Source of the DNA: Armatimonadota bacterium | GTDB taxonomy: Bacteria > Armatimonadota > HRBIN16 | Assembly: GCA_963677485.1 (NCBI GenBank) | Contig: OY781964.1 | Location: 2,368,001-2,432,000 of the forward strand | DNA length: 64,000 nt | Reading direction: 5' to 3' | Shown: positions 1 to 64,000 of the stretch, piece by piece | Layout: the number at the start of each line of letters is the position of its first letter | Numbering within the stretch: the first letter of the stretch is position 1 | Program-made: the position numbers and the translations under genes | Notes under the pieces: generated by a model | Seen by the model: the letters and a program-made list of their open reading frames with translations, nothing else | Told to the model about the DNA's origin: nothing | Databases searched by the model: none

Positions 1-1
1 C

Positions 2-622
2 GCCCGAAACTTCGATAACCCGTATCGCTCGCAAAGCATCTCCGAATTCTGGCGGCGATGGCACATCTCGCTCAGCACATGGCTCAGGGAGTATCTATAT
101 ATCCCGTTGGGCGGCAACCGCAAGGGCAAAGTTCGCACCTATGTGAATTTGATGCTGACCATGCTTCTGGGCGGTTTATGGCATGGGGCCAGTTGGAACT
201 ATGTCATCTGGGGTGCGATCCACGGTGGTATGCTTGCCTTTGAGCGCAGCCTGGGCAAGAAGGGCCCCTATATGGGTCTGCCGGTATTTCTGCGGGTGGG
301 CATCACATACATCGTGGTGCTCATCACCTGGGTGTTTTTCCGCTCTGCCGATTTGGGGGCATCGGCTCACTATGTGGGCACGATGTTCGGGTTTGGCAGT
401 CAGGCGCCCAGTGTCAGCCTGCTTAGCGGGCTGCTGTTCAAGCCCTACTACATCATCTGCATGTTGATATCGGCTGTGGTGGTGTGGAAGTTGCCCGACA
501 CCTGGGACTTTACGCAGAAGCTCACCTGGCCCAAAGCTGTGGTCTGTGTGCTGCTGCTCTGGCTGGCACTGGGCGTTCTGGCCACACAAGAATACAACCC
601 GTTCATCTACTTCATATTCTAA
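2..622 (+). CDS. MBOAT O-acyltransferase, AlgI/DltB-like (5' truncated by window)
   Basis: Frame 2 reads NFDNPYRSQSISEFWRRWHISLSTWLREYLYIPLGGNR...GLWHGASW and ends PFIYFIF, typical AlgI motifs. Confidence 0.92.
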   Translation, partial: ARNFDNPYRSQSISEFWRRWHISLSTWLREYLYIPLGGNRKGKVRTYVNLMLTMLLGGLWHGASWNYVIWGAIHGGMLAFERSLGKKGPYMGLPVFLRVGITYIVVLITWVFFRSADLGASAHYVGTMFGFGSQAPSVSLLSGLLFKPYYIICMLISAVVVWKLPDTWDFTQKLTWPKAVVCVLLLWLALGVLATQEYNPFIYFIF

Positions 623-642
623 ACGGCGAAGGAGGCTAACCA

Positions 643-2058
643 ATGACTGATAAACAACCGTATGTGCCCCTTTACGAGCCGAACAGCCGTGAAGAAGAGG
701 CCGAACTGAGCCTTAAATACACCAAGTTCTCCAAGGGTGTGCAGATATTCTTCGTCGTGATTCTGCTGCTGACCATCTTATCCGAAAGCGGCGTGCAGAT
801 GGTTGCTGACATCACGGCCTCGCGTGCCTACCAGGACGACAGTACGAAGGTTCCCGAGCGCAAGCTGTTCCGATGGGTGGAGTTCTGGCAGCTTGGTCCC
901 AGGACCGAGCAGATCAAGTCGGCTAAAGGCTTCTGGGATTACTGGGGGCTGCTGCCGCAGGTCAGCAAAATCAAGGAATACGAAACAGGGCTTGAGGACG
1001 ACTCGATCATAGGGGAGGCCTTGCGTCCCAAGGCGCAGCAGTTCCTGACCAATGTGCTTGGAGCCGGTAACGAGCAGGTGTTTGTGGGCCGAGACGGATG
1101 GCTTTACTACCGTCCTGAGGTGGAATATCTGACTGGCCGCGGCTTTTTGACGCCCGCGGAGCAGATGAAGCGCCTTCGCAGCGGAACCGAAGCTGTGCAG
1201 CCGGACCCCATTAAGGCGATTCTTCAGTTCGACAGATACCTCAGAGCTCGGGGCATCGTCATGGTGGTGATGCCAGTGGCCTGCAAGCCGATGACCATGA
1301 GCGAAATGCTGTCCTGGCCTGCCAATGTGCAGCAGCAGCCGTTGCAGAACGACAGTTATGCTCAGTTTGTGCAGAAGCTGACCGATGCAGGTGTGCTTGT
1401 GATGGACACCACACGGCTGTTTTGGGATGTGAAGACGGGCGCCGCGCCACAGCCAACGCATCTCCGCACCGACACGCACTGGACACCCCAGACCATGCAG
1501 TCCACCGCCAGCGTGCTGGCGGCATATATCAAAATGAATAACTTGCTTGGTAAATACCCACCGGTGGCGTACCGCACCAAACCGTTGAAGGTGAAGGGTG
1601 AAGGTGACATCGCTGTGATGTTGAAACTGGCAGACGGCGACAAGAGCTTCCCCAAACAAGAGGTGGAGTTGTCACAGGTATTGAATCCCGACGGCTCACT
1701 TTGGTTTCCTGACCGTGCGGCGCCGATTCTGCTGATGGGCGACAGCTACAGCAATATCTACTCATTGGGCACCATGGGCTGGGGTGAAAGTGCCGGTTTT
1801 GGAGAGCATCTTAGCGAACGGCTGAGCTGCCCGGTGGATATGATCGCGGTGAATGCGGGCGGGTCGTATGCCTCGCGTCAGCAGCTCATGAAAGAGATGT
1901 CCAGGGGTGATGACCGTCTGGCAGGCAAGCGGGTGGTGGTTTATGAGTTCGCCATGCGTGACTTGAGTTCGGGTGATTGGAAGCTGTTCAACCTGCCAAA
2001 ACCGAAAAACGCGCCAAAACCTCCGGTGCCGGTGCAAACAAACCCAGGTCCGCAGTAG
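643..2058 (+). CDS. AlgJ/AlgX-family SGNH-like O-acetyltransferase, membrane anchored
   Basis: GRDGWLYY, TDTHW (DxH), GDSYS motifs; N-terminal TM segment; GGAGG RBS; follows AlgI-like gene. Confidence 0.85.
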   Translation: MTDKQPYVPLYEPNSREEEAELSLKYTKFSKGVQIFFVVILLLTILSESGVQMVADITASRAYQDDSTKVPERKLFRWVEFWQLGPRTEQIKSAKGFWDYWGLLPQVSKIKEYETGLEDDSIIGEALRPKAQQFLTNVLGAGNEQVFVGRDGWLYYRPEVEYLTGRGFLTPAEQMKRLRSGTEAVQPDPIKAILQFDRYLRARGIVMVVMPVACKPMTMSEMLSWPANVQQQPLQNDSYAQFVQKLTDAGVLVMDTTRLFWDVKTGAAPQPTHLRTDTHWTPQTMQSTASVLAAYIKMNNLLGKYPPVAYRTKPLKVKGEGDIAVMLKLADGDKSFPKQEVELSQVLNPDGSLWFPDRAAPILLMGDSYSNIYSLGTMGWGESAGFGEHLSERLSCPVDMIAVNAGGSYASRQQLMKEMSRGDDRLAGKRVVVYEFAMRDLSSGDWKLFNLPKPKNAPKPPVPVQTNPGPQ

Positions 2059-2097
2059 TCCAATTTTATACACAAGCCGCCATTAGTGGGAGGAGAC

Positions 2098-2420
2098 AGG
2101 AGTTTATCCCGAGGAGTCAGGAGTTAGGAGAGTAGGAGTCAGGAGCCCTGGGAACGCCAATCTCCTGATTGGCTACTCGTGGGGAGGTCTCACGCGAAGA
2201 CGCGATGGGAAGACGGTTGGCGATTTGACCGGGGCGGTCTGTGCGCGGGCTATTGGTTACAGAAGGCTCAAGACCGCGCCGGTCTGGCGGTTAGCCCCTG
2301 GGAACGCCAATCACCCGATTGGCCTCCTGTCGGTAGGTCTCACGCGAAGATCGCGAAGGGAAGGCGGATAGCCTGAGGGGCAATCAAGACCGGCGCGGTA
2401 AGGAAAACCGCCCGGACTGT
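2098..2420. repeat. Mosaic of short repeats (AGGAGTC-like heptamers; family A x2; TCACGCGAAGACGCG; family B)
   Basis: Family A CCCTGGGAACGCCAATCTCCYGATTGGC at 2146 and a variant at 2296; family B AAGACCGGCGCGGTAAGGAAAACCGCCCGGAC near 2386; both recur elsewhere in the window. Confidence 0.85.
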
Positions 2421-2469
2421 GGCAACCATGTCATGTTCACACCCGGATGACCGATCAAGGAGATATATC

Positions 2470-3486
2470 ATGAATTGGAAATATCCCGTTGCATTCATAG
2501 CCCTGCTTTCATGCGCCGTTGGCTCGCAGGCTCAGGTGACCCCAGCGCAGGCCAATGAACTGCTGAAGGCGAAGCTGAACAACACCAATGTGGTTCCAGG
2601 GAGTGACGGCTGGCTGTTCTTTACTCCAGAGTTGCAATATCTCACCGCAGGCACATTCTGGGGAGCGCAGGCCGCGTCAGTCAGCAAGGCCACGAACAAG
2701 GCGGATGCGGATCCACTTCCGGCCATACTGGACTTCAAAGCACAACTAGCCAAAGCGGGCATCGACCTACTGATGGTGCCCGTGCCAGCCAAAGCGCAGA
2801 TTTATCCCGAGATGCTGGATGCCCGCCTGAAGGGTGCTGTACTGGATGAGACCCAGAAGAGCTTCTACAGCCTGTTGGCGAAGAATGGTGTGAAAGTGCT
2901 GGACCTGGCACCGGTGTTCCGCACCGGTAAAACCACCACTTCTGCGCCGTTATACTGCAAGCAGGACACTCACTGGAGCAGTGCGGCATGCCAGATCGCT
3001 GCCCGGCAGATCGCCCAGCTAGTGGTGAAGGCTCCCTGGTTCAAGGCTGTGCCCAAACGGCAGTATGTACAGAACAATAAAAACATCACCATCACCGGTG
3101 ACCTGTGGGGCATGCTGAACGACAAGACCGTAGCCAAAGAGACGCTGTCGGTGAACATCATACAGGAGAAGAACGCCCAGGGTCTGGCCCCAGTGGGGTC
3201 ATGGCGTGAGAGCCCAGTGGTCTTACTGGGTGACAGCCATAACCTGGTGTTCAGCACCGGCGGGGATATGCTGGTGTCTGGCGCGGGTCTGCCCGATCAA
3301 CTAGCCGGAGCTCTTGGTATGCCAGTTGATGTGGTGGCGGTTCGCGGCAGTGGGGCCACTCCGGCGCGTGTGGTTCTACTGCGCCGCGGAGATAATCTGG
3401 CGGGCAAGAAGCAGGTCATCTGGTGCTTCACCGTGCGCGAGTTCACCGAAGGTCAGGGCTGGAAGAAGGTCCCGGTCATCAAGTAG
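2470..3486 (+). CDS. Second AlgJ/AlgX-family SGNH-like protein, secreted
   Basis: AAGGAG RBS before ATG 2470; signal peptide; GSDGWLFF, QDTHW, GDSH. Confidence 0.85.
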   Translation: MNWKYPVAFIALLSCAVGSQAQVTPAQANELLKAKLNNTNVVPGSDGWLFFTPELQYLTAGTFWGAQAASVSKATNKADADPLPAILDFKAQLAKAGIDLLMVPVPAKAQIYPEMLDARLKGAVLDETQKSFYSLLAKNGVKVLDLAPVFRTGKTTTSAPLYCKQDTHWSSAACQIAARQIAQLVVKAPWFKAVPKRQYVQNNKNITITGDLWGMLNDKTVAKETLSVNIIQEKNAQGLAPVGSWRESPVVLLGDSHNLVFSTGGDMLVSGAGLPDQLAGALGMPVDVVAVRGSGATPARVVLLRRGDNLAGKKQVIWCFTVREFTEGQGWKKVPVIK

Positions 3487-3536
3487 CCTGCGGGGACAGG
3501 ATCAACTATGCGAAGAGCCGGTCGTCTCACCACCTG

Positions 3537-3680
3537 CAAGCGTTGCCTATGTCCGGGGCGGTCTGTGCGTGGGCTAGCGGTTGCAGATGGCTCGAGACCG
3601 CGCCGGTCTGGCGGTTAGTCCCTCAGGTTTGTTTTCGGGAACAAGACCGGCGCGGTTAGGGAAAACCGCCCCGGACTGTG
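3537..3680. repeat. Family B palindromic repeat doublet
   Basis: GTCCGGGGCGGTCT...AGACCGCGCCGGTCTGGCGGTTAG...AAGACCGGCGCGGTTAGGGAAAACCGCCCCGGAC; 3537-3600 recurs inverted at ~41228-41293. Confidence 0.85.
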
Positions 3681-3733
3681 GCCACCAAGTTATTCAGAAG
3701 AGAAAACCGCCCTCAACCCAGCCTAATTGTTGT

Positions 3734-5893
3734 CTACACAACTTGCTGGGTGCGGTTGATGATCATATCCTGCCACTGTTTGTTGAGCGTGGCGAAACGG
3801 GCACTCCATCCTGAGACCCTGACGGAGAGGTTGGGATACTTCTCCGGGTGACGCTGCGCATCGATGAGCGTGGACGAATCCACCACGTCGAGGTGCAAGA
3901 AGCAGCCACCCATCTCCAAGAACACCTTCAGCAGGCCCACCATCGTATCAAGCCCCTTCTCTCCTTCCACACTGGCTGGCAGCAGCTTAAGCTCAAACGG
4001 CCCTACCCCTGGCAGCTTGGTGAAGTCCATCTTGCAGTAGCTCAGCAGCGCGGCGGTCGGACCGTATTTTTCGCTGCCAGGCGAAGGCGAGAAGTTGGTG
4101 GCCAGGATATCTCCGGCGTGGTGACCGTCTGCGGTGGCTTTACGCTGAGGGCTCCAGAGTATCTCGCGGCCGAAGGTGCTGATGCCCGCTGGTCGGAATA
4201 CGCCCTTGCGGAACTTGGTCTCCGCCACCAGACCCGTGAAGCTGTCGAATACCCGTTGCATCATCGCATCTGCCAGCTCATTGTCGTTGCCGTAGGTGGG
4301 CACGCGGCTGGAGAGCAGACGGCGGAGGCTTTCGGCGTCTTCCCAGTCGTTGCGCATGGCCTGAACCATCTCTTCCCACGACACCAGCTTGGTGTCAAAC
4401 ACGGCTTGCTTGATGGCGGTCAGGCTGTTGGCGGTATCCGCCATGCCACCTGCGTGGCAGGCCAGCTCGTTGTATTTCGAGCCGCGGTTGTTGTAGTCTG
4501 CCCCGTTCTCGATGCACCCCTCCACAAACAGCGAGGGCACCACTGCCGGCACACCGCCGGTCATCCAGGTGTCGCAGACCTCGTTGTGGTAGTCCACATG
4601 CTTCGCCAGACGTGCTTCAAAGGCGGCGTAGAGCTGATCGAAGCTCTCATACTGCGAGATGGGGGCATCGGGGTTGAGCACGCCCAGCACCTCCTGCAGA
4701 AGCTGCAGCAGGTCGAAAGGCCAGTATCCAAAGGTGGTTTTGCCGGGGATGAGCACCTCCCAGCAGCCGTCATTCGCGAAGTTGCGTGCTTCCTCAACTG
4801 GGAAGCCCAGCCGCGTCATGGCCTCCAACACGATTGGCTCGTTGTAGCAGGCGATGATTCCGCCACCCAGCCGCTGCACCTCCGCCATGCGGCGGATCAA
4901 GGCTTCAGGGCTGTTGGGGCTTAGCCGCAGCGCGATGGGGAAGTCCGCCAACCGCAGCTCCTCGACCACGTCTAGCACGAGGTAGGTCACCGCATTGGTG
5001 ATGTCCTCGCCCGATTCGTCGATGCCAGAAAGCACGATGTTCTGGTAGAATTGCGCATCGCCGCTCTCGCCTGGTTCGTTGCGGGTCCATTCGGCGCCCA
5101 TCAGCCAGAAGTGCGCCACCAGTTCGCGCGCCTCGTCGATGGTGATGGTGCCTTCCGCCAGGTCTTTTTCTAGCAGCGGTCCCAGCATCTTGTCGAATCG
5201 GCCGATCGCGCTCCAGTTGCCGCAAAGGCGGGTCCATGTCCAGACCAGCCGCAGTGCGATGATGGCCTCGAAGAAGCTCGTGGGAGGGAGCTCGGGCACG
5301 CGCCGCATCGCTTGCGCGATGGCCGTTTCGCCCATCTGCTCCACCAGCTCCAGGTTGCGCTGATGCCACATATCGTAGGAATCCAGGCAGATTTTCATCG
5401 ATTCTAGATAGTCGCGCTGATCTGCGCTGAGGTCAGACGCCTTCAGCCGTTCTGTGAGCCGTTCGTCGATCTCCGCCATGCCCGTCTGCAACACCTGCTC
5501 AAAGCCCAGTGTGGTATGGCTGAGGCTGATCTGCCCGTAGATGGGCACATAGTGGGTGGCGGCTTCGTAGACCGTGGCGCAGCCGATCAGCTTCATGCCG
5601 GGCTCGAAGCGCAATGGGGCGTGTTCGGAGATCAACCGCACGCTGTGGGCGTATTTCATGGGCTCGCTCATGCCGGTTGTGTCCACGTGATCTTCCAGCT
5701 TGATGTTCAGCGACTTCATCTCACGGCCCCATTCGCCGCAGATCGCTTTCATCGTCAGCTCGTGCGTCCGCTCGCTGAGGCGTATCCGCTTGGGAAGAGC
5801 CGAAAAACTGCTATTCTCACTCTCTGTAAGGTCTGGTGTGATTTTTGGTACAATTGTGCGCTGCGTGGAGTTGGTCAGGTCTGCGATTCCCAT
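3734..5893 (-). CDS. Glycyl radical enzyme (PFL2/GRE superfamily)
   Basis: C-terminal RVSGW glycyl loop; NDGCWE Cys loop; GRFD and YGND motifs. Confidence 0.9.
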   Translation of the reverse strand: MGIADLTNSTQRTIVPKITPDLTESENSSFSALPKRIRLSERTHELTMKAICGEWGREMKSLNIKLEDHVDTTGMSEPMKYAHSVRLISEHAPLRFEPGMKLIGCATVYEAATHYVPIYGQISLSHTTLGFEQVLQTGMAEIDERLTERLKASDLSADQRDYLESMKICLDSYDMWHQRNLELVEQMGETAIAQAMRRVPELPPTSFFEAIIALRLVWTWTRLCGNWSAIGRFDKMLGPLLEKDLAEGTITIDEARELVAHFWLMGAEWTRNEPGESGDAQFYQNIVLSGIDESGEDITNAVTYLVLDVVEELRLADFPIALRLSPNSPEALIRRMAEVQRLGGGIIACYNEPIVLEAMTRLGFPVEEARNFANDGCWEVLIPGKTTFGYWPFDLLQLLQEVLGVLNPDAPISQYESFDQLYAAFEARLAKHVDYHNEVCDTWMTGGVPAVVPSLFVEGCIENGADYNNRGSKYNELACHAGGMADTANSLTAIKQAVFDTKLVSWEEMVQAMRNDWEDAESLRRLLSSRVPTYGNDNELADAMMQRVFDSFTGLVAETKFRKGVFRPAGISTFGREILWSPQRKATADGHHAGDILATNFSPSPGSEKYGPTAALLSYCKMDFTKLPGVGPFELKLLPASVEGEKGLDTMVGLLKVFLEMGGCFLHLDVVDSSTLIDAQRHPEKYPNLSVRVSGWSARFATLNKQWQDMIINRTQQVV

Positions 5894-6120
5894 GAGTTAT
5901 GATCTCCCAGAATGATGAATTAGGGCGTGTACTTTTACTATACGTCGGAGTGGCACGAAAGCAAAGTGGGAGGAGGTGGTTTGTATGTTGTATAGCTGCG
6001 TCGTTCAGGTACATTTTAGGTGTCGAACCACCATACCCGTCGGCTTCAATTTCAGCTGGCGAGGTGTGGGAGGGCTTCATAGCGAGTGTGAACAAGATCG
6101 GTAAAGGAGGAACGACTCTC

Positions 6121-8580
6121 ATGCGCACACATTGTCTGGTCATTGGGCTTCTGATGACCATCACGGCCCTCGCAGCGCAAGCAGGGCAGATTCCTGGACA
6201 TATCTACACAGCCATGCAGTCGCGGGCCGGACTGACCGGACCGGCGAAGACAGCGGTAGATAACAACCTTGCCTACTATCTCACCGGCGCACAGGGGCCG
6301 GATACCATCGGCATAATCCAGTATGAGCTAAAGAAGATATCGTTCTTTAGCTCGGTGGGCGAAGAGACCCATTACAGCCCACTCAAAGCACTGCTGGCTT
6401 TCAACATTCTTCTCAAAGCTGCCAACGATAAGGAGCGTGCATACGCCCTGGGCTGGCTGACCCACTACGTTAACGACACCAACATTCACCCGGTGGTGAA
6501 TAACTGGGGCGGGTTCTACGGCAAAAACCCGAAGCATCACAAGGAGCTGGAACAGCTTGAGACCAAGCATGTCTTCATGAAGCACAGCGATGTGGTGACG
6601 AAGGAGCTGGCCACCACCATCCCCACAGTTTTCGGCAAGGATTTCGCGGGGTTTATCTTCGACGCCTACGGCGAAACCTATCCGAACGAAAAGAAATACC
6701 AGGAGGGCAACGACTGGGGTGTCTACCCAAACCGCGAATACTTTATGGACCAGGAAGACAAGGCCGCAGACTGGTGCCTGTCTGCCGAAAAGACCTTCTA
6801 CAACTCCCACATTGACGGCACCGGCAAGCACGGCTACTGGCCGTCTACAGTGCCCATCCCCAACGAGCCGAGTAACGATGCCTACGCGAAACTGATGAAG
6901 GCCATCGAGATCGTCGGCATTGATACCTACGCCGACCGTATCGCGGTGACGGTCAGAGTGAACGACAGCAAGCTCTACGGGCGTTTCACAGCCGACTGGG
7001 AGAAAGCCGCTGCGCAGTCTATCGAGCAAGGTAAAACGCTACTCGCGACCGCCTCCGCCTATGTCGCGAATCCCACGCCGGACACGCGCGCGTCGCTGCT
7101 GCGCCTCATCCCCAACGCCAACCTTGACCAGCCGATTACGAACTATGACGACGCCGCAGTTTTCCCAGGCAATTCCACAGTAGATAAGATCAAGTACCGG
7201 CTGACCGTAACACCACAGGCCGCGGCGGGCAAACCAGCGAAAGCGCCGATCGTGCTGGAAGGCGCTTACTCCCCGATTATCTATGGTACTGACGATCTAT
7301 ACGGATCATTATCTGGCACGGCGATCATGAATATCCCTCTAGGTGCGGCCGTCGCCCCTTACAAGTTCAATATAGCGGTGGGGCTGAGCGGCACAAAGCC
7401 GGAAACTCGTCCAGAATTCAAGGATGTAGACTGGACGGACGCCAAGGGCAGTCACCCCGATGCCTGGATGAGCAGCGCCGGCACGGTGGCTCTGGGCGCC
7501 CCATTCAAAGTCAGCATGAGCATTCCGCCTGCGCTGAAGAGCAAGGGTGTCCGCCGCTGGGCCGTCATGAACCCTGGTTACGAACTTACGACCAGCGATT
7601 TGAACGCCCTCGACATGCACACCTGGAGCAAAGAGCTGCGTCCTGACGTGGTCGTGCTGGACGAGAGCATTTCTGACACCATCCTGACCACCACCCTGCA
7701 GATCACCGGTATGGACAATCTGAGCCAGCAACAGATCGGCGAAAACCAGTTGGTGCTCATCTGGTCCAAGAATGGCGAGCCGGGTGACCTGCGTGGTATG
7801 GATGCTGTCGGGCAGGCGCAGGAGGAGTATTCGGCCGCGTTAAGCCGTTTAGCTGCCAACCCCAATCTCGCGAAGTTGGAAGACCAGATCACCAAATACG
7901 TGGCAGAGCTGGACAAGAAGGGTCTGAGCCTTGACGAGAAGAAGAAGCTGGCTGAGAAGAAATCAGTCGAGTTGATCCCGCAACTCGGTCTGACGAAGGC
8001 TTACGCCGACGTCGACAATGCGCAAAAGGAACTGACTGCCCTGGAAGGTGTCCCCTTCCACGTGACTACTAGCATCAACGTGCGGCCCACAGCACTGTCC
8101 TTCCCGATTGCGACAGGATGGACGGAGAAGACGACTGACCCACCACCAGCCTTCCGTACCAAGCAGCGTGTGGAGAAAATGGCTTCTCAGAAGAATGAAA
8201 ATGGCAAGCTGAAATGGTCGGTTTCGGCCGGGCTGGAGCTAGGCTGGGACAGATGGAGCCCGGAAGCCGAGACTCGTCTGAAGACGTCTCATTCCGATTG
8301 CGTGGAGTCTACGTTGACCATCGGCGAGTTCACAGGCTCCATCTACACCCAAACCAAGGAGACCTCGCCGCGTGATCGCAGCGTAATGGTCTATGGTCTG
8401 TTGCACAAGGGTCAAGCCGGGCTATCTGTGTTCAGCTACAATCAAGGTTACGGGGCGGAGATATTCGACCAGGGAACCAAAATCTACGACGGCGCTGAGG
8501 ATTTGTCGCTGAATATGCGGACCACCCAGGAGGAGATGCAGAACATGATTCAAGGCCTCACCACCGCTCAGGTGCCGTAA
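6121..8580 (+). CDS. Secreted protein with N-terminal zinc-dependent phospholipase C-like domain
   Basis: AAAGGAGG RBS before ATG 6121; signal peptide; GAQGPD, GWLTHYVNDTNIHP, HKELE motifs. Confidence 0.7.
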   Translation: MRTHCLVIGLLMTITALAAQAGQIPGHIYTAMQSRAGLTGPAKTAVDNNLAYYLTGAQGPDTIGIIQYELKKISFFSSVGEETHYSPLKALLAFNILLKAANDKERAYALGWLTHYVNDTNIHPVVNNWGGFYGKNPKHHKELEQLETKHVFMKHSDVVTKELATTIPTVFGKDFAGFIFDAYGETYPNEKKYQEGNDWGVYPNREYFMDQEDKAADWCLSAEKTFYNSHIDGTGKHGYWPSTVPIPNEPSNDAYAKLMKAIEIVGIDTYADRIAVTVRVNDSKLYGRFTADWEKAAAQSIEQGKTLLATASAYVANPTPDTRASLLRLIPNANLDQPITNYDDAAVFPGNSTVDKIKYRLTVTPQAAAGKPAKAPIVLEGAYSPIIYGTDDLYGSLSGTAIMNIPLGAAVAPYKFNIAVGLSGTKPETRPEFKDVDWTDAKGSHPDAWMSSAGTVALGAPFKVSMSIPPALKSKGVRRWAVMNPGYELTTSDLNALDMHTWSKELRPDVVVLDESISDTILTTTLQITGMDNLSQQQIGENQLVLIWSKNGEPGDLRGMDAVGQAQEEYSAALSRLAANPNLAKLEDQITKYVAELDKKGLSLDEKKKLAEKKSVELIPQLGLTKAYADVDNAQKELTALEGVPFHVTTSINVRPTALSFPIATGWTEKTTDPPPAFRTKQRVEKMASQKNENGKLKWSVSAGLELGWDRWSPEAETRLKTSHSDCVESTLTIGEFTGSIYTQTKETSPRDRSVMVYGLLHKGQAGLSVFSYNQGYGAEIFDQGTKIYDGAEDLSLNMRTTQEEMQNMIQGLTTAQVP

Positions 8581-8625
8581 TAAACTAGTACCTGCCGGCA
8601 CAAGGTCCAATATGATATGGAACCC

Positions 8626-8708
8626 GTAGGGGCCATCCCTTGTGGTGGCCCTAACTGTTGCGCATGCGATCGTTCATGTTTCTGCCGGCACGAGGCGCGG
8701 CCCCTACG
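8626..8708. repeat. GTAG-type REP-like inverted pair
   Basis: GTAGGGGCCATCCCTTGTGGTGGCCCT ... GCGGCCCCTAC between convergent genes. Confidence 0.65.
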
Positions 8709-8712
8709 GCGA

Positions 8713-9789
8713 TCAGCCCACAATCTCCCGCATGATCTCAACAACCCTGTCCATATCTTCATCGGTGCCGATGCTGATGCGCAGGAAGTTCTCAATTCGA
8801 GGCGCCGTGAAATGCCGCACGAGCACACCGCGTTCTTTCAGTTTCGCGAATATCTCAACGGCGGGCATACACGCGTGCGATGCAAATACGAAATTCGCAG
8901 TCGAGGGTAATACATTGAACCCCATCGCCGTGATTGCATCTACAAAACGGCCGCGAGTATCCGCCACCATCCCGTTGGTGCGCTGATAATACTCGGTGTC
9001 CAGCACCGCGGCTTTAGCAGCCGATGCGGCGAGACGGTCAACAGGATAAGAGTTGAAGGAATCTTTAACCCGCCGAAGAGCATTTATCAGCTGAGGCTGG
9101 CCCAGCGCATATCCCACCCGCAGACCGGCTAACGCATGCGACTTGCTTAGGGTGCGCACCACCAGCAGGTTGGGGTAGCTTTTGATAAGCGGTGCCATGC
9201 TCTGTCCGCCGAACGCGATATACGCCTCATCCACTACCACGACTTTATCGGAGTGATACTCCAGAAGCTTGCAGATGTCATCGCACCCGAGATACATGCC
9301 GGTGGGTGCATTGGGGTTCGGGAATATCACCCCGCAGGCCGGTGTGTGGTAATCGGCGGGGTTGATTTCAAACTTTTCATTGAGCGGCAACAATTGAACG
9401 GGAATGCCGTAGAACTTCGCAAAAACAGGGTAGAAGCTGTATGTGATGTCAGGGAACAGCAACGGCAGCTCCGTATCGAAAAAGGCGTAGAAGGCAAACG
9501 AGAGCACTTCGTCACTGCCGTTGCCGCAGAAGACACAATCTGCGCTCAGGCCTTCAACCGACGCGATGGCAGCGCAGAGTTCCGTGGAATTGGAGTCGGG
9601 GTAGAGCGACAGCCTGGCCATCGCAGCCGTGATCTCAGCGGCGATTTTTGGTGACGGCGGATACGGGTTCTCGTTAGTGTTGAGTTTGATATAATCCGCA
9701 TTTTTAGGCTGTTCACCCGCGACATAGGGTGTTAACTGACTGGCGCGTGTCGACATGAAGTTCATATTGTGGCATTTCCTTTCGCTCAT
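8713..9789 (-). CDS. hisC: Histidinol-phosphate aminotransferase (true start may be a few codons downstream)
   Basis: IKLNTNENPYPPS, GNGSDE, NPNAPTG, DEAY, RTLSKSHALAGLRVGY. Confidence 0.93.
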   Translation of the reverse strand: MSERKCHNMNFMSTRASQLTPYVAGEQPKNADYIKLNTNENPYPPSPKIAAEITAAMARLSLYPDSNSTELCAAIASVEGLSADCVFCGNGSDEVLSFAFYAFFDTELPLLFPDITYSFYPVFAKFYGIPVQLLPLNEKFEINPADYHTPACGVIFPNPNAPTGMYLGCDDICKLLEYHSDKVVVVDEAYIAFGGQSMAPLIKSYPNLLVVRTLSKSHALAGLRVGYALGQPQLINALRRVKDSFNSYPVDRLAASAAKAAVLDTEYYQRTNGMVADTRGRFVDAITAMGFNVLPSTANFVFASHACMPAVEIFAKLKERGVLVRHFTAPRIENFLRISIGTDEDMDRVVEIMREIVG

Positions 9790-9888
9790 ATATATATTTT
9801 ACACGGCTATAGGAAAGGCGAGGGATGGCGTGCTACGGGCTTTGTCTGCCGAAGTGGATGACCGAACCTGGGCAGCCCGTTGATAACA

Positions 9889-10108
9889 GGCGGTTAGCCA
9901 CGCTACCGCGGGTTTAGTCACCCCACGGGACTGCGTCCCTGAACGGGGTTCCCTCACCGCGCGTCTAAACATTCGCGGCCCGCAAGCGGGCGCATGGTGC
10001 CCTCCGCCAGCGCCCGCAGGAGCGAAGCGACGCGGGCAGCCATCTGATCAGCGACGGGTGATGGAGCCCCCTGAAGCGATGTAACCCGTCGACTCGGGGC
10101 TAACCGCC
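9889..10108. repeat. Structured ~220-nt element, copy 1 (candidate ncRNA or non-autonomous element)
   Basis: Closed by inverted repeat GGCGGTTAGCC/GGCTAACCGCC; internal hairpins homologous to 15040-15203 and 57204-57396. Confidence 0.65.
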
Positions 10109-10173
10109 CACATCGCAGGTTATCAGCCACGCTTCCGGATGTTTAGTCACAGGCGGTCATATCGAATCGCCAG

Positions 10174-10596
10174 CTATGATCTTCGCTTACTGAACGTGAG
10201 CATCTGCTGTGCAAAAGCCAGCAGCTCATCTAGCCGATTGGTGATCACATCCTGCACGATCTCAGCCTGAAGGTTCTGGTAGTCGTGAACAGCCACATTA
10301 CGAAATCCGACCATCCGCTTCAACGTCGCTGCTAAACTGGTGCTGATGATATTGTGGTCAGCCATGAGCGTGTAGACATCCCTGGCACTCTGGGGCATTC
10401 CTATCTTCAGATCGCGCACCACACTGTTTGCCAGGTCAAGCGCCGCCTGACAGGCCCGCTGGATGTTCAAAATAGTCGCATCCTGACGTGTGTAGTCGGA
10501 GGCGAAATTCGTGGGGTCCAGGTCATATTCTTCGTGTACTCTTGCGACACATCGCTCAATCACGGCCACCTTATTCAGCACCACATCGTCAACCAT
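10174..10596 (-). CDS. hepT: HepT (DUF86/HEPN) ribonuclease toxin
   Basis: FRNVAVHDY (RX4HXY); ATG 10596 overlaps the antitoxin stop. Confidence 0.88.
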   Translation of the reverse strand: MVDDVVLNKVAVIERCVARVHEEYDLDPTNFASDYTRQDATILNIQRACQAALDLANSVVRDLKIGMPQSARDVYTLMADHNIISTSLAATLKRMVGFRNVAVHDYQNLQAEIVQDVITNRLDELLAFAQQMLTFSKRRS

Positions 10597-10993
10597 AAAC
10601 TTTACCCCGCTTTTCGATGTCTTCCAGGATGCCTTTGTTCCGCTCGTCCAAGTCCCACTTCTCACTGAAGATGAAGCACTCATACAGCTTGGCGCGTACA
10701 TCGCTTTCCCACAGCCGCTCTCCGTAGGCCACAACCTGATGCTGCATCACGGTGGACGCAGCGCGTAGGTCCAGTAAATCTACCTCACAGCCCGCTATCT
10801 CCGCCAGATCGCTGGAGAGATCGAAAAGCAGGATGGGGTCCGCATATCCCTCTACCAGCACGGCAAGGTCGAGGTCACTCTCGGCGTTGGCGGTGCCCGC
10901 GACCTGACTGCCAAAAGCGTATATTGCCATCAGCTTTGGCACCGACTGCCGAAGCTGCTCTACGATGCGATCTATGGGGATGTGAGTGTCCAT
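10589..10993 (-). CDS. mntA: MntA nucleotidyltransferase antitoxin
   Basis: FGS-X10-DLD motif, VDLLDL; directly upstream of the HEPN gene. Confidence 0.88.
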   Translation of the reverse strand: MDTHIPIDRIVEQLRQSVPKLMAIYAFGSQVAGTANAESDLDLAVLVEGYADPILLFDLSSDLAEIAGCEVDLLDLRAASTVMQHQVVAYGERLWESDVRAKLYECFIFSEKWDLDERNKGILEDIEKRGKVYG

Positions 10994-11064
10994 TCTAGAT
11001 GTAGTATACCCGGGAGGTTAGGCATAGGACCGGTATGACGAGCCCCACCACGCGCTAAAGCACA

Positions 11065-11210
11065 TGGCTATTGACCTGCCAAGCCTGATGAAGCAGGCTG
11101 CAGGGCTTCGCCCTGTTTGTCTGCGGCAGATGTATTGTAGCTGCACCCAGACTGCTTCAGCAGGCTTGGCAGGTCAATAGCCGAGACATTTATGTCGCGG
11201 AATCGGAGGC
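11065..11210. repeat. Family C MITE-like element, partial copy
   Basis: GGCTATTGA...TCAATAGCCGAGACATTTATGTCGCGGAATC shared with the 35 kb and 41 kb copies. Confidence 0.75.
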
Positions 11211-11284
11211 TACATATCTGTAATTCATCTGTGGTCATTTGACTGCGCCTATCACCGGCGGGGCACACCAGTTATAATTTAAAC

Positions 11285-12907
11285 ATGAAGCGTCATAAAA
11301 TCCCGCCGGTCGTATGGCTCGCGCTGATCCCCCTGCTGGGGTTGGTCTGGCGCGCTTTGCTGGTGGGATGGGGGCTGCCCTCAGGCGACCGATTTGCCTC
11401 TTTCCACCCCGATGAGCCGGTGATGCTGGCGTCAATCCTGAAACTGAACATCGCCAAGGGGCAGTTCGATACCGGCTTCTACAACTACGGCACTCTAAGC
11501 CTTTACATCATGAACCTGGCCGTGATGATGGGTGAGGTCTACGGCTGGATCCATTCGGCAACCACGCGAATGGACTGGGCAGGCCTCTACCTGGCCGGGC
11601 GGTGGGTGAGCCTGCTGGCGAATATCGGCACCTGCTGCGTGGTGATGGCCATGGCCTACCGTCTGCGCGGGCTGTGGACCGCCGCCGTGAGTGGGCTGCT
11701 GGCGATTGGCTGCCTCTCGATGCTGGTGAACAGCATCTATCTGACGGTGGACAGCACCGCCACCCTGTTTGTGAGCTTGAGCCTGTGGATGAGCCTGCTC
11801 TATTATCGTGAGGCGACATGGAAGCATCTGCTGCTGGCAGCCCTCTTTTGCGGAATGGCGACCGCCACGCGGTATAACAGCGCACTGACCATCGTACCGC
11901 TGGCATTGGCTGTGTCCTATCATCCTGCATCTTCACATCACCTGAAACTGAAGCAGTTTTCCGCAGCGGTCGTGCTGGCGGGATGTAGTTTTTTGCTCTT
12001 CTGCCCAGGACCGATCATCAACCCGACCGCGTTTTGGCGCGACCTTGGGTTTGAGAGCCAGCATGTGCGCGCGGGGCACGGCCTGCTGTTTGAGGGTAAT
12101 GGGCCAGGTTGGTTTCGGCATCTGGTGAACCTCAGCTGGTGCGTGGGGCTGTTAGCTATGCTGGCCGGTGTGGCTGCCATCTGGGGGGCCTTCCGGCGGT
12201 TCCGCACCGATCGGGCAGATGGTCTGTGGCTGTTGGCTGGCTGGTGTGTGCTGCTGTTTGGGTTTCAAAGCCTGTTTGCGGTGCGGTTCAGCCGTTACCT
12301 GATGCCGCTGGTACCCGCGTTGTGTGTGCTGGTGGCGTGTGAGGTGTGGCAGTTGCGTGACTGGCGCAAAAATGCGCATCTGGCGGCTGCCGCGCTGGTG
12401 CTGCTAGGGGCGTGGATACCCTCACTGCTGTATAGCTGCGCGCTGCGGCAGCCCGACGCCCGCATGCAGGTGATGCAGTGGATGGACATCAACCTGCCGA
12501 GTGGAGCCACTGTGGGTTTTGGAACGACGCCGTGGTTTTACTCACCCCCGTTGATGGCGGATTTTGGGGCCATCGAGCCCATCCGCAGACGCGAGGCCTG
12601 TGCGGGTATCAGCCGCTGGCGTATTATCTGCGCGGAAGACGAATGGCAGCCAATGATCTTGGACCAGAGCCAGGTGATCGTCGTGAGTGACTTCGAGTAT
12701 GCCGATGCGCTGCGGTTAAAAAAGCCGGAGGCGGTGGATTTCTTCGCGCGCCTGCACAGCGACTTCAACCTGGACGCGGTGTATGATTACCGCGGAGTGC
12801 TGCTTCAGGCACTGCCGCACGACATGCTTTATCCGGTGCCCCACCTGGAGGTATGGCACCGCATCGGTGTTGAGACCAAACCTGATGGAATGAATACAAA
12901 GGACTAG
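11285..12907 (+). CDS. ArnT/PMT-like (GT39/GT83) membrane glycosyltransferase
   Basis: FHPDE motif after first TM segment; polytopic; ATRY and RYLMPLVP motifs. Confidence 0.8.
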   Translation: MKRHKIPPVVWLALIPLLGLVWRALLVGWGLPSGDRFASFHPDEPVMLASILKLNIAKGQFDTGFYNYGTLSLYIMNLAVMMGEVYGWIHSATTRMDWAGLYLAGRWVSLLANIGTCCVVMAMAYRLRGLWTAAVSGLLAIGCLSMLVNSIYLTVDSTATLFVSLSLWMSLLYYREATWKHLLLAALFCGMATATRYNSALTIVPLALAVSYHPASSHHLKLKQFSAAVVLAGCSFLLFCPGPIINPTAFWRDLGFESQHVRAGHGLLFEGNGPGWFRHLVNLSWCVGLLAMLAGVAAIWGAFRRFRTDRADGLWLLAGWCVLLFGFQSLFAVRFSRYLMPLVPALCVLVACEVWQLRDWRKNAHLAAAALVLLGAWIPSLLYSCALRQPDARMQVMQWMDINLPSGATVGFGTTPWFYSPPLMADFGAIEPIRRREACAGISRWRIICAEDEWQPMILDQSQVIVVSDFEYADALRLKKPEAVDFFARLHSDFNLDAVYDYRGVLLQALPHDMLYPVPHLEVWHRIGVETKPDGMNTKD

Positions 12908-12915
12908 ATATATAG

Positions 12916-13722
12916 ATGAAACAACTCCCTTTCGACCTGATAGCGGTAGACCTGGACGGCACGATTGTGGACCTCAACAACGAGTGCCCGCAAGAGGAGA
13001 CCGAGACGATCCGTGAAATCCAAAAGATGGGTGTCAAGGTGGTCATCGCCACCGGCCGTATGTATGCCTGCAGCACCAAGTTCTGGCACAGCATCGGCCT
13101 CAACGCACCGATCTTGTGCTATAACGGCGCGATGATCAAACACCCAGCAAACAACTTCGAGTGGTTCCACCTGCCCATGCAGGCTAATAAGGCCGCTGAG
13201 GTGATGGAGTTCTGCGAAGAGCACCACCTGCACCTAAATGTGTATCTTGATGACAAGCTGTTGATCCACAAGCAGACCAAGTGGGGTGACCTGTATTGCA
13301 AACAGACCGGCAGCACCTTCACGGAAGTGGGTGATGTGCGGCAGTTTAAGGGCAAATCGCCCACGAAACTGATTATCGTCGACACCACCGAATACACCAA
13401 TGAGCTGCTGGTGGAGTTCAAGCACCGGTTTGGCGCCACAGTGAATGTCACCAAAAGCAACGAGGAATATCTGGAGTTCATGCACCCCGCCGCCAACAAG
13501 GCCAAAACGCTGGGACGGCTGGCACACCGCATCGGAACCACGCGCGAGCGAACCCTGGCACTGGGTGACGGCCTGAACGACATGCAGATGCTGAAGTGGG
13601 CAGGAACCTCTGTGGCCATGGGCCAGAGCCGTGATGAGTTGAAAGCACGCTGTGACATCATCGCACCAGATTTCAATGACCACGGAGCCGCCAAAGTGCT
13701 ACAACAGATATTTGGTCTGTAA
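12916..13722 (+). CDS. Cof-type HAD-IIB hydrolase
   Basis: DLDGT, ATGR, GDGLND. Confidence 0.92.
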   Translation: MKQLPFDLIAVDLDGTIVDLNNECPQEETETIREIQKMGVKVVIATGRMYACSTKFWHSIGLNAPILCYNGAMIKHPANNFEWFHLPMQANKAAEVMEFCEEHHLHLNVYLDDKLLIHKQTKWGDLYCKQTGSTFTEVGDVRQFKGKSPTKLIIVDTTEYTNELLVEFKHRFGATVNVTKSNEEYLEFMHPAANKAKTLGRLAHRIGTTRERTLALGDGLNDMQMLKWAGTSVAMGQSRDELKARCDIIAPDFNDHGAAKVLQQIFGL

Positions 13723-13726
13723 ACAT

Positions 13727-14896
13727 ATGAAAAAGATCATCACAAAACTGAAGGATCCGAGCAATCGCGACTGGATCCTGTTCAGTGCGATGACCTTCTG
13801 TTTCATGTTCGGATTCAGTAGCTATACCGGGATTTTTCAGAACTTTTTCAATACGAACATGCACGGTCAGCCCCAGCAATTGGGCATATTGGAGACCTTC
13901 CGTGAAATCCCTGGATTGCTGGCGGCACCGATCGCTGCCACGCTTGCCTTTCTGCATGCTCCTGTGCTGGCTGGGCTGACCTTACTGGGCAGCGGGATCG
14001 GCATATTGGCGACCGGCCATGTGAATGCGTTTTGGCAGCTTGTGCTGGTCAGCATCGGCTGGTCGGTGCCTATGCACCTGTGGTTTACCATATCGCCAGC
14101 GATTGTCATGAACCTGGCTCAAGGTAAAAATGGCGGCAAGCATCTGGGACGCAATAGCGGAATAGGCGCCGCCGCAGTCTTGAGCGCGCTGCTTCTCAGC
14201 CGCGTACTCAAACCTCATGTGACATATCAGTTCATGTTCACGCTGGCAGGTGTGATGATATCATCTGCTGGTCTGTTGGGTTTGCTACTCAGCAACAAGG
14301 CGGGTGTGGCCACCAAACCCAGGTTGTTCCTGCGGAAGCAGTATTGGCTATACTACGTTTTAAACTTCCTTGAGGGAAGCCGAAGGCAGACGTTTGGCGT
14401 ATTCAGCACCTTTGTGCTCATCAAGGTCTACCATATGACCGTAGAGAATATGCTGTTGTTGCTGCTGGTGAACAGTGCCATCACCATGTCATTTGCGCCC
14501 ATAGTGGGCCGGATTATCGATCGAATCGGCGAGAAACGTGTGTTGACCATCTATTACATACTCGGGGCGATCGTGTTCGCAGCATACGGATCAATCGGCA
14601 GCCGAGAGGTGCTGATCGGTCTATTCGTGCTGGATAACCTGCTGATGACGCACAGCATGGGCATCACCACATACATCACCAAAATTGCTGCGCCCAGTGA
14701 GCTGCGGCCGTCGCTGGCGATGGGGGTGAGCGTGAACCACATCAGCGCGGTCACCGTGCCGCTGATTGGCGGCTGGCTGTGGGCGCACTACAACAACTAC
14801 AGCATCCCGTTCTGGGTGGGCAGTTTTCTGGCCATTGTATCCCTCTATTTCGTGCAGCGTTTGCCGAGGGGTCTTGAGGCCGTCCGCTGCGAATAG
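13727..14896 (+). CDS. MFS transporter
   Basis: About 12 TM segments; GRIIDRIGEK motif A. Confidence 0.88.
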   Translation: MKKIITKLKDPSNRDWILFSAMTFCFMFGFSSYTGIFQNFFNTNMHGQPQQLGILETFREIPGLLAAPIAATLAFLHAPVLAGLTLLGSGIGILATGHVNAFWQLVLVSIGWSVPMHLWFTISPAIVMNLAQGKNGGKHLGRNSGIGAAAVLSALLLSRVLKPHVTYQFMFTLAGVMISSAGLLGLLLSNKAGVATKPRLFLRKQYWLYYVLNFLEGSRRQTFGVFSTFVLIKVYHMTVENMLLLLLVNSAITMSFAPIVGRIIDRIGEKRVLTIYYILGAIVFAAYGSIGSREVLIGLFVLDNLLMTHSMGITTYITKIAAPSELRPSLAMGVSVNHISAVTVPLIGGWLWAHYNNYSIPFWVGSFLAIVSLYFVQRLPRGLEAVRCE

Positions 14897-15039
14897 TTAT
14901 CCACAGATTTCGCAGATGGGAGATCGGGAGTGTCACGCGGAGACGCGGAGACGCGTACTAGGGGCGGTACCCTGTGTTTAATTTGGGAATGCCTTAACCG
15001 CGGATGAACGCAGATGGACACGGATGGGGAGGGCACCAT

Positions 15040-15203
15040 ACCGCGTGGCTGACTATTCGCATTCCGCAAGCGGGAGCAGGGGGCGTCCGGGAGGCGTCCG
15101 CTTCAGCGGACAGCCAACTGATTAGCGATGGGTGACAAGGCCTGCTTTAGCAGGTTGATGGAACCCGTCGCCGATGGCTGGGTAGTTACAAGGCTAACAG
15201 CCC
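15040..15203. repeat. Structured element, copy 2 (5' truncated)
   Basis: ACCGCGTGGCTGA...GTCCGCTTCAGCGGAC...GCGATGGGT...AACCCGTCGC...GGCTAACAGCCC. Confidence 0.65.
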
Positions 15204-15303
15204 TTCATCCAATCCGGTTAACCCTTATTGCGTATCAAGGATTCCCGCAGCCCGTTGGTGAATGTAGTACAAATCACGCCACCAAATCAGGGGGGTATCC
15301 AAC

Positions 15304-17973
15304 ATGCACAAATTCGTTCTCGTCGCCGCTCTGCTCGCGGCACAAATAACCGCCTTTGCTGCTCCAGATAACAGCGTCTTTTTCGACTTCAAAAAGCCCG
15401 AGGTTGTGGCCGAGTGGAAAGCCGCAAATGACATCTCGAAACTCACCCACACCCCGCAAGGGATGCTCGTGGTGCCGAGTGGTGCAGATCCGTATCTCCG
15501 AGGACCGATGCGGAAATACCCAGTCGGCTGGTCGGTACGCGCCACCGTGCGCCTCAACACGCCTATCGGCGGAAGCACGGAGCTGTTCTGGTTCACCCCC
15601 ACTAAAGGCACAGACGCCGCCAACATGGTGCAGATCAACACCTCGGCAGGCAAGGGAATTGAAGCCAGTGCCTGGATCACTTCTTTACCAGCCATCACCG
15701 GTATCCGTATCGATCCGCCCTGCAATAAGCCCGTCACCATAGAGTGGCTGCGGTTAACACCCATGGCTCCACTGCCCAAACTCACCTTGAAACCCTCAAA
15801 CTGGGCCAACTGGAATGTGGAAAAAAGTCTGACCAGCGGAGCTCTGAAGATGGAGATGGGCCAGCCAGCCCTTGGTAACTACAAGCTGAACTACCGCGGG
15901 AAAATGGTCGCTCAGGGATGGAACCGCCCGGCGATCAGTTGGGTGGACAAGAGCGGTGCTAACCGTCTGCTGAACATCGGCAGCAAGGCCACCATCAGCA
16001 GCTCTGCATCTGCCATCAAACTGACCAGCAAGACCACCGATCTCGAAGGTGCCACCTGGACCTATGTGCAGACATTCGCGACCGTGACTGGCCGTAGTGA
16101 ACTACTGAAGGTCAGCACCACGGTGAGCGTAAACCGCGACCGCAAGGTTCGGATGCTGCCTGCGATGGTGTTCTTCAGCCCCAAACGGGAGCGGGCACTC
16201 TTCCCCGGCCTGGAGTATCTTGATCCGAAGGATACCAGCAGCAGCAAAGCGGACATCGAAAGCCCTGGCTATCAGCGGCTGACGCCCGACCCGCTGCGTG
16301 TGACGGTACCGGTGATGGTGATGCAGGCCGACAACAAGTATGTGGCTATGGCGTATCAACCAAGCCCGAATACCCAACCGGTGTTTGACAGTCCCGACCG
16401 GCAGTTTGGATCTATAACCCACGTGATGGGGCTGCTGGTCAGCAACTTCATTAAAACGGAGCGTGATTCTGGACAACTGCTCAGCCGAATGCCGGATGAG
16501 ATCAAGGCCAACAAGCCCATCACCATCACGGCCTGGATGATGGCCGGTGACTCACCCGATGTGCTGACCGCCGTGCAGCGTTGGGTGCAGATCAATGGCT
16601 TGCCGAAAATACCCAACAGCGGATTCGACGTGAAGTCCTACTCGCGGTTGACCGCGCATTCCTGGCTGGACACCGATATCCGTGACGGCTTGAAATACAG
16701 ACACGCCACTTGGCCTGGCATGATTTGGCCAGCGAATAACGCCGTTGATGGCCCCATGATGCAGCTCTGGTTGGCCGACCAGGTGCAGGATGCCTACCTG
16801 GCAGACCGGTTGCGCAAGAACACAAAAGAGACAATGCAGCAGATCGCACCGGCTGACTACTGGTTCGCATCGGTGGGGCACATCCGAACCTATGCGGAGA
16901 CGCTGGTATTTGGTGACATCCCCCAAAACCAGGCCAAAGTTCATCAGGTGGGGCTGGATGCCATCAAGACTTTCGAGCCCAACGGCACATTAATATATAG
17001 GAAACCCGCTGGCAAAGACGATCTAGCACGCACCCAATGGGAGCGTCACGCCAACGGCTTCGCCAGCCGACCGATCCAATATCTCTACACGCAGGCAATG
17101 TACACCGGTGACCGCAAGATGCTGGCCGAAGCGGTTCGATTGACCGACGCCCTCGACCGCTATGACTACTCCGCTCCGCGCGGTGCACAGACCTGGGAGA
17201 TGCCTCTGCATTGCCCGGACATCATGGGCAGCGCGCAAATGGTGGAGTGCTATCTGAGTGCCTATAAAGTCACTGCCGACAAGAAGTATCTCGAAAGGGC
17301 CATCCGATGGGCATGGAGCGGCGTGCCATTCCTCTACCTCATACCCCCCACCGACAAACCCATCGGGCTGTACGCCAGCGTGGGCGTCTGGGGTGCCACG
17401 CAGTGGATATCACCCGACTGGATGGGTCGGCCAGTGCAATGGTGCGGCATGATGTATGCCGAAGCCATGCGTAAACTGGCTCAGGTTGACCCCAAGGGAC
17501 CCTGGGATCAGATATGGCGCGGTGTGACCACCAGTGCCATCCAGCAGGGCATCACGCCCGAATATGATCCCAAACTGCAGGGGCTGTTCCCCGATTCCGT
17601 GGATCTGAGAATGCAGACACCGTTCCCCGTGGCCATCAACCCGGGCACGGTTCAGAGCCAAGCCGCACCCATGTATACCGGAGTGCCATTGGGCGACAAT
17701 GTCTACATCCGCGAGCGGAGCTGGTCAGTGTTCGCACCCGGCAAAATCAACAAGCCGCGCGTCTCACCTGACTCCATCACCATCCAAGTCGACCTTTGGC
17801 ATGAAGGCACCGTGCTGGTGACGAGTGTCAACAAAGCGGTCACGGTGTTACTTGATGGCAATCTTGTGGAAGGTTCCTACAATCGCTCCAAAAACTATGC
17901 TGGTGATACCGGCAACTGTCTGATCCCTGTCGGCAAAGGGCAGCACACCATAGAACTCTCAGGAGGCCGGTAG
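15304..17973 (+). CDS. Large secreted hypothetical protein, likely carbohydrate-active, helical C-terminal region
   Basis: 889 aa; signal peptide; RGAQTWEMPLHCPDIM and WMGRPVQWCG blocks; first gene of a five-gene operon. Confidence 0.6.
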   Translation: MHKFVLVAALLAAQITAFAAPDNSVFFDFKKPEVVAEWKAANDISKLTHTPQGMLVVPSGADPYLRGPMRKYPVGWSVRATVRLNTPIGGSTELFWFTPTKGTDAANMVQINTSAGKGIEASAWITSLPAITGIRIDPPCNKPVTIEWLRLTPMAPLPKLTLKPSNWANWNVEKSLTSGALKMEMGQPALGNYKLNYRGKMVAQGWNRPAISWVDKSGANRLLNIGSKATISSSASAIKLTSKTTDLEGATWTYVQTFATVTGRSELLKVSTTVSVNRDRKVRMLPAMVFFSPKRERALFPGLEYLDPKDTSSSKADIESPGYQRLTPDPLRVTVPVMVMQADNKYVAMAYQPSPNTQPVFDSPDRQFGSITHVMGLLVSNFIKTERDSGQLLSRMPDEIKANKPITITAWMMAGDSPDVLTAVQRWVQINGLPKIPNSGFDVKSYSRLTAHSWLDTDIRDGLKYRHATWPGMIWPANNAVDGPMMQLWLADQVQDAYLADRLRKNTKETMQQIAPADYWFASVGHIRTYAETLVFGDIPQNQAKVHQVGLDAIKTFEPNGTLIYRKPAGKDDLARTQWERHANGFASRPIQYLYTQAMYTGDRKMLAEAVRLTDALDRYDYSAPRGAQTWEMPLHCPDIMGSAQMVECYLSAYKVTADKKYLERAIRWAWSGVPFLYLIPPTDKPIGLYASVGVWGATQWISPDWMGRPVQWCGMMYAEAMRKLAQVDPKGPWDQIWRGVTTSAIQQGITPEYDPKLQGLFPDSVDLRMQTPFPVAINPGTVQSQAAPMYTGVPLGDNVYIRERSWSVFAPGKINKPRVSPDSITIQVDLWHEGTVLVTSVNKAVTVLLDGNLVEGSYNRSKNYAGDTGNCLIPVGKGQHTIELSGGR

Positions 17974-17977
17974 GCAT

Positions 17978-20155
17978 ATGAGCCTACTACGACAAGTGGT
18001 CCTTGCCGCCTGCATTTCATTAAGCAGCTGGCAAGCTGTCTCGGCAGCCCCTGTGAAGATCAGCATCGCGGTTGATAAAGCGACCATCGGCATGGGGCAG
18101 TGCGTGCAGCTCACTGCCTCAGCGAAGACCGCGGATTGCAAACCCGCCGTCGGCTGGACTCTGCTGCCCTACGTCAACGGCCAGCGATGGGGCGCGCACG
18201 AGATCGCCGATGCGAAGGGCAAAGCCGCCTTCCAGATCCCGCTGCCGAGAGTCGGCATCCAGCAGATCACGGTAGGTGCGGTGCAGCAGCTTGACGACAC
18301 CGCGCACTGGATATGGGCGCAGCGTTCGGTAGAAAACCAGATCATCAGCGCGTCGCGCAGCTATGAGCTACCCTGGCAGCCCACCAAAGCGGTGCTCTGG
18401 GCCGCCGCCGACAATCAGGCCACCATGACGATCAACGGTAAACCCGCCGGAATTTTCACGGGCTGGACTGATGCTAAGGCCACAACGCTTGATCCGAAGC
18501 TGTTCCAAACGGGCTCCAACAAGTTCGAAGCTCGGGTGGAGAACTCCAACGGCCCAGGCGGCTTCATCATGCGACTGGAGCTGAGCAACGGACAGAAGCT
18601 GCTGACGCTGGTCACCGACGGTAGTTGGATGTACACCGAGGGTAGTTCATACCCCGCCGCGGTCAAAGACCTAGGCGCGGCTCATTCCGCCATCTGGACC
18701 ATGCCGGGGTGGCCCAACGCCAACCTCAGGCAGCAGCTCTACACTGCCGCCGTGTGCCCGAAGGAGATGCCCCTTAGCAACATGGTGGCCGTTCAAGTCG
18801 ACCGACGGAAGCTGCAGGCACCGCCTAAGGATCCCGACCACCTGGTCATCATGCAGTGGGAAAACTGGTATGGCCCCACCATGTATAACTGGCAAACATC
18901 GCACGCGGTGCCCTTGATGGGCTTCTATCAAACCGCAGACGAGAACGTGCTGCGCCAGCAGATTATCTGGATGATCGAGGCCGGCACGGATATCATCCAG
19001 TGCGACATGAGCAACAACATCTGGGACGCTAAAACCTGGGATGAGCGCAGCGGAATGTCCGACAACCTCATCTTTGTGAACGGCCTGATGATGGAGACCC
19101 TGGCAAAGATGCGTGAGGAAGGCATCGATGTGCCGAAATTTATCGCCCTTTCCGGCGTGAACAACACCCCGAACGCCTTGACGGTCATCAATGGCCAGCT
19201 CAACCACCTGTATCAAAGCTATATCAATAACAGCCGTTTCAGCGATCTCTGGTACCGCTACGAGGGCAAGCCGCTGATAGTGATTCTAGACCCGCCCAGC
19301 TTTCTGAAAGACAAACTCGACAAGACCGATCAGCGTTGGACAATCCGGCCATGCAACGTGCATATGGAGAAGTTCAGTTGGCAGCGAGACATCGGCTACT
19401 GGAGCTGGATGGACACCGACGCCACCCTGATCCGAAACAGCAAGGGCGAAGCGGAACAGATCACTGCCTCCATCGGTTGCTTCACCGAAAAGGGCTGGAA
19501 GGATCCGCTCACCCGCGGACGACGCGGCGGAGCCACGCTGGTTGAGGACTGGGCTCTGGTGATGAAGGAGCGTCCGCGCTTTGTGAACATCCACCAGTTC
19601 CAGGAGTTTGCCGGGCAGATAGAGGGCGAGGGCTCCGGTGGCAATCCCGAGATGTATGTCGATAGCTACAGCGTAGATCTGAGCGATGACCTTGAGCCTG
19701 CATCGCTGACCGCACCTGGGTATCGGGGCAACGGCGGCTGGGGTTACTTCTACTTGAACCTTAATAAAGCGCTGGTCGACCTGTATAGGCAGAAGACCCC
19801 GCAAACCACTGTGATGGTCATCGCCAAACCCGACCGTCGCCACGAAGTTTCCGGTAACAGCATGGAGCTTCAGTGGCGCAGCGTCGGCAAGCCAATCGCC
19901 AAAGGAGTGACGGTCGCCATTGACGGTAAAGTGGTCGTAACTGGCCTCAAGCAGCAGAACGGCCCACTGGATATCAGCAAGCTGAGCGCAGGACTGCACA
20001 CCCTCACGCTCACTGCGCCTGGGACGAGACAGCGGCACCGACTGTCCTGGACTGACGACAGCCTGCCACTGCAGAAGCTGGAACCATCGACCGTGACCAT
20101 GGAGTTCATCAAATCAGCCGCCGCACCTAAGGAGAAAGCGCCTAATGCTCGCTAA
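17978..20155 (+). CDS. Secreted GH99/GH71-like protein, paralog 1
   Basis: Signal peptide; beta-rich N-terminal modules; PLMGFY..DENVLRQQIIWMIEAGTD, YEGKP, HQFQEF..DDLEP. Confidence 0.6.
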   Translation: MSLLRQVVLAACISLSSWQAVSAAPVKISIAVDKATIGMGQCVQLTASAKTADCKPAVGWTLLPYVNGQRWGAHEIADAKGKAAFQIPLPRVGIQQITVGAVQQLDDTAHWIWAQRSVENQIISASRSYELPWQPTKAVLWAAADNQATMTINGKPAGIFTGWTDAKATTLDPKLFQTGSNKFEARVENSNGPGGFIMRLELSNGQKLLTLVTDGSWMYTEGSSYPAAVKDLGAAHSAIWTMPGWPNANLRQQLYTAAVCPKEMPLSNMVAVQVDRRKLQAPPKDPDHLVIMQWENWYGPTMYNWQTSHAVPLMGFYQTADENVLRQQIIWMIEAGTDIIQCDMSNNIWDAKTWDERSGMSDNLIFVNGLMMETLAKMREEGIDVPKFIALSGVNNTPNALTVINGQLNHLYQSYINNSRFSDLWYRYEGKPLIVILDPPSFLKDKLDKTDQRWTIRPCNVHMEKFSWQRDIGYWSWMDTDATLIRNSKGEAEQITASIGCFTEKGWKDPLTRGRRGGATLVEDWALVMKERPRFVNIHQFQEFAGQIEGEGSGGNPEMYVDSYSVDLSDDLEPASLTAPGYRGNGGWGYFYLNLNKALVDLYRQKTPQTTVMVIAKPDRRHEVSGNSMELQWRSVGKPIAKGVTVAIDGKVVVTGLKQQNGPLDISKLSAGLHTLTLTAPGTRQRHRLSWTDDSLPLQKLEPSTVTMEFIKSAAAPKEKAPNAR

Positions 20156-22319
20156 AGGTGTGTGTGCTGTGATGACGGCCACCATTGCGATATCCGCCAT
20201 GGCTCAGGCACAGAATCCGGTCATTAAAATATCGGTCAACAAGAAGACGGTGGGCATGGGCCTGCCCATCGAGTTGAAAGCCACAGCCACACTGCCAAAT
20301 GGTAAACCGGCCGTCGGCTGGATGATCTTGCCCTACGTCAACGGCCAACGCTGGGGAGCTCATGATTACGCCGATGCGAACGGCAAGGCCGTCTTCCAGA
20401 TACCACTACCCCGTGTGGGCAAGCAGCTCATCACTGCTAGCGCGATGAGCGCTGCAGAGGACCCCTCACATTGGATATGGGCTGATGTCGCTGCGGATGA
20501 GCAGAACGTCACACTACGCCACACCTTTAGCATCAAAGGCAAGCCGCTGAGTGCCCAACTCTGGGTCGCTGTGGATAATGACGGCATCACCAAAATCAAC
20601 GGCAAGCCCGTCGGTGATACAAGTGGCTTTTACGGCAACCGGCTTCTGCGTGTGCCATCCGGCGTGCTGGTAAGCGGAGAGAACAAAATCGAAGTGGTCG
20701 CTCATAACGCCTCCGGTCCGGCTGGCTATCTGCTGCGCATGGAAGTGAAGTCCGACGCAGGCAAGCAGCTTGTTGTATCGGATAAAAGTTGGACTGTGCA
20801 ACAAGGGGATACCTCACCTGTCGCGGTCAGGGACCTGGGGCCTGCTAACCTCTGCCAATGGAGCATGGATCAGTGGCCTACCACCCCCAGCAAGGCGCCG
20901 ATGTTCACAGGTTCTGTCATCAGCCCCGACATGCCCGTGTCCAACCAACTAGTAGTTGATGTGCAGCGTCGCAACCTGCAAGCACCTCCAAAAGACCCGA
21001 AACATTTGGTGGTGACGCAGTGGGAGTGCTGGTACAGCCCCACCATCTACAGTTGGGGTACCGCACAAGCCGTTCCGCTCATGGGCTTCTACCGCACCAG
21101 CGATGAGAACGTGATGCGGCAGCACATCATATGGATGATAGAGGCCGGCATCGACATCATCCAGTGCGATATGAGCAACAACATCTGGAATGCCCAGGAT
21201 TGGGATGACCGATCCGGTGGAACGAATGAACTGCTGTTTCTAAACCAGCTCATGATGGAAACTTTGTCTAAAATGAAGGATGAGGGCATCAACGTGCCTA
21301 AGTTCATGATCTTGTCAGGTGCCAACACAACAGTGAACGGCCTTAAGGTCATAAACCAGCAGCTCAATGCGCTATATCAGCTTTACGTTCAAAACCCGCG
21401 ATGGGGTGATCTCTACTACAAACTGGACGGCAAGCCGGTTGTTCTGATGCTCGACCTTACGGGTACGTTCTACGCCGATCGTGCGAAGATTGATAACCGC
21501 TGGAACCTCAGGATCGCCAGTGTCAACATGGAGACCAACGTCGACCAACGCAACAAGGGATTCTGGAGCTGGATGGATAACGGGGCCACCAGTGTGCCTG
21601 GACCAGACGGCAAGCCAGAAGCCATAACTGCTTCGGTCGGTTGCTTCAACAGCGGCGGATGGCTCGATCCGGGCAGCCATGGCCGACGGGGTGGGGCTAC
21701 GTTCGTTGAAGACTGGCAGTCGGTGATGAAAGACAAACCGCAGCATATCTTCATCCACCAGTTTCAGGAGTTTGCTGGTCAGCCGGAGGGTCAGGGCTAC
21801 GGTGACAAACACGATCTCTACCAAGATAGCTACAGCGTGGACCTCAGCGACGACCTGGAGCCGGTCTCCCTCACCACTCCCGCCTACCGAGGTAAGGGTG
21901 GCTGGGGATACTTCTACCTGAACTTGACCAAGGCTTTAGTGGATATGGTGCAGCAAAAGAGGCTGGATACTACCGTGCTGGTGGTGGCGAAACCCGACCG
22001 TCGGCACGAAGTTTCCGGTAACAGCATGGAGCTTCAGTGGCGCAGTGTAGGCAAGCCTCTAGCGCAGGGTGTGACGGTCTCCATCGATGGCAAGTTGGTG
22101 AAGACGGGCCTCAAGCAGCAATCTGCTAACCTGGACATCAGCAAGCTGAACGCAGGCCTGCACACCATCACGCTCACCGCGCCAGGTGCCATGCAGCGCT
22201 ACCGGCTGCTATGGAATGATGACAGCCTGCCGCTGCAGAAACTGGAGCCCTCGACGGTTACTATGGAGTTCATCAAAACTTCAGCAGCACCTAAGGAGAA
22301 AGCACCCAATGCTCGCTAA
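20145..22319 (+). CDS. Secreted GH99/GH71-like protein, paralog 2
   Basis: Colinear with paralog 1; 11-bp overlap ATGCTCGCTAA. Confidence 0.6.
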   Translation: MLAKGVCAVMTATIAISAMAQAQNPVIKISVNKKTVGMGLPIELKATATLPNGKPAVGWMILPYVNGQRWGAHDYADANGKAVFQIPLPRVGKQLITASAMSAAEDPSHWIWADVAADEQNVTLRHTFSIKGKPLSAQLWVAVDNDGITKINGKPVGDTSGFYGNRLLRVPSGVLVSGENKIEVVAHNASGPAGYLLRMEVKSDAGKQLVVSDKSWTVQQGDTSPVAVRDLGPANLCQWSMDQWPTTPSKAPMFTGSVISPDMPVSNQLVVDVQRRNLQAPPKDPKHLVVTQWECWYSPTIYSWGTAQAVPLMGFYRTSDENVMRQHIIWMIEAGIDIIQCDMSNNIWNAQDWDDRSGGTNELLFLNQLMMETLSKMKDEGINVPKFMILSGANTTVNGLKVINQQLNALYQLYVQNPRWGDLYYKLDGKPVVLMLDLTGTFYADRAKIDNRWNLRIASVNMETNVDQRNKGFWSWMDNGATSVPGPDGKPEAITASVGCFNSGGWLDPGSHGRRGGATFVEDWQSVMKDKPQHIFIHQFQEFAGQPEGQGYGDKHDLYQDSYSVDLSDDLEPVSLTTPAYRGKGGWGYFYLNLTKALVDMVQQKRLDTTVLVVAKPDRRHEVSGNSMELQWRSVGKPLAQGVTVSIDGKLVKTGLKQQSANLDISKLNAGLHTITLTAPGAMQRYRLLWNDDSLPLQKLEPSTVTMEFIKTSAAPKEKAPNAR

Positions 22320-24483
22320 AGGAGTTTGTGCCATGATGATGGCCAGCATCGCGGTATCGGCTTTGGCCAATGCGCAACAACCATCGGTCAAGATAGCGGT
22401 GAATAAGCGCAGCACTGGGATGGGCCAGGGCATCGAACTATACGCGAAAGCCACCTTGCCGGATGGTAAGCCCGCTGTGGGTTGGACCATCCTGCCCTAT
22501 GTGAACGGTCAGCGATGGGGTGCGCACGAGATTGCCGACAAAGCGGGTAAGGCGGTATTCCAGATACCGCTGCCGAGGGTAGGCCAGCAGATAGTGACCG
22601 CCAGTGTGCTGCCCAGCGTGAAGGACGTTTCGCAATGGATATGGGCATTCACCACATCAGATCAGCAAGTGCTCACCCTGCGACGAAGCTTCCAGATCAA
22701 GGGCAAGCCGACGGGTGCACAGATATGGCTGGCGGTCGATGACATCGCCAAGCTCAGTATCAACGGCAAACCTGTGGGCGACTGGGCTGGCTGGCTGGGC
22801 GACAAGATGAAGCGCGTGCCTGCGGGCATCCTGGTGAGCGGCGAGAACAAGATCGAAGCCACCGCCACCAACGGCAGCGGCCCGGCTGGCTTCCTATTCC
22901 GCATGGAGGTGGCGACCGACCTGGGCACCGTCTCTGTCGGTTCAGACAGCTCCTGGACCGCGCAACAGGAGGGTAAACCCATCGAACCGGTGGAAGAAAC
23001 CGGTGCGCCAAAAGTGGTGCAGCCCGCACTCGACCAATGGCCCATCGATGCGCATCTGGCCCAGATGTATACCAGCACGGTAATGGCACCCGACCAGCCG
23101 GTGTCCAACCAGATCATTGTGGATGTAAAGTTTCGCAAACTCCAAGCACCGCCAAAAAACCCAAAGAGCCTGGTGGTGATGCAGTATGAGGAGTGGTTCA
23201 GTCCTACCATCTACAACTGGGGCACGGCTCAGGCGGTGCCTTTGATGGGCTTCTACCGATGCTCCGACGAGAATGTGCTGCGCCAGCACATCATCTGGAT
23301 GATCGAGGCGGGCACGGACATCATCCAATGCGATATGAGCAACAATATCTGGTTCACCGATGATTGGAACAACGTGAGCGGTATCGTGCGTGAGCTGTTG
23401 TTCATCAACGAGCTCATGATGGAGACGCTGGCAAAGATGCGGGATGAGGGCATCGACGTGCCCAAGTTCATGATTTTGTCTGGCGTAAGCTGGACTCCGA
23501 ACGGCCTGCAGGTGGTCAACCATCAGCTCAACGCGCTGTATCAACTCTATATCAACAACCCACGGTATGGCGACATCTACTACAAGCTGGACGGAAAGCC
23601 CGTGGTGCTGTTGCTCGATCTACCTGGCAGGTTCCACCCGCAGCTGAAGGATATCGATAACCGCTGGAATATCCGCTTCGCCAGCGTGAACATGGAGACA
23701 AATGTAGAGCAGCGCGAGAAGGGCTTTTGGAGCTGGATGGATAATGAAGCCACCAGCGTGCCAGGCCCCGACGGCAAACCGGAGTCGATCACCGCATCAG
23801 TCGGCTGCTTCAACGGCGGTGGATGGAAGGACCCCGGGAGCCGCGGACGCCGAGGCGGAGCCACACTGGTGGAAGACTGGCAGGCGGTGCTGCGCGACAG
23901 GCCGAAGCATGTTTTCATCCACCAGTTCCAGGAGTTCGCCGGTCAGCTTGAGAGCCAGGGACGCGGCCCTAACCGCGACATCTTCGGCGACAGCTACAGC
24001 GTAGACCTGAGCGATGACATAGAACCCACCTCGCTCACAAAAACCGCCTACCGCGGTAACGGTGGCTGGGGATACTTCTACCTAAACCTGAACAAGGCAC
24101 TAATGGACATGCTCCGCCAAAAAACGCCTGAAACCACCGTGCTGGTGGTGGCAAAGCCAGACCGCCGTCACGAGGTCTCCGGCAACAGCATGGAGCTCCA
24201 GTGGCGCAGCGTGGGTAAGTCGCTGGCCGATGGTGTGACAGTGGTCTTAGATGGCAAAGTGGTGAAGTCAGGCCTCATGGAGCAGTCCACCATCCTGGAT
24301 ATCAGCAAGCTGAAGCCAGGTCTGCACACCATCACGCTGACGGCTCCCGGGGCAATGCAGCGGTACCGGCTATCGTGGACAGACGACAGCCTGCCTCTAA
24401 GCAGCCTGGAGCCATCAACGGTCATAATGGAATTCATCAAAACGCAACCCGGACTAAAGGAGAAATCAACGAATGCTCAATAA
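22309..24483 (+). CDS. Secreted GH99/GH71-like protein, paralog 3
   Basis: Start re-assigned to 22309 (MLAKGVCA, AAGGAG RBS) by homology; same 11-bp overlap. Confidence 0.6.
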   Translation: MLAKGVCAMMMASIAVSALANAQQPSVKIAVNKRSTGMGQGIELYAKATLPDGKPAVGWTILPYVNGQRWGAHEIADKAGKAVFQIPLPRVGQQIVTASVLPSVKDVSQWIWAFTTSDQQVLTLRRSFQIKGKPTGAQIWLAVDDIAKLSINGKPVGDWAGWLGDKMKRVPAGILVSGENKIEATATNGSGPAGFLFRMEVATDLGTVSVGSDSSWTAQQEGKPIEPVEETGAPKVVQPALDQWPIDAHLAQMYTSTVMAPDQPVSNQIIVDVKFRKLQAPPKNPKSLVVMQYEEWFSPTIYNWGTAQAVPLMGFYRCSDENVLRQHIIWMIEAGTDIIQCDMSNNIWFTDDWNNVSGIVRELLFINELMMETLAKMRDEGIDVPKFMILSGVSWTPNGLQVVNHQLNALYQLYINNPRYGDIYYKLDGKPVVLLLDLPGRFHPQLKDIDNRWNIRFASVNMETNVEQREKGFWSWMDNEATSVPGPDGKPESITASVGCFNGGGWKDPGSRGRRGGATLVEDWQAVLRDRPKHVFIHQFQEFAGQLESQGRGPNRDIFGDSYSVDLSDDIEPTSLTKTAYRGNGGWGYFYLNLNKALMDMLRQKTPETTVLVVAKPDRRHEVSGNSMELQWRSVGKSLADGVTVVLDGKVVKSGLMEQSTILDISKLKPGLHTITLTAPGAMQRYRLSWTDDSLPLSSLEPSTVIMEFIKTQPGLKEKSTNAQ

Positions 24484-26611
24484 AGGAGTGTGCGCCATCA
24501 TGACAGCAGCAATCGCCGCCTCAGCCATGGCTCAGGCACAGAATCCGGCTATCAAAATCTCGGTGAACAACAAGAGCACTGGTATGGGTCAGACGATAGA
24601 ACTCACCGCGAAGTCGAGTCTGCCCAACGGCAAACCCGCCGCTGGCTGGATGATCCTGCCATACGTGAACGGCCAGCGATGGGGCGCTCACGAATTCGCC
24701 GATGCACAAGGCAAAGCCGTGTTCCAGATACCTCTGCCCCGTGTGGGCAAGCAGATCATCACCGCCAGTGCCATGACCACCGCGGAGGACCCCTCCCATT
24801 GGATATGGGCGGACAAGGTGTCGGATGGCCAGACCATCACCGTGCGCCACAGTTTTAACATCAAGGGCAAGCCGCTCAGCTCTCAGCTTTGGGTCGCCGT
24901 TGATGACAACTGCGTGACCAAAATCAACGGCAAGTCACTGGGCGAGTCTGGCGGCTGGTTGGGTAACCGGAAGCTGCGTATACCCTCAAGCCTGCTTGTG
25001 TCCGGCGAGAACAAGATTGAGTCTGTGGTCAATAACGGCAGCGGGCCCGCCGGTTTCCTGCTTCGGCTGGAGATAGAGACAGACGCAGGCCCACAGCTTG
25101 TGGTCTCCGACAAATCCTGGACGGTGCAGGAAGGCGCATCATCAGCCGTCGCCGTGAAAGACCTTGGGCCCGCCAGCGATGGTCAGTGGAGCATGGACAA
25201 GTGGCCAGGCTCTAGCAATAAGGCGCAGATGTATACGGGCGCCGTCATCAGCCCCGACATGCCCGTGTCCAACCCAGTGGTTGTGGATGTGCTGCGCCGT
25301 GAGCTGCAGGCACCGTCGAAAGACCCCAAGCATCTCATAGTGATGCAGTGGGAAAACTGGTATAGCAAAACCATCTATAGCTGGGGCACCGCTCAAGCCG
25401 TGCCAGTGATGGGATTCTACAACTCCGCCGACGAGAACGTGATGCGTCAGCACATCATATGGATGATCGAGGCAGGCACCGACATTATCCAATGCGATAT
25501 GAGCAACAACATCTGGGATGTCAAAGACTGGGATGACCGCGCGGGTATGGTCAACGAGCTGTTCTTCATCAACCAACTGATGCTGGAGACCATGGCCAAG
25601 ATGAAGGATGAGGGCATCGACGTGCCCAAATTCATGATTCTGTCCGGCGTTAACTGGACCGAAAATGGCCCGAAGGTTGTCAACGCGCAGCTCAACGCAC
25701 TCTACCATACGTTTGTGAACAACCCGCGCTGGGCTGATCTTTATTACCGACTAGACGGTAAGCCGGTGGTGTTATTGCTAGACCTGCCCGGTAAATACTA
25801 CGCGGAGCGAGCCATTCTTGACAAACGCTGGAACATACGATTCGCCAGCATCAGCATGGAAAAGAACGTCGACCAGCGCAACAAGGGCTTCTGGAGCTGG
25901 ATGGATAATGAGGCCACCAGTGTGCCAGGCCCGGATGGCAAGCCCGAGGCGATCACCGCATCCATCGGCTGCTTCAACGACGGCGGCTGGCTCGATCCCG
26001 GTAGCCATGGCCGGCGAGGCGGTGCCACCTTCGTAGAGGACTGGCAGACCGTGATGAAGGACAAACCGCAGCATATCTTCATCCACCAGTTCCAAGAGTT
26101 CGCCGGTCAGCCGGAGGGTCAGGGATACGGTGACAAACACGACCGCTACGTAGACAGCTACAGCGTCGACCTCAGCGACGACCTGGAGCCGGTCTCGCTC
26201 ACCACCCCTGCCTACCGCGGCAAGGGCGGCTGGGGATATTTCTACCTCAACTTGAACAAAGCTCTGGTGGACCTGCTGCGACAGAAGACACTCGAGACCT
26301 CCGTGCTGGTGGTCGCGAAGCCAGACCGACGCCACGAGGTCTCCGGTGACAGCATGGAGCTTGAGTGGCGCACAGTGGGCAAACCTCTTGCTGAGGGTGT
26401 CACCATCGCCATCGACGGTAAGGTAGTCGCCACCGGCGTGAAGGATCCTACCTTGAAGTTGGACATCAGCAAGCTCAAGAAGGGCCTGCACACTATCACG
26501 CTGACAGCCCCAGGGGCGATGCAGCGTTACCGTCTGGCTTGGGACGATGACAGCCTGCCGCTGGCCCAGTTGGAGCCAGCCATTGTGAGCATGGAGTTCC
26601 TCCGCAAGTAA
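24473..26611 (+). CDS. Secreted GH99/GH71-like protein, paralog 4
   Basis: Colinear; overlap ATGCTCAATAA; most similar to paralog 2. Confidence 0.6.
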   Translation: MLNKGVCAIMTAAIAASAMAQAQNPAIKISVNNKSTGMGQTIELTAKSSLPNGKPAAGWMILPYVNGQRWGAHEFADAQGKAVFQIPLPRVGKQIITASAMTTAEDPSHWIWADKVSDGQTITVRHSFNIKGKPLSSQLWVAVDDNCVTKINGKSLGESGGWLGNRKLRIPSSLLVSGENKIESVVNNGSGPAGFLLRLEIETDAGPQLVVSDKSWTVQEGASSAVAVKDLGPASDGQWSMDKWPGSSNKAQMYTGAVISPDMPVSNPVVVDVLRRELQAPSKDPKHLIVMQWENWYSKTIYSWGTAQAVPVMGFYNSADENVMRQHIIWMIEAGTDIIQCDMSNNIWDVKDWDDRAGMVNELFFINQLMLETMAKMKDEGIDVPKFMILSGVNWTENGPKVVNAQLNALYHTFVNNPRWADLYYRLDGKPVVLLLDLPGKYYAERAILDKRWNIRFASISMEKNVDQRNKGFWSWMDNEATSVPGPDGKPEAITASIGCFNDGGWLDPGSHGRRGGATFVEDWQTVMKDKPQHIFIHQFQEFAGQPEGQGYGDKHDRYVDSYSVDLSDDLEPVSLTTPAYRGKGGWGYFYLNLNKALVDLLRQKTLETSVLVVAKPDRRHEVSGDSMELEWRTVGKPLAEGVTIAIDGKVVATGVKDPTLKLDISKLKKGLHTITLTAPGAMQRYRLAWDDDSLPLAQLEPAIVSMEFLRK

Positions 26612-26818
26612 ACGTGCCTGGAGGGGCGGCCAACAGCCGCCCCTCCTGCCAGCTTTCGCTTGGCGGGAACCAACGCAAAGCGGAGTTCCCATCCATCCGA
26701 TCTGTCCGATCCGTCGGATTCTGTGTAGTCCGTCGTTCAGGCACTCACTCTGCTCGGTCCAACCGATGGCCGCAGAACGCACCAAACGCCAGAGGCAAAC
26801 ATCGCAGTCTCCCATCTC

Positions 26819-26848
26819 TTGACAGGAAATTATGTTAAGGAGTATAGT
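26819..26848 (+). promoter_or_regulatory. Putative sigma70 promoter
   Basis: TTGACA-18 nt-TATAGT upstream of the RDD gene. Confidence 0.5.
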
Positions 26849-26932
26849 CCAACTATGCTGTGCGATAAAAGCTTATTCATTGATAAAGCATAGATGCTGA
26901 TTCCAACAGATTGTTAATATTTCGAGGGGACA

Positions 26933-27688
26933 ATGGATAATAACTCGACAGATCACCCGAATAACACTGATGACCATGCATCACCGAAGGTGTTCACCCC
27001 ACCGGCAGGCGGCTGGCTTGACCTATCGTCCAAAACTAAGAACCGAAATGGGCGTGTATCGAAGCTTATTGATTCATTTAATAGTCCAATAGCATGGGAT
27101 TTACCGATAGAGGGAGTAAGCCCGCGTTTCGCTCTCCTAGTAAGTCGTGCAGGGGCGATGATCACTGACCGCTATTACATTCTAGTAGCGTATCTTCTAT
27201 ACAGTTTTATAATGCATATGTGGACGCCAAATGCTATCACCGCGGATGGACCGAGTGATGCATTATACAACTGCGATCAGTGGAACTGGCTGCTCGTATG
27301 TATCATCATGGCGGTTTATGGTCTTCCATTTCTGCAGGGTACATTGCTCATTTGCATCTATGTTGTGTACGGGGTATGTTTGTGTGGTGCCACCCCGGGC
27401 ATGCGCACCTGGGGTATTCATGTCAGCACAGCCGATAAAACACCATTGACATGGCCCCGAGTTGTCTTATGGCATTTTGTCTCAATCCTGTCGGGTTTCT
27501 GTCTGGGCATCGGGTATCTGTGGGCGCTCATTGACAAGCAGGGTCGAACCTGGCACGATATCGCCGCTGGGGTTGTCGTGACTCGAACGGCCAGGAGCAT
27601 TGAGCACACACCTCGAAGCCAATTCCATGTCAGACGTATGTCAACCACCACCAAGCGTAGACCCGGACGCTCAAGGTTTATCATCTGA
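26933..27688 (+). CDS. RDD family membrane protein
   Basis: RAGAMITD, GATPGMRTWGIHV, GRTWHDIAAG. Confidence 0.85.
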   Translation: MDNNSTDHPNNTDDHASPKVFTPPAGGWLDLSSKTKNRNGRVSKLIDSFNSPIAWDLPIEGVSPRFALLVSRAGAMITDRYYILVAYLLYSFIMHMWTPNAITADGPSDALYNCDQWNWLLVCIIMAVYGLPFLQGTLLICIYVVYGVCLCGATPGMRTWGIHVSTADKTPLTWPRVVLWHFVSILSGFCLGIGYLWALIDKQGRTWHDIAAGVVVTRTARSIEHTPRSQFHVRRMSTTTKRRPGRSRFII

Positions 27689-27789
27689 CACCTTTTGAGC
27701 ACACTGTCCTGGGCGGTCACGATTCGCGCCGAAGGTCTGCTAGGAACCCAGCGCAAAGGCGCAATGGTGCAAGGACGCAGAGGCGGGGT

Positions 27790-27925
27790 GCCCATCCGTC
27801 CTATTGGTCCGATCTGTCCCATCCGTCGGATTCCCGGATTGTCTGAACCACGGATTACGCGGATTACACGGATAGGTTCGGATGGGGACGGGAAATGCCA
27901 ATCGGGAGATTGGCGTTCCCAGGGG
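27790..27925. repeat. Repeat mosaic (CCATCCGTCGGATTC, CACGGATTA tandem, inverted family A)
   Basis: Units recur at ~26.7, 29.3, 43.25, 48.3, 57.06 and 62.4 kb. Confidence 0.75.
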
Positions 27926-28009
27926 AAGATGCGCGTAGGGGTTGACATCCTACTCACCATCATAATTCTTTGTTCAAACAAATGAACACCCCGACCCACG
28001 CCCATCTCC

Positions 28010-29107
28010 CTACCAGACGCGGGAATCCGGCACCGGCAGCCAGGAGCTATCCTGGAGAACCGACTGCTGGCTGACCAAACCCGGCAATGTCATATCCATC
28101 GTCTCATGGATGCCGATCGGCATCTTTCTACCAGAGACGATTGCATCGACGAAATCCACCACCTGCCAGTAGTCACCGCCCCCATGACCGGCTTCGAGGG
28201 CCTCTCTGGGTGGGTCAAGATACTTTTCGGGCAGGAATTCCCCCTCCAGATCAGCTAGCGGCATCCATTCGATCTTCTCTGACTGGCTGCGGAGCCAGAT
28301 TCGGGCCTGGTCTCCGAACCCTCTCCCCGCCTCATAACAACCCTCAGTGCCCTGCAACGAATAGAAGATGCTGCTGGGCCGGTTGGAGAGCATATCCACC
28401 CGCAGCTTCACCAGCGCACCGCTCGCTGTCTTGCCAAGCAGGATGCATCCGTCCTGCGCCTCGTAAGCGGCTCCAGAGGCATCGGTGTAGTGATGGCCGG
28501 AACCCGCGCAACTGACCGACACAATCCGTTCGCCCATCCACTGCAGCAGCGGACCGGTGCTGTGCGTGCCGTATGTGATGCCATCCACACCCGTCTGCCA
28601 CTTTCGACGCCACTTGGTGATCTCATTCAACGCCTTGAGCTCATGCAGATACTCGCCTTCTGCGAAAGAGATGGTGCCAAAAAGACCTGCTTTGACGATG
28701 TTTTCGATCAGCACACTCTCTTTGGTATAACAACAGTTTTCAGCCATCATATACTGGCCTTTGCTCACATTCACCGCTTGTAAAAGCCGCTTGGCCTCAT
28801 CCAAAGAGACTACGGCCGGAACCTCACCCAACACGTGCAGCCCGCGCTCCAGTGCGGCAATGCAGTGATCTGCGTGGCATGGCATTGGGGTTGCGACCAC
28901 CACGATATCGGGCTTCGCTTGATCCAGCATCTGCGTGTAATCGGCGTAGAGCTCCGCACCCTCCGGGTTGTTGGCGATGCCCGCCAACTTCTCACTGTCC
29001 ATGTCGCACAGTGCCACAACCTGCGTACTGGGGTGAGAGCTGAACGGAATCATGAAGCTGCTCCCGCGGCCTGCCGCACCGACAATGGCGACCTTGATAT
29101 CCTTCAT
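28010..29107 (-). CDS. Gfo/Idh/MocA oxidoreductase
   Basis: VAIVGAAGRG, VATPMPCH, GEVP, MMAENCCY, GHGGGD. Confidence 0.9.
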   Translation of the reverse strand: MKDIKVAIVGAAGRGSSFMIPFSSHPSTQVVALCDMDSEKLAGIANNPEGAELYADYTQMLDQAKPDIVVVATPMPCHADHCIAALERGLHVLGEVPAVVSLDEAKRLLQAVNVSKGQYMMAENCCYTKESVLIENIVKAGLFGTISFAEGEYLHELKALNEITKWRRKWQTGVDGITYGTHSTGPLLQWMGERIVSVSCAGSGHHYTDASGAAYEAQDGCILLGKTASGALVKLRVDMLSNRPSSIFYSLQGTEGCYEAGRGFGDQARIWLRSQSEKIEWMPLADLEGEFLPEKYLDPPREALEAGHGGGDYWQVVDFVDAIVSGRKMPIGIHETMDMTLPGLVSQQSVLQDSSWLPVPDSRVW

Positions 29108-29204
29108 CTGCGTGCTCCTTCAGGGTGATGTGCTTATAGCAGTATTCGTGATTGGGTGGAGGGAATCATGCATTTGTGGGGCGGTGTCGCCTCGCTTTTT
29201 ACCG

Positions 29205-29415
29205 CAGTTGAACGCGGATGGACGCGGATGGGAGGGAAACAAATCGGGATATTAGCGTTCCAAGGAAAGGCGACGGTAGGGGAGGCCCACCATGATGATC
29301 GGTCCGATCCGTCCCATCCGTCGGATTCGTACCCAAGAAACGGATAGACCGCCCCGGTTAGGAGAAAACCGGCGCAGACATAGGCACGGCGGGGGCGGTT
29401 GGCGAACCGCCCCCA
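29205..29415. repeat. Repeat mosaic downstream of secA
   Basis: ACGCGGATGG tandem, GATCCGTCCCATCCGTCGGATTC, family B variant, GGGGGCGGTT/AACCGCCCCC hairpin. Confidence 0.7.
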
Positions 29416-29429
29416 TGATACAGCCGCCC

Positions 29430-32483
<3,054 letters not shown>

Positions 32484-32608
32484 TATTTAGTGGCTCCTGG
32501 GCCGACACGTGCTCGTATTACTTGGCAAGAATGACCCACTAAAATGGTATCACACCTCGACAGGGTATCCTAACGCGCGGTCATATGTGGCTATTTACTA
32601 TTGATTGG

Positions 32609-32986
32609 CTATTTGTCGTCCTTGCTGATATCGATGAGTATACGGATCATCTGGTAAAATCCGCCGATGGCACCACCGATGGCACCAATCATACTGTACA
32701 GGTTGGTGAAGCCGAGTTTCCTGTCGATCAGGCTGCCGATCCACCAGAATATGCCGATGGTGAGTGCCATCGTCAGACCGACTGTGCTAGCAGCTATAGC
32801 CTTATTGCCGCCAGCCTCTGCAAACCGGCTGGAACCCCGTTTCTTCTTTTGAGGGCGTTCCAGAACTGGTGTTTCAATGGCTGGCGGTTCTGGTATTTTC
32901 ATCTTTTCGGGCAGCTTTGGTATCTCAGGCTGCTCGTGATGTTCAGGTTGGTTGTTGTCTATGCGACTACCCCTGTTCCGCCACAT
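32609..32986 (-). CDS. AtpZ/AtpI (ATPase gene 1)-like small membrane protein
   Basis: Two TM helices joined by GSLIDRKLG; Pro-rich N-terminus; start uncertain. Confidence 0.6.
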   Translation of the reverse strand: MWRNRGSRIDNNQPEHHEQPEIPKLPEKMKIPEPPAIETPVLERPQKKKRGSSRFAEAGGNKAIAASTVGLTMALTIGIFWWIGSLIDRKLGFTNLYSMIGAIGGAIGGFYQMIRILIDISKDDK

Positions 32987-34328
32987 AGAGTTGGTGCAGC
33001 ACTTTCACGCTGCGGGCCACATCGGTCTCCAGCACGAGAGCACTCAGGCTCATGTCGCTGTTCGCCGTTTGGATGACGTTGATTCCGTTGTTCATCAGTG
33101 TTTTTAAGAACGCTGCGGTGGAGCCCGGTTTCTGGGTGATGGTGCGTCCAATGACGCTGACCAGCACGCAGTTCTCGGTCACGCTGATCTCCACTTCGCG
33201 CACATTGCTCATGGCATCGCCGTGCTGCAACAGATCAGACTGGGTTTTATAGGTCAGGCTGCCTTCAGCACCAACACGAAGCAGCAGCAGCTCATCACTT
33301 CCGCCACCGACGGGCATGATCAGCCCATCAAGCAGGCTGCGTACCAGGCTGAACTTCTCGCGGGGCACTGCAAACGCAAGTGCATCGGGAGTGTAGCAGT
33401 TCAAGTAAATCGGTGTTTTTGCCTGGGTGAGGATGCGGTAGATTCCGGCTTCCACCAGCGGCTTCTGAGGGATGGCCCCAATTTTGAAGCGCAGATAGAC
33501 GATCGTGCCGGAGGTATGGGTGATGCCGGTGATCTCAGGCCGCTCAACACCCTCAAGCCCCTCTGGCGTGGTGACCAGTGTGCCGGCTTCGTCAGTGTAT
33601 GTGCTTTTGACCCACAGAGGTATGCTGTGCTGCATTGCGATTTCCGCCGCACGGGGGTGCAGAACTTTGGCACCCTGGTGGGCGATCTCCGCCACTTCCT
33701 GGTAGCTGATGGCAGGCAGGGTGATGGCACCTTTAACTACCGAGGGGTCTGCAGTCATCACGCCGTTCACATCAGTGAAAATCTCCACCTTCGCCGCACG
33801 CAGAGCGGCTCCAACGGCGCTGGCTGTGGTGTCGCTGCCGCCGCGTCCAAGGGTTGTGACATCGCCATGAATACCGTCAACCTGTTCTGCCGTGCCCTGG
33901 AACCCACAAACCACCACGATCTTGCCCTGCTCCAGATGGCGCATGATAGGCGCGGCATCTACACGCAGGATACGCGCATTGCCATACTCGTTGTCGGTGA
34001 CAATACCCGCCTGGCCGCCGGTCAGAGCCACGGCATCATATCCCATGCACTTGAGAGTGTGAGCCATGATGGCTGTGCTGATGATTTCACCACAGGCCAG
34101 CATCAGGTCCATCTCACGTGTGTTGGGGGCCACTGAGGGGTCGATTGTTTTTAGCATGTCCGCCAGGGTGTCGGTGGCATATGGTGCGCCGCGGCGTCCA
34201 ATGGCACTGACCACCACTACGGGCGAATATCCCGCCTCTTTGGCCGCAATCACTTTATTGGCAGCGAGTGCGCGGTGCTCAGGACTGTTGACAGAGGTCC
34301 CGCCAAACTTTTGAACTACAATTTTCAA
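32967..34328 (-). CDS. Aspartate kinase (DapG/AK-I like)
   Basis: VQKFGGTS, VVSAIG, TTLGRGGSDTTA, DVNGVMTADP, GAKVLHPRA. Confidence 0.95.
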   Translation of the reverse strand: MKIVVQKFGGTSVNSPEHRALAANKVIAAKEAGYSPVVVVSAIGRRGAPYATDTLADMLKTIDPSVAPNTREMDLMLACGEIISTAIMAHTLKCMGYDAVALTGGQAGIVTDNEYGNARILRVDAAPIMRHLEQGKIVVVCGFQGTAEQVDGIHGDVTTLGRGGSDTTASAVGAALRAAKVEIFTDVNGVMTADPSVVKGAITLPAISYQEVAEIAHQGAKVLHPRAAEIAMQHSIPLWVKSTYTDEAGTLVTTPEGLEGVERPEITGITHTSGTIVYLRFKIGAIPQKPLVEAGIYRILTQAKTPIYLNCYTPDALAFAVPREKFSLVRSLLDGLIMPVGGGSDELLLLRVGAEGSLTYKTQSDLLQHGDAMSNVREVEISVTENCVLVSVIGRTITQKPGSTAAFLKTLMNNGINVIQTANSDMSLSALVLETDVARSVKVLHQLYVAEQG

Positions 34329-34829
34329 CTACGCACCCTCCTCTACACCGAAGTGCTTGCGCAGCACCTGCGCGGCGAGTTCCGCTTGATCTTGAGGGAT
34401 CAGGCAACGCACGTTCGCGTAACTGTCGCCAACCTCAACAGTGGTGATGTTGTGGGCGATCAAGTTGTCGGCGATCTGTGACATCACGCCCCATAGTTCG
34501 CGCATGTTGCCCGCTGTGGTGGTCACCAGGCTTAAGTTTTCAGACACATTGACGTTGTATCCAGCCTCGGTTAACACCTTGATGCACAAGTCGGCCTGAT
34601 GCTGAGGGATAGCGAAGGTGATCCACTCATCGTGGATCTTGGTGAAGGAGATGATAATGTCGTGATTAGCGACGATCTCAAGGGCCTCGACTTGACGGGC
34701 CACACGGTCAGTGTCGCAAATGTTTTTCACACGGATATGTGCAAATAGAGGGGTTACCGTGACGCCGGTGACGCCTCGCTCCTGTTCTATGTGGTAACGG
34801 CAACAGGGGCCGTTAATCTCCGATGACAT
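34329..34829 (-). CDS. Stand-alone tandem ACT-domain protein resembling an aspartokinase regulatory region
   Basis: GVTGVT...SLVTTTAGNMRELWGVMSQI...GDSYANVRCLI...LRKHF; abuts the kinase start. Confidence 0.75.
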   Translation of the reverse strand: MSSEINGPCCRYHIEQERGVTGVTVTPLFAHIRVKNICDTDRVARQVEALEIVANHDIIISFTKIHDEWITFAIPQHQADLCIKVLTEAGYNVNVSENLSLVTTTAGNMRELWGVMSQIADNLIAHNITTVEVGDSYANVRCLIPQDQAELAAQVLRKHFGVEEGA

Positions 34830-34972
34830 GCAACCTCACCGTCCTGGTTATATAAATAGTAGGCTAATACGCCACTATAAGTATGCCAAAGCTGGGGACA
34901 ATTGACAATTTCGCGGTGGCTGTTACCTGATTTGGAGGAGACACGATGCGGCACCACGCGATAAACCAAGTT

Positions 34973-35190
34973 TATTACCCATAAATGCCATACGAGTTAA
35001 GGTGCCTCCGATTCCGCGACATAAATGTCTCGGCTGTTGATCAACAAGCCCGCAAAACCGGGCTGTGGAGCTCCTTGCCGATAAAGGTAACGTTAATGAA
35101 GACTGCTTCAGCAGGCTTGGTGATCAATAGCCGAGACATTTATGTCGCGGAATCAGACGCCATAGACCTGTTGTTTATTTACAGGTAACC
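34973..35190. mobile_element. Family C MITE-like element, full copy
   Basis: Imperfect outer IR TATTACCCATAAAT/ATTTACAGGTAAC; inner ~30-bp IR GATTCCGCGACATAAATGTCTCGGCT; inverted homolog at 40945-41160. Confidence 0.7.
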
Positions 35191-35199
35191 GGCTGACGC

Positions 35200-35235
35200 A
35201 AAAAACCGGCGCAGTTCTCTCGAATCTGCGCCGGT
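35200..35235 (-). terminator. Intrinsic terminator
   Basis: ACCGGCGCAG/CTGCGCCGGT stem followed by a T-run on the minus strand. Confidence 0.75.
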
Positions 35236-35267
35236 CACAACAGGCGAGGTGGCAGGAACTAACTCTG

Positions 35268-36344
35268 TTACTTCCAGGTCTCCAGCTTGCGAAGTACGGC
35301 TAGAGCGGTCTCATCATCGGGAACACCGCCAAGGCTCAGCCAGACGCCTTCAGGCTTCAGGTTGGCCATCAGAATATCCAAATCAGCAAGTTCGCCCAAA
35401 ATCTGGATACCCTTACCGGCAGCCTGACACTTTTGGTATACGGGCAGCCAGTCGATAGATCGGCCATTACCGGCACCATAAACCCACTGAATCGCATTCA
35501 ATTTCTCGATGGACAAAAGGCTGTCGAGGTGCCGCAACGCATTCGGCCCGTCAAGGTGATACAGGGTGGCATCCAGCCGGTTTGCTTCACGGGTGATGAT
35601 GGGAAGGAATATCTTATCCCACATCTTCTTAGAGATCATGCAACTGAAGTCGTCGCTGGTCATACACCACTTCACATTACTGACCACACCAGACCAGTTC
35701 ACGCAGGGCTGATCGGCCGCCCTCAACTTCGCATAGTGCCGCTCGAAGACATCGGTAATCACACCTTCGCAACGACCCAGTAGCCTCTGTACGGCTTCCG
35801 GCTCATCAATCAGGTCCATATTCAGGTTGGCTGGGTCTCGAAACGCGGCCACCATGTCTGCACCGGTGTGGATGTCGGTGACGCCCGAGTAGAAAATGCC
35901 TTTTCCGGCTTCCAGGAAAGCATCGGTCATCTCTTCAATCTTCTTGAAGTATAAGTTGTCAGGGCTGAACTGCAGCTTGTCAGCATCTGCCCAGTCAAGC
36001 AGGTTGGGGATGCTCCAGGAAGTTCCTTCGCCGAATTCCAGCTCACATCCCATATAGGCGGCGGTGATATCTGGACCAAGGTTAGGGTTGAAATTGGGCA
36101 ATGCCTCACCGTAGTAGTTGGTGTTCAACGCGCAGGCACGCATCAGGGCAGCTTGGTATTCGGCGTCCATCCAACGGTCGCGTGTTGTGGCCCACTGACG
36201 TGGTTCGGGCCAGGGGCACTCTAGTTTGGACTTACCCACCTGCATACTGACGACAGGCCGGTCTATGATTTCGCAGTTCCACCAGGCATCCTGGCGGGCT
36301 ATGCGCATCTCCCAATCTGGAATGCGCTCTAAAGGCATGGTCAT
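35268..36344 (-). CDS. Uroporphyrinogen decarboxylase/MtaA-CmuA-like TIM-barrel protein
   Basis: PNLGP, SDDFSCMIS, YHLDGP, IQWVYGAG. Confidence 0.7.
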   Translation of the reverse strand: MTMPLERIPDWEMRIARQDAWWNCEIIDRPVVSMQVGKSKLECPWPEPRQWATTRDRWMDAEYQAALMRACALNTNYYGEALPNFNPNLGPDITAAYMGCELEFGEGTSWSIPNLLDWADADKLQFSPDNLYFKKIEEMTDAFLEAGKGIFYSGVTDIHTGADMVAAFRDPANLNMDLIDEPEAVQRLLGRCEGVITDVFERHYAKLRAADQPCVNWSGVVSNVKWCMTSDDFSCMISKKMWDKIFLPIITREANRLDATLYHLDGPNALRHLDSLLSIEKLNAIQWVYGAGNGRSIDWLPVYQKCQAAGKGIQILGELADLDILMANLKPEGVWLSLGGVPDDETALAVLRKLETWK

Positions 36345-36533
36345 GGATAAATTACCTCGATTGTATAGTGCTGAATTTTACTTCGTATTTATTTCATGTA
36401 CGGTCAGGATATATGATCTCATTTACGGTATGGTGTTGGTCCCGATAATGGAATGTCTCACCTCAGATATAGCAGATGACAGAATGTCTGTTCCTCATAT
36501 GGCATGAAACAGTACAACAGCCCGTATTATACG

Positions 36534-37124
36534 TTAACTGCGTTTGGCGCGATACAACCGGAACTCGGGTTCGTTGATGGTCTCTATCGACACAAACCCG
36601 GTCTGTTCCAGCAACTCGCGCATCTGCGCGTCGCTGGGCAAGATGTGTTCAAACTCTATATGACAACACGGAGTTATGTTGTGGACCCGCTCCCAGCCGA
36701 CCGAGTGGCTCACGATGACCATTCCGCCGGGTGTCAGCATTCGGTAGATATTCGCCAGAGCCGCCGCCCGGTCACGAAGCTGGTGGATCACAGTGTGGCA
36801 GATGACGCGGTGATAACTGCCGTCGATGTGGTCAAGGTCATGGATATCTGCATCAAGCAGCCTCACGCAGGCCGGAAATCGCATCTCCATGGCAGTGCGC
36901 AAGGACTGGATCGACAGGTCAATGCCGCAGATGTGCCCCTGAGCCTGCATTCGCTCCAGCAGCGGGGGGATCAGGCTACCGGTGCCGGTACCTACATCCA
37001 GCACGTTCATGCCCGGCTCGATGCGCGCAAGCTGCACGACCCGCTGAAGTCTGTTTGTGGCATCTAAACTAACGCTTAACCGAGCCGAAAAGGCGTCTGA
37101 GAACAGTTTTTGTTCGATGGCCAC
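36534..37124 (-). CDS. Class I SAM-dependent methyltransferase
   Basis: VLDVGTGTG, LTPGG; GTG start at 37124 after AGGAG. Confidence 0.85.
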   Translation of the reverse strand: MAIEQKLFSDAFSARLSVSLDATNRLQRVVQLARIEPGMNVLDVGTGTGSLIPPLLERMQAQGHICGIDLSIQSLRTAMEMRFPACVRLLDADIHDLDHIDGSYHRVICHTVIHQLRDRAAALANIYRMLTPGGMVIVSHSVGWERVHNITPCCHIEFEHILPSDAQMRELLEQTGFVSIETINEPEFRLYRAKRS

Positions 37125-37251
37125 AGTCTTTCTCCTAAGCGTATTCGGTGCACAGTATACAATTGTACGTATCGGGGCGTGATTCCTTCTGGGTTGATAT
37201 GTGATTTGATTGGTTGTAATGTAGCAATGGAACAGGACAGGAGATATAAAG

Positions 37252-37995
37252 TTGCCTAAAGAGCCATTTACCATGGATTTCGCGGTGCATTACTACGAGG
37301 TAGACCGCTTTGAACGCAGTAACCCGCTTTCGATTTTAGATTACCTTCAAGAGATAGCTACCCTTCATGCCTATGATTTGGGCTTTGGGTTTGACCATAT
37401 AATCAAAGAGAACAAGGCCTGGGTGATCAACCGATGGTCACTTCAGATGGACCGCTACCCCAAATTCCGTGACACCATTACCATCCAAACCTGGCCCAGC
37501 AGCTTAGAGAAGGTGATCGGCACGCGTGAATTTCGGATTTTGGACGCTCAGAAGCAGCAGATCGGCTGCGCCACCTCACGATGGGCTTATATCGACCTGG
37601 CGCGGCGCCGACCCACTCGAGCACCCATCAAAGACGAATACATGGCGTATCGTAACCCCCTAAGGATGATCGATGACCCCTTCAACGAAATCCCAAAACC
37701 GGTGACGGCTGGCATTCGAAAAGACGTGACCGTGCATCGCTTTGACATGGATTCGCTGGAGCATGTGAACAATGTACGTTACCTGCAGTGGATGCTGGAG
37801 ACGGTGCCCGATGATCTGCTGGATAACTATGAGATGGCCACGCTGGAGATCATCTACCGTAAAGAGACGGGCTTAGGTGAAGTGGTGCATGTGCAGACCG
37901 AACCGCTGCTGAACGGCAGTTGCCTGCATCTGCTCAGCGATACCAGCGGAGCAGATGTCACCATCGCGCGCACCACCTGGCGCAAGTGGCGGTAG
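37252..37995 (+). CDS. Acyl-ACP thioesterase
   Basis: YLQEIA..H, DMDSLEHVNNVRYLQW, double hot-dog length. Confidence 0.9.
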   Translation: MPKEPFTMDFAVHYYEVDRFERSNPLSILDYLQEIATLHAYDLGFGFDHIIKENKAWVINRWSLQMDRYPKFRDTITIQTWPSSLEKVIGTREFRILDAQKQQIGCATSRWAYIDLARRRPTRAPIKDEYMAYRNPLRMIDDPFNEIPKPVTAGIRKDVTVHRFDMDSLEHVNNVRYLQWMLETVPDDLLDNYEMATLEIIYRKETGLGEVVHVQTEPLLNGSCLHLLSDTSGADVTIARTTWRKWR

Positions 37996-38039
37996 CGGAG
38001 AGCCACCCACTTTGTATACCTGGTAGATTCGCCCCCCTA

Positions 38040-38101
38040 TTCCGCGACATTTATGTCGCGGAATTGGCGATCTACTGATTATGCGATATTTATGGTTAAT
38101 A
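38040..38101. repeat. Family C half element
   Basis: TTCCGCGACATTTATGTCGCGGAA palindrome plus ATTTATGGTTAATA end motif. Confidence 0.65.
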
Positions 38102-38140
38102 GTTGAGGGTTTGGCACCCCCACACCGTGACTTCCATATC

Positions 38141-38174
38141 CCATACAGGGCGGCCGGGTGGCCGCCCTGTATGG
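38141..38174. terminator. Strong hairpin between convergent genes
   Basis: CCATACAGGGCGGCC/GGCCGCCCTGTATGG perfect stem; no clear T-tract. Confidence 0.5.
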
Positions 38175-38177
38175 TGG

Positions 38178-40712
38178 CTATTTAGTCGGTTTGACCACTT
38201 TGTAGCGGACGATCAGGCTCTGCCCCTTGGCGGGAATACGCAGCTCCAGACCGTTTGAGATGAGCTGCTTGCCGCTCACGGTTTTGGTCGTTGACTTGCG
38301 ATCCTCATCTAAGAACTCCAGCTTATAGTTGGCTTTAGGGTCTATTGTATTGAGTTCCACAATCAGCCCCATAGTCGCGCACTCTGGACGGCGGAACGCC
38401 GCCACCATGCCTTCACCGGTGTCAGGCCGATGCAACTGGTAAGCGAAGAACTCCGACAGCGAACTGCCGACGTTGGTCAGCGGGTAGATGTCACCGTAGA
38501 AATACTTTCGGTTAGCGGCCACCTCGGCCAGCAACTGTTGTGCGACCTTCAGCGAGTAAGCAGGGTCAAGGTATGCCATTTCGGTCAGCACGCCGGTAGA
38601 GGCAGAGCTGCGGAAGGTATAGGAATCGGGTGTCCAGGCTGCCGATGAGCTCAGGGGCACATACTGCGATAGAGCCACCATCTGCATCTGGTTCCACTCC
38701 TGGTGACCAGCCCAGCAGTTGGTGTCGCTGCGCCACAAAGGCACGGAACGCATACAGGTCTCAAGGTCGATGCGTCGGCCGCCGCTGGCGCAGTTGTCGA
38801 TCCACAGACCAGGATGTTTCGCCCGCAGCTCATCCCACATGGCGTAATGGCCTTCCACGAACCGGATTTCGGATATCCCTTGCCGGTCTTCTGCGTCAGC
38901 ACCGCGCCAGGCGGCCAGCGGGTCAATGTTGTAGTCCTCGCGATACACAGTCACACCGGATTCGCTGATCCGCTGCGACAGTAAGTCAGTCATGTGCCGG
39001 AGTGCTTTGGGATTACCCAAGTTATACAAGCCGCCGTTGGTGCCCCCGAATACGTAATCCGGGTGCTCGTTGGCAATTTGCGTGCCGGCCGCCACTCGGC
39101 AAGGCTCAAACCATAGTATGAAGTCCATGTCGTTCTTTTGGCACAACGCACCGATGGAAGTCAAACCATTCGGAAATTCTTTTGGCTTGTAGAACCAGTT
39201 GCCTGCTCCGTTGGGGAAGCCGCCAACAAACCATCCGGCATCAAACCAGTAGGTATCACAGCCCATTTTATGCGCAGCTTCCACAGCTTTTAGCTGACCC
39301 GCTTCGGTGGCCCAGCCTGGGGCGTTGATGTATCGGTCGAAGTCCTGCAGGCAGATGGGCATTCTCAGCGGTCTGCCTTGTTCCTGCGGCACGTATTTGT
39401 GTAGCATCAGCCTTCGGAACAGGTTCTGCGAGGCCTGTATGTCACCTTCCCAGCTCATCATCAGCACCCTCGGGGTGCGGATCGACTCACCAGGATACAA
39501 CACCAGATGGGTCTTCTCCATTCCGGTGCGGAACTGGGTGCTGCCGTTTGGCTGCCGATTGTAGGACGCTGACCACTGCCCAGACCAGCCTATCGCGGTG
39601 ATGATCCCGCGGCTTTCATACTGCATATTCCAGAACGGGAAGGCGGTATCCTGCGATGGACGTCCTCCGGTTGGGGCCATTGTGATGCTTTGGCCATCAG
39701 CCAGGGTGGTTTCGTAGGGCTGCCAGGTCTTTTCACTGCAGGTGTCACCGCGCAACTGATGCAGTGTCAGCGGCGACCGGACGGTTTGGGTGTTGATCTT
39801 CACATCGACCGCTTGAACATCCGCTATGATGGGGGTGTTGGCGGTGCCTTCATTGGTGAAGCGGATCAGCCACTCTACCGCCGGATACTCATTAAACGAC
39901 GTGGCGAGTGCGGTTACTTTCAGACCAGTCTGTGGATCGGCATAACTGGTTTCAAATAATACGCGGTCGGTTTTGACTGTCTTCGTGACCGTGCGCACCC
40001 ATTTGGGCAGCAGATCGGCAGAGGGCTGTCCGCCATAGGTGAAAGAGAACGGGAAGGCGGTTTCAGCCAGCAGGGAGTTGTTGACATAGTCATCCAGATA
40101 CCTCACGCTGCCATCGGCCATGATCAGCGAAGCGTCGGCCCAATCGGACTGGTCATATGCAATGCCGTCCTCGGTGGCGTCCACTTTCAGAACCAGCTCG
40201 CGGGTGCCATCGGGCAGTTTGATATCTACTGGTGCCGGTGCATCACCGCACTTCAGCACATCGGTGCGCATCACCTCTTTACCGGCAATCTCAACCGTAA
40301 ATCTGGCGGTACCATGGATGCCCGCCGTATCGTAGTTATTGTCGATACCGGCATAAGCTTTGAATTTCTTCACTCCAGCAGGCAGGCTGACCACGATCTC
40401 GCTGTTAGCGTGCGTGCCCAGACCGCGCTTGAACTGCTTCTGCCCGATTTTAATGGGTGTGCCCATACACGACTGCCGTGCATGAAGCGTGTTGGCATCC
40501 TGGCGTTTCACATCAATGCGCACATCGCTGGTCTTGATCGCACTCGGGTTGTCAAACAGCGTCTGGGCCCACTGCTGCATGTGCTCTACCTCAATAGGTT
40601 TTGCGCTGATCGCGTCTTGCGGGGCCTGTTTCGGGATAAACTTGTTGTCCATAGACCATCCTCCAACCTGACATAGTGTGATCAGGCTGCATATCATTGC
40701 GAAATGTTTCAT
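38178..40712 (-). CDS. GH36 alpha-galactosidase with NPCBM domain
   Basis: GLGTHANS (NPCBM), WFDAGW, WFEP, REDYN, IDNCASGGRRIDLE, WRSD. Confidence 0.9.
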   Translation of the reverse strand: MKHFAMICSLITLCQVGGWSMDNKFIPKQAPQDAISAKPIEVEHMQQWAQTLFDNPSAIKTSDVRIDVKRQDANTLHARQSCMGTPIKIGQKQFKRGLGTHANSEIVVSLPAGVKKFKAYAGIDNNYDTAGIHGTARFTVEIAGKEVMRTDVLKCGDAPAPVDIKLPDGTRELVLKVDATEDGIAYDQSDWADASLIMADGSVRYLDDYVNNSLLAETAFPFSFTYGGQPSADLLPKWVRTVTKTVKTDRVLFETSYADPQTGLKVTALATSFNEYPAVEWLIRFTNEGTANTPIIADVQAVDVKINTQTVRSPLTLHQLRGDTCSEKTWQPYETTLADGQSITMAPTGGRPSQDTAFPFWNMQYESRGIITAIGWSGQWSASYNRQPNGSTQFRTGMEKTHLVLYPGESIRTPRVLMMSWEGDIQASQNLFRRLMLHKYVPQEQGRPLRMPICLQDFDRYINAPGWATEAGQLKAVEAAHKMGCDTYWFDAGWFVGGFPNGAGNWFYKPKEFPNGLTSIGALCQKNDMDFILWFEPCRVAAGTQIANEHPDYVFGGTNGGLYNLGNPKALRHMTDLLSQRISESGVTVYREDYNIDPLAAWRGADAEDRQGISEIRFVEGHYAMWDELRAKHPGLWIDNCASGGRRIDLETCMRSVPLWRSDTNCWAGHQEWNQMQMVALSQYVPLSSSAAWTPDSYTFRSSASTGVLTEMAYLDPAYSLKVAQQLLAEVAANRKYFYGDIYPLTNVGSSLSEFFAYQLHRPDTGEGMVAAFRRPECATMGLIVELNTIDPKANYKLEFLDEDRKSTTKTVSGKQLISNGLELRIPAKGQSLIVRYKVVKPTK

Positions 40713-40944
40713 TGGTTCACCTTGGTTACGGCATTGATTGCCAAATGGATAGATTAGTCACAATCGATAGATGTGATAACTGAATAATAGCACCATCTGA
40801 CTGTGATGACAAACAATGCTAGTGTTCCCTCGATACCGTCATATTTCCTGCATATAGGAATGTTAACTAGTAAGTAACTAGGTTGGCTATGTCCGGGGCG
40901 GTCTGTCAGTAGGCTTGTGGAGGCCACTGTTTATAGACCGCGCT

Positions 40945-41160
40945 GTTACCCGCAAATATCGCATGGCCAGTAGGTCACCGATTCCGCGACATAAATGTCT
41001 CGGCTATTGAACACCAAGACTGCTGAAGCAGTCTTCATTAACGTTATCTTTGTCGGCAAGGAGCTCTGCAGCCCGGTTTAGCGGGCTTGTTGATCAATAG
41101 CCGAGACATTTATGTCGCGGCACATGGTCGATACGATCCCAACTGGATTTGTGGGTAATA
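40945..41160. mobile_element. Family C MITE-like element, inverted copy nested among family B repeats (40887-41293)
   Basis: TGTTACCCGCAAAT/ATTTGTGGGTAATA ends; core is the reverse complement of 35007-35155. Confidence 0.7.
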
Positions 41161-41466
41161 GACTGGTCTATAGACCGCGCCGGTCTAGTTCCTGACACAA
41201 ATCTATTCGGGCTATCCGCCTAACCCGCGCGGTCTCGAGCCTTCTGCATCCGCTAGCCTGCGCACAGACCGCCCCGGACATAGGCAACGCTTGACCGTTA
41301 AAGAGGCGAACAGCCATTCGCATATCACCTATCGCCTCAGTGTGACGCGCGAGTTACAACATGGGCAGCCGTGACCGCAAGTGCAGGCGATTGGGCCTAT
41401 ATGGGCGACGTGGGGTTATTTCAGGTATTCTTATATCAAAGCCCGTCAACTTGGAGGCCCGCATCT

Positions 41467-42288
41467 ATGATCTGCTTAACTGGCGACCTTCATCACCAAT
41501 CGCTCTGCACCGGCAATCAGCAGGCTTGCGACATCACCGAAATAGAGGTCGCTCAGCGGTATAACGCGATGATCGCGGAACTCGGCATTAAGGTCACTTA
41601 CTTCGTTTCCGGCAAGAGCTTTCAGGACCAATGGTCTGAACTTGAGCCGATATGCAAAAGCCACAATGTGGAGATCGGCGGTCATAACTGGGCCTGCTTC
41701 AAGCCTGCCCTGCCGCACCGCATCTGGAAGAAGCTGACCGGCAGCTACAATGGCCCCCTGAAAACCCAGCAAGCCGATGCACAGCGCACGATGGAGATCA
41801 TCAAGCAAAAGACCGGCCGCGATGTGGTCTGCTGGCGTAACCATATGTACATGCATGGCCCCTTCACTGAGCAAGCGCTTTACAATGCGGGCATCAAGGT
41901 GTGCAGCGATGGCGTGAAATCCGCCTCCACGGGTGGGGAATGGCACGAAACCGGACTGTTGAGCCTGCCGCTGAACATCCTGCCGGACCACGAACACCTC
42001 TACCATGCCGAACGAACCCCCGCATGGGTGAAGTGGTGGCAGAAGCGGTACAACTGGAGCGATGACTTCGGCCCTCAGAGCTACTATGTGGAAGAGTGGA
42101 CGGACATCGTGCTGCAGCAGCTTGCCGACCATGAGCGCAAGGGGACCATGAGCACCTTGATAATCCATCCCATCACCCTATACCTGTGCGATGGCTTCCG
42201 CAGCTTCCAGAGGATTTTGAGTTATCTGGCGGATCATGAGACCGTCTGGATGAGCGAAGTTTACCAGAAAGCGTTGGTGAAGCCATGA
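41467..42288 (+). CDS. Polysaccharide deacetylase (NodB-like)
   Basis: CLTGDLHH, TYFVSG, EIGGHN, IIHP; GGAGG RBS before ATG 41467. Confidence 0.75.
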   Translation: MICLTGDLHHQSLCTGNQQACDITEIEVAQRYNAMIAELGIKVTYFVSGKSFQDQWSELEPICKSHNVEIGGHNWACFKPALPHRIWKKLTGSYNGPLKTQQADAQRTMEIIKQKTGRDVVCWRNHMYMHGPFTEQALYNAGIKVCSDGVKSASTGGEWHETGLLSLPLNILPDHEHLYHAERTPAWVKWWQKRYNWSDDFGPQSYYVEEWTDIVLQQLADHERKGTMSTLIIHPITLYLCDGFRSFQRILSYLADHETVWMSEVYQKALVKP

Positions 42289-43178
42289 GCGCGCGGGTGA
42301 GTATTATCATGCGCAGCAAGAACAGCGCGTGGGTCATTGACCAGGCATTGAAGGCACTCTATAGTCAGGAATACCGCGATTTTGAGCTGTATGTGGTGGA
42401 CAGTGGCTCCACTGACAATACGCTGGAGATGGTCAAAGCCTACCCATGCCATCTGCGCAGCATCGAGGCGAAGAGCTACTATCCTGGCGCGGTGTTGAAT
42501 GAGGCGATTGAGCTCACTCCGGGAGAGCTAGTGGTGTTTGTGAACTCCGATGCAGTGCTGCTCAGCCCGAAGAGTCTCACGCGGCTGGTGGCGGCGTTTA
42601 ATGATCCTGCCGTGATGGCGGCGTTTGGTCGGCAGCTCTACCGTCCAGAGGCTGACGGTTGGGTGAAGCGCGACTACGTGGCCAGTTTCCCGGAGGAGGG
42701 TGAAGCCCCGCCTTGGATGAAGATGAGTCTACCCTTCGCGGCCATGCGCCGCAGCGCCTGGGATAAATTGAAGTTCTACACCGATGCCTGGGGCAGCGAA
42801 GATACCGACTGGGGCAACAAAGCGCGCGAAAACGGTTGGAAAGTGGCTTATGTGTCCGATGCGATTTTGATGCACAGTCACAACTACACGCTGAAGCAGT
42901 TATACGGCCGCCGGTTTATTGAGGGCGAGGCCGACGCTTTTATTTATCGTGATAGTGACAACCTGCCCAAAATGCTCAAGCGGGTGATTAGCTCATGTCT
43001 TCGCGACGGCTGGCACCATCTGCGGACGTGTGATGTGGGCGGTATGATGGCCATCGTGCCCCGTCGCAGCGTCTACCAGTGGGCCTATTACAAGGGGCAT
43101 CGACTGGGTGAAACCCGCATCCGCGAGAACGACACCGACACCAGCAAAGGCCAGGGCGTGGTCCTCGACCGGCAGTAG
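42285..43178 (+). CDS. GT2 glycosyltransferase
   Basis: VSIIM, VDSGSTD, NSD, SED, HSH; ATGA overlap. Confidence 0.9.
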   Translation: MSARVSIIMRSKNSAWVIDQALKALYSQEYRDFELYVVDSGSTDNTLEMVKAYPCHLRSIEAKSYYPGAVLNEAIELTPGELVVFVNSDAVLLSPKSLTRLVAAFNDPAVMAAFGRQLYRPEADGWVKRDYVASFPEEGEAPPWMKMSLPFAAMRRSAWDKLKFYTDAWGSEDTDWGNKARENGWKVAYVSDAILMHSHNYTLKQLYGRRFIEGEADAFIYRDSDNLPKMLKRVISSCLRDGWHHLRTCDVGGMMAIVPRRSVYQWAYYKGHRLGETRIRENDTDTSKGQGVVLDRQ

Positions 43179-43196
43179 CGGCGATTCTGTTGTGAT

Positions 43197-43327
43197 CCTG
43201 GGAACGCCAATCTCCCGATTGGCCTCCCGCCTGGTGAAGGTAAGCCTCCCATCGGTCAGATCGGTCGAATCCGTCCGATGGGGCATACCTCATACAGCGC
43301 ATATGGGACCAAGACCGGCGCGGTTAG
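43197..43327. repeat. Left part of composite repeat interrupted by the mobile element
   Basis: Colinear with 48243-48374. Confidence 0.8.
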
Positions 43328-44983
43328 TATCTTACCAACCATATTTTGAACACGGTGTATAGAATATTCTGATATTACGCACCACACAAAGCGTTAGGCA
43401 CAACGATCTGGCGAATAGCAAGTGCTGCCATGATGATACGCTTGCCAAGTGCAGTGAGGTAGTATTTGTAGCGTTTACCGCATTTTTTAACGAGCCGGAA
43501 TACTCGGCATCGCTTGATGAAGTATGATATCTGAGAGCTGGACATCTGCGGTAAGGCTTTTTGAAGCATACGGTTTGTGATCCCGCTGATGCATCCCTCT
43601 CCGCGAGCAAGTGCAATGAGACATTCCAAATCCTTCTTGAGGAAAAGGTTGAATCCTCGATACGAGCGATGATCACGGGTGGTCGAGGTCGCGATTTTGA
43701 TGATCTGATGTTCACCATCGCTGTTGTCATCAAGGGCGGAAAGAAAGTCAAGATATCTGTTGTTTGCAGATAATAACAGTTCCCTCAATGGAGGAAGGCT
43801 GTAGATGGTCTTTTGCATAGGGGCGTATTTAATCTCAGTCGTCCCATCATGATGTTCTACCTCACGGTAGTGTTTAAATTCAGAGACGTCATTCACAGTC
43901 GTCTCGATACGCAAGATTATCCCTTGCTTGTCATACATTTTGATAGAAGCCCATCCCATGTAGTGTTTGATGCGCGTGCCTTGTATGCGGCGATCGAACT
44001 TGTAGTCAGTGCCGATCTCAGCGAGTGTTCGCCCATCAAGTTTCTTACCAAGAAACATCGCGATAGACTCTGGCGTTACCGTATGTATCGCTGTTTTGAC
44101 TAGATTATCGTAGATGGCTTTGAGGTCTTCGGCGCGTTTGAACACGATGTCTGTAGCATATTCCACCTGCATTAGCGACCAATGATATGAATTGTCAGCA
44201 AGCCGTATCACGGGGCAATACATTCTGGCAAATGCATCCAGCGCATGGTGCAGCTTATCAGCAGGAAAAGCGTCTGCCAGCCTCTGAGCACAGCTAAAGT
44301 CGTCGATTTTTACAAAGGCGTTGTCCAGTGGAGTGAAAACTACTCCCTCGGATTGAAGGCAATGCGCGAGATAATTGTGTCCATTACAATAGAATTGCAG
44401 ACGGAAGGGCACCCAGGTCGGAACTCGTAGATAGCACAGTCCAAACTCTGCATCGATGAAATAGAAGTAGTAATGAAGACACTTGGTCTCCTTGATATTC
44501 AGCCGGGTTTTGTGGGTAATCTTGTCGTGCCACGGGGTGTATGCAGGACATTTTTCCAACACTGAGAATATGTGGACGAGACCGGGGTGACACCCTCGAC
44601 TACTAATGATCTCTTTGATGCGGTCTTCTTTTCGAAATGAAGAGGCACGGCGTATATACTCAATTTCAATGCTGTTGGTAACGGCAAGGCGTTCCGCATT
44701 GGCTTTGATCTCATCTCGTAGAGGTTCGGCAAATTCCTTAGGAAAGTCAAATAGCCTGATGTTGCGTTGATGAAGATAGATGCCCATTCCGTCGCTATGA
44801 CACCAGCCTGGGATTGTACCGGTGATAACTATGCGGTCGAAGCATGAATATACCCCAGCTATCTGCTTTGCATAGCGTTCTTGAAGTGATGTCATTCTGG
44901 GCAACCTCACGAAAGGGTGTTTGAATGTATATTACGTGGCGAATGCAATCATTCCTTTTTTGGTTGCGGCTAAGCCGCCTTAG
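43328..44983 (-). mobile_element. Single-gene insertion element bounded by TTAG, no long TIRs
   Basis: TTAG at 43324-43327 and 44980-44983; removing the element restores family B; terminal hairpin GCGGCTAAGCCGC; AT-richer than flanks. Confidence 0.85.
43375..44895 (-). CDS. Putative Rep_trans-like transposase/relaxase with C-terminal winged helix
   Basis: QVEYATD and SIKMYDK..ILRIETT motifs; wHTH ending YYLTALG; fills the element. Confidence 0.6.
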   Translation of the reverse strand: MTSLQERYAKQIAGVYSCFDRIVITGTIPGWCHSDGMGIYLHQRNIRLFDFPKEFAEPLRDEIKANAERLAVTNSIEIEYIRRASSFRKEDRIKEIISSRGCHPGLVHIFSVLEKCPAYTPWHDKITHKTRLNIKETKCLHYYFYFIDAEFGLCYLRVPTWVPFRLQFYCNGHNYLAHCLQSEGVVFTPLDNAFVKIDDFSCAQRLADAFPADKLHHALDAFARMYCPVIRLADNSYHWSLMQVEYATDIVFKRAEDLKAIYDNLVKTAIHTVTPESIAMFLGKKLDGRTLAEIGTDYKFDRRIQGTRIKHYMGWASIKMYDKQGIILRIETTVNDVSEFKHYREVEHHDGTTEIKYAPMQKTIYSLPPLRELLLSANNRYLDFLSALDDNSDGEHQIIKIATSTTRDHRSYRGFNLFLKKDLECLIALARGEGCISGITNRMLQKALPQMSSSQISYFIKRCRVFRLVKKCGKRYKYYLTALGKRIIMAALAIRQIVVPNALCGA

Positions 44984-45315
44984 GTAAAACCGCCCCGGAC
45001 TTCGGCAATCAAGACCGCGCTCGTATGGCGGATACCCCCTGGGAACGCAGGTCTCCCAAAGCTCATAATGACTATGTCCGGGGCGGTCTTTCGGTACACT
45101 TGCGTTTGCTGTGCAGATATCGACCGCGCCGGTCTGGCGGTTAGCCCGAAAGCTCTTGACCCGAGGACCAAGACCGGCGCGGTTAGGGGAAACCCGCCCC
45201 GGACTTCGGCGACTATTATCTACCAAAGCTCACAATGCCTATGTCCGGAGCGGTCTTTCGGTACGCTTGCGTTTGCTGTGCAGATATCGACCGCGCCGGT
45301 CTGGCGGTTAGCCCT
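44984..45315. repeat. Right part of composite repeat with tandem family B units
   Basis: Near-identical to 48375-48605; internal duplication 45054-45147 / 45224-45314. Confidence 0.85.
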
Positions 45316-45327
45316 AAAACTCCTTGC

Positions 45328-46662
45328 CTAACTCACTCCACGCGGTCTTCGTGAGACGATGGCGAGAAACCCTCCGCTGGCCAGTGTCAGCAGAAGCAGC
45401 ACCGCCCACACATCCGAACCGCCCTTCGCAGCTGATGTGATGATCGTGATCAGCAGGTTGGTGTTGGCCGAATGAGCACTCGGAATCGGCAGCCACAACA
45501 GGGTCACCACGATGGCTAGGAACAACCCGGGGTTGACTCGCCATTGCAGTTTTAAGGCCTGGTAGAGCATCGAAAGCGCAGCCGTCAGCAGCGACACCGA
45601 CAACGGTACGAACAGCAGTATTGCTTCCACGCGGCTGCAGAACCCGCCCAGCACACGGGCTGGCAGAGCCATCAACTGCCAAAGAATGACGTGCAACATC
45701 ACCCACGACAGTAGGTGCAGCATGCTTCGCCGCGCATTCCCTGCTTGTAGCCACTGCCCGCGGCTGATACGCGAGAACACACCATAATACAGGCACAAGA
45801 AGAAGAGCGAAATTTGCGGCAGGGGTATAGCTGGCCTGAGGCTGTCGCACCAGTTCCCACTGCAGGGGTATTCCATTTGAAAATGAAACATTACCATGGC
45901 AGTGGGTATCAATAAAAACAACCCATAAAGACTTCCCACCCGCAAACCGGCTGAGGGTGTGACCACGACTTTTGCCCAGCGCTCCTCACTCACATATGAA
46001 AAGCCCAGACAAATAAAGATCGTGGCCAGCATCGAAGGCAGCAAATATGATGGGAAGCGGTAATCAAAGCGGTGTAATGATTGAGTATTGGCAGTCAACA
46101 CAGTCACAATATCGGGCACTTCATACCCAAGTGTTGGCTTACCAACAAGTAAGCCACTGCCGCGTAGACACAACCAGTAGGTCACAGCCATGCCCAGCAC
46201 GGCAGATATCGCCTGAAGCGGCTTGCCGCGGTTGAGCCTGCCGGCAAACTGCCCAATCGCTGAATAGCACAACCAAAACATTAGTATCCGAAGCACGTAG
46301 CCTGTGTCTGGTGCCGACATCTTAAAAAACGTCACCCCGACCACTTCGGTCACCATCATCAGTACGAGGCCAATGGAACTGGGCAGAATCCAGTATGCCA
46401 GCACTCGAAATAATGGCTTATTGGACACCGCATCGGCATCCGCACTGCGATTTGCGTTCACCGCCGCGGTGAACATCGCACTGCCGATGATCAGCACGAC
46501 GTGCATGATGCTCTGCAGCCTGAGCGATTGCTGAGCATTGTGAGCGTAAAAGCGGTACACCACGGCGGTTACCACTCCAGTCAGCACCATCGTCAGAACG
46601 AACGGGAATGGTGCAGGTATCATACGTTGGGGTTTGAGGGGTATCTGCTCCATTGCTTTCAT
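45328..46662 (-). CDS. Polytopic membrane protein of unknown function, paralog b
   Basis: Many TM segments; AIGQFAGRLN, EYPCSGNW, LTLASGG shared with neighbour. Confidence 0.75.
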   Translation of the reverse strand: MKAMEQIPLKPQRMIPAPFPFVLTMVLTGVVTAVVYRFYAHNAQQSLRLQSIMHVVLIIGSAMFTAAVNANRSADADAVSNKPLFRVLAYWILPSSIGLVLMMVTEVVGVTFFKMSAPDTGYVLRILMFWLCYSAIGQFAGRLNRGKPLQAISAVLGMAVTYWLCLRGSGLLVGKPTLGYEVPDIVTVLTANTQSLHRFDYRFPSYLLPSMLATIFICLGFSYVSEERWAKVVVTPSAGLRVGSLYGLFLLIPTAMVMFHFQMEYPCSGNWCDSLRPAIPLPQISLFFLCLYYGVFSRISRGQWLQAGNARRSMLHLLSWVMLHVILWQLMALPARVLGGFCSRVEAILLFVPLSVSLLTAALSMLYQALKLQWRVNPGLFLAIVVTLLWLPIPSAHSANTNLLITIITSAAKGGSDVWAVLLLLTLASGGFLAIVSRRPRGVS

Positions 46663-46674
46663 TTCTCTCCTTGT

Positions 46675-48030
46675 CTAGCTCACTCCACGCAGTCTTCGTG
46701 AGACGATGGTGAGGTAACCACCGCTGGCCAGGGTCAGCAAAAACAACACCGCAAGGCATATCCACACACCGGAGCCGCTCCGTTGGCTGGCTGTGAGTAT
46801 CACATCAAGCAGATTGCGTAATGGCCATCTTGCAGAATCACCAGCCGGAATCATAGGAAGGCATAATACGATACTTGCGACCGCGAATACACTCCACGGA
46901 TTGGCACAGCAGCTAAGCCTCAAGCCCTGACATAACAGGCTGACGGCGGTGACGATCAACATGACGGAAAGGGGCATCAGCAGCACCATCTGGGTGACTA
47001 GCTCGCACCCCTTTGAAGACAGCACGGCGGGAAGCAACAGCATCAGCCAGATGGCTCCATGGAGGACACCCCAGACGAGGAGGTACCGCAGCCTGATGCA
47101 ACCGCTATTCACTGAGTTTTGCCACATTTCACGTGATGAGGTGACCGACACGCCGTATACTAGTCCAGCGAAAACAAGGGGTATTTGGGTAGATATAAAT
47201 TGACGCCGCAGCTCTTCACCCCATTCGCCTCCACACGGATATTCGTTCAGGTGCATATAGTAAAACAGCATGTTGATAGCAGTTAACAATCCCGTGAAAA
47301 CTGCAGTGAGAACCAATCCAGACACGGGACTGATAACGGCACGAGCCCGGGCCACGAAACTTCGGTACGAAAACCACAGAAAAGCCAACGGGCTGATTAT
47401 CAGCATCACGACATTCTGTATCTGCATCTGCCCAGAATCTGGAATGAGTAATTCTTTTTTTGATGTCAACATGCTCACCATGTCAGGGACCAGAATAAAA
47501 GTGCTGGCCTCGGAGGACCACAATCTGGCAAGCGCGATGCTTAACCAAAGCGCAACACCAATCGCTATCACGGCAATCATCGCATGTTGTGGCTTCCCTT
47601 GGTTCATTCGACCCGCCAGTTGGCCTATGGCCGTCCATATCAACCAGAAGAGCAGTAGAGCTTGAAGGAAACCCATGTCGGGCATAGTAGATTGGGGAAT
47701 CATCAGCAGGCAGCCAACACATATGACCATCATAGCCAAACCCACGATACCAGGTACCAGCCAGTATCGGAATGTTTTAATGAGTGGCCATCCGGAGAGG
47801 TTGTCCGAGCTGAACGAACTCTCTGCGTTTACCACCGCTGTCCGAAGCGCACTAAACATGATCAGCACGACGCTTAACAATACCAACCACTGTTCTTGTT
47901 GGTCATGGGTGGTTCCGAAGAGTCGAAACACCACGATGGATACCACTCCAGCCAACGCCATCAGTAGTATGAACTGCAGCAGTGTGCGTATGATACTCTG
48001 GGGTTTCAGGGAGATTTCTTGTGCGTTCAT
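46675..48030 (-). CDS. Polytopic membrane protein of unknown function, paralog a
   Basis: AIGQLAGRMN, EYPCGGEW; AAGGAG RBS. Confidence 0.75.
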   Translation of the reverse strand: MNAQEISLKPQSIIRTLLQFILLMALAGVVSIVVFRLFGTTHDQQEQWLVLLSVVLIMFSALRTAVVNAESSFSSDNLSGWPLIKTFRYWLVPGIVGLAMMVICVGCLLMIPQSTMPDMGFLQALLLFWLIWTAIGQLAGRMNQGKPQHAMIAVIAIGVALWLSIALARLWSSEASTFILVPDMVSMLTSKKELLIPDSGQMQIQNVVMLIISPLAFLWFSYRSFVARARAVISPVSGLVLTAVFTGLLTAINMLFYYMHLNEYPCGGEWGEELRRQFISTQIPLVFAGLVYGVSVTSSREMWQNSVNSGCIRLRYLLVWGVLHGAIWLMLLLPAVLSSKGCELVTQMVLLMPLSVMLIVTAVSLLCQGLRLSCCANPWSVFAVASIVLCLPMIPAGDSARWPLRNLLDVILTASQRSGSGVWICLAVLFLLTLASGGYLTIVSRRLRGVS

Positions 48031-48042
48031 GGTTCTCCTTTT

Positions 48043-48090
48043 CTAGCGCAATCGGCGCAGCTTACGAGAGACGATGCTCAGGTAACCGTC
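48043..48090 (-). pseudogene. 3' remnant of a third membrane-protein paralog
   Basis: Reads GYLSIVSRKLRRLR* versus GYLTIVSRRLRGVS*; in-frame stop a few codons upstream. Confidence 0.7.
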
Positions 48091-48242
48091 AATGTCACAG
48101 GTTCAAACAACAACCTCGCCATTTCATGCCATCGCCTCCTGCGCATCGGTGCCTCGAAACTGGTTCTGTATCAGTTGACGTTATTATACCCCTGAATGTT
48201 ACGCCCGTGGTAACCGTTGACCGTGTAAGTCTGGCGGATACC

Positions 48243-48605
48243 CCCTGGGAACGCCAATCTCCCGATTGGCCTCTCGTCGGGTTATGTTGGACAACCCATC
48301 GGTCGGATCCGTCGAATCCGTCCGATGGGGCGAACCTTATGCAGCCTATAAGAGATCAAGACCGGCGCGGTTAGGGAAAACCGCCCCGGACTCAGGCAAT
48401 GAAGACCGGCGCTGGTGTGGCGGATACCCCCTGGGAACGCAGGTCTTCCAAAGCTCACAATGCCTATGTCCGGGGCGGTCTTTCGGTGCGCTTGCGTTTG
48501 CTGTGCAGATATCGACCGCGCCGGTCTGGCGGTTAGCCCCAAAACCTCTTGTCCCAAGGATCAAGACCGGCGCGGTTAGGGAAAACCGCCCCGGACTATG
48601 GCAAT
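48243..48605. repeat. Uninterrupted composite repeat (A + GATCCGTC unit + B)
   Basis: Direct repeat of 43197-43327 joined to 44984-45210. Confidence 0.85.
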
Positions 48606-48785
48606 CAAAACCGGGCCGAACTGGCGGTTACCCCTTCAACTCAACTCCAACCTAAGCGACGTCAGATGAGGTGGAGGAGTAGCACAGTTTGGGTCATTCA
48701 ATGCTTAAGTTTGCCCGTATCTACCGCTCGGTGTTAAAATGGTGTATTGAGTACAAGTACGAGACAATTCACCGGAGGAAGGCTC

Positions 48786-50408
48786 ATGGCCAAATATATA
48801 TTCGTAACGGGCGGCGTCGTGTCGTCTATCGGTAAAGGCATTGCGGCGGCCAGTTTAGGACGTTTACTGCGCTGTCGGGGTCTTAAGGTAGCACCCATCA
48901 AGTTCGACCCCTACGTCAATGTAGATGCTGGCACTATGAACCCCTATCAGCATGGTGAGGTGTTCGTGACCGACGACGGTGCAGAGACTGACCTGGACCT
49001 TGGCCACTACGAGCGATTCGTAGATGTGAACATGACCAAGCACAGCAATGTGACCACAGGCAAGGTCTACGGCACAGTGATCGAAAAAGAACGCCGTGGT
49101 GAATATCTGGGCGGCACCGTGCAGGTCATCCCCCATATCACCAACGAGATACAAGAACGCATCGAACTCGTGGCCAAACAGAGTCAAGCCGATGTGATCA
49201 TATCCGAGATCGGCGGCACGATTGGTGACATCGAGAGCCTGCCCTTCCTGGAGGCGATACGCCAGTTCAAGAAGCGCGTTGGCCATGACAATGTGATGTA
49301 TATCCATGTCACGCTGGTGCCTTCCGTGGGCCCTTGGAACGAAGTGAAGACCAAGCCTACCCAGCACAGCGTCCACAAGATGCGCGAAATTGGTATCCAG
49401 CCCGATGTGCTCATCTGCCGCAGCAAGGTGCCCCTCAGTGACGATGTGAAAGAGAAGATCGCGCTGTTCTGCGATGTAGATACCTCCGCGGTCATCGAGT
49501 GCCTGGACGCGGCGACAATCTACGAAGTGCCGCTGCTTCTGGAAGAGGCCGGTCTATGCAAGATGGCCATGAAACGGCTGTGCATGGAGCAGATAGAGCC
49601 TGATCTGAGCGAATGGCAGGCATTGGTTGACATCATCAAACGCCCCAAATACCGCATGAATGTGGCTGTTGTTGGGAAATACGTGGACAACGGTGACGCC
49701 TACATCTCCATCGGAGAAGCGCTGAAACATGCCGGTATCGCCCGTAACGCCCGCGTGAATGTGGAGTGGATCGACAGCGAAGAGCTGGAAAGCAAGGATA
49801 TCGCTGAAGCACTCAAAGAGTATGACGCGGTGGTGTGTGCAGGCGGATTTGGCGCACGCGGACTGGAAGGCAAGATCGGGGCGATCCAATACGCACGCGA
49901 AAACGGCGTGCCGTTCCTTGGATTGTGCCTGGGACTTCAGATGGCGATTATCGAATTTGCCCGCAATGCATGTTCGTTGACTGGGGCCAACACCGAAGAG
50001 GTGGATGAAGAGTGCGCACATCCTGTGATTCACTTGCTGCCTGAACAGAAGGGTGTCACGGATAAGGGAGCCACTATGCGCCTGGGGGCATGGCCCTGCA
50101 GGCTAGTGCCAAAAACCAAAGCCGCGAAACTGTATAAAGACAGCATCATTTACGAACGGCATCGCCATCGCTACGAAGTAAACAACGAGTATCGCGACCG
50201 TCTGTCTGCCGCGGGCATGATCTTCTCAGGCCTCTCCCCAGACTCACGACTGGTGGAGATCATCGAGCTGGAGAACCATCCCTTCTTCATGGCCACGCAG
50301 TTCCATCCAGAGTTCAAGAGTCGGCCCAACCGGCAGCACCCGCTGTTTATCGGACTGATTCAAGCGGCACTAGAAAAATGCCATCATCGTAAGTGGGATA
50401 AAGATTAA
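48786..50408 (+). CDS. pyrG: CTP synthase
   Basis: [36 protein letters not shown]. Confidence 0.98.
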
Positions 50409-50494
50409 CTCTTTCATCGCCGCGATATCTCGTGGAACCATTATGGGGGACAAGCTGACCTTGCCCCCCGTTTGGTATGATAGGTGGTCCACCG

Positions 50495-51487
50495 TTGCAG
50501 TTGATTGAAGTGGTGCTGGCGCTATTCATAGTGGTGCTGGCTGGCTACATTGCCAAGAAACGTAAAGTGCTGGCTGCGCAAGATACTGGTGTCATTAACC
50601 GTATCATCGTGGACTTTGCGCTCCCAGCGTTGATTTTCCGCGCCGTGTATCAGCAGACTATCTCCCGCGACATGATGGTGGCCACAGGCGTTTTTATCGC
50701 TGCGGAGTTGATCACGCTGGGCCTGGCTTTTCTCATCATCAAGCCTTTCAAAATAGCTTCGCCCATCGTGGGCTCTTTTGCGGTGTGTGCGGCTTTCGGT
50801 AACACCGGGTTTCTCGGTTACCCAGTCACCACCGCGGCCTATTCAGCGGCCAGTCTGGCGCACAGCCTGGGTGTATCGCTGGAGCAGGGAAAGCTGCTGG
50901 CGGCTAAGGCGATGGCCACCGCGGTGATGTATGACCAAATCGGCATGTTCGTGGTGCTCTACCTGGTGGCGGTGCCGATACTGGTAGCCATGGGAAGAAT
51001 GCCTGGCCGTAACTCGGCTATCGGGCGGTATGAGCTTCAAAAGGCGGTGATCAGCCCCTCGTTCCTGGCGCTGGTGGTGACACTGCTGTTGAATGTTTTC
51101 CATATTCAAGTGCCGGACATCGTGCTGCACGTGGCCGCCACCCTTGCGGGAGCTGTGGTTCCGCTGGTGATGATATCGCTGGGTCTGATGCTGGAAACCC
51201 GGCAGCTCATGAAGCGCGACAATATAGGGCTGGTGCTGGGTATCCTCGTGATGAAGATGGCTGTGATGCCGCTCATCATATATCTTGGCACGATGAAGCT
51301 GGGTCTGGATCCGCTGGTGAGGGCCGTGTCCGTCACCTCGGGCGCCATGCCCCCTGCGATGCTCTGTGCGGTGCTCAGCGAGCGCTACGGCTGCGAGAGG
51401 GGATTGGCGGCCGCCACCGCCATCCTGGGTGCCTTGCTGGTGGCGCTATCTATGCCGCTGTTGATGACCGCGATGGGTGTGGGGTAG
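50495..51487 (+). CDS. AEC (auxin efflux carrier/membrane transport) family permease, paralog 1
   Basis: DFALPALIF, GNTGFLGYP, AMPPA; TTG start inferred by homology. Confidence 0.88.
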   Translation: MQLIEVVLALFIVVLAGYIAKKRKVLAAQDTGVINRIIVDFALPALIFRAVYQQTISRDMMVATGVFIAAELITLGLAFLIIKPFKIASPIVGSFAVCAAFGNTGFLGYPVTTAAYSAASLAHSLGVSLEQGKLLAAKAMATAVMYDQIGMFVVLYLVAVPILVAMGRMPGRNSAIGRYELQKAVISPSFLALVVTLLLNVFHIQVPDIVLHVAATLAGAVVPLVMISLGLMLETRQLMKRDNIGLVLGILVMKMAVMPLIIYLGTMKLGLDPLVRAVSVTSGAMPPAMLCAVLSERYGCERGLAAATAILGALLVALSMPLLMTAMGVG

Positions 51488-51497
51488 GGGAAACATT

Positions 51498-51640
51498 GTA
51501 GGGGCACCCCCCCGTGGTTGCCCCTGATTTGGTGGTTGCCCGCCATTGGTATCGTTGTAGGGGCATGGCGTGCCGTGCCCCATTTACCGTGCCCTGATGG
51601 CCCCCGTGGTTGTCCTAAGGCACGGCACGCCATGCCCCTA
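51498..51640. repeat. GTAG-type REP-like cluster
   Basis: GTAGGGGCACCCCCCCGTGGTTGCCC, GTAGGGGCATGGCGTGCCGTGCC and its inverted copy GGCACGGCACGCCATGCCCCTA. Confidence 0.75.
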
Positions 51641-51728
51641 TACGTCGATCCTATGCACGCATAAATATGCGCCGGTATCCGCCTATCACCGAAATTATCG
51701 CCGTACGGGTTTTCGTAAGGAGTTTGTT

Positions 51729-52721
51729 TTGCAGTTATCGGTCGTTGTGCTATCCCTCTGCATCGTGGTTCTGGCTGGCTATGTCGCCAAGAAGCGAGGC
51801 GTGCTGGCTGTGCAGGACACGAAGGTCATCAACCGGATCATCGTGGACTTCGCGGTGCCTGCGCTGATATTCAATGCGGTTTACCAGCAGCATATTTCTC
51901 GCGACATGATGGTGACCACGGCCGTGTTCATCCTCTGCGAGCTATTCATCATGGGTGCTGCCATGTGGGTCACCAAAGCATTGAAAAAGCCGGCCCCTAC
52001 CCGAGGCTCGTTTATGGCTTGCGCGGCTTACGGCAACACCGCTTTTATCGGCTACCCGGTGACGGCTGCAGCCTACTCGGCCGTCAGCATGGCGCATATA
52101 TACGGTGTGTCGGCTACAGGCGGCCAATTGCTGGCCTCCAAGGCGATGGCCGCGGCGGTGATGTATGACCAGATCGGCACATTCGTGGTGCTCTACCTGG
52201 TCGCGGTGCCGATCATGATCACCCTGGGCAAGCAGAGCACCTATAGCGGGGCCACACGCCGTCAAGACCTCATTTCGGCTTTCACTCACCCGTCCCTCAT
52301 CGTGCTGGCACTGACGCTGTCAGTAAACGCCTTCGGCATCACCGTTCCGAAGATAGTGGAGCACGTCGCCACGACGCTGGCAGGTGCCGTGGCTCCGCTG
52401 GTGATGATCTCGCTGGGTTTGATGTTGAAAACAAGCCAGTTGTTCAAGAAGGACAACATGGGCATTGTGCTGGGCATGCTGCTGTTTAAGATGTTTCTGA
52501 TGCCTTTAGTGATCTACCTGGCCACGATGCGGCTGCCGATCGATCCACTGATCCGCGCAGTGGCCATCACGACGGGCGCCATGCCTCCCGCCATGCAGTG
52601 CGCCGTGTTAAGTGAGCGATACGGTTGTGAGCGCGGCACAGCGGCCGTATCGGCTATCCTGGGTGCGATCATCACCGCCCTGTCGCTGCCGCTGCTGATG
52701 AAGCTGATCGGGCTGGGCTAG
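51729..52721 (+). CDS. AEC family permease, paralog 2
   Basis: AAGGAG then TTG 51729; colinear with paralog 1. Confidence 0.88.
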   Translation: MQLSVVVLSLCIVVLAGYVAKKRGVLAVQDTKVINRIIVDFAVPALIFNAVYQQHISRDMMVTTAVFILCELFIMGAAMWVTKALKKPAPTRGSFMACAAYGNTAFIGYPVTAAAYSAVSMAHIYGVSATGGQLLASKAMAAAVMYDQIGTFVVLYLVAVPIMITLGKQSTYSGATRRQDLISAFTHPSLIVLALTLSVNAFGITVPKIVEHVATTLAGAVAPLVMISLGLMLKTSQLFKKDNMGIVLGMLLFKMFLMPLVIYLATMRLPIDPLIRAVAITTGAMPPAMQCAVLSERYGCERGTAAVSAILGAIITALSLPLLMKLIGLG

Positions 52722-52839
52722 GGGTGATCAGTGGACGTTGCTTGGGTTGGTCAGATTCGGCTGATGAGGTGCTGTCCGGGCACTTTATCGGCCGAAATCA
52801 TGCGAATCAAGCGGTTTTTTGCTGCCAAATCAGCGCCCC

Positions 52840-52868
52840 TTGACAATTAGCCAAGAAACCTGTATCCT
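52840..52868 (+). promoter_or_regulatory. sigma70 promoter of the tRNA-tuf operon
   Basis: TTGACA-17 nt-TATCCT. Confidence 0.65.
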
Positions 52869-52902
52869 ATTTCATGCGCCTCAAACGCGTTCGCATCTTC
52901 GT

Positions 52903-52988
52903 GGGGGGATGCCCGAGCGGCCAATGGGAACAGACTGTAAATCTGTCGGCGAATGCCTTCGAAGGTTCGAATCCTTCTCTCCCCACCA
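52903..52988 (+). tRNA. tRNA-Tyr(GTA)
   Basis: Cloverleaf with long variable arm; CTGTAAA loop; CCA end. Confidence 0.96.
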
Positions 52989-53027
52989 CTCACAATCCCT
53001 GCTCTTGTTAAGGAGTGGAGAAATTGT

Positions 53028-53102
53028 GCCCTCGTAGCTCAGGGGTAGAGCGCGTCTTTGGTAAAGACGAGGTCATGGGTCCGAATCCCATCGAGGGCTC
53101 CA
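53028..53102 (+). tRNA. tRNA-Thr(GGT)
   Basis: TTGGTAA loop; CCA end; T-loop TCCGAAT. Confidence 0.93.
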
Positions 53103-53217
53103 GTCTTACAGCGAACCGCTAGAGTGGCGCACACCGACACTTGGACGCCGATTTTCGGTGCCATAACAGAAATTATATACATCACGATCGACGACGTTTA
53201 GGGAGGATAACCCACAA

Positions 53218-54417
53218 ATGGCTAAGCAGAAATTTGAACGCAACAAGCCGCACATGAACATCGGAACCATCGGCCACGTGGACCATGGCAAAACCAGCCT
53301 TACCGCGGCCATCACCAAGTGCCTGGCCACGAAGGGCTTTGCAAAATACCAGGCCTACGACGCCATCGACTGCGCCCCGGAAGAGCGAGAGCGCGGAGTC
53401 ACCATCAATATCTATCATGCGGAATATGAGACCGACAAACGGCACTACGCTCACGTAGACTGCCCGGGACACGCGGACTATATTAAGAACATGATCACCG
53501 GTGCCGCCCAGATGGACGGAGCTGTGTTGGTTGTGTCTGCCGCTGACGGCCCTATGCCTCAGACTCGTGAGCACATCCTGCTCGCCCGTCAGGTAGGAGT
53601 TCCTTACATCGTCGTCTTCTTGAACAAAGAAGACCTGGTGGACGACCCCGAGCTGACAGAGCTGGTAGAGATGGAAGTTCGCGAACTTCTTTCCAAGTAT
53701 GACTTCCCCGGCGACGACATCCCCGTAATCGTGGGATCCGCCGTGAAGGTACTTGAAGGAAGCGGCGAGCAAGGCGACCCATGGGCTGACAAGATATGGA
53801 AGTTGATTGAAGCAATTGACGACTATATTCCGACCCCTGAGCGCGACACGGACAAGCCGTTCCTGATGCCCATCGAAGACGTCTTCACCATTACTGGCCG
53901 CGGCACTGTCGTGACCGGACGTGTGGAGCGCGGTGTGCTGAAGGCCGGCGAGCAGATCGAGATCGTTGGTATTAAAGAGAAGAGCATCACAACTGTTGCC
54001 ACCAGCCTCGAGATGTTCCGCAAGATCCTTGAGCGAGTAGAGAGCGGCGACAACGCCGGTATCCTGCTGCGAGGCATCGGTCGTGAATCTGTGGAGCGTG
54101 GCATGGTTTGCGCCAAGCCCGGTTCCATTAAGCCGCACACCCAGTTCCAGGGTGAAATCTACGTGCTTACAAAAGAGGAAGGCGGCCGCCATACCCCGTT
54201 CTTTGACGGGTATCGCCCGCAGTTCTATTTCCGCACCACGGACGTAACTGGCAACATGAAGCTTCCAGAAGGTGTTGAGATGATTATGCCTGGTGATCGC
54301 GTGACGATCACTGCAGACCTCATCCAGCCCATCGCTATGGAAGAGGGTCTCCGCTTCGCTGTACGCGAAGGTGGACACACTGTGGGTGCTGGCGTAGTTA
54401 CCAAGGTCATCGCCTAG
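53218..54417 (+). CDS. tuf: Elongation factor Tu
   Basis: [20 protein letters not shown]. Confidence 0.99.
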
Positions 54418-54462
54418 GGGTTTCGCGACCCCTAGAATATCAAGGAAAGCTAGAGGCCAGTT

Positions 54463-54633
54463 ATGGCAAGCAAGAGCAAAGAAAACAGAATAATCATCAC
54501 TATGGCCTGCACAGAGTGCAAGTCACGGAACTATACAACGAGTAAGAACCGCATGAACGACAAAGAGCGGCTCCAGCTCAACAAGTATTGCCCGCGCTGC
54601 CATAAGTACCAAGGTCACCGCGAGGCGAAATAA
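54463..54633 (+). CDS. rpmG: 50S ribosomal protein L33 (Zn-binding form; absent from ORF track)
   Basis: [56 protein letters not shown]. Confidence 0.96.
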
Positions 54634-54676
54634 ATCACGAATTTGGCGGAGTCAGCAATGCCTCCGCCACCTACGC

Positions 54677-54752
54677 AGGGGTGTAGCTCAGTTGGTAGAG
54701 CACTGGTCTCCAAAACCAGTGGTCGGGGGTTCGAGCCCCTCCACCCCTGCCA
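54677..54752 (+). tRNA. tRNA-Trp(CCA)
   Basis: CTCCAAA loop; usual position before secE. Confidence 0.96.
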
Positions 54753-54796
54753 ATTTCCGTTTCTCACTTTCACAAGGTTAAGAGTGGACATCCTAT

Positions 54797-55072
54797 ATGG
54801 GCACTTCGAACAATGTAACCAAGCAGACCACAATCACCAAGCCCTCTGGCCGTTCAAAATCGGCTGCAGAGCTTTCCGCGGGGTTCAAGAAATTCTTCAA
54901 AGATGTGAAGACTGAACTGAAGCGCTGTGAGTGGCCGACCAAAGACCAGACGATCAGGTCTACTATCATCGTAATCGGCTTCATTCTGGTAATTAGCGCA
55001 TTCATCGGTATAATCGATGTCACGCTGTCAGCCATCACCGCAAAAATGGGGCTGTTTAAGGGAGGCACATAA
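54797..55072 (+). CDS. secE: Preprotein translocase subunit SecE
   Basis: FFKDVKTELKRCEWP plus one TM segment; synteny. Confidence 0.93.
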   Translation: MGTSNNVTKQTTITKPSGRSKSAAELSAGFKKFFKDVKTELKRCEWPTKDQTIRSTIIVIGFILVISAFIGIIDVTLSAITAKMGLFKGGT

Positions 55073-55074
55073 GT

Positions 55075-55602
55075 ATGCCAAAACATTGGTATGCTGTCCA
55101 CACCTTTGCCGGCTACGAAAACAAGGTAAAGACCTCCGTTGAGCACATGGGTGCTGCCAAAGGGTTATCGAGCTATATCTATCGGATAGAAATACCGACG
55201 GAGCAAGAGGTTCGTACCCGAAATGGCAAGAAATACAATGTCCAAAAGAAGCTTTTCCCTGGTTACATCCTAATCGAAATGGACCTGACAGATGAGACAT
55301 GGCATTTGATCAGGAGCATTCAAGGTGTAACCGGCTTCGTCACTTCAGGAGACAAACCCGTACCTCTGCAAGACGCCGAAATCGCGAGTATACTCGAAAT
55401 TGTCGACGGCCCGCAGGTGCGTGTCAAAGTCTCTTGGCAAGTGGGCGAAAATATCCGCGTGGTCACTGGACCATTCACCGACTTCCACGGAACGATCGAT
55501 GATGTGATGGCAGAACGCGACAAACTACGAGTGCTTATCTCACTTTTTGGACGAGATACTCCCGTAGAACTCGACTTTAACCAAGTTGAGAAAATAGTAT
55601 AA
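55075..55602 (+). CDS. nusG: Transcription factor NusG
   Basis: WYAVHTFAGYE, FPGY, KOW GPF, FGRDTPVEL. Confidence 0.97.
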   Translation: MPKHWYAVHTFAGYENKVKTSVEHMGAAKGLSSYIYRIEIPTEQEVRTRNGKKYNVQKKLFPGYILIEMDLTDETWHLIRSIQGVTGFVTSGDKPVPLQDAEIASILEIVDGPQVRVKVSWQVGENIRVVTGPFTDFHGTIDDVMAERDKLRVLISLFGRDTPVELDFNQVEKIV

Positions 55603-55629
55603 CCGCAGCCTTTCAAGGAGTACACGGCT

Positions 55630-56055
55630 TTGGCAAAGAAAATCATGGGCGTAGTAAAGCTACAAATCGCCGGCGGCAAGGCTACACCAGCCCCCCCGGT
55701 TGGCCCCGCCCTCGGTCAATATGGTATCAATATGATGGAGTTCATCAAGTCTTACAATGAGAAGACTGCTGCTCAGGTAGGCTCCGTCGTACCGGTGGAA
55801 ATCACCATCTTTGAGGATCGCTCTTTCACATTCGTACTGAAGACCCCTCCGGCCTCCGAACTGATTAAGAAAGCAGCAGGAGTTCCTAAGGGCTCTGGCG
55901 TTCCCAACAAGGAAAAAGTGGGCAAACTGACCCGCGAACAGGTTCAGCAGATTGCTGAAACCAAAATGCCTGACCTCAACGCATATGACATTGAGGCCGC
56001 TATGCTTATCATCGCCGGCACCGCCCGCTCCATGGGCATCGTCGTCGAAGGGTAA
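55630..56055 (+). CDS. rplK: 50S ribosomal protein L11
   Basis: [19 protein letters not shown]. Confidence 0.98.
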
Positions 56056-56101
56056 TCACACTAAGTTTTTTGACAGTTCACCCGCGGTTGATAACCGCAC
56101 A

Positions 56102-56129
56102 GTGGGAGGACATCGTCCGACTGAACCAC
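56102..56129 (+). promoter_or_regulatory. Putative L1-binding autoregulatory leader
   Basis: GTGGGAG-hairpin(GGAC/GTCC)-GAACCAC immediately before the rplA RBS. Confidence 0.6.
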
Positions 56130-56142
56130 AGGAGATAGCACA

Positions 56143-56853
56143 TTGGCTACACACGGAAAAAGATACACTGAACAGGCTGCCAAGGTAGACGAAACAAAGA
56201 GCTACGGGGTAGTGGAAGCATTTGAACTGCTGATTGAACTAAGCAAAGCCGGTTTCGATCAGACAATTGACCTGGCTGTGAACCTGGGCGTTGACCCACG
56301 GCACGGCGAACAGATGGTGCGCGGCACCACCAACCTGCCTAACGGAACCGGTAAAACGGTGAAGGTGGCTGTATTTGCACGCGGCGACAACGCTGTGGCG
56401 GCTGAAGAGGCTGGAGCCGACACGGTTGGCGCAGAGGACTTGATTGCGAAGATTCAAGAGGGCTGGAGAGATTTCGACACCCTCGTGGCTACGCCAGACC
56501 TGATCCCTCAGGTGGCGAAACTTGGACGCCTGCTTGGCCCCAAGATGCCTAACGCTAAGTCCGGCACCGTCACCACCAAGGTTGGCGAAGTTGTTACCGA
56601 CCTGAAGAAGAGCCGCCGCGTGGGATTCCGCGTGGAGAAGGCCGGTATCGTGCATATGCCCATCGGCAAAGTGAGCTTCGGCTCCGTGCAGTTGATAGCT
56701 AACTTCCGAGCTGCCATCAACGCGCTGCTGAAGGCCAAGCCCACCACCGCGAAGGGCCGCTACGTTAAGCACATCACCATTTCGGCTTCGATGGGCCCTG
56801 GCATCAACATTGATGCCCTTGAGGCCGCTAAGGTTGTGGACGTCACCGCTTAG
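56143..56853 (+). CDS. rplA: 50S ribosomal protein L1
   Basis: LGVDPRH, VRGT, GTGK, LGPKMPNAKSGT, SMGPG. Confidence 0.98.
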   Translation: MATHGKRYTEQAAKVDETKSYGVVEAFELLIELSKAGFDQTIDLAVNLGVDPRHGEQMVRGTTNLPNGTGKTVKVAVFARGDNAVAAEEAGADTVGAEDLIAKIQEGWRDFDTLVATPDLIPQVAKLGRLLGPKMPNAKSGTVTTKVGEVVTDLKKSRRVGFRVEKAGIVHMPIGKVSFGSVQLIANFRAAINALLKAKPTTAKGRYVKHITISASMGPGINIDALEAAKVVDVTA

Positions 56854-56870
56854 TTGCGGCGGCTCCATTC

Positions 56871-56947
56871 GGGCGATTAGCTCAGTTGGTTAGAGCGCTA
56901 CATTGACATTGTAGAGGTCACTGGTTCAAGTCCAGCATTGCCCACCA
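56871..56947 (+). tRNA. tRNA-Val(GAC)
   Basis: TTGACAT loop; CCA end; A-C mismatch at base of T-stem. Confidence 0.93.
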
Positions 56948-56951
56948 TGTC

Positions 56952-57000
56952 AAACGGACAATGGATACAGGAGAAATCCTGCCCATTGTCCGTTTTTGTT
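56952..57000 (+). terminator. Intrinsic terminator
   Basis: AAACGGACAATGG/CCATTGTCCGTTT stem plus T-tract. Confidence 0.8.
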
Positions 57001-57203
57001 ACGTAGGGGCGGGGTCACCCCGCCCATATTCTCAATTTCACGGTTAACCTGTGAATCAGACGGATCAGTCGGATCCGGCGGATCCTTTCACGCGAAGACG
57101 CGAAGGGATTGGCGCGGTTTATCGTCTGGTTCAGAGCACAACAATAGCAACACCCGCCAGTGTATGAACGGCAGCCCAGGCTGTAACTGATGATGTCGGT
57201 AAA

Positions 57204-57396
57204 TAGCCACGGGTTCAGTCACCCCACGCGACTGGCGTCCCTAAGGGGTTTCCTCACCGCGTGGCTGATCATTAGCGGCCGGCGTCGCTCCGCTCCGGCC
57301 GGCGCAGGGAGCATCCCAGCGTCCGCTTCAGCGGACTGCCAGATGATAAGCGACGGGTGACGAGGCCTGCTTTAGCTGGCTGATGGAACCCGTCGC
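57204..57396. repeat. Structured element, copy 3
   Basis: Colinear with 9895-10092 with compensatory stem changes. Confidence 0.65.
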
Positions 57397-57649
57397 AGTT
57401 AAGCAACATAACCTTTATAACGACCAGATACTTACAAAGCGGGGGTCACCAGACCGTGTTTCAAACGCCTTCGAACAGTCCACATGAGCAGAACCTACCC
57501 GGAATTGCTAGATAGCACCTAATAATAGGTATATACTAATAACATACTGCCTGACTTCGCGGCATGCCGACCCACATCTGACGCGGAATACCGCCATCAT
57601 CTAGATATTCGGCATTCATATTCTTACAGCTCATTGCTGAGGTAAAGCT

Positions 57650-59158
57650 ATGAACACAGTTGTCAGTAACACAAACAGACGGTTCGTTCTCCACATCTCA
57701 CCCGATGCGCTCCAAGATGACCCTGAGCTGCTGGAACTGATCAAAGCGGCTGGGGTGGACGAAGTGGCGATTTCGGGCTTCCTATATGGCCACTGGACCT
57801 TCAAACCGGAAGTCACCTCCTATTGGATGCATCAGGCGCAGACCGTCGGTCTTGAGGCGAGCGTCGTCAACGCTCCTCTGGGCCATCCCGGCGACGCCAT
57901 GGGTTCGCAGACCGGCAGCGTGCCGCTGGCTCCCCCCAAACACTGGAAGAAGTATGTCACCATCGACGGTGAGCAGTTGACAGGCACCTCGCTGCATGAG
58001 CCCGCCACAGAAGAAAATGTAACTGCGATCCAGCGTATCCTGCCCCTCAAGCCGAAAATCATCTGGATGGACGATGACTTGCGGCTGGCCAGCACCCCGG
58101 GGATGGTAGGCGGATGCTTCTGCGCGGAGCATAAGCGGATGTTCCTTCGCCAACACGCTTTCGGGGAAAGCAAGTGGAATGAGCTTCTGGATGCCATCCA
58201 TGCGCGCCGCATGTGTCCGGTGCTGAAGCACTGGGTGGATATGCAGTGCGATCTGCTGACCGCCTGTTTCCGAACACAGCAAAAGGCCGCCGGGCATGTG
58301 CCTGTGGGCAACATGATCATGAGGCTGGGCAGTGAGAAGGCCGGTATCCGGCTTAAGGACTACGCAAACAGCCCCTTCCGGATCGGTGAGGAGCACTTCA
58401 ACGATGACTCTTTCGGCCCCGTGAAAGGCAAGACCGAGGAGCTGTACAGCGCACTGTTCCACCGCCGGTATGCTAAACCTCACCTGGCCTACAGTGAGAC
58501 CACGGCTTATCCCGCCGACCATCTCTCTGCCGCGAATATGGCTGCGAAACTCTGCATTACCACAATCGCCGACGTGTGCAACACGATGTTCCAGAGCGGT
58601 ATGACCGCTTTCCCGCGCACGCACTGGCAGACACTGGCTCCCGCGATGAAAGAGCAGGCGGCGACCCATGCGAAAATCGCCGGCGCGAAACTGCAGGGGC
58701 CACTGAAGCACTATTTTGGAACCAACAGCCGTTATGTTGGCCACGACGATCCCTATACCTTCTTCTTGGCCATGGGCATCCCGTTTGAGGTTTGCGACAG
58801 TGCGCCGAAAGGCGGATGGGTCTTCGTTTCGACACCCGATGTTCCGTTGGCTAAAGAGATCGGCAGCAAAGGTGCCACGCTCATCTGCCGCCCTGATGCC
58901 GTTGCACCCGGTCTCCGAGCGGTGCCCGAAAGCCTGCCTGAGTTGATGGCGCTGAAGCACGAAATCATTGAAAAGATGGGTTTAGTGCCCTATGTGCTGC
59001 AAGATCTACCCGTGGTCTGCGCCTGGTATCCTGAGATACATAAGGTGCTGCTCTGGAACCTGACCGAACAGCGTCAGGAGCTCACGCTGGTATACGGCGA
59101 GCTCCGCCGCAATCTGTCGGTCGATGCTCTTGGCACGGCTTTGCTGGAGGATGTGTAA
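57650..59158 (+). CDS. Hypothetical protein, putative glycoside-hydrolase-like TIM barrel, paralog 1
   Basis: PLGHPG, WMDDDLRL, GGCFC..H, YSETTAYP. Confidence 0.55.
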   Translation: MNTVVSNTNRRFVLHISPDALQDDPELLELIKAAGVDEVAISGFLYGHWTFKPEVTSYWMHQAQTVGLEASVVNAPLGHPGDAMGSQTGSVPLAPPKHWKKYVTIDGEQLTGTSLHEPATEENVTAIQRILPLKPKIIWMDDDLRLASTPGMVGGCFCAEHKRMFLRQHAFGESKWNELLDAIHARRMCPVLKHWVDMQCDLLTACFRTQQKAAGHVPVGNMIMRLGSEKAGIRLKDYANSPFRIGEEHFNDDSFGPVKGKTEELYSALFHRRYAKPHLAYSETTAYPADHLSAANMAAKLCITTIADVCNTMFQSGMTAFPRTHWQTLAPAMKEQAATHAKIAGAKLQGPLKHYFGTNSRYVGHDDPYTFFLAMGIPFEVCDSAPKGGWVFVSTPDVPLAKEIGSKGATLICRPDAVAPGLRAVPESLPELMALKHEIIEKMGLVPYVLQDLPVVCAWYPEIHKVLLWNLTEQRQELTLVYGELRRNLSVDALGTALLEDV

Positions 59159-59212
59159 CTCTTCCAGCGTGTAAATCCTGCATCTCGATGAATATATACG
59201 TGAGGTATTATC

Positions 59213-60721
59213 ATGGCCATTAGTCAACCGAAATCCGTTCGCCGGTATGTTCTCAGCATCTCGCCGGATGCGCTTCAGGAGGACCCTGGTCTGCTGTCGC
59301 TGGTGAAATCGGCGGGAGTCGACGAGGTGGCGATCACCGGATTTCTGTACGGATACTGGTATTACCCGCCGGAACTGACCCAGCACTGGTGCCAACAGGC
59401 CCATTCAGCGGGATTGAAGAGCAGCATCATCAACGTGCCGCTGGGTCACCCTGGCGATTCGCTGGGTGCGAAGTCTGGCGCGGTACCCCTGGGTCCACCC
59501 AGCCATTGGAGCATGTGTACGTTGGTTGATGGCTCAAGGTGCTCCGGCACTTCGCTGCACGCCCCCGCCACCGAGGAAAATGTGGCGGCTGTCAAGAAGC
59601 TGGTGCCATTCAAGCCGGAGGTATTATGGCTGGATGACGACTTCCGGCTGGCCCGATCGCCCGGTATGATCGGCGGGTGCTTTTGCGAGGATCACAAGCG
59701 GATGTTCCTTACGAAGCATGGATACGGTGAGTCCCAGTGGGCGGAGTTACTTGATGCGGTGAAGTCGCGAAGGCTATGCGCCCTACTGACTCAGTGGGTG
59801 GATATGCAGGGCGATCTGCTGACCGCGTGTTTCCGCGCCCAGCAGAAGGCGGCAGGCCGTATCCCCATGGGCAACATGATCATGTACCTGGGCTGCGAAA
59901 AAGCGGGTCTGCGCTTGAAGGACTACGCGAACAGCCCGTTCCGTGTGGGTGAATCGCAGTTCAGCGATGGCTCTATGGGCACCGTCAAGGGCAAGATGGA
60001 CGAGTTGTTCAGCGTGCTGTTCCATCGTCGGTATGCGAAACCGCATCTGGCCTACAGTGAAAGCACCGCCTACCCGGCCGACCAGCTTTCGGCACCGAAC
60101 CTGGCCGCTAAGCTGTGCATCAGCACCATCGCGGACGTGCGCAACACGATGTTCATGAGTGGTCTGACACCTTTTCCACGCACGCACTGGCAGACCCTGG
60201 CCCCGGCCATGAAGAAACAGGCCCAGACACACGCCGAAATCGCCGGAGCCAAACCGCAAGGGCCCTTGAAGCACTACTTCGGCACGGGAAGCCGGTATGT
60301 GGGCGATGACAACCCGTTCAGTATGTTCCTGGCGATGGGCATCCCGTTTGAGGTTTGCGACAAGCCGCCCGTCGGCGGTTATACCTTCCTGGGAAACAGC
60401 GACACCCCGCAGGCGAAGGAGATCGGCAGCCGAGGTTCAACGCTCCTCTGCCGGCCAGAAGCCGTCACGCCCGGGTGCCGCGCCGTGGCCGAGAGCCTGC
60501 CTGAGCTGATGGCTTTAAAGCACGAGATCGTCGCCAAGATGGGCGCGGTGCCGTATGTGCTGCAGGACATCCCGGTGGTGTGTGCCTGGTATAAAGAGAT
60601 CCACAAGCTATTGCTCTGGAATCTGACCGAGGAGCGGCAGCATCTCACGCTGGTCTACGGCAGCACTCGCCAAAACGCCACCGTCGACGCCCTCGGCACC
60701 ACCTTGGTGGATTACGTGTAG
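59213..60721 (+). CDS. Same family, paralog 2
   Basis: Colinear, 502 aa; GAGG RBS. Confidence 0.55.
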   Translation: MAISQPKSVRRYVLSISPDALQEDPGLLSLVKSAGVDEVAITGFLYGYWYYPPELTQHWCQQAHSAGLKSSIINVPLGHPGDSLGAKSGAVPLGPPSHWSMCTLVDGSRCSGTSLHAPATEENVAAVKKLVPFKPEVLWLDDDFRLARSPGMIGGCFCEDHKRMFLTKHGYGESQWAELLDAVKSRRLCALLTQWVDMQGDLLTACFRAQQKAAGRIPMGNMIMYLGCEKAGLRLKDYANSPFRVGESQFSDGSMGTVKGKMDELFSVLFHRRYAKPHLAYSESTAYPADQLSAPNLAAKLCISTIADVRNTMFMSGLTPFPRTHWQTLAPAMKKQAQTHAEIAGAKPQGPLKHYFGTGSRYVGDDNPFSMFLAMGIPFEVCDKPPVGGYTFLGNSDTPQAKEIGSRGSTLLCRPEAVTPGCRAVAESLPELMALKHEIVAKMGAVPYVLQDIPVVCAWYKEIHKLLLWNLTEERQHLTLVYGSTRQNATVDALGTTLVDYV

Positions 60722-60729
60722 CGGGAACA

Positions 60730-60846
60730 CAACCACGAATGGATACTAATCTACGAACTGGCCTTCCCTATTCGTGGTAATTCGTGTGCATTCGTGGTTC
60801 ATGGATCCGGAATTTTAACCACTAATGAACACGAATGGACACGAAT
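60730..60846. repeat. CACGAAT-type short repeats in both orientations
   Basis: CCACGAATGGATACTAAT, ATTCGTG x3, CACGAATGGACACGAAT. Confidence 0.65.
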
Positions 60847-60852
60847 AAAATC

Positions 60853-62355
60853 ATGCCAACGAATCAAAGTAAAGCTGTTCGCCGTTATGTGTTAAGCGTC
60901 TCTCCGGATGCCCTCAGGAATGACCCAGAACTACTTTCGCTGTTGAAGGCGTCAGGGCTTGACGAGGTCGCCATCACCGGCTACCTTTATGGACACTGGT
61001 CATACACTCCGGAGATCACCTCCCACTGGATGCAAGAGGCGCATAAAGTGGGGCTGGAGACCAGCATCGTTAATGTTCCGTTGGGACATCCAGGCGGACC
61101 ATTGTATGCGGAGTCAAGCGACACAGCATCCAAACTCTGGAAGAACTATACAAATGAAGAGGGTGTGCGGATGTCAGGCACCTCGATTCACCCTCCAGCG
61201 ACGGAAGAGAATGTGCATGCGATCAATCGTCTGAAAGCATTCAATCCGACGGTGATCTGGCTAGATGACGACTTTCGGCTCGCACGATCTCCGGGGATTA
61301 TCGGTGGATGCTTCTGTCCAGACCATAAACGGATGTTTCTTCAGAAACACGGCTATGGTGAAAGGCAGTGGAATGAGCTGCTGAATGCTGTTAAAGCGCG
61401 CCAGCTTTGCCCTGTGTTGAGGAATTGGGTTGAGATGCAGTGCGATCTGCTGACCGCCTGCTTCCATACACTCCAAAAGGCTGCCGGGCGCGTACCTGTA
61501 GGCAATATGATCATGAATATGGGCTGCGAAAAGGCAGGCATTCGTCTCAAGGATTACGCCAACAGCCCCTTCCGCGTGGGTGAAGAGCACTTTGACGATC
61601 GGTCGTTTGGTGGTGTGAAGGCTAAAACACAGGAGCTATTCAGCGTGTTGTTCCATCGCCGATTCGCCAAACCGCATCTGGCTTATAGCGAAACCACCGC
61701 AGCGCCGGAAGACCAACTTAGCGCGGCCAATATGGCCGCCAAGTTGTGCATCAGCACAATTGCTGATGTGCGCAACACCATGTACATGAGCGGTCTGACC
61801 GCTTTTCCGCGAACCCACTGGCAAACACTGGCGCCGGCCATGAAGGTGCAATCCGAAATTCACGCCAGGATCGCTGGAGCCAAATTGCAGGGACCACTAA
61901 AACACGTCTTCGGAATCGGAAGTCGTTATGTAGGAGACGACAACCCATATACCCTCTTTCTGGCGATGGGGATTCCCTTTGAGGTTTGTGACAGCGCGCC
62001 AAAAGGTGGCTGGGCCTTCCTGGGCAATTCCGATCTTCCCCAGGCGAAAGAGATTGGCGGTAAAGGAGCGACGCTCATCTGCCGACCTGGCCCCGCAGTG
62101 CCGTCATTGTGCCGGGCTGTTCCCGAAAGCCTGCCCGAGCTGATGGCTTTGAAGCACGAGATCGTCGCCAAGATGGGTGCGGTACCGTATGTGCTGCAAG
62201 ACATCCCTGTGGTGTGCGCCTGGTATAAGGAGATCCACAAAGTGCTGTTCTGGAACCTGACCGAAGAGCAGCAGTATTTCACGCTGGTCTACGGCAGCAC
62301 CCGCCAAAACGCCACCCTCGACCCCCTCGGCACCACGCTGCTGGAGAATGTGTAG
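60853..62355 (+). CDS. Same family, paralog 3
   Basis: Start 60853 (MPTNQSK) aligns with the paralogs. Confidence 0.55.
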   Translation: MPTNQSKAVRRYVLSVSPDALRNDPELLSLLKASGLDEVAITGYLYGHWSYTPEITSHWMQEAHKVGLETSIVNVPLGHPGGPLYAESSDTASKLWKNYTNEEGVRMSGTSIHPPATEENVHAINRLKAFNPTVIWLDDDFRLARSPGIIGGCFCPDHKRMFLQKHGYGERQWNELLNAVKARQLCPVLRNWVEMQCDLLTACFHTLQKAAGRVPVGNMIMNMGCEKAGIRLKDYANSPFRVGEEHFDDRSFGGVKAKTQELFSVLFHRRFAKPHLAYSETTAAPEDQLSAANMAAKLCISTIADVRNTMYMSGLTAFPRTHWQTLAPAMKVQSEIHARIAGAKLQGPLKHVFGIGSRYVGDDNPYTLFLAMGIPFEVCDSAPKGGWAFLGNSDLPQAKEIGGKGATLICRPGPAVPSLCRAVPESLPELMALKHEIVAKMGAVPYVLQDIPVVCAWYKEIHKVLFWNLTEEQQYFTLVYGSTRQNATLDPLGTTLLENV

Positions 62356-62404
62356 GGGATACTTAACCACGAATAGACTAGCCAGACCGCATGTGTATTT
62401 CGTC

Positions 62405-62520
62405 TGAACCACGGATTACACGGATGACACAGATTACACGGATGGGATGATCGGCAAACAGCGCTAGAGGCGAAACCGACGCTGTCATTTCTCTTCGCGC
62501 CTTCGCGTCTTCGCGTGAAA
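62405..62520. repeat. CACGGATTA tandem and TTCGCGTCTTCGCGTGA repeats
   Basis: Same units at 27845, 2189, 2340, 57088. Confidence 0.7.
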
Positions 62521-62604
62521 GTGTTGGTAGCTCCCATAAAACAAAGCAACCCCCGCAGCGGGGATGCTGCGGGGGTGACTCACCTGAAGAGGAACAGGAA
62601 CGGC

Positions 62605-63501
62605 CTACAGCCCTTTTTCCAGCGTGACATGCAACTGCGCCCACACACGTGAACCAGCCGATGTCGGCGCATAGGCGGCTTGCAGAGAGACGCCTTTCGA
62701 AAGTGCGATATCGGCTCCATATGTGGTCGAACGCCATCGGCCGTTGAAGCCGGATGCGTCATTCCATGCGTTGTAGACGATGAACGGGGTGACTTTATTG
62801 AACCCCTCGTAGCTGATCTTGTTCATGCTACACCAGAAGTCACCGCTGCCAGTCGCTTGAAAGGCCTCACCCACCAGCTTGAATTTCTTCTTGCTGATCG
62901 TGTAGTCCAGGCCATAACCAGTATCATGTGGGCTGTTGTAGGACCAGCCTTTGCCGCCGGCCACACTCACTCCCAAATCCACACCATCTGCGACGGTTTT
63001 TCCCACACGCAGATAGCTGTTGGTGGAGTCCGAATCCTTGTTGTCGTTATAAACTACCGCGCCGGTGACGTTGGTGGTACCTTTCGCCCACTTCACCATA
63101 ACGCCGGGCTTGGTTTCCCATTCCCAATCTTGAAACGCAAACGGTATCCAAAACTTTCCGGCTGTGACAGTGAAGTCACCAGACTGCTTGGATACATAGA
63201 GTTCAGGCATACGGTCCAGGTCATTCGGCTTATACTGGTTCATATCGCCGATGCCGTAAGACGCCTTGGCTGTCAGTCCGTTGCCGAAATCCGCTGTCAA
63301 ATAGACAGTGCTGGGTAGAGCCATGGCGTTAGCAGGACCTGCAGCGGCCCAGATTCCATCGTTGAAATCGCGTTGACCATCTATGTCGGAGGTGCCAATG
63401 TAGGCGTCGATGCCCGCGTTGATTTTAGGAGCCTCTGCATTTGCGACGGCAGCCGTGATGAGCAAGACCGCCACTGCAGGAGCAAGTATTCGCGTTGACA
63501 T
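62605..63501 (-). CDS. Putative outer-membrane beta-barrel protein
   Basis: Signal peptide; AGKFWIPF; alternating aromatic beta strands; AGGAGG RBS; downstream hairpin 62549-62577. Confidence 0.7.
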   Translation of the reverse strand: MSTRILAPAVAVLLITAAVANAEAPKINAGIDAYIGTSDIDGQRDFNDGIWAAAGPANAMALPSTVYLTADFGNGLTAKASYGIGDMNQYKPNDLDRMPELYVSKQSGDFTVTAGKFWIPFAFQDWEWETKPGVMVKWAKGTTNVTGAVVYNDNKDSDSTNSYLRVGKTVADGVDLGVSVAGGKGWSYNSPHDTGYGLDYTISKKKFKLVGEAFQATGSGDFWCSMNKISYEGFNKVTPFIVYNAWNDASGFNGRWRSTTYGADIALSKGVSLQAAYAPTSAGSRVWAQLHVTLEKGL

Positions 63502-63656
63502 GTCGGTAACCTCCTAGAAAGTAAGAGGCACGGCAACTTTGCAGCTGCCGTGCCTTCTGTGTTTATTGTAACCTAAAATAGCGTTTGATGGAAGGGGTGC
63601 GTTTCACGACGATCTATGGCACAGACACAGTTGTTTACCTCCCAACTAGAATCTTG

Positions 63657-63665
63657 TGGTATAAT
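63657..63665 (+). promoter_or_regulatory. Extended -10 promoter for rplJ
   Basis: TGGTATAAT about 20 nt before the L10 leader. Confidence 0.55.
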
Positions 63666-63685
63666 TCCCTTGGTGTTTCCGTTCA

Positions 63686-63810
63686 CCGCAGACAGCAGGG
63701 GTCCGAAAGGCTGAAATCTCCTGCCGAGGCGAACTCATGACCGAATATTTTCGCATCCGCGCGATCACAATATCGGGGGTTTCGCTTCTCTAGCGAAGCC
63801 CCTTTCGCTT
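63686..63810 (+). promoter_or_regulatory. L10 leader RNA
   Basis: CCGCAGACAGCAGG...GAAAT..CCTGCCGAGG core, then GGGGGTTTCGC/GCGAAGCCCCT hairpin. Confidence 0.8.
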
Positions 63811-63858
63811 TCTCGCCTTCTGCTCGGACACCAACATAGCAAAGGAGGTGGATGCTTC

Positions 63859-64000
63859 GTGCGATCCACACCACGACCCGACAAAGTCGCAGAGGTTGCT
63901 CAAGTCCGCGCCCTACTGGAAAGCTCCAAAGGCGTGATCTTCACCGAGTATAAAGGACTTACGTTCGCGCAAGTCACTATGCTTCGGGCTAAGCTTCGCG
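63859..64000 (+). CDS. rplJ: 50S ribosomal protein L10 (3' truncated by window)
   Basis: AAGGAGG RBS; MRSTPRPDKVAEV...IFTEYKGLTFAQVTMLRAKLR. Confidence 0.93.
   Translation, partial: MRSTPRPDKVAEVAQVRALLESSKGVIFTEYKGLTFAQVTMLRAKLR

Follow-up and report, generated by a model that had tools for sequence, protein, structure and literature searches.

Transposon classification follows transposase chemistry, and the recognised prokaryotic types are DDE, DEDD, HUH Y1 and Y2, serine, tyrosine and Cas1. HUH Y1 enzymes move IS200/IS605 elements such as IS608 and ISDra2 ('peel and paste'), and HUH Y2 enzymes move IS91/ISCR elements and Helitrons, the latter ending in a hairpin followed by CTRR. Rep_trans (PF02486), a non-HUH family, includes RepC/RepD of pT181/pC221, RepSTK1, NicK of ICEBs1 and MOBT relaxases such as RelSt3; origins of the pT181 type are nicked in a hairpin loop. 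According to the available text of PMC13107129 and PMC4797284, Rep_trans initiators have a TBP-like double-repeat fold. Their active site, as the accessible part of PMC4797284 describes it, consists of D46, R140-x-D142-x-A144-x-D146, R189-x-Y191-x-K193 and R212-x-E214; beta strands carry all of these, and D46, D142 and E214 hold the metal. Rep-Arvir (DUF7845, PF25227) is reported, in the portion of PMC13107129 available, to be exclusive to archaea and to serve viruses, plasmids and integrative elements as a replication protein.

Here we describe a 1.66-kb element from an Armatimonadota bacterium that is real, active mobile DNA. Its single protein resembles the rolling-circle replication nickases of plasmids, unlike any recognised transposase, and is probably a Rep_trans-like tyrosine-nickase transposase; the element would be an autonomous member of a new insertion-sequence family. 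Our search of the literature, with ISfinder outside it, found no paper tying Rep_trans or the TBP-like fold to a transposase.

The element, its copies and its target site

The sequence letters read as the original prediction had described them. Within the 64,000-nt window (the whole stretch of DNA that was analysed), the left flank ends in ...GACCGGCGCGG-TTAG, the element runs for 1656 bp from TATCTT... to ...GCCGCC-TTAG, and a G and the rest of a family B repeat follow (Table 1). The boundaries were set by flank comparison, by an empty orthologous site in a genome of the same genus (G001) and by a separate contig (43328-44984), which the element forms in public assemblies of the same organism at a depth of 187.6, compared with 8.97 for the flanks (about 21-fold). 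We assigned G44984 to the flank because removal of 1656 bp restores both the length of the orthologous coding sequence (38 nt in G001 and 38 nt here with the element removed) and the consensus of the B repeat. In a second empty-site comparison, an indel made the outcome ambiguous. Two genomes of the same genus yielded no copy of the element.

Table 1. Positions of the element, its gene and its end features in the window
Feature	Position	Strand	Remarks
Target tetranucleotide TTAG	43324..43327	+	Outside the element; flanking sequence that the family B repeat carries natively; left 4-mer varies among copies
Insertion sequence, 1656 bp	43328..44983	- (strand of its gene)	Copies, flank comparison, empty site, separate contig
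Left end (3' end in gene orientation)	43328..43341	+	...GGTAAG-ATA in gene orientation
Subterminal TAAG, kept in relatives	CTTA at 43331-43334	+	Left end
CAACCA	43336-43341		Inside left end
Gene for 506-aa putative transposase	43375..44895	-	ATG at 44895, stop 43375-43377; ORF list
MarR-like winged helix (predicted), aa ~395-506	43378-43713	-	Predicted model and fold matches
TBP-like/Rep_trans-like domain (predicted), aa 1-390	43726-44895	-	Predicted model and fold matches
Codon of Tyr321, proposed catalytic nucleophile within K-M-Y-D-K	43933..43935	-	Conservation and hhalign
TTTGGTT (AACCAAA in gene orientation)	44959..44965	+	Directly adjoins hairpin; invariant word in relatives
TGGTTG	44961-44966		Near right end
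Terminal hairpin GCGGC-TAA-GCCGC, 5-bp stem and 3-nt loop	44966..44978	no strand	Minimum-energy fold, covariation
Terminal TTAG belonging to the element (CTAA in gene orientation)	44980..44983	+	One base past hairpin foot; invariant
G, required target base outside the element	44984..44984	+	Follows element in 21/21 copies

The 5.22-Mb genome carries 22 copies of 99-100% identity in diverse contexts with unrelated flanks, and each holds an intact 506-aa gene (open frame in 22/22) that fills 92% of the element, with no second credible ORF. Near-identical copies, sharp ends, unrelated contexts and absence at the orthologous site, all of them seen here, are the features generally expected of an insertion sequence. 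The genome contains 22 left ends and 21 right ends, none of them lonely, and neither solo ends nor gene-less derivatives were found in it.

Among 21 full copies the 4-mer to the left is TTAG in 17, ATAG in three and TTAA in one; the TTAG at the right, which belongs to the element, and the G directly after it are invariant. All four variant 4-mers in this genome are on the target side, the element side being constant, and in another genome with six copies the flank reads CTAA (three), CTCA (two) or CTTA (one) next to a constant element-side CTAA. Insertion duplicates no target sequence: the left TTAG is the target's and the right one the element's, and what is targeted is a short motif, (T/A)TA(G/A)|G. 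The original prediction had taken TTAG for a shared core rather than a staggered-cut duplication, which agrees both with these counts and with the empty site in G001; a check of the flanks for ordinary variable duplications found none, variation being confined to the target-side 4-mer.

An intact family B copy lies at 45165-45210 with its two halves contiguous. The B word followed by TTAG occurs in 80 genomic copies, and in 76 of 79 intact copies the TTAG is followed by G, an A-rich stretch and CCGCCCCGGAC; the repeat at this locus is therefore split exactly, as had been claimed, with nothing lost or duplicated besides the ambiguous TTAG. The further suggestion that the element targets the palindromic repeat is not supported, since only 1/21 copies lies in family B, near the ~0.43 expected with random use of TTAGG.

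Long terminal inverted repeats (TIRs) are absent, as first noticed: the inverted-repeat list holds only the arms of the flanking B repeat and short pairs of chance size. The short inverted words CAACCA/TGGTTG are both present near the ends. Of two proposed end hairpins one stood, GCGGC-TAA-GCCGC being the minimum-energy fold of its end on both strands (z -1.8 and -2.3), whereas the imperfect hairpin at 43341-43367 folds no better than chance (z -0.05, + strand).

Upstream of the gene, the arrangement c|CTAA-N-hairpin-AACCAAA recurs at 66/79 loci from many bacterial phyla and archaea. The terminal CTAA (= TTAG), the flanking C (= G44984) and A25-A30 (AACCAA) are invariant in all 53 distinct related ends, which come from many phyla. 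Across relatives, 94% of cells in the hairpin stem are paired, and two of five pairs change on both sides (nine cells) with no one-sided changes in those pairs, a covariation score reached by 0/500 shuffles. At the 3' end, 36 of 51 distinct related elements have T(A/T)AG-N-N-A followed by a flanking CTAA (37 regular-expression matches, one judged spurious by eye), and most of the others end in TAGGTA|CTNA. The homologs, checked for being single-copy genes without conserved ends, are instead multi-copy in several other assemblies and keep their ends across phyla. A head-to-tail arrangement, or short tandem repeats that contain CTAA in the 3' flank, is seen in some related elements.

The encoded protein

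Sequence searches with Pfam, NCBIfam, PHROGs and PDB found nothing outside the winged helix. Pfam gave 0 families for the 506-aa protein at E <= 1, with no match to Y1_Tnp, and NCBIfam gave no match, IS families included. Of the 56 families matched by 68 relatives at E <= 10, the 25 listed do not include Rep_trans (PF02486), whose HMM has 0 matches in the whole genome. The H-x-H pattern is absent from the entire protein, and no His is invariant among the 68 relatives. The family comprises at least 7998 relatives at 90% clustering, with 6547 clusters at 50% identity among those listed; it spans many bacterial phyla, is mostly bacterial and reaches archaea. Contigs of 1.6-2.4 kb carry many of the relatives, and the public names of the relatives are hypothetical protein or MarR/ArsR family regulator. 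This is probably a very large insertion-sequence family that none of the databases searched here labels as mobile.

Structure prediction gave confident models (pLDDT 93.1 and 95.4, pTM 0.81 and 0.92, the pLDDT of 95.4 being that of the N-domain model). The N-terminal 390 residues are modelled as a TBP-like double repeat, and the C-terminal domain as a MarR-like winged helix, with VIA Z scores of 8-10 against MarR/HxlR-type regulators; relatives are annotated as regulators because of it, as the original prediction had anticipated. VIA-align compared the N-domain with 48161 chains, three of which reach Z 8 and 33 Z 5. The best matches are TBPs, namely 1mp9_B (Z 9.0, 180/189 aligned, rmsd 3.9), 7o4i_O (Z 8.4, 175/181, rmsd 3.5) and 5fur_A (Z 8.3, 175/180, rmsd 3.4), together with the Rep_trans structures 4cij, 4cwc and 4cwe, including RepDE 4cwc_A (Z 7.3, 180 aligned, rmsd 5.3) and RepSTK1 4cij_A (Z 7.1, 196 aligned, rmsd 5.0). 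The Rep_trans scores are moderate, with Z 7.1-7.3 below the tool's caution line of 8, TM-scores of 0.22-0.35 and rmsd >= 5 A, and because TBP, a non-enzyme, outscores Rep_trans, the fold alone is no proof of nickase chemistry.

The Foldseek comparison with Rep_trans that had been proposed placed 4cij chains first, also with moderate scores: they are the best four PDB matches, with E 3.6e-4 to 4.5e-4 and probability 0.97-0.99. In BFVD there were 17 matches at E <= 1e-3, including A0A345MNV4 (E 5.3e-5, probability 1.00), an Inoviridae Rep_trans protein according to the available text of PMC13107129. The protein had been described as lacking an obvious DDE, HUH or recombinase signature, in keeping with the missing H-x-H and with the matches listed, which include no such fold. 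A check for an RNase H/DDE fold turned up, among the matches listed, only a weak partial one at rank 46, RNase H3 3vn5_A (Z 4.8, 69 residues). A DDE/RNase H-fold transposase was also rejected on the lack of TIRs, of a target-site duplication (TSD) and of any IS-family match in NCBIfam or Pfam.

In an alignment of 68 diverse relatives (A2), D20, E245, K319, Y321, R329 and E331 are each conserved in 68/68, D249 and K323 in 67/68, and A247 in 50/68 with S in the other 18. The conserved motif residues fall on predicted strands in the same order as in Rep_trans: D20 on strand 1, Q243-V-E245-Y-A247-T-D249 on what is modelled as the first strand of the second repeat, K319-M-Y321-D-K323 on predicted strand 316-323, with K where Rep_trans has R at the first position, and R329-I-E331 on 327-334. 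The N-terminal 390 residues are better conserved than the winged helix and hold enzyme-like invariant polar residues.

Against 16 Rep_trans proteins, hhalign gave one local match, I-K-M-Y-D-K...L-R-I-E with I-R-I-Y-D-K...I-R-V-E (P 0.004), at a match probability of only 8.5% and spanning 14-22 columns. Its score of 31.4 was reached by 0/94 column-shuffled profiles (maximum 25.4), and the reversed profile scored 18.6. The original prediction had equated MYDK..LRIE with the Rep_trans Y-x-K and R-x-E, and this reading gains from its conservation in 67-68/68 relatives and from the fact that hhalign aligns no other segment of the two families. The companion equivalence, Q-V-E-Y-A-T-D with R-x-D-x-A-x-D, is a candidate on pattern and strand order. 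No hhalign alignment paired Q-x-E-x-A-x-D or D20 with their Rep_trans counterparts, and an insignificant alternative set the conserved D191-N192 region against R-x-D-x-A-x-D (P 0.18).

The likeness to Rep_trans takes in the TBP-like double-repeat catalytic fold; the [K/R]-x-Y-x-K and R-x-E motifs, together with a putative x-(D/E)-x-A-x-D motif and a putative N-terminal acidic counterpart, on consecutive beta strands; the profile-level alignment of the Tyr and R-x-E segment; a DNA hairpin adjoining the presumed nick site; and a separate DNA-binding domain after the catalytic one. The differences are the lack of an HMM-level match, a catalytic domain of ~390 aa instead of ~200-270, and invariant residues of the family's own (H-x-Y143-x-Y145, N171 and D191-N192). 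Moreover, the presumed nick lies 5 nt past the hairpin, and the element is a 1.66-kb multi-copy insertion sequence and not a plasmid, phage or conjugative element.

Rep-Arvir proteins of archaeal pleolipoviruses and plasmids share with this protein a TBP-like domain of 300-390 aa, a MarR-like winged helix at ~395 and frequent annotation as MarR regulators. In the part of PMC13107129 available, the acidic strand and the Tyr of SNJ2 ORF19 (D207-Y283) are 76 residues apart, as are E245 and Y321 here, and the assignment of Rep-Arvir was made via Foldseek scores no better than ours and was later confirmed by mutagenesis. The Tyr context differs, K-H-Y-Y-M there compared with K-M-Y-D-K here, and our family is mostly bacterial and housed in an insertion sequence. 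With 35 DUF7845 proteins hhalign aligned an unrelated region (P 0.24), and there was no DUF7845 match in Pfam, whereas the control, HRPV-3 ORF9, matches DUF7845 at 5.1e-115.

Proposed mechanism and competing explanations

In its DNA the element resembles IS200/IS605: it has neither TIRs nor TSD, its ends are asymmetric, it inserts directly 3' of a specific tetranucleotide, and its other end has its own cleavage tetranucleotide just past a subterminal hairpin. A weak lagging-strand-template preference may be a further likeness, as the TTAG strand is that template in 15/22 copies when origin and terminus are placed by cumulative GC skew, which is not significant (one-sided binomial P 0.067). The orientation bias of IS200/IS605 is far stronger. 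The element also differs in that its element and target tetranucleotides are identical (TTAG), and that a conserved hairpin was found at one end only, with a short T(A/T)AG motif at the other. Its transposase is unrelated, with 506 aa compared with ~150; having a TBP-like fold and neither H-x-H, an invariant His nor a Y1_Tnp match in Pfam, it falls outside HUH Y1. With IS91/ISCR and Helitrons the element shares the lack of a TSD, one end abutting a fixed tetranucleotide that is repeated at the other, a hairpin a few bases before the 3' terminus (hairpin then CTTAG here, resembling the Helitron end) and an enzyme related to rolling-circle replication initiators. Membership of the HUH Y2 group was rejected, there being no Pfam match and no H-x-H; the fold is TBP-like, a helicase domain is missing, the single Tyr lies in a Rep_trans-like motif with two more invariant tyrosines (Y143, Y145) elsewhere, and one-ended or read-through products were not seen in this genome.

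The insertion site consists of the conserved hairpin, one base and the TTAG end, placed always 3' of a TTAG-like tetranucleotide and 5' of G. We propose that the catalytic domain at the N terminus, with a TBP-like double-repeat fold as in Rep_trans rolling-circle initiators and MOBT relaxases, acts there, while the C-terminal winged helix presumably binds the element ends. From its place on a beta strand, within K-x-Y-x-K, Tyr321 would attack DNA to form a 5'-phosphotyrosine link, with a divalent metal held by acidic residues on neighbouring strands, namely E331 (R-x-E), E245 and D249 (Q-x-E-x-A-x-D) and D20. If the reaction resembles that of IS608/IS200-IS605 and IS91, a nick would be made in one strand after the TTAG of each junction, more likely in the + strand of the window because the hairpin there lies 5' of the nick. 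Strand exchange might then join the element ends into a single-stranded circle with one TTAG and reseal the donor; alternatively, the 3'-OH of the flank could prime rolling-circle copying. The circle junction would be exchanged with a TTAG|G target, and movement may be either cut-and-paste or replicative. Neither a circle junction nor a contig joining both ends was found in contigs of four public runs, and contigs cannot show rare forms.

The strongest competitor, although clearly improbable, is a true insertion sequence and transposase with a chemistry other than Rep_trans-like tyrosine nicking. In one form of it the TBP-like saddle is mainly a DNA-binding platform and the conserved acidic residues break strands hydrolytically. 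That a pure DNA binder, TBP, is the best structural match (Z 9.0 compared with 7.1-7.3 for Rep_trans) and that no sequence model detects Rep_trans would suit the competitor. Set against the competitor, the invariant residues follow [K/R]-x-Y-x-K and R-x-E on adjacent strands, exactly the segment that hhalign picks, and no recombinase or nuclease fold is among the matches listed. The other form is a recombination of double-stranded DNA with crossing-over in the 4-bp TTAG core, as by a site-specific recombinase, which the TTAG common to element and target would also suit. The weakness of the orientation bias expected of single-strand transposition also speaks for the competitor as a whole. Yet the mismatched cores are all on the same side (all four here and all three in another genome), whereas a staggered crossover with heteroduplex repair should leave them on either side.

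Rather remote is the idea that the element is a minimal rolling-circle replicon, a Rep gene with an origin hairpin, whose genomic copies are Rep-integrated episomes and do not reflect site-to-site transposition. In the available text of PMC4797284 and PMC13107129, the characterised enzymes with a TBP-like fold are all replication initiators or conjugative relaxases. Many relatives do occur on contigs of 1.6-2.4 kb, but assemblers yield short contigs for any multi-copy repeat, and the depth of the element contig, 21 times that of the chromosome, matches 22 chromosomal copies with no visible excess. The head-to-tail elements and CTAA-containing 3' tandem repeats could reflect read-through of a terminator site; no contig of the four public runs, however, joins the two ends, neither a second-strand origin nor any other plasmid function is recognisable in the 1.66 kb, and 22 scattered chromosomal copies are typical of an insertion sequence. 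That the protein is a passenger DNA-binding regulator and the element is moved by an enzyme encoded elsewhere is very improbable, despite the MarR/ArsR names of relatives and a true C-terminal winged helix, because the gene makes up nearly all of an element with no other credible ORF, travels with the end sequences across many phyla into archaea, is more conserved and enzyme-like in its 390-residue N-terminal domain, and has left no solo ends or gene-less derivatives in this genome.

Classification and implications

With the Rep_trans-like tyrosine nickase as the preferred reading, we lean slightly towards a further class of prokaryotic transposon, in which the non-HUH TBP-fold initiator superfamily (Rep_trans, Rep-Arvir) gave rise to an insertion-sequence family. 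If so, a Rep_trans-like TBP-fold tyrosine nickase would add one transposase type, the route would mirror that of HUH enzymes from Rep proteins to IS200/IS605, IS91 and Helitrons, and both known rolling-circle initiator superfamilies would have been recruited independently for transposition. Two details of such a mechanism are possible. The family-specific invariant H-x-Y143-x-Y145 strand of the first repeat might supply a second nucleophile, in which case one monomer could do both strand transfers. The subterminal T(A/T)AG and the hairpin-loop N-N-A-G, by analogy with the guides of IS608, might pair with the target CTAA/TTAG and so assist in its recognition, and target choice could then be reprogrammable.

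Because the family is annotated only as hypothetical or MarR/ArsR proteins, thousands of genes are misrepresented in genome annotation, mobilome counts and regulator censuses. Being compact, with one protein, no duplication and a 5-nt site, the element might be developed into a tool for single-strand DNA insertion. Many of the short contigs in metagenomes probably arose where this element broke the assembly.

Boundaries, mobility and target of the element

The element of 1656 bp splits a palindromic repeat of family B exactly, and in an intact copy of this repeat (45165-45210, window repeat families D5 and D3) the two halves are contiguous. The repeat half that precedes the junction (the B word) is followed by TTAG in 80 copies in the genome, 79 of them intact, and in 76 of these 79 the sequence continues with G, an A-rich stretch and CCGCCCCGGAC, so that excision of exactly 1656 bp recreates the repeat. 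Terminal inverted repeats are absent from the element itself; the long inverted pairs of the window belong to the flanking repeats. The G+C content of the element is ~0.46, compared with ~0.58 in the flanks. Of the two hairpins originally described, the one at the right end is real, whereas the proposed imperfect hairpin at 43341-43367 is no more stable than shuffled sequence; a left-end fold-back that includes the flank CTAA was not significant either (z -1.0). The original observations are confirmed, with the exception of the weak hairpin at 43341-43367. An Rfam search of the element gave no match, and a promoter/terminator scan of it gave nothing above shuffles.

Features of the element and its junctions in the window
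Feature	Position	Strand	Basis
Flank end, TTAG after the B word	43324-43327	+	sequence reading of 43100-45200
Insert, 1656 bp, with its own terminal TTAG	43328-44983	gene on -	sequence reading
G, then remainder of the repeat	44984	+	sequence reading
506-aa ORF, 92% of the element	44895 to 43375	-	ORF list
Hairpin, 13 nt	44966-44978		minimum-energy fold of that end

On one side of the element lie a polysaccharide deacetylase-like gene and a family 2 glycosyltransferase gene (41371-43178), and on the other a 444-aa multi-pass membrane protein that lacks a Pfam match is encoded on the opposite strand (45328-46662). The neighbourhood looks like a cell-envelope polysaccharide locus, with the insertion being intergenic.

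The 5.22-Mb genome carries 22 copies of the element with 99-100% identity, all of them with the open reading frame, and both ends could be read in register for 21. The right end was TTAG followed by G in all 21 copies, whereas the 4-mer preceding the left end was TTAG in 17, ATAG in three and TTAA in one; outside those five positions the flanks are unrelated. Because the two 4-mers differ in four of 21 otherwise identical copies, TTAG is not a target-site duplication, and because all four variants are on the left, the left 4-mer belongs to the target and the right one to the element. This agrees with the earlier proposal of a shared core. A relative with six copies in another assembly behaves similarly: in gene orientation its 5' CTAA is constant, while its 3' flank is CTAA (three copies), CTCA (two) or CTTA (one), so that 7 of 7 variant 4-mers in the two genomes pooled are on the target side. 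An orthologous coding site in the element-free genome G001, of the same genus, has 38 nt in both genomes once exactly 1656 bp are removed; together with the B-repeat consensus, which requires a G, this assigns the G at 44984 to the target. In a second empty-site comparison (locus L015 with G001) there was a 2-nt difference within a divergent stretch where the alignment is ambiguous, and a third (L009) returned repeat matches only.

The element assembles as a contig of its own, covering 43328-44984, in public assemblies that carry the same organism label; the depth of this contig is 187.6 vs 8.97 for the flank (~21-fold). Neither a joint between right and left ends nor a contig spanning an empty site at the window locus was found in the assembled contigs of four public runs, which drop rare forms. 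Neither gene-less derivatives nor solo ends are present in this genome. Overall, the element is almost certainly an active insertion sequence. Two of its copies (G000:C1 3219952-3221611 and 3224647-3226306, loci L006 and L005) lie in the same orientation ~3 kb apart, and may together act as a composite transposon or provide a substrate for deletion.

The element had also been proposed to target the palindromic repeat, and this part of the interpretation did not stand. Only one of the 21 copies, that of the window, is inside family B. The genome has 3684 TTAGG sites, 76 of which are within intact B copies, and random use of TTAGG would place 0.43 copies in B, with a probability of 0.35 for at least one. 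Targeting instead follows the short motif (T/A)TA(G/A)|G, which is present in family B by happenstance. The repeats themselves form one mosaic family, comprising repeats of the word GACCGGCGCGG (674 occurrences genome-wide with one mismatch allowed, in several repeat contexts; in the window at 45013-45300) and, in the window, 82-nt direct repeats (45052-45133 and 45219-45300, 167 nt apart, 94% identity). The word is followed by TCTT in 137 cases, TCTA in 98 and TTAG in 80.

Predicted fold and putative active-site motifs of the 506-aa protein

The protein had no Pfam or NCBIfam match. Searches of Pfam, NCBIfam, PHROGs and PDB sequences with the protein, its 68 relatives or their profile yielded nothing beyond a winged helix, and winged-helix families were the sole recurrent Pfam and PHROG matches over the 68 relatives. 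An ESM Atlas feature search returned unnamed clusters only (0.79-0.82, under the tool's trust level). AlphaFold2 models were built with the 68-sequence alignment, with pLDDT values of 93.1 for the whole protein and 95.4 for residues 1-392 alone (pTM 0.92); this N-domain was folded by itself because the winged helix swamped the fold search lists of the whole model. Residues ~395-506 are modelled as a MarR/HxlR-like winged helix (VIA Z 8-10), which bears out the C-terminal wHTH foreseen earlier, and relatives are indeed recorded as hypothetical or as MarR regulator.

The N-domain is modelled as a double repeat of strand-helix-four strands. Among 48161 PDB representatives, Z 8 was reached by three chains only, all TATA-binding proteins (TBPs) that align from end to end (Z 9.0, 8.4 and 8.3), and Z 5 by only 33 chains. 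The next family after the TBPs was that of the Rep_trans initiators, including RepDE (4cwc_A, Z 7.3, 180 aligned, rmsd 5.3) and RepSTK1 (4cij_A, Z 7.1, 196 aligned, rmsd 5.0, 14% identity). The top four Foldseek matches were 4cij chains (E 3.6e-4 to 4.5e-4, probability 0.97-0.99). A viral structure library gave 17 matches at E <= 1e-3, which include viral TBPs and A0A345MNV4 (E 5.3e-5, probability 1.00), named as an Inoviridae Rep_trans protein in a 2026 paper (PMC13107129). Rep_trans enzymes are described as having a TBP-like fold (PMC4797284, PMC13107129). The structural scores for Rep_trans are moderate (under the tool's caution line of Z 8, TM 0.22-0.35), and the fold by itself is thus no proof of chemistry.

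The active site offers a further comparison. As described by Carr et al. (PMC4797284), Rep_trans has its nucleophile Y191 in R189-x-Y-x-K193, followed by R212-x-E214, together with R140-x-D142-x-A144-x-D146 and D46; all these residues are on beta strands facing a cavity, with the metal on D46, D142 and E214. Conservation was counted over 68 relatives with 28-77% identity. K319, Y321, R329, E331, E245 and D20 are each present in 68/68, K323 and D249 each in 67/68, Q243 in 55/68 (E in 12) and A247 in 50/68 (S in 18). Predicted strands at 12-27, 238-252, 316-323 and 327-334 carry these motif residues, and their order matches that of Rep_trans. For profile comparison, a RepC homologue search gave only relatives with at least 86% identity, and hence another set was used, consisting of three pT181-type Reps and 13 proteins that the Pfam model retrieved from 13 genomes out of 401 of the same phylum; R-I-Y-D-K is present in most of these 16. 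Comparison of the family with this set by hhalign gave a single local match, I-K-M-Y-D-K...L-R-I-E on I-R-I-Y-D-K...I-R-V-E (P 0.004, probability 8.5%). Its score of 31.4 compares with 18.6 when the Rep_trans columns are reversed, and was reached by none of 94 column shuffles (maximum 25.4). For scale, Rep-Arvir, the experimentally validated archaeal initiators of DUF7845 (PF25227), gave only P 0.13 against the same Rep_trans set; against the element family they did not align (P 0.24). A comparison of the element family with a single RepC fragment gave a probability of 0.1. The match supports the suggestion that MYDK..LRIE is the equivalent of the Rep_trans tyrosine and R-x-E motifs. The companion pairing of Q-V-E-Y-A-T-D with R-x-D-x-A-x-D did not appear in global, low-threshold or hand-trimmed-region hhalign runs; the E-values of the trimmed regions, being biased by how the regions were chosen, are not used. 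Taken together, the TBP-like N-domain model, the Rep_trans structural matches and the profile alignment support a Rep_trans-like enzyme, which along with the shared TTAG and the lack of a target-site duplication makes up the core of the original prediction. The transposase is probably a Rep_trans-like tyrosine nickase.

Other classes of mobile element fit less well. A DDE transposase was rejected, there being no DDE fold among the N-domain matches listed, where the sole RNase H entry is a weak partial match to RNase H3 (3vn5_A, rank 46, Z 4.8, 69 residues aligned). Serine and tyrosine recombinases were rejected, there being no recombinase fold among the same matches. An HUH transposase is excluded, as the protein has no H-x-H and the 68 relatives no invariant His, and no HUH fold is among the matches listed. 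An IS110-type element with a guide RNA was rejected because just 88 and 47 nt are outside the gene. A group II intron and a MITE or passenger gene were also considered and rejected.

Family spread and conserved ends

A protein search found at least 7998 significant relatives among 8000 scored candidates, most of them 505-508 aa long and many on contigs of 1.6-2.4 kb, and 50%-identity representatives, searched exhaustively, gave 6547 clusters at E <= 1e-3, with 659 remaining at E <= 1e-30. Relatives are also carried by 15 plasmid records, labelled as ArsR regulator or hypothetical. None of the databases searched labels the family as mobile. Of 461 candidate stretches in species-representative genomes, 448 code for a relative, and 79 loci were kept. 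By record titles, these come from Acidobacteriota, Chloroflexota, Armatimonadota, Desulfobacterota, Planctomycetota, Actinomycetes, Nitrospirota, Bacteroidetes and Proteobacteria, as well as from two archaeal bins. Among 40 genomes related to this one, only a single distant homologue was found. The family is distributed patchily, as expected of a horizontally moving element.

In gene orientation, the 5' end c|CTAA-N-(5-bp stem, 3-nt loop)-AACCAAA is found within 260 nt upstream of the gene at 66 of the 79 loci, and the flank C, CTAA and AACCAA are invariant in 53 distinct 5' end sequences. The hairpin stem shows compensatory changes from C-G to U-A (in 4 and 3 sequences) and from C-G to G-C (in 2 sequences), with no one-sided changes in those pairs and 94% of stem cells paired. 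Its covariation score was reached by 0 of 500 shuffles, and all slid controls were far lower. The 3' end is T(A/T)AG-N-N-A in 36 of 51 distinct elements (37 regex matches, one judged spurious) and TAGGTA in most of the others, an Acidobacteria-type subgroup. The 3' flank among the 37 matches is CTAA in 33, CTAT in two, TTAA in one and CTTT in the spurious one. Element lengths across the family are 1.6-1.9 kb. Conserved 5' and 3' ends beside the gene indicate that gene and ends move as a single unit.

In some relatives the 3' junction leads into short tandem repeats, each unit of which recreates the end motif. Past that of L080 (4049-4124) there is a (CTAAGTAC) x 9.5 repeat with 100% identity, and the 3' flanks of L060 and L070 have 7-nt tandem repeats containing CTAA. 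These could be traces of nicking and joining that recurred or slipped at the terminus. At two other loci (L050:4050-4091 and L113:2305-2346), a second family element, with a hairpin loop sequence unlike that of the first, begins exactly at the CTAA flanking the first element's 3' end. The first elements end in C, so that their own 3' junction forms a C|CTAA target, and the arrangement is one of head-to-tail pairs.

Proposed transposition pathway and related systems

Our analysis established the junction anatomy, a covarying hairpin one base from the element's TTAG, a constant target and a resemblance to Rep_trans in fold and motifs. We propose that Tyr321 would nick one strand right after TTAG at both junctions, becoming linked to the 5' phosphate. 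The favoured strand would be the + strand of the window, antisense to the gene, where the right end reads hairpin-C-TTAG|G, because there the recognition structure sits 5' of the nick. This is also the arrangement in relaxases and at the right end of IS608. If the two 3'-OH ends were then exchanged, the donor would be resealed as TTAG|G and the element closed into a single-stranded circle with one TTAG; the reverse reaction at a TTAG|G target would give the observed insertion product. Alternatively, the element may be copied out by rolling-circle replication from the left nick, as proposed for IS91, which would leave identical junctions. We consider the single-strand circle pathway specifically about as likely as not. 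Cumulative GC skew puts the origin at about 2.15 Mb and the terminus at about 4.75 Mb; on this basis, 15 of the 22 copies have the TTAG strand as lagging-strand template, which is the direction expected for single-strand targeting but is not significant (P 0.067). A concerted exchange would require two active sites, which may be provided by a dimer, as in Rep_trans, or by the H-x-Y143-x-Y145 strand, which is invariant and specific to this family.

The closest counterparts of the enzyme are the Rep_trans initiators and MOBT relaxases. In architecture, the closest are the archaeal Rep-Arvir initiators, with a TBP-like domain and a MarR-like wHTH, which like the element family are mis-annotated as MarR. 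Public records commonly label haloarchaeal DUF7845 proteins (P0421, P0425, P0432 and others) as MarR family transcriptional regulator. By model and profile comparison, the element protein belongs to neither Pfam family (Rep_trans, PF02486, or DUF7845). The DNA logic of the element is similar to that of IS200/IS605 and IS91/Helitron elements, but their defining feature, the HUH enzyme, is absent from its protein. The Replitron preprint names three earlier groups of Rep-mobilised transposons, i.e., IS200/IS605, IS91/ISCR and Helitrons, all of them HUH, and Rep_trans is described from plasmids, filamentous phages and conjugative transposons (PMC13107129). A full-text literature search found no paper in which a transposase or insertion sequence is tied to Rep_trans or to the TBP-like fold, and we consider it quite unlikely that the family is already named in ISfinder or in literature outside that searched. 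If confirmed at the bench, the element would represent a new transposase class and a family of thousands of unannotated elements.

The superfamily is wider than this one insertion sequence. A distant homologue in a genome of the same phylum (G027, L024:886-2340) is 24% identical across residues 139-348 and lacks a Pfam or NCBIfam match. It retains H-Y-Y-F-Y, N-G-H, K-Q-Y-F-K and R-T-E-T-T, and in its Q-x-E-x-A-x-D strand A/D are replaced by S/T. Similar relatives with 22-25% identity are found on Rhodococcus, Burkholderia and Mycobacterium plasmids.
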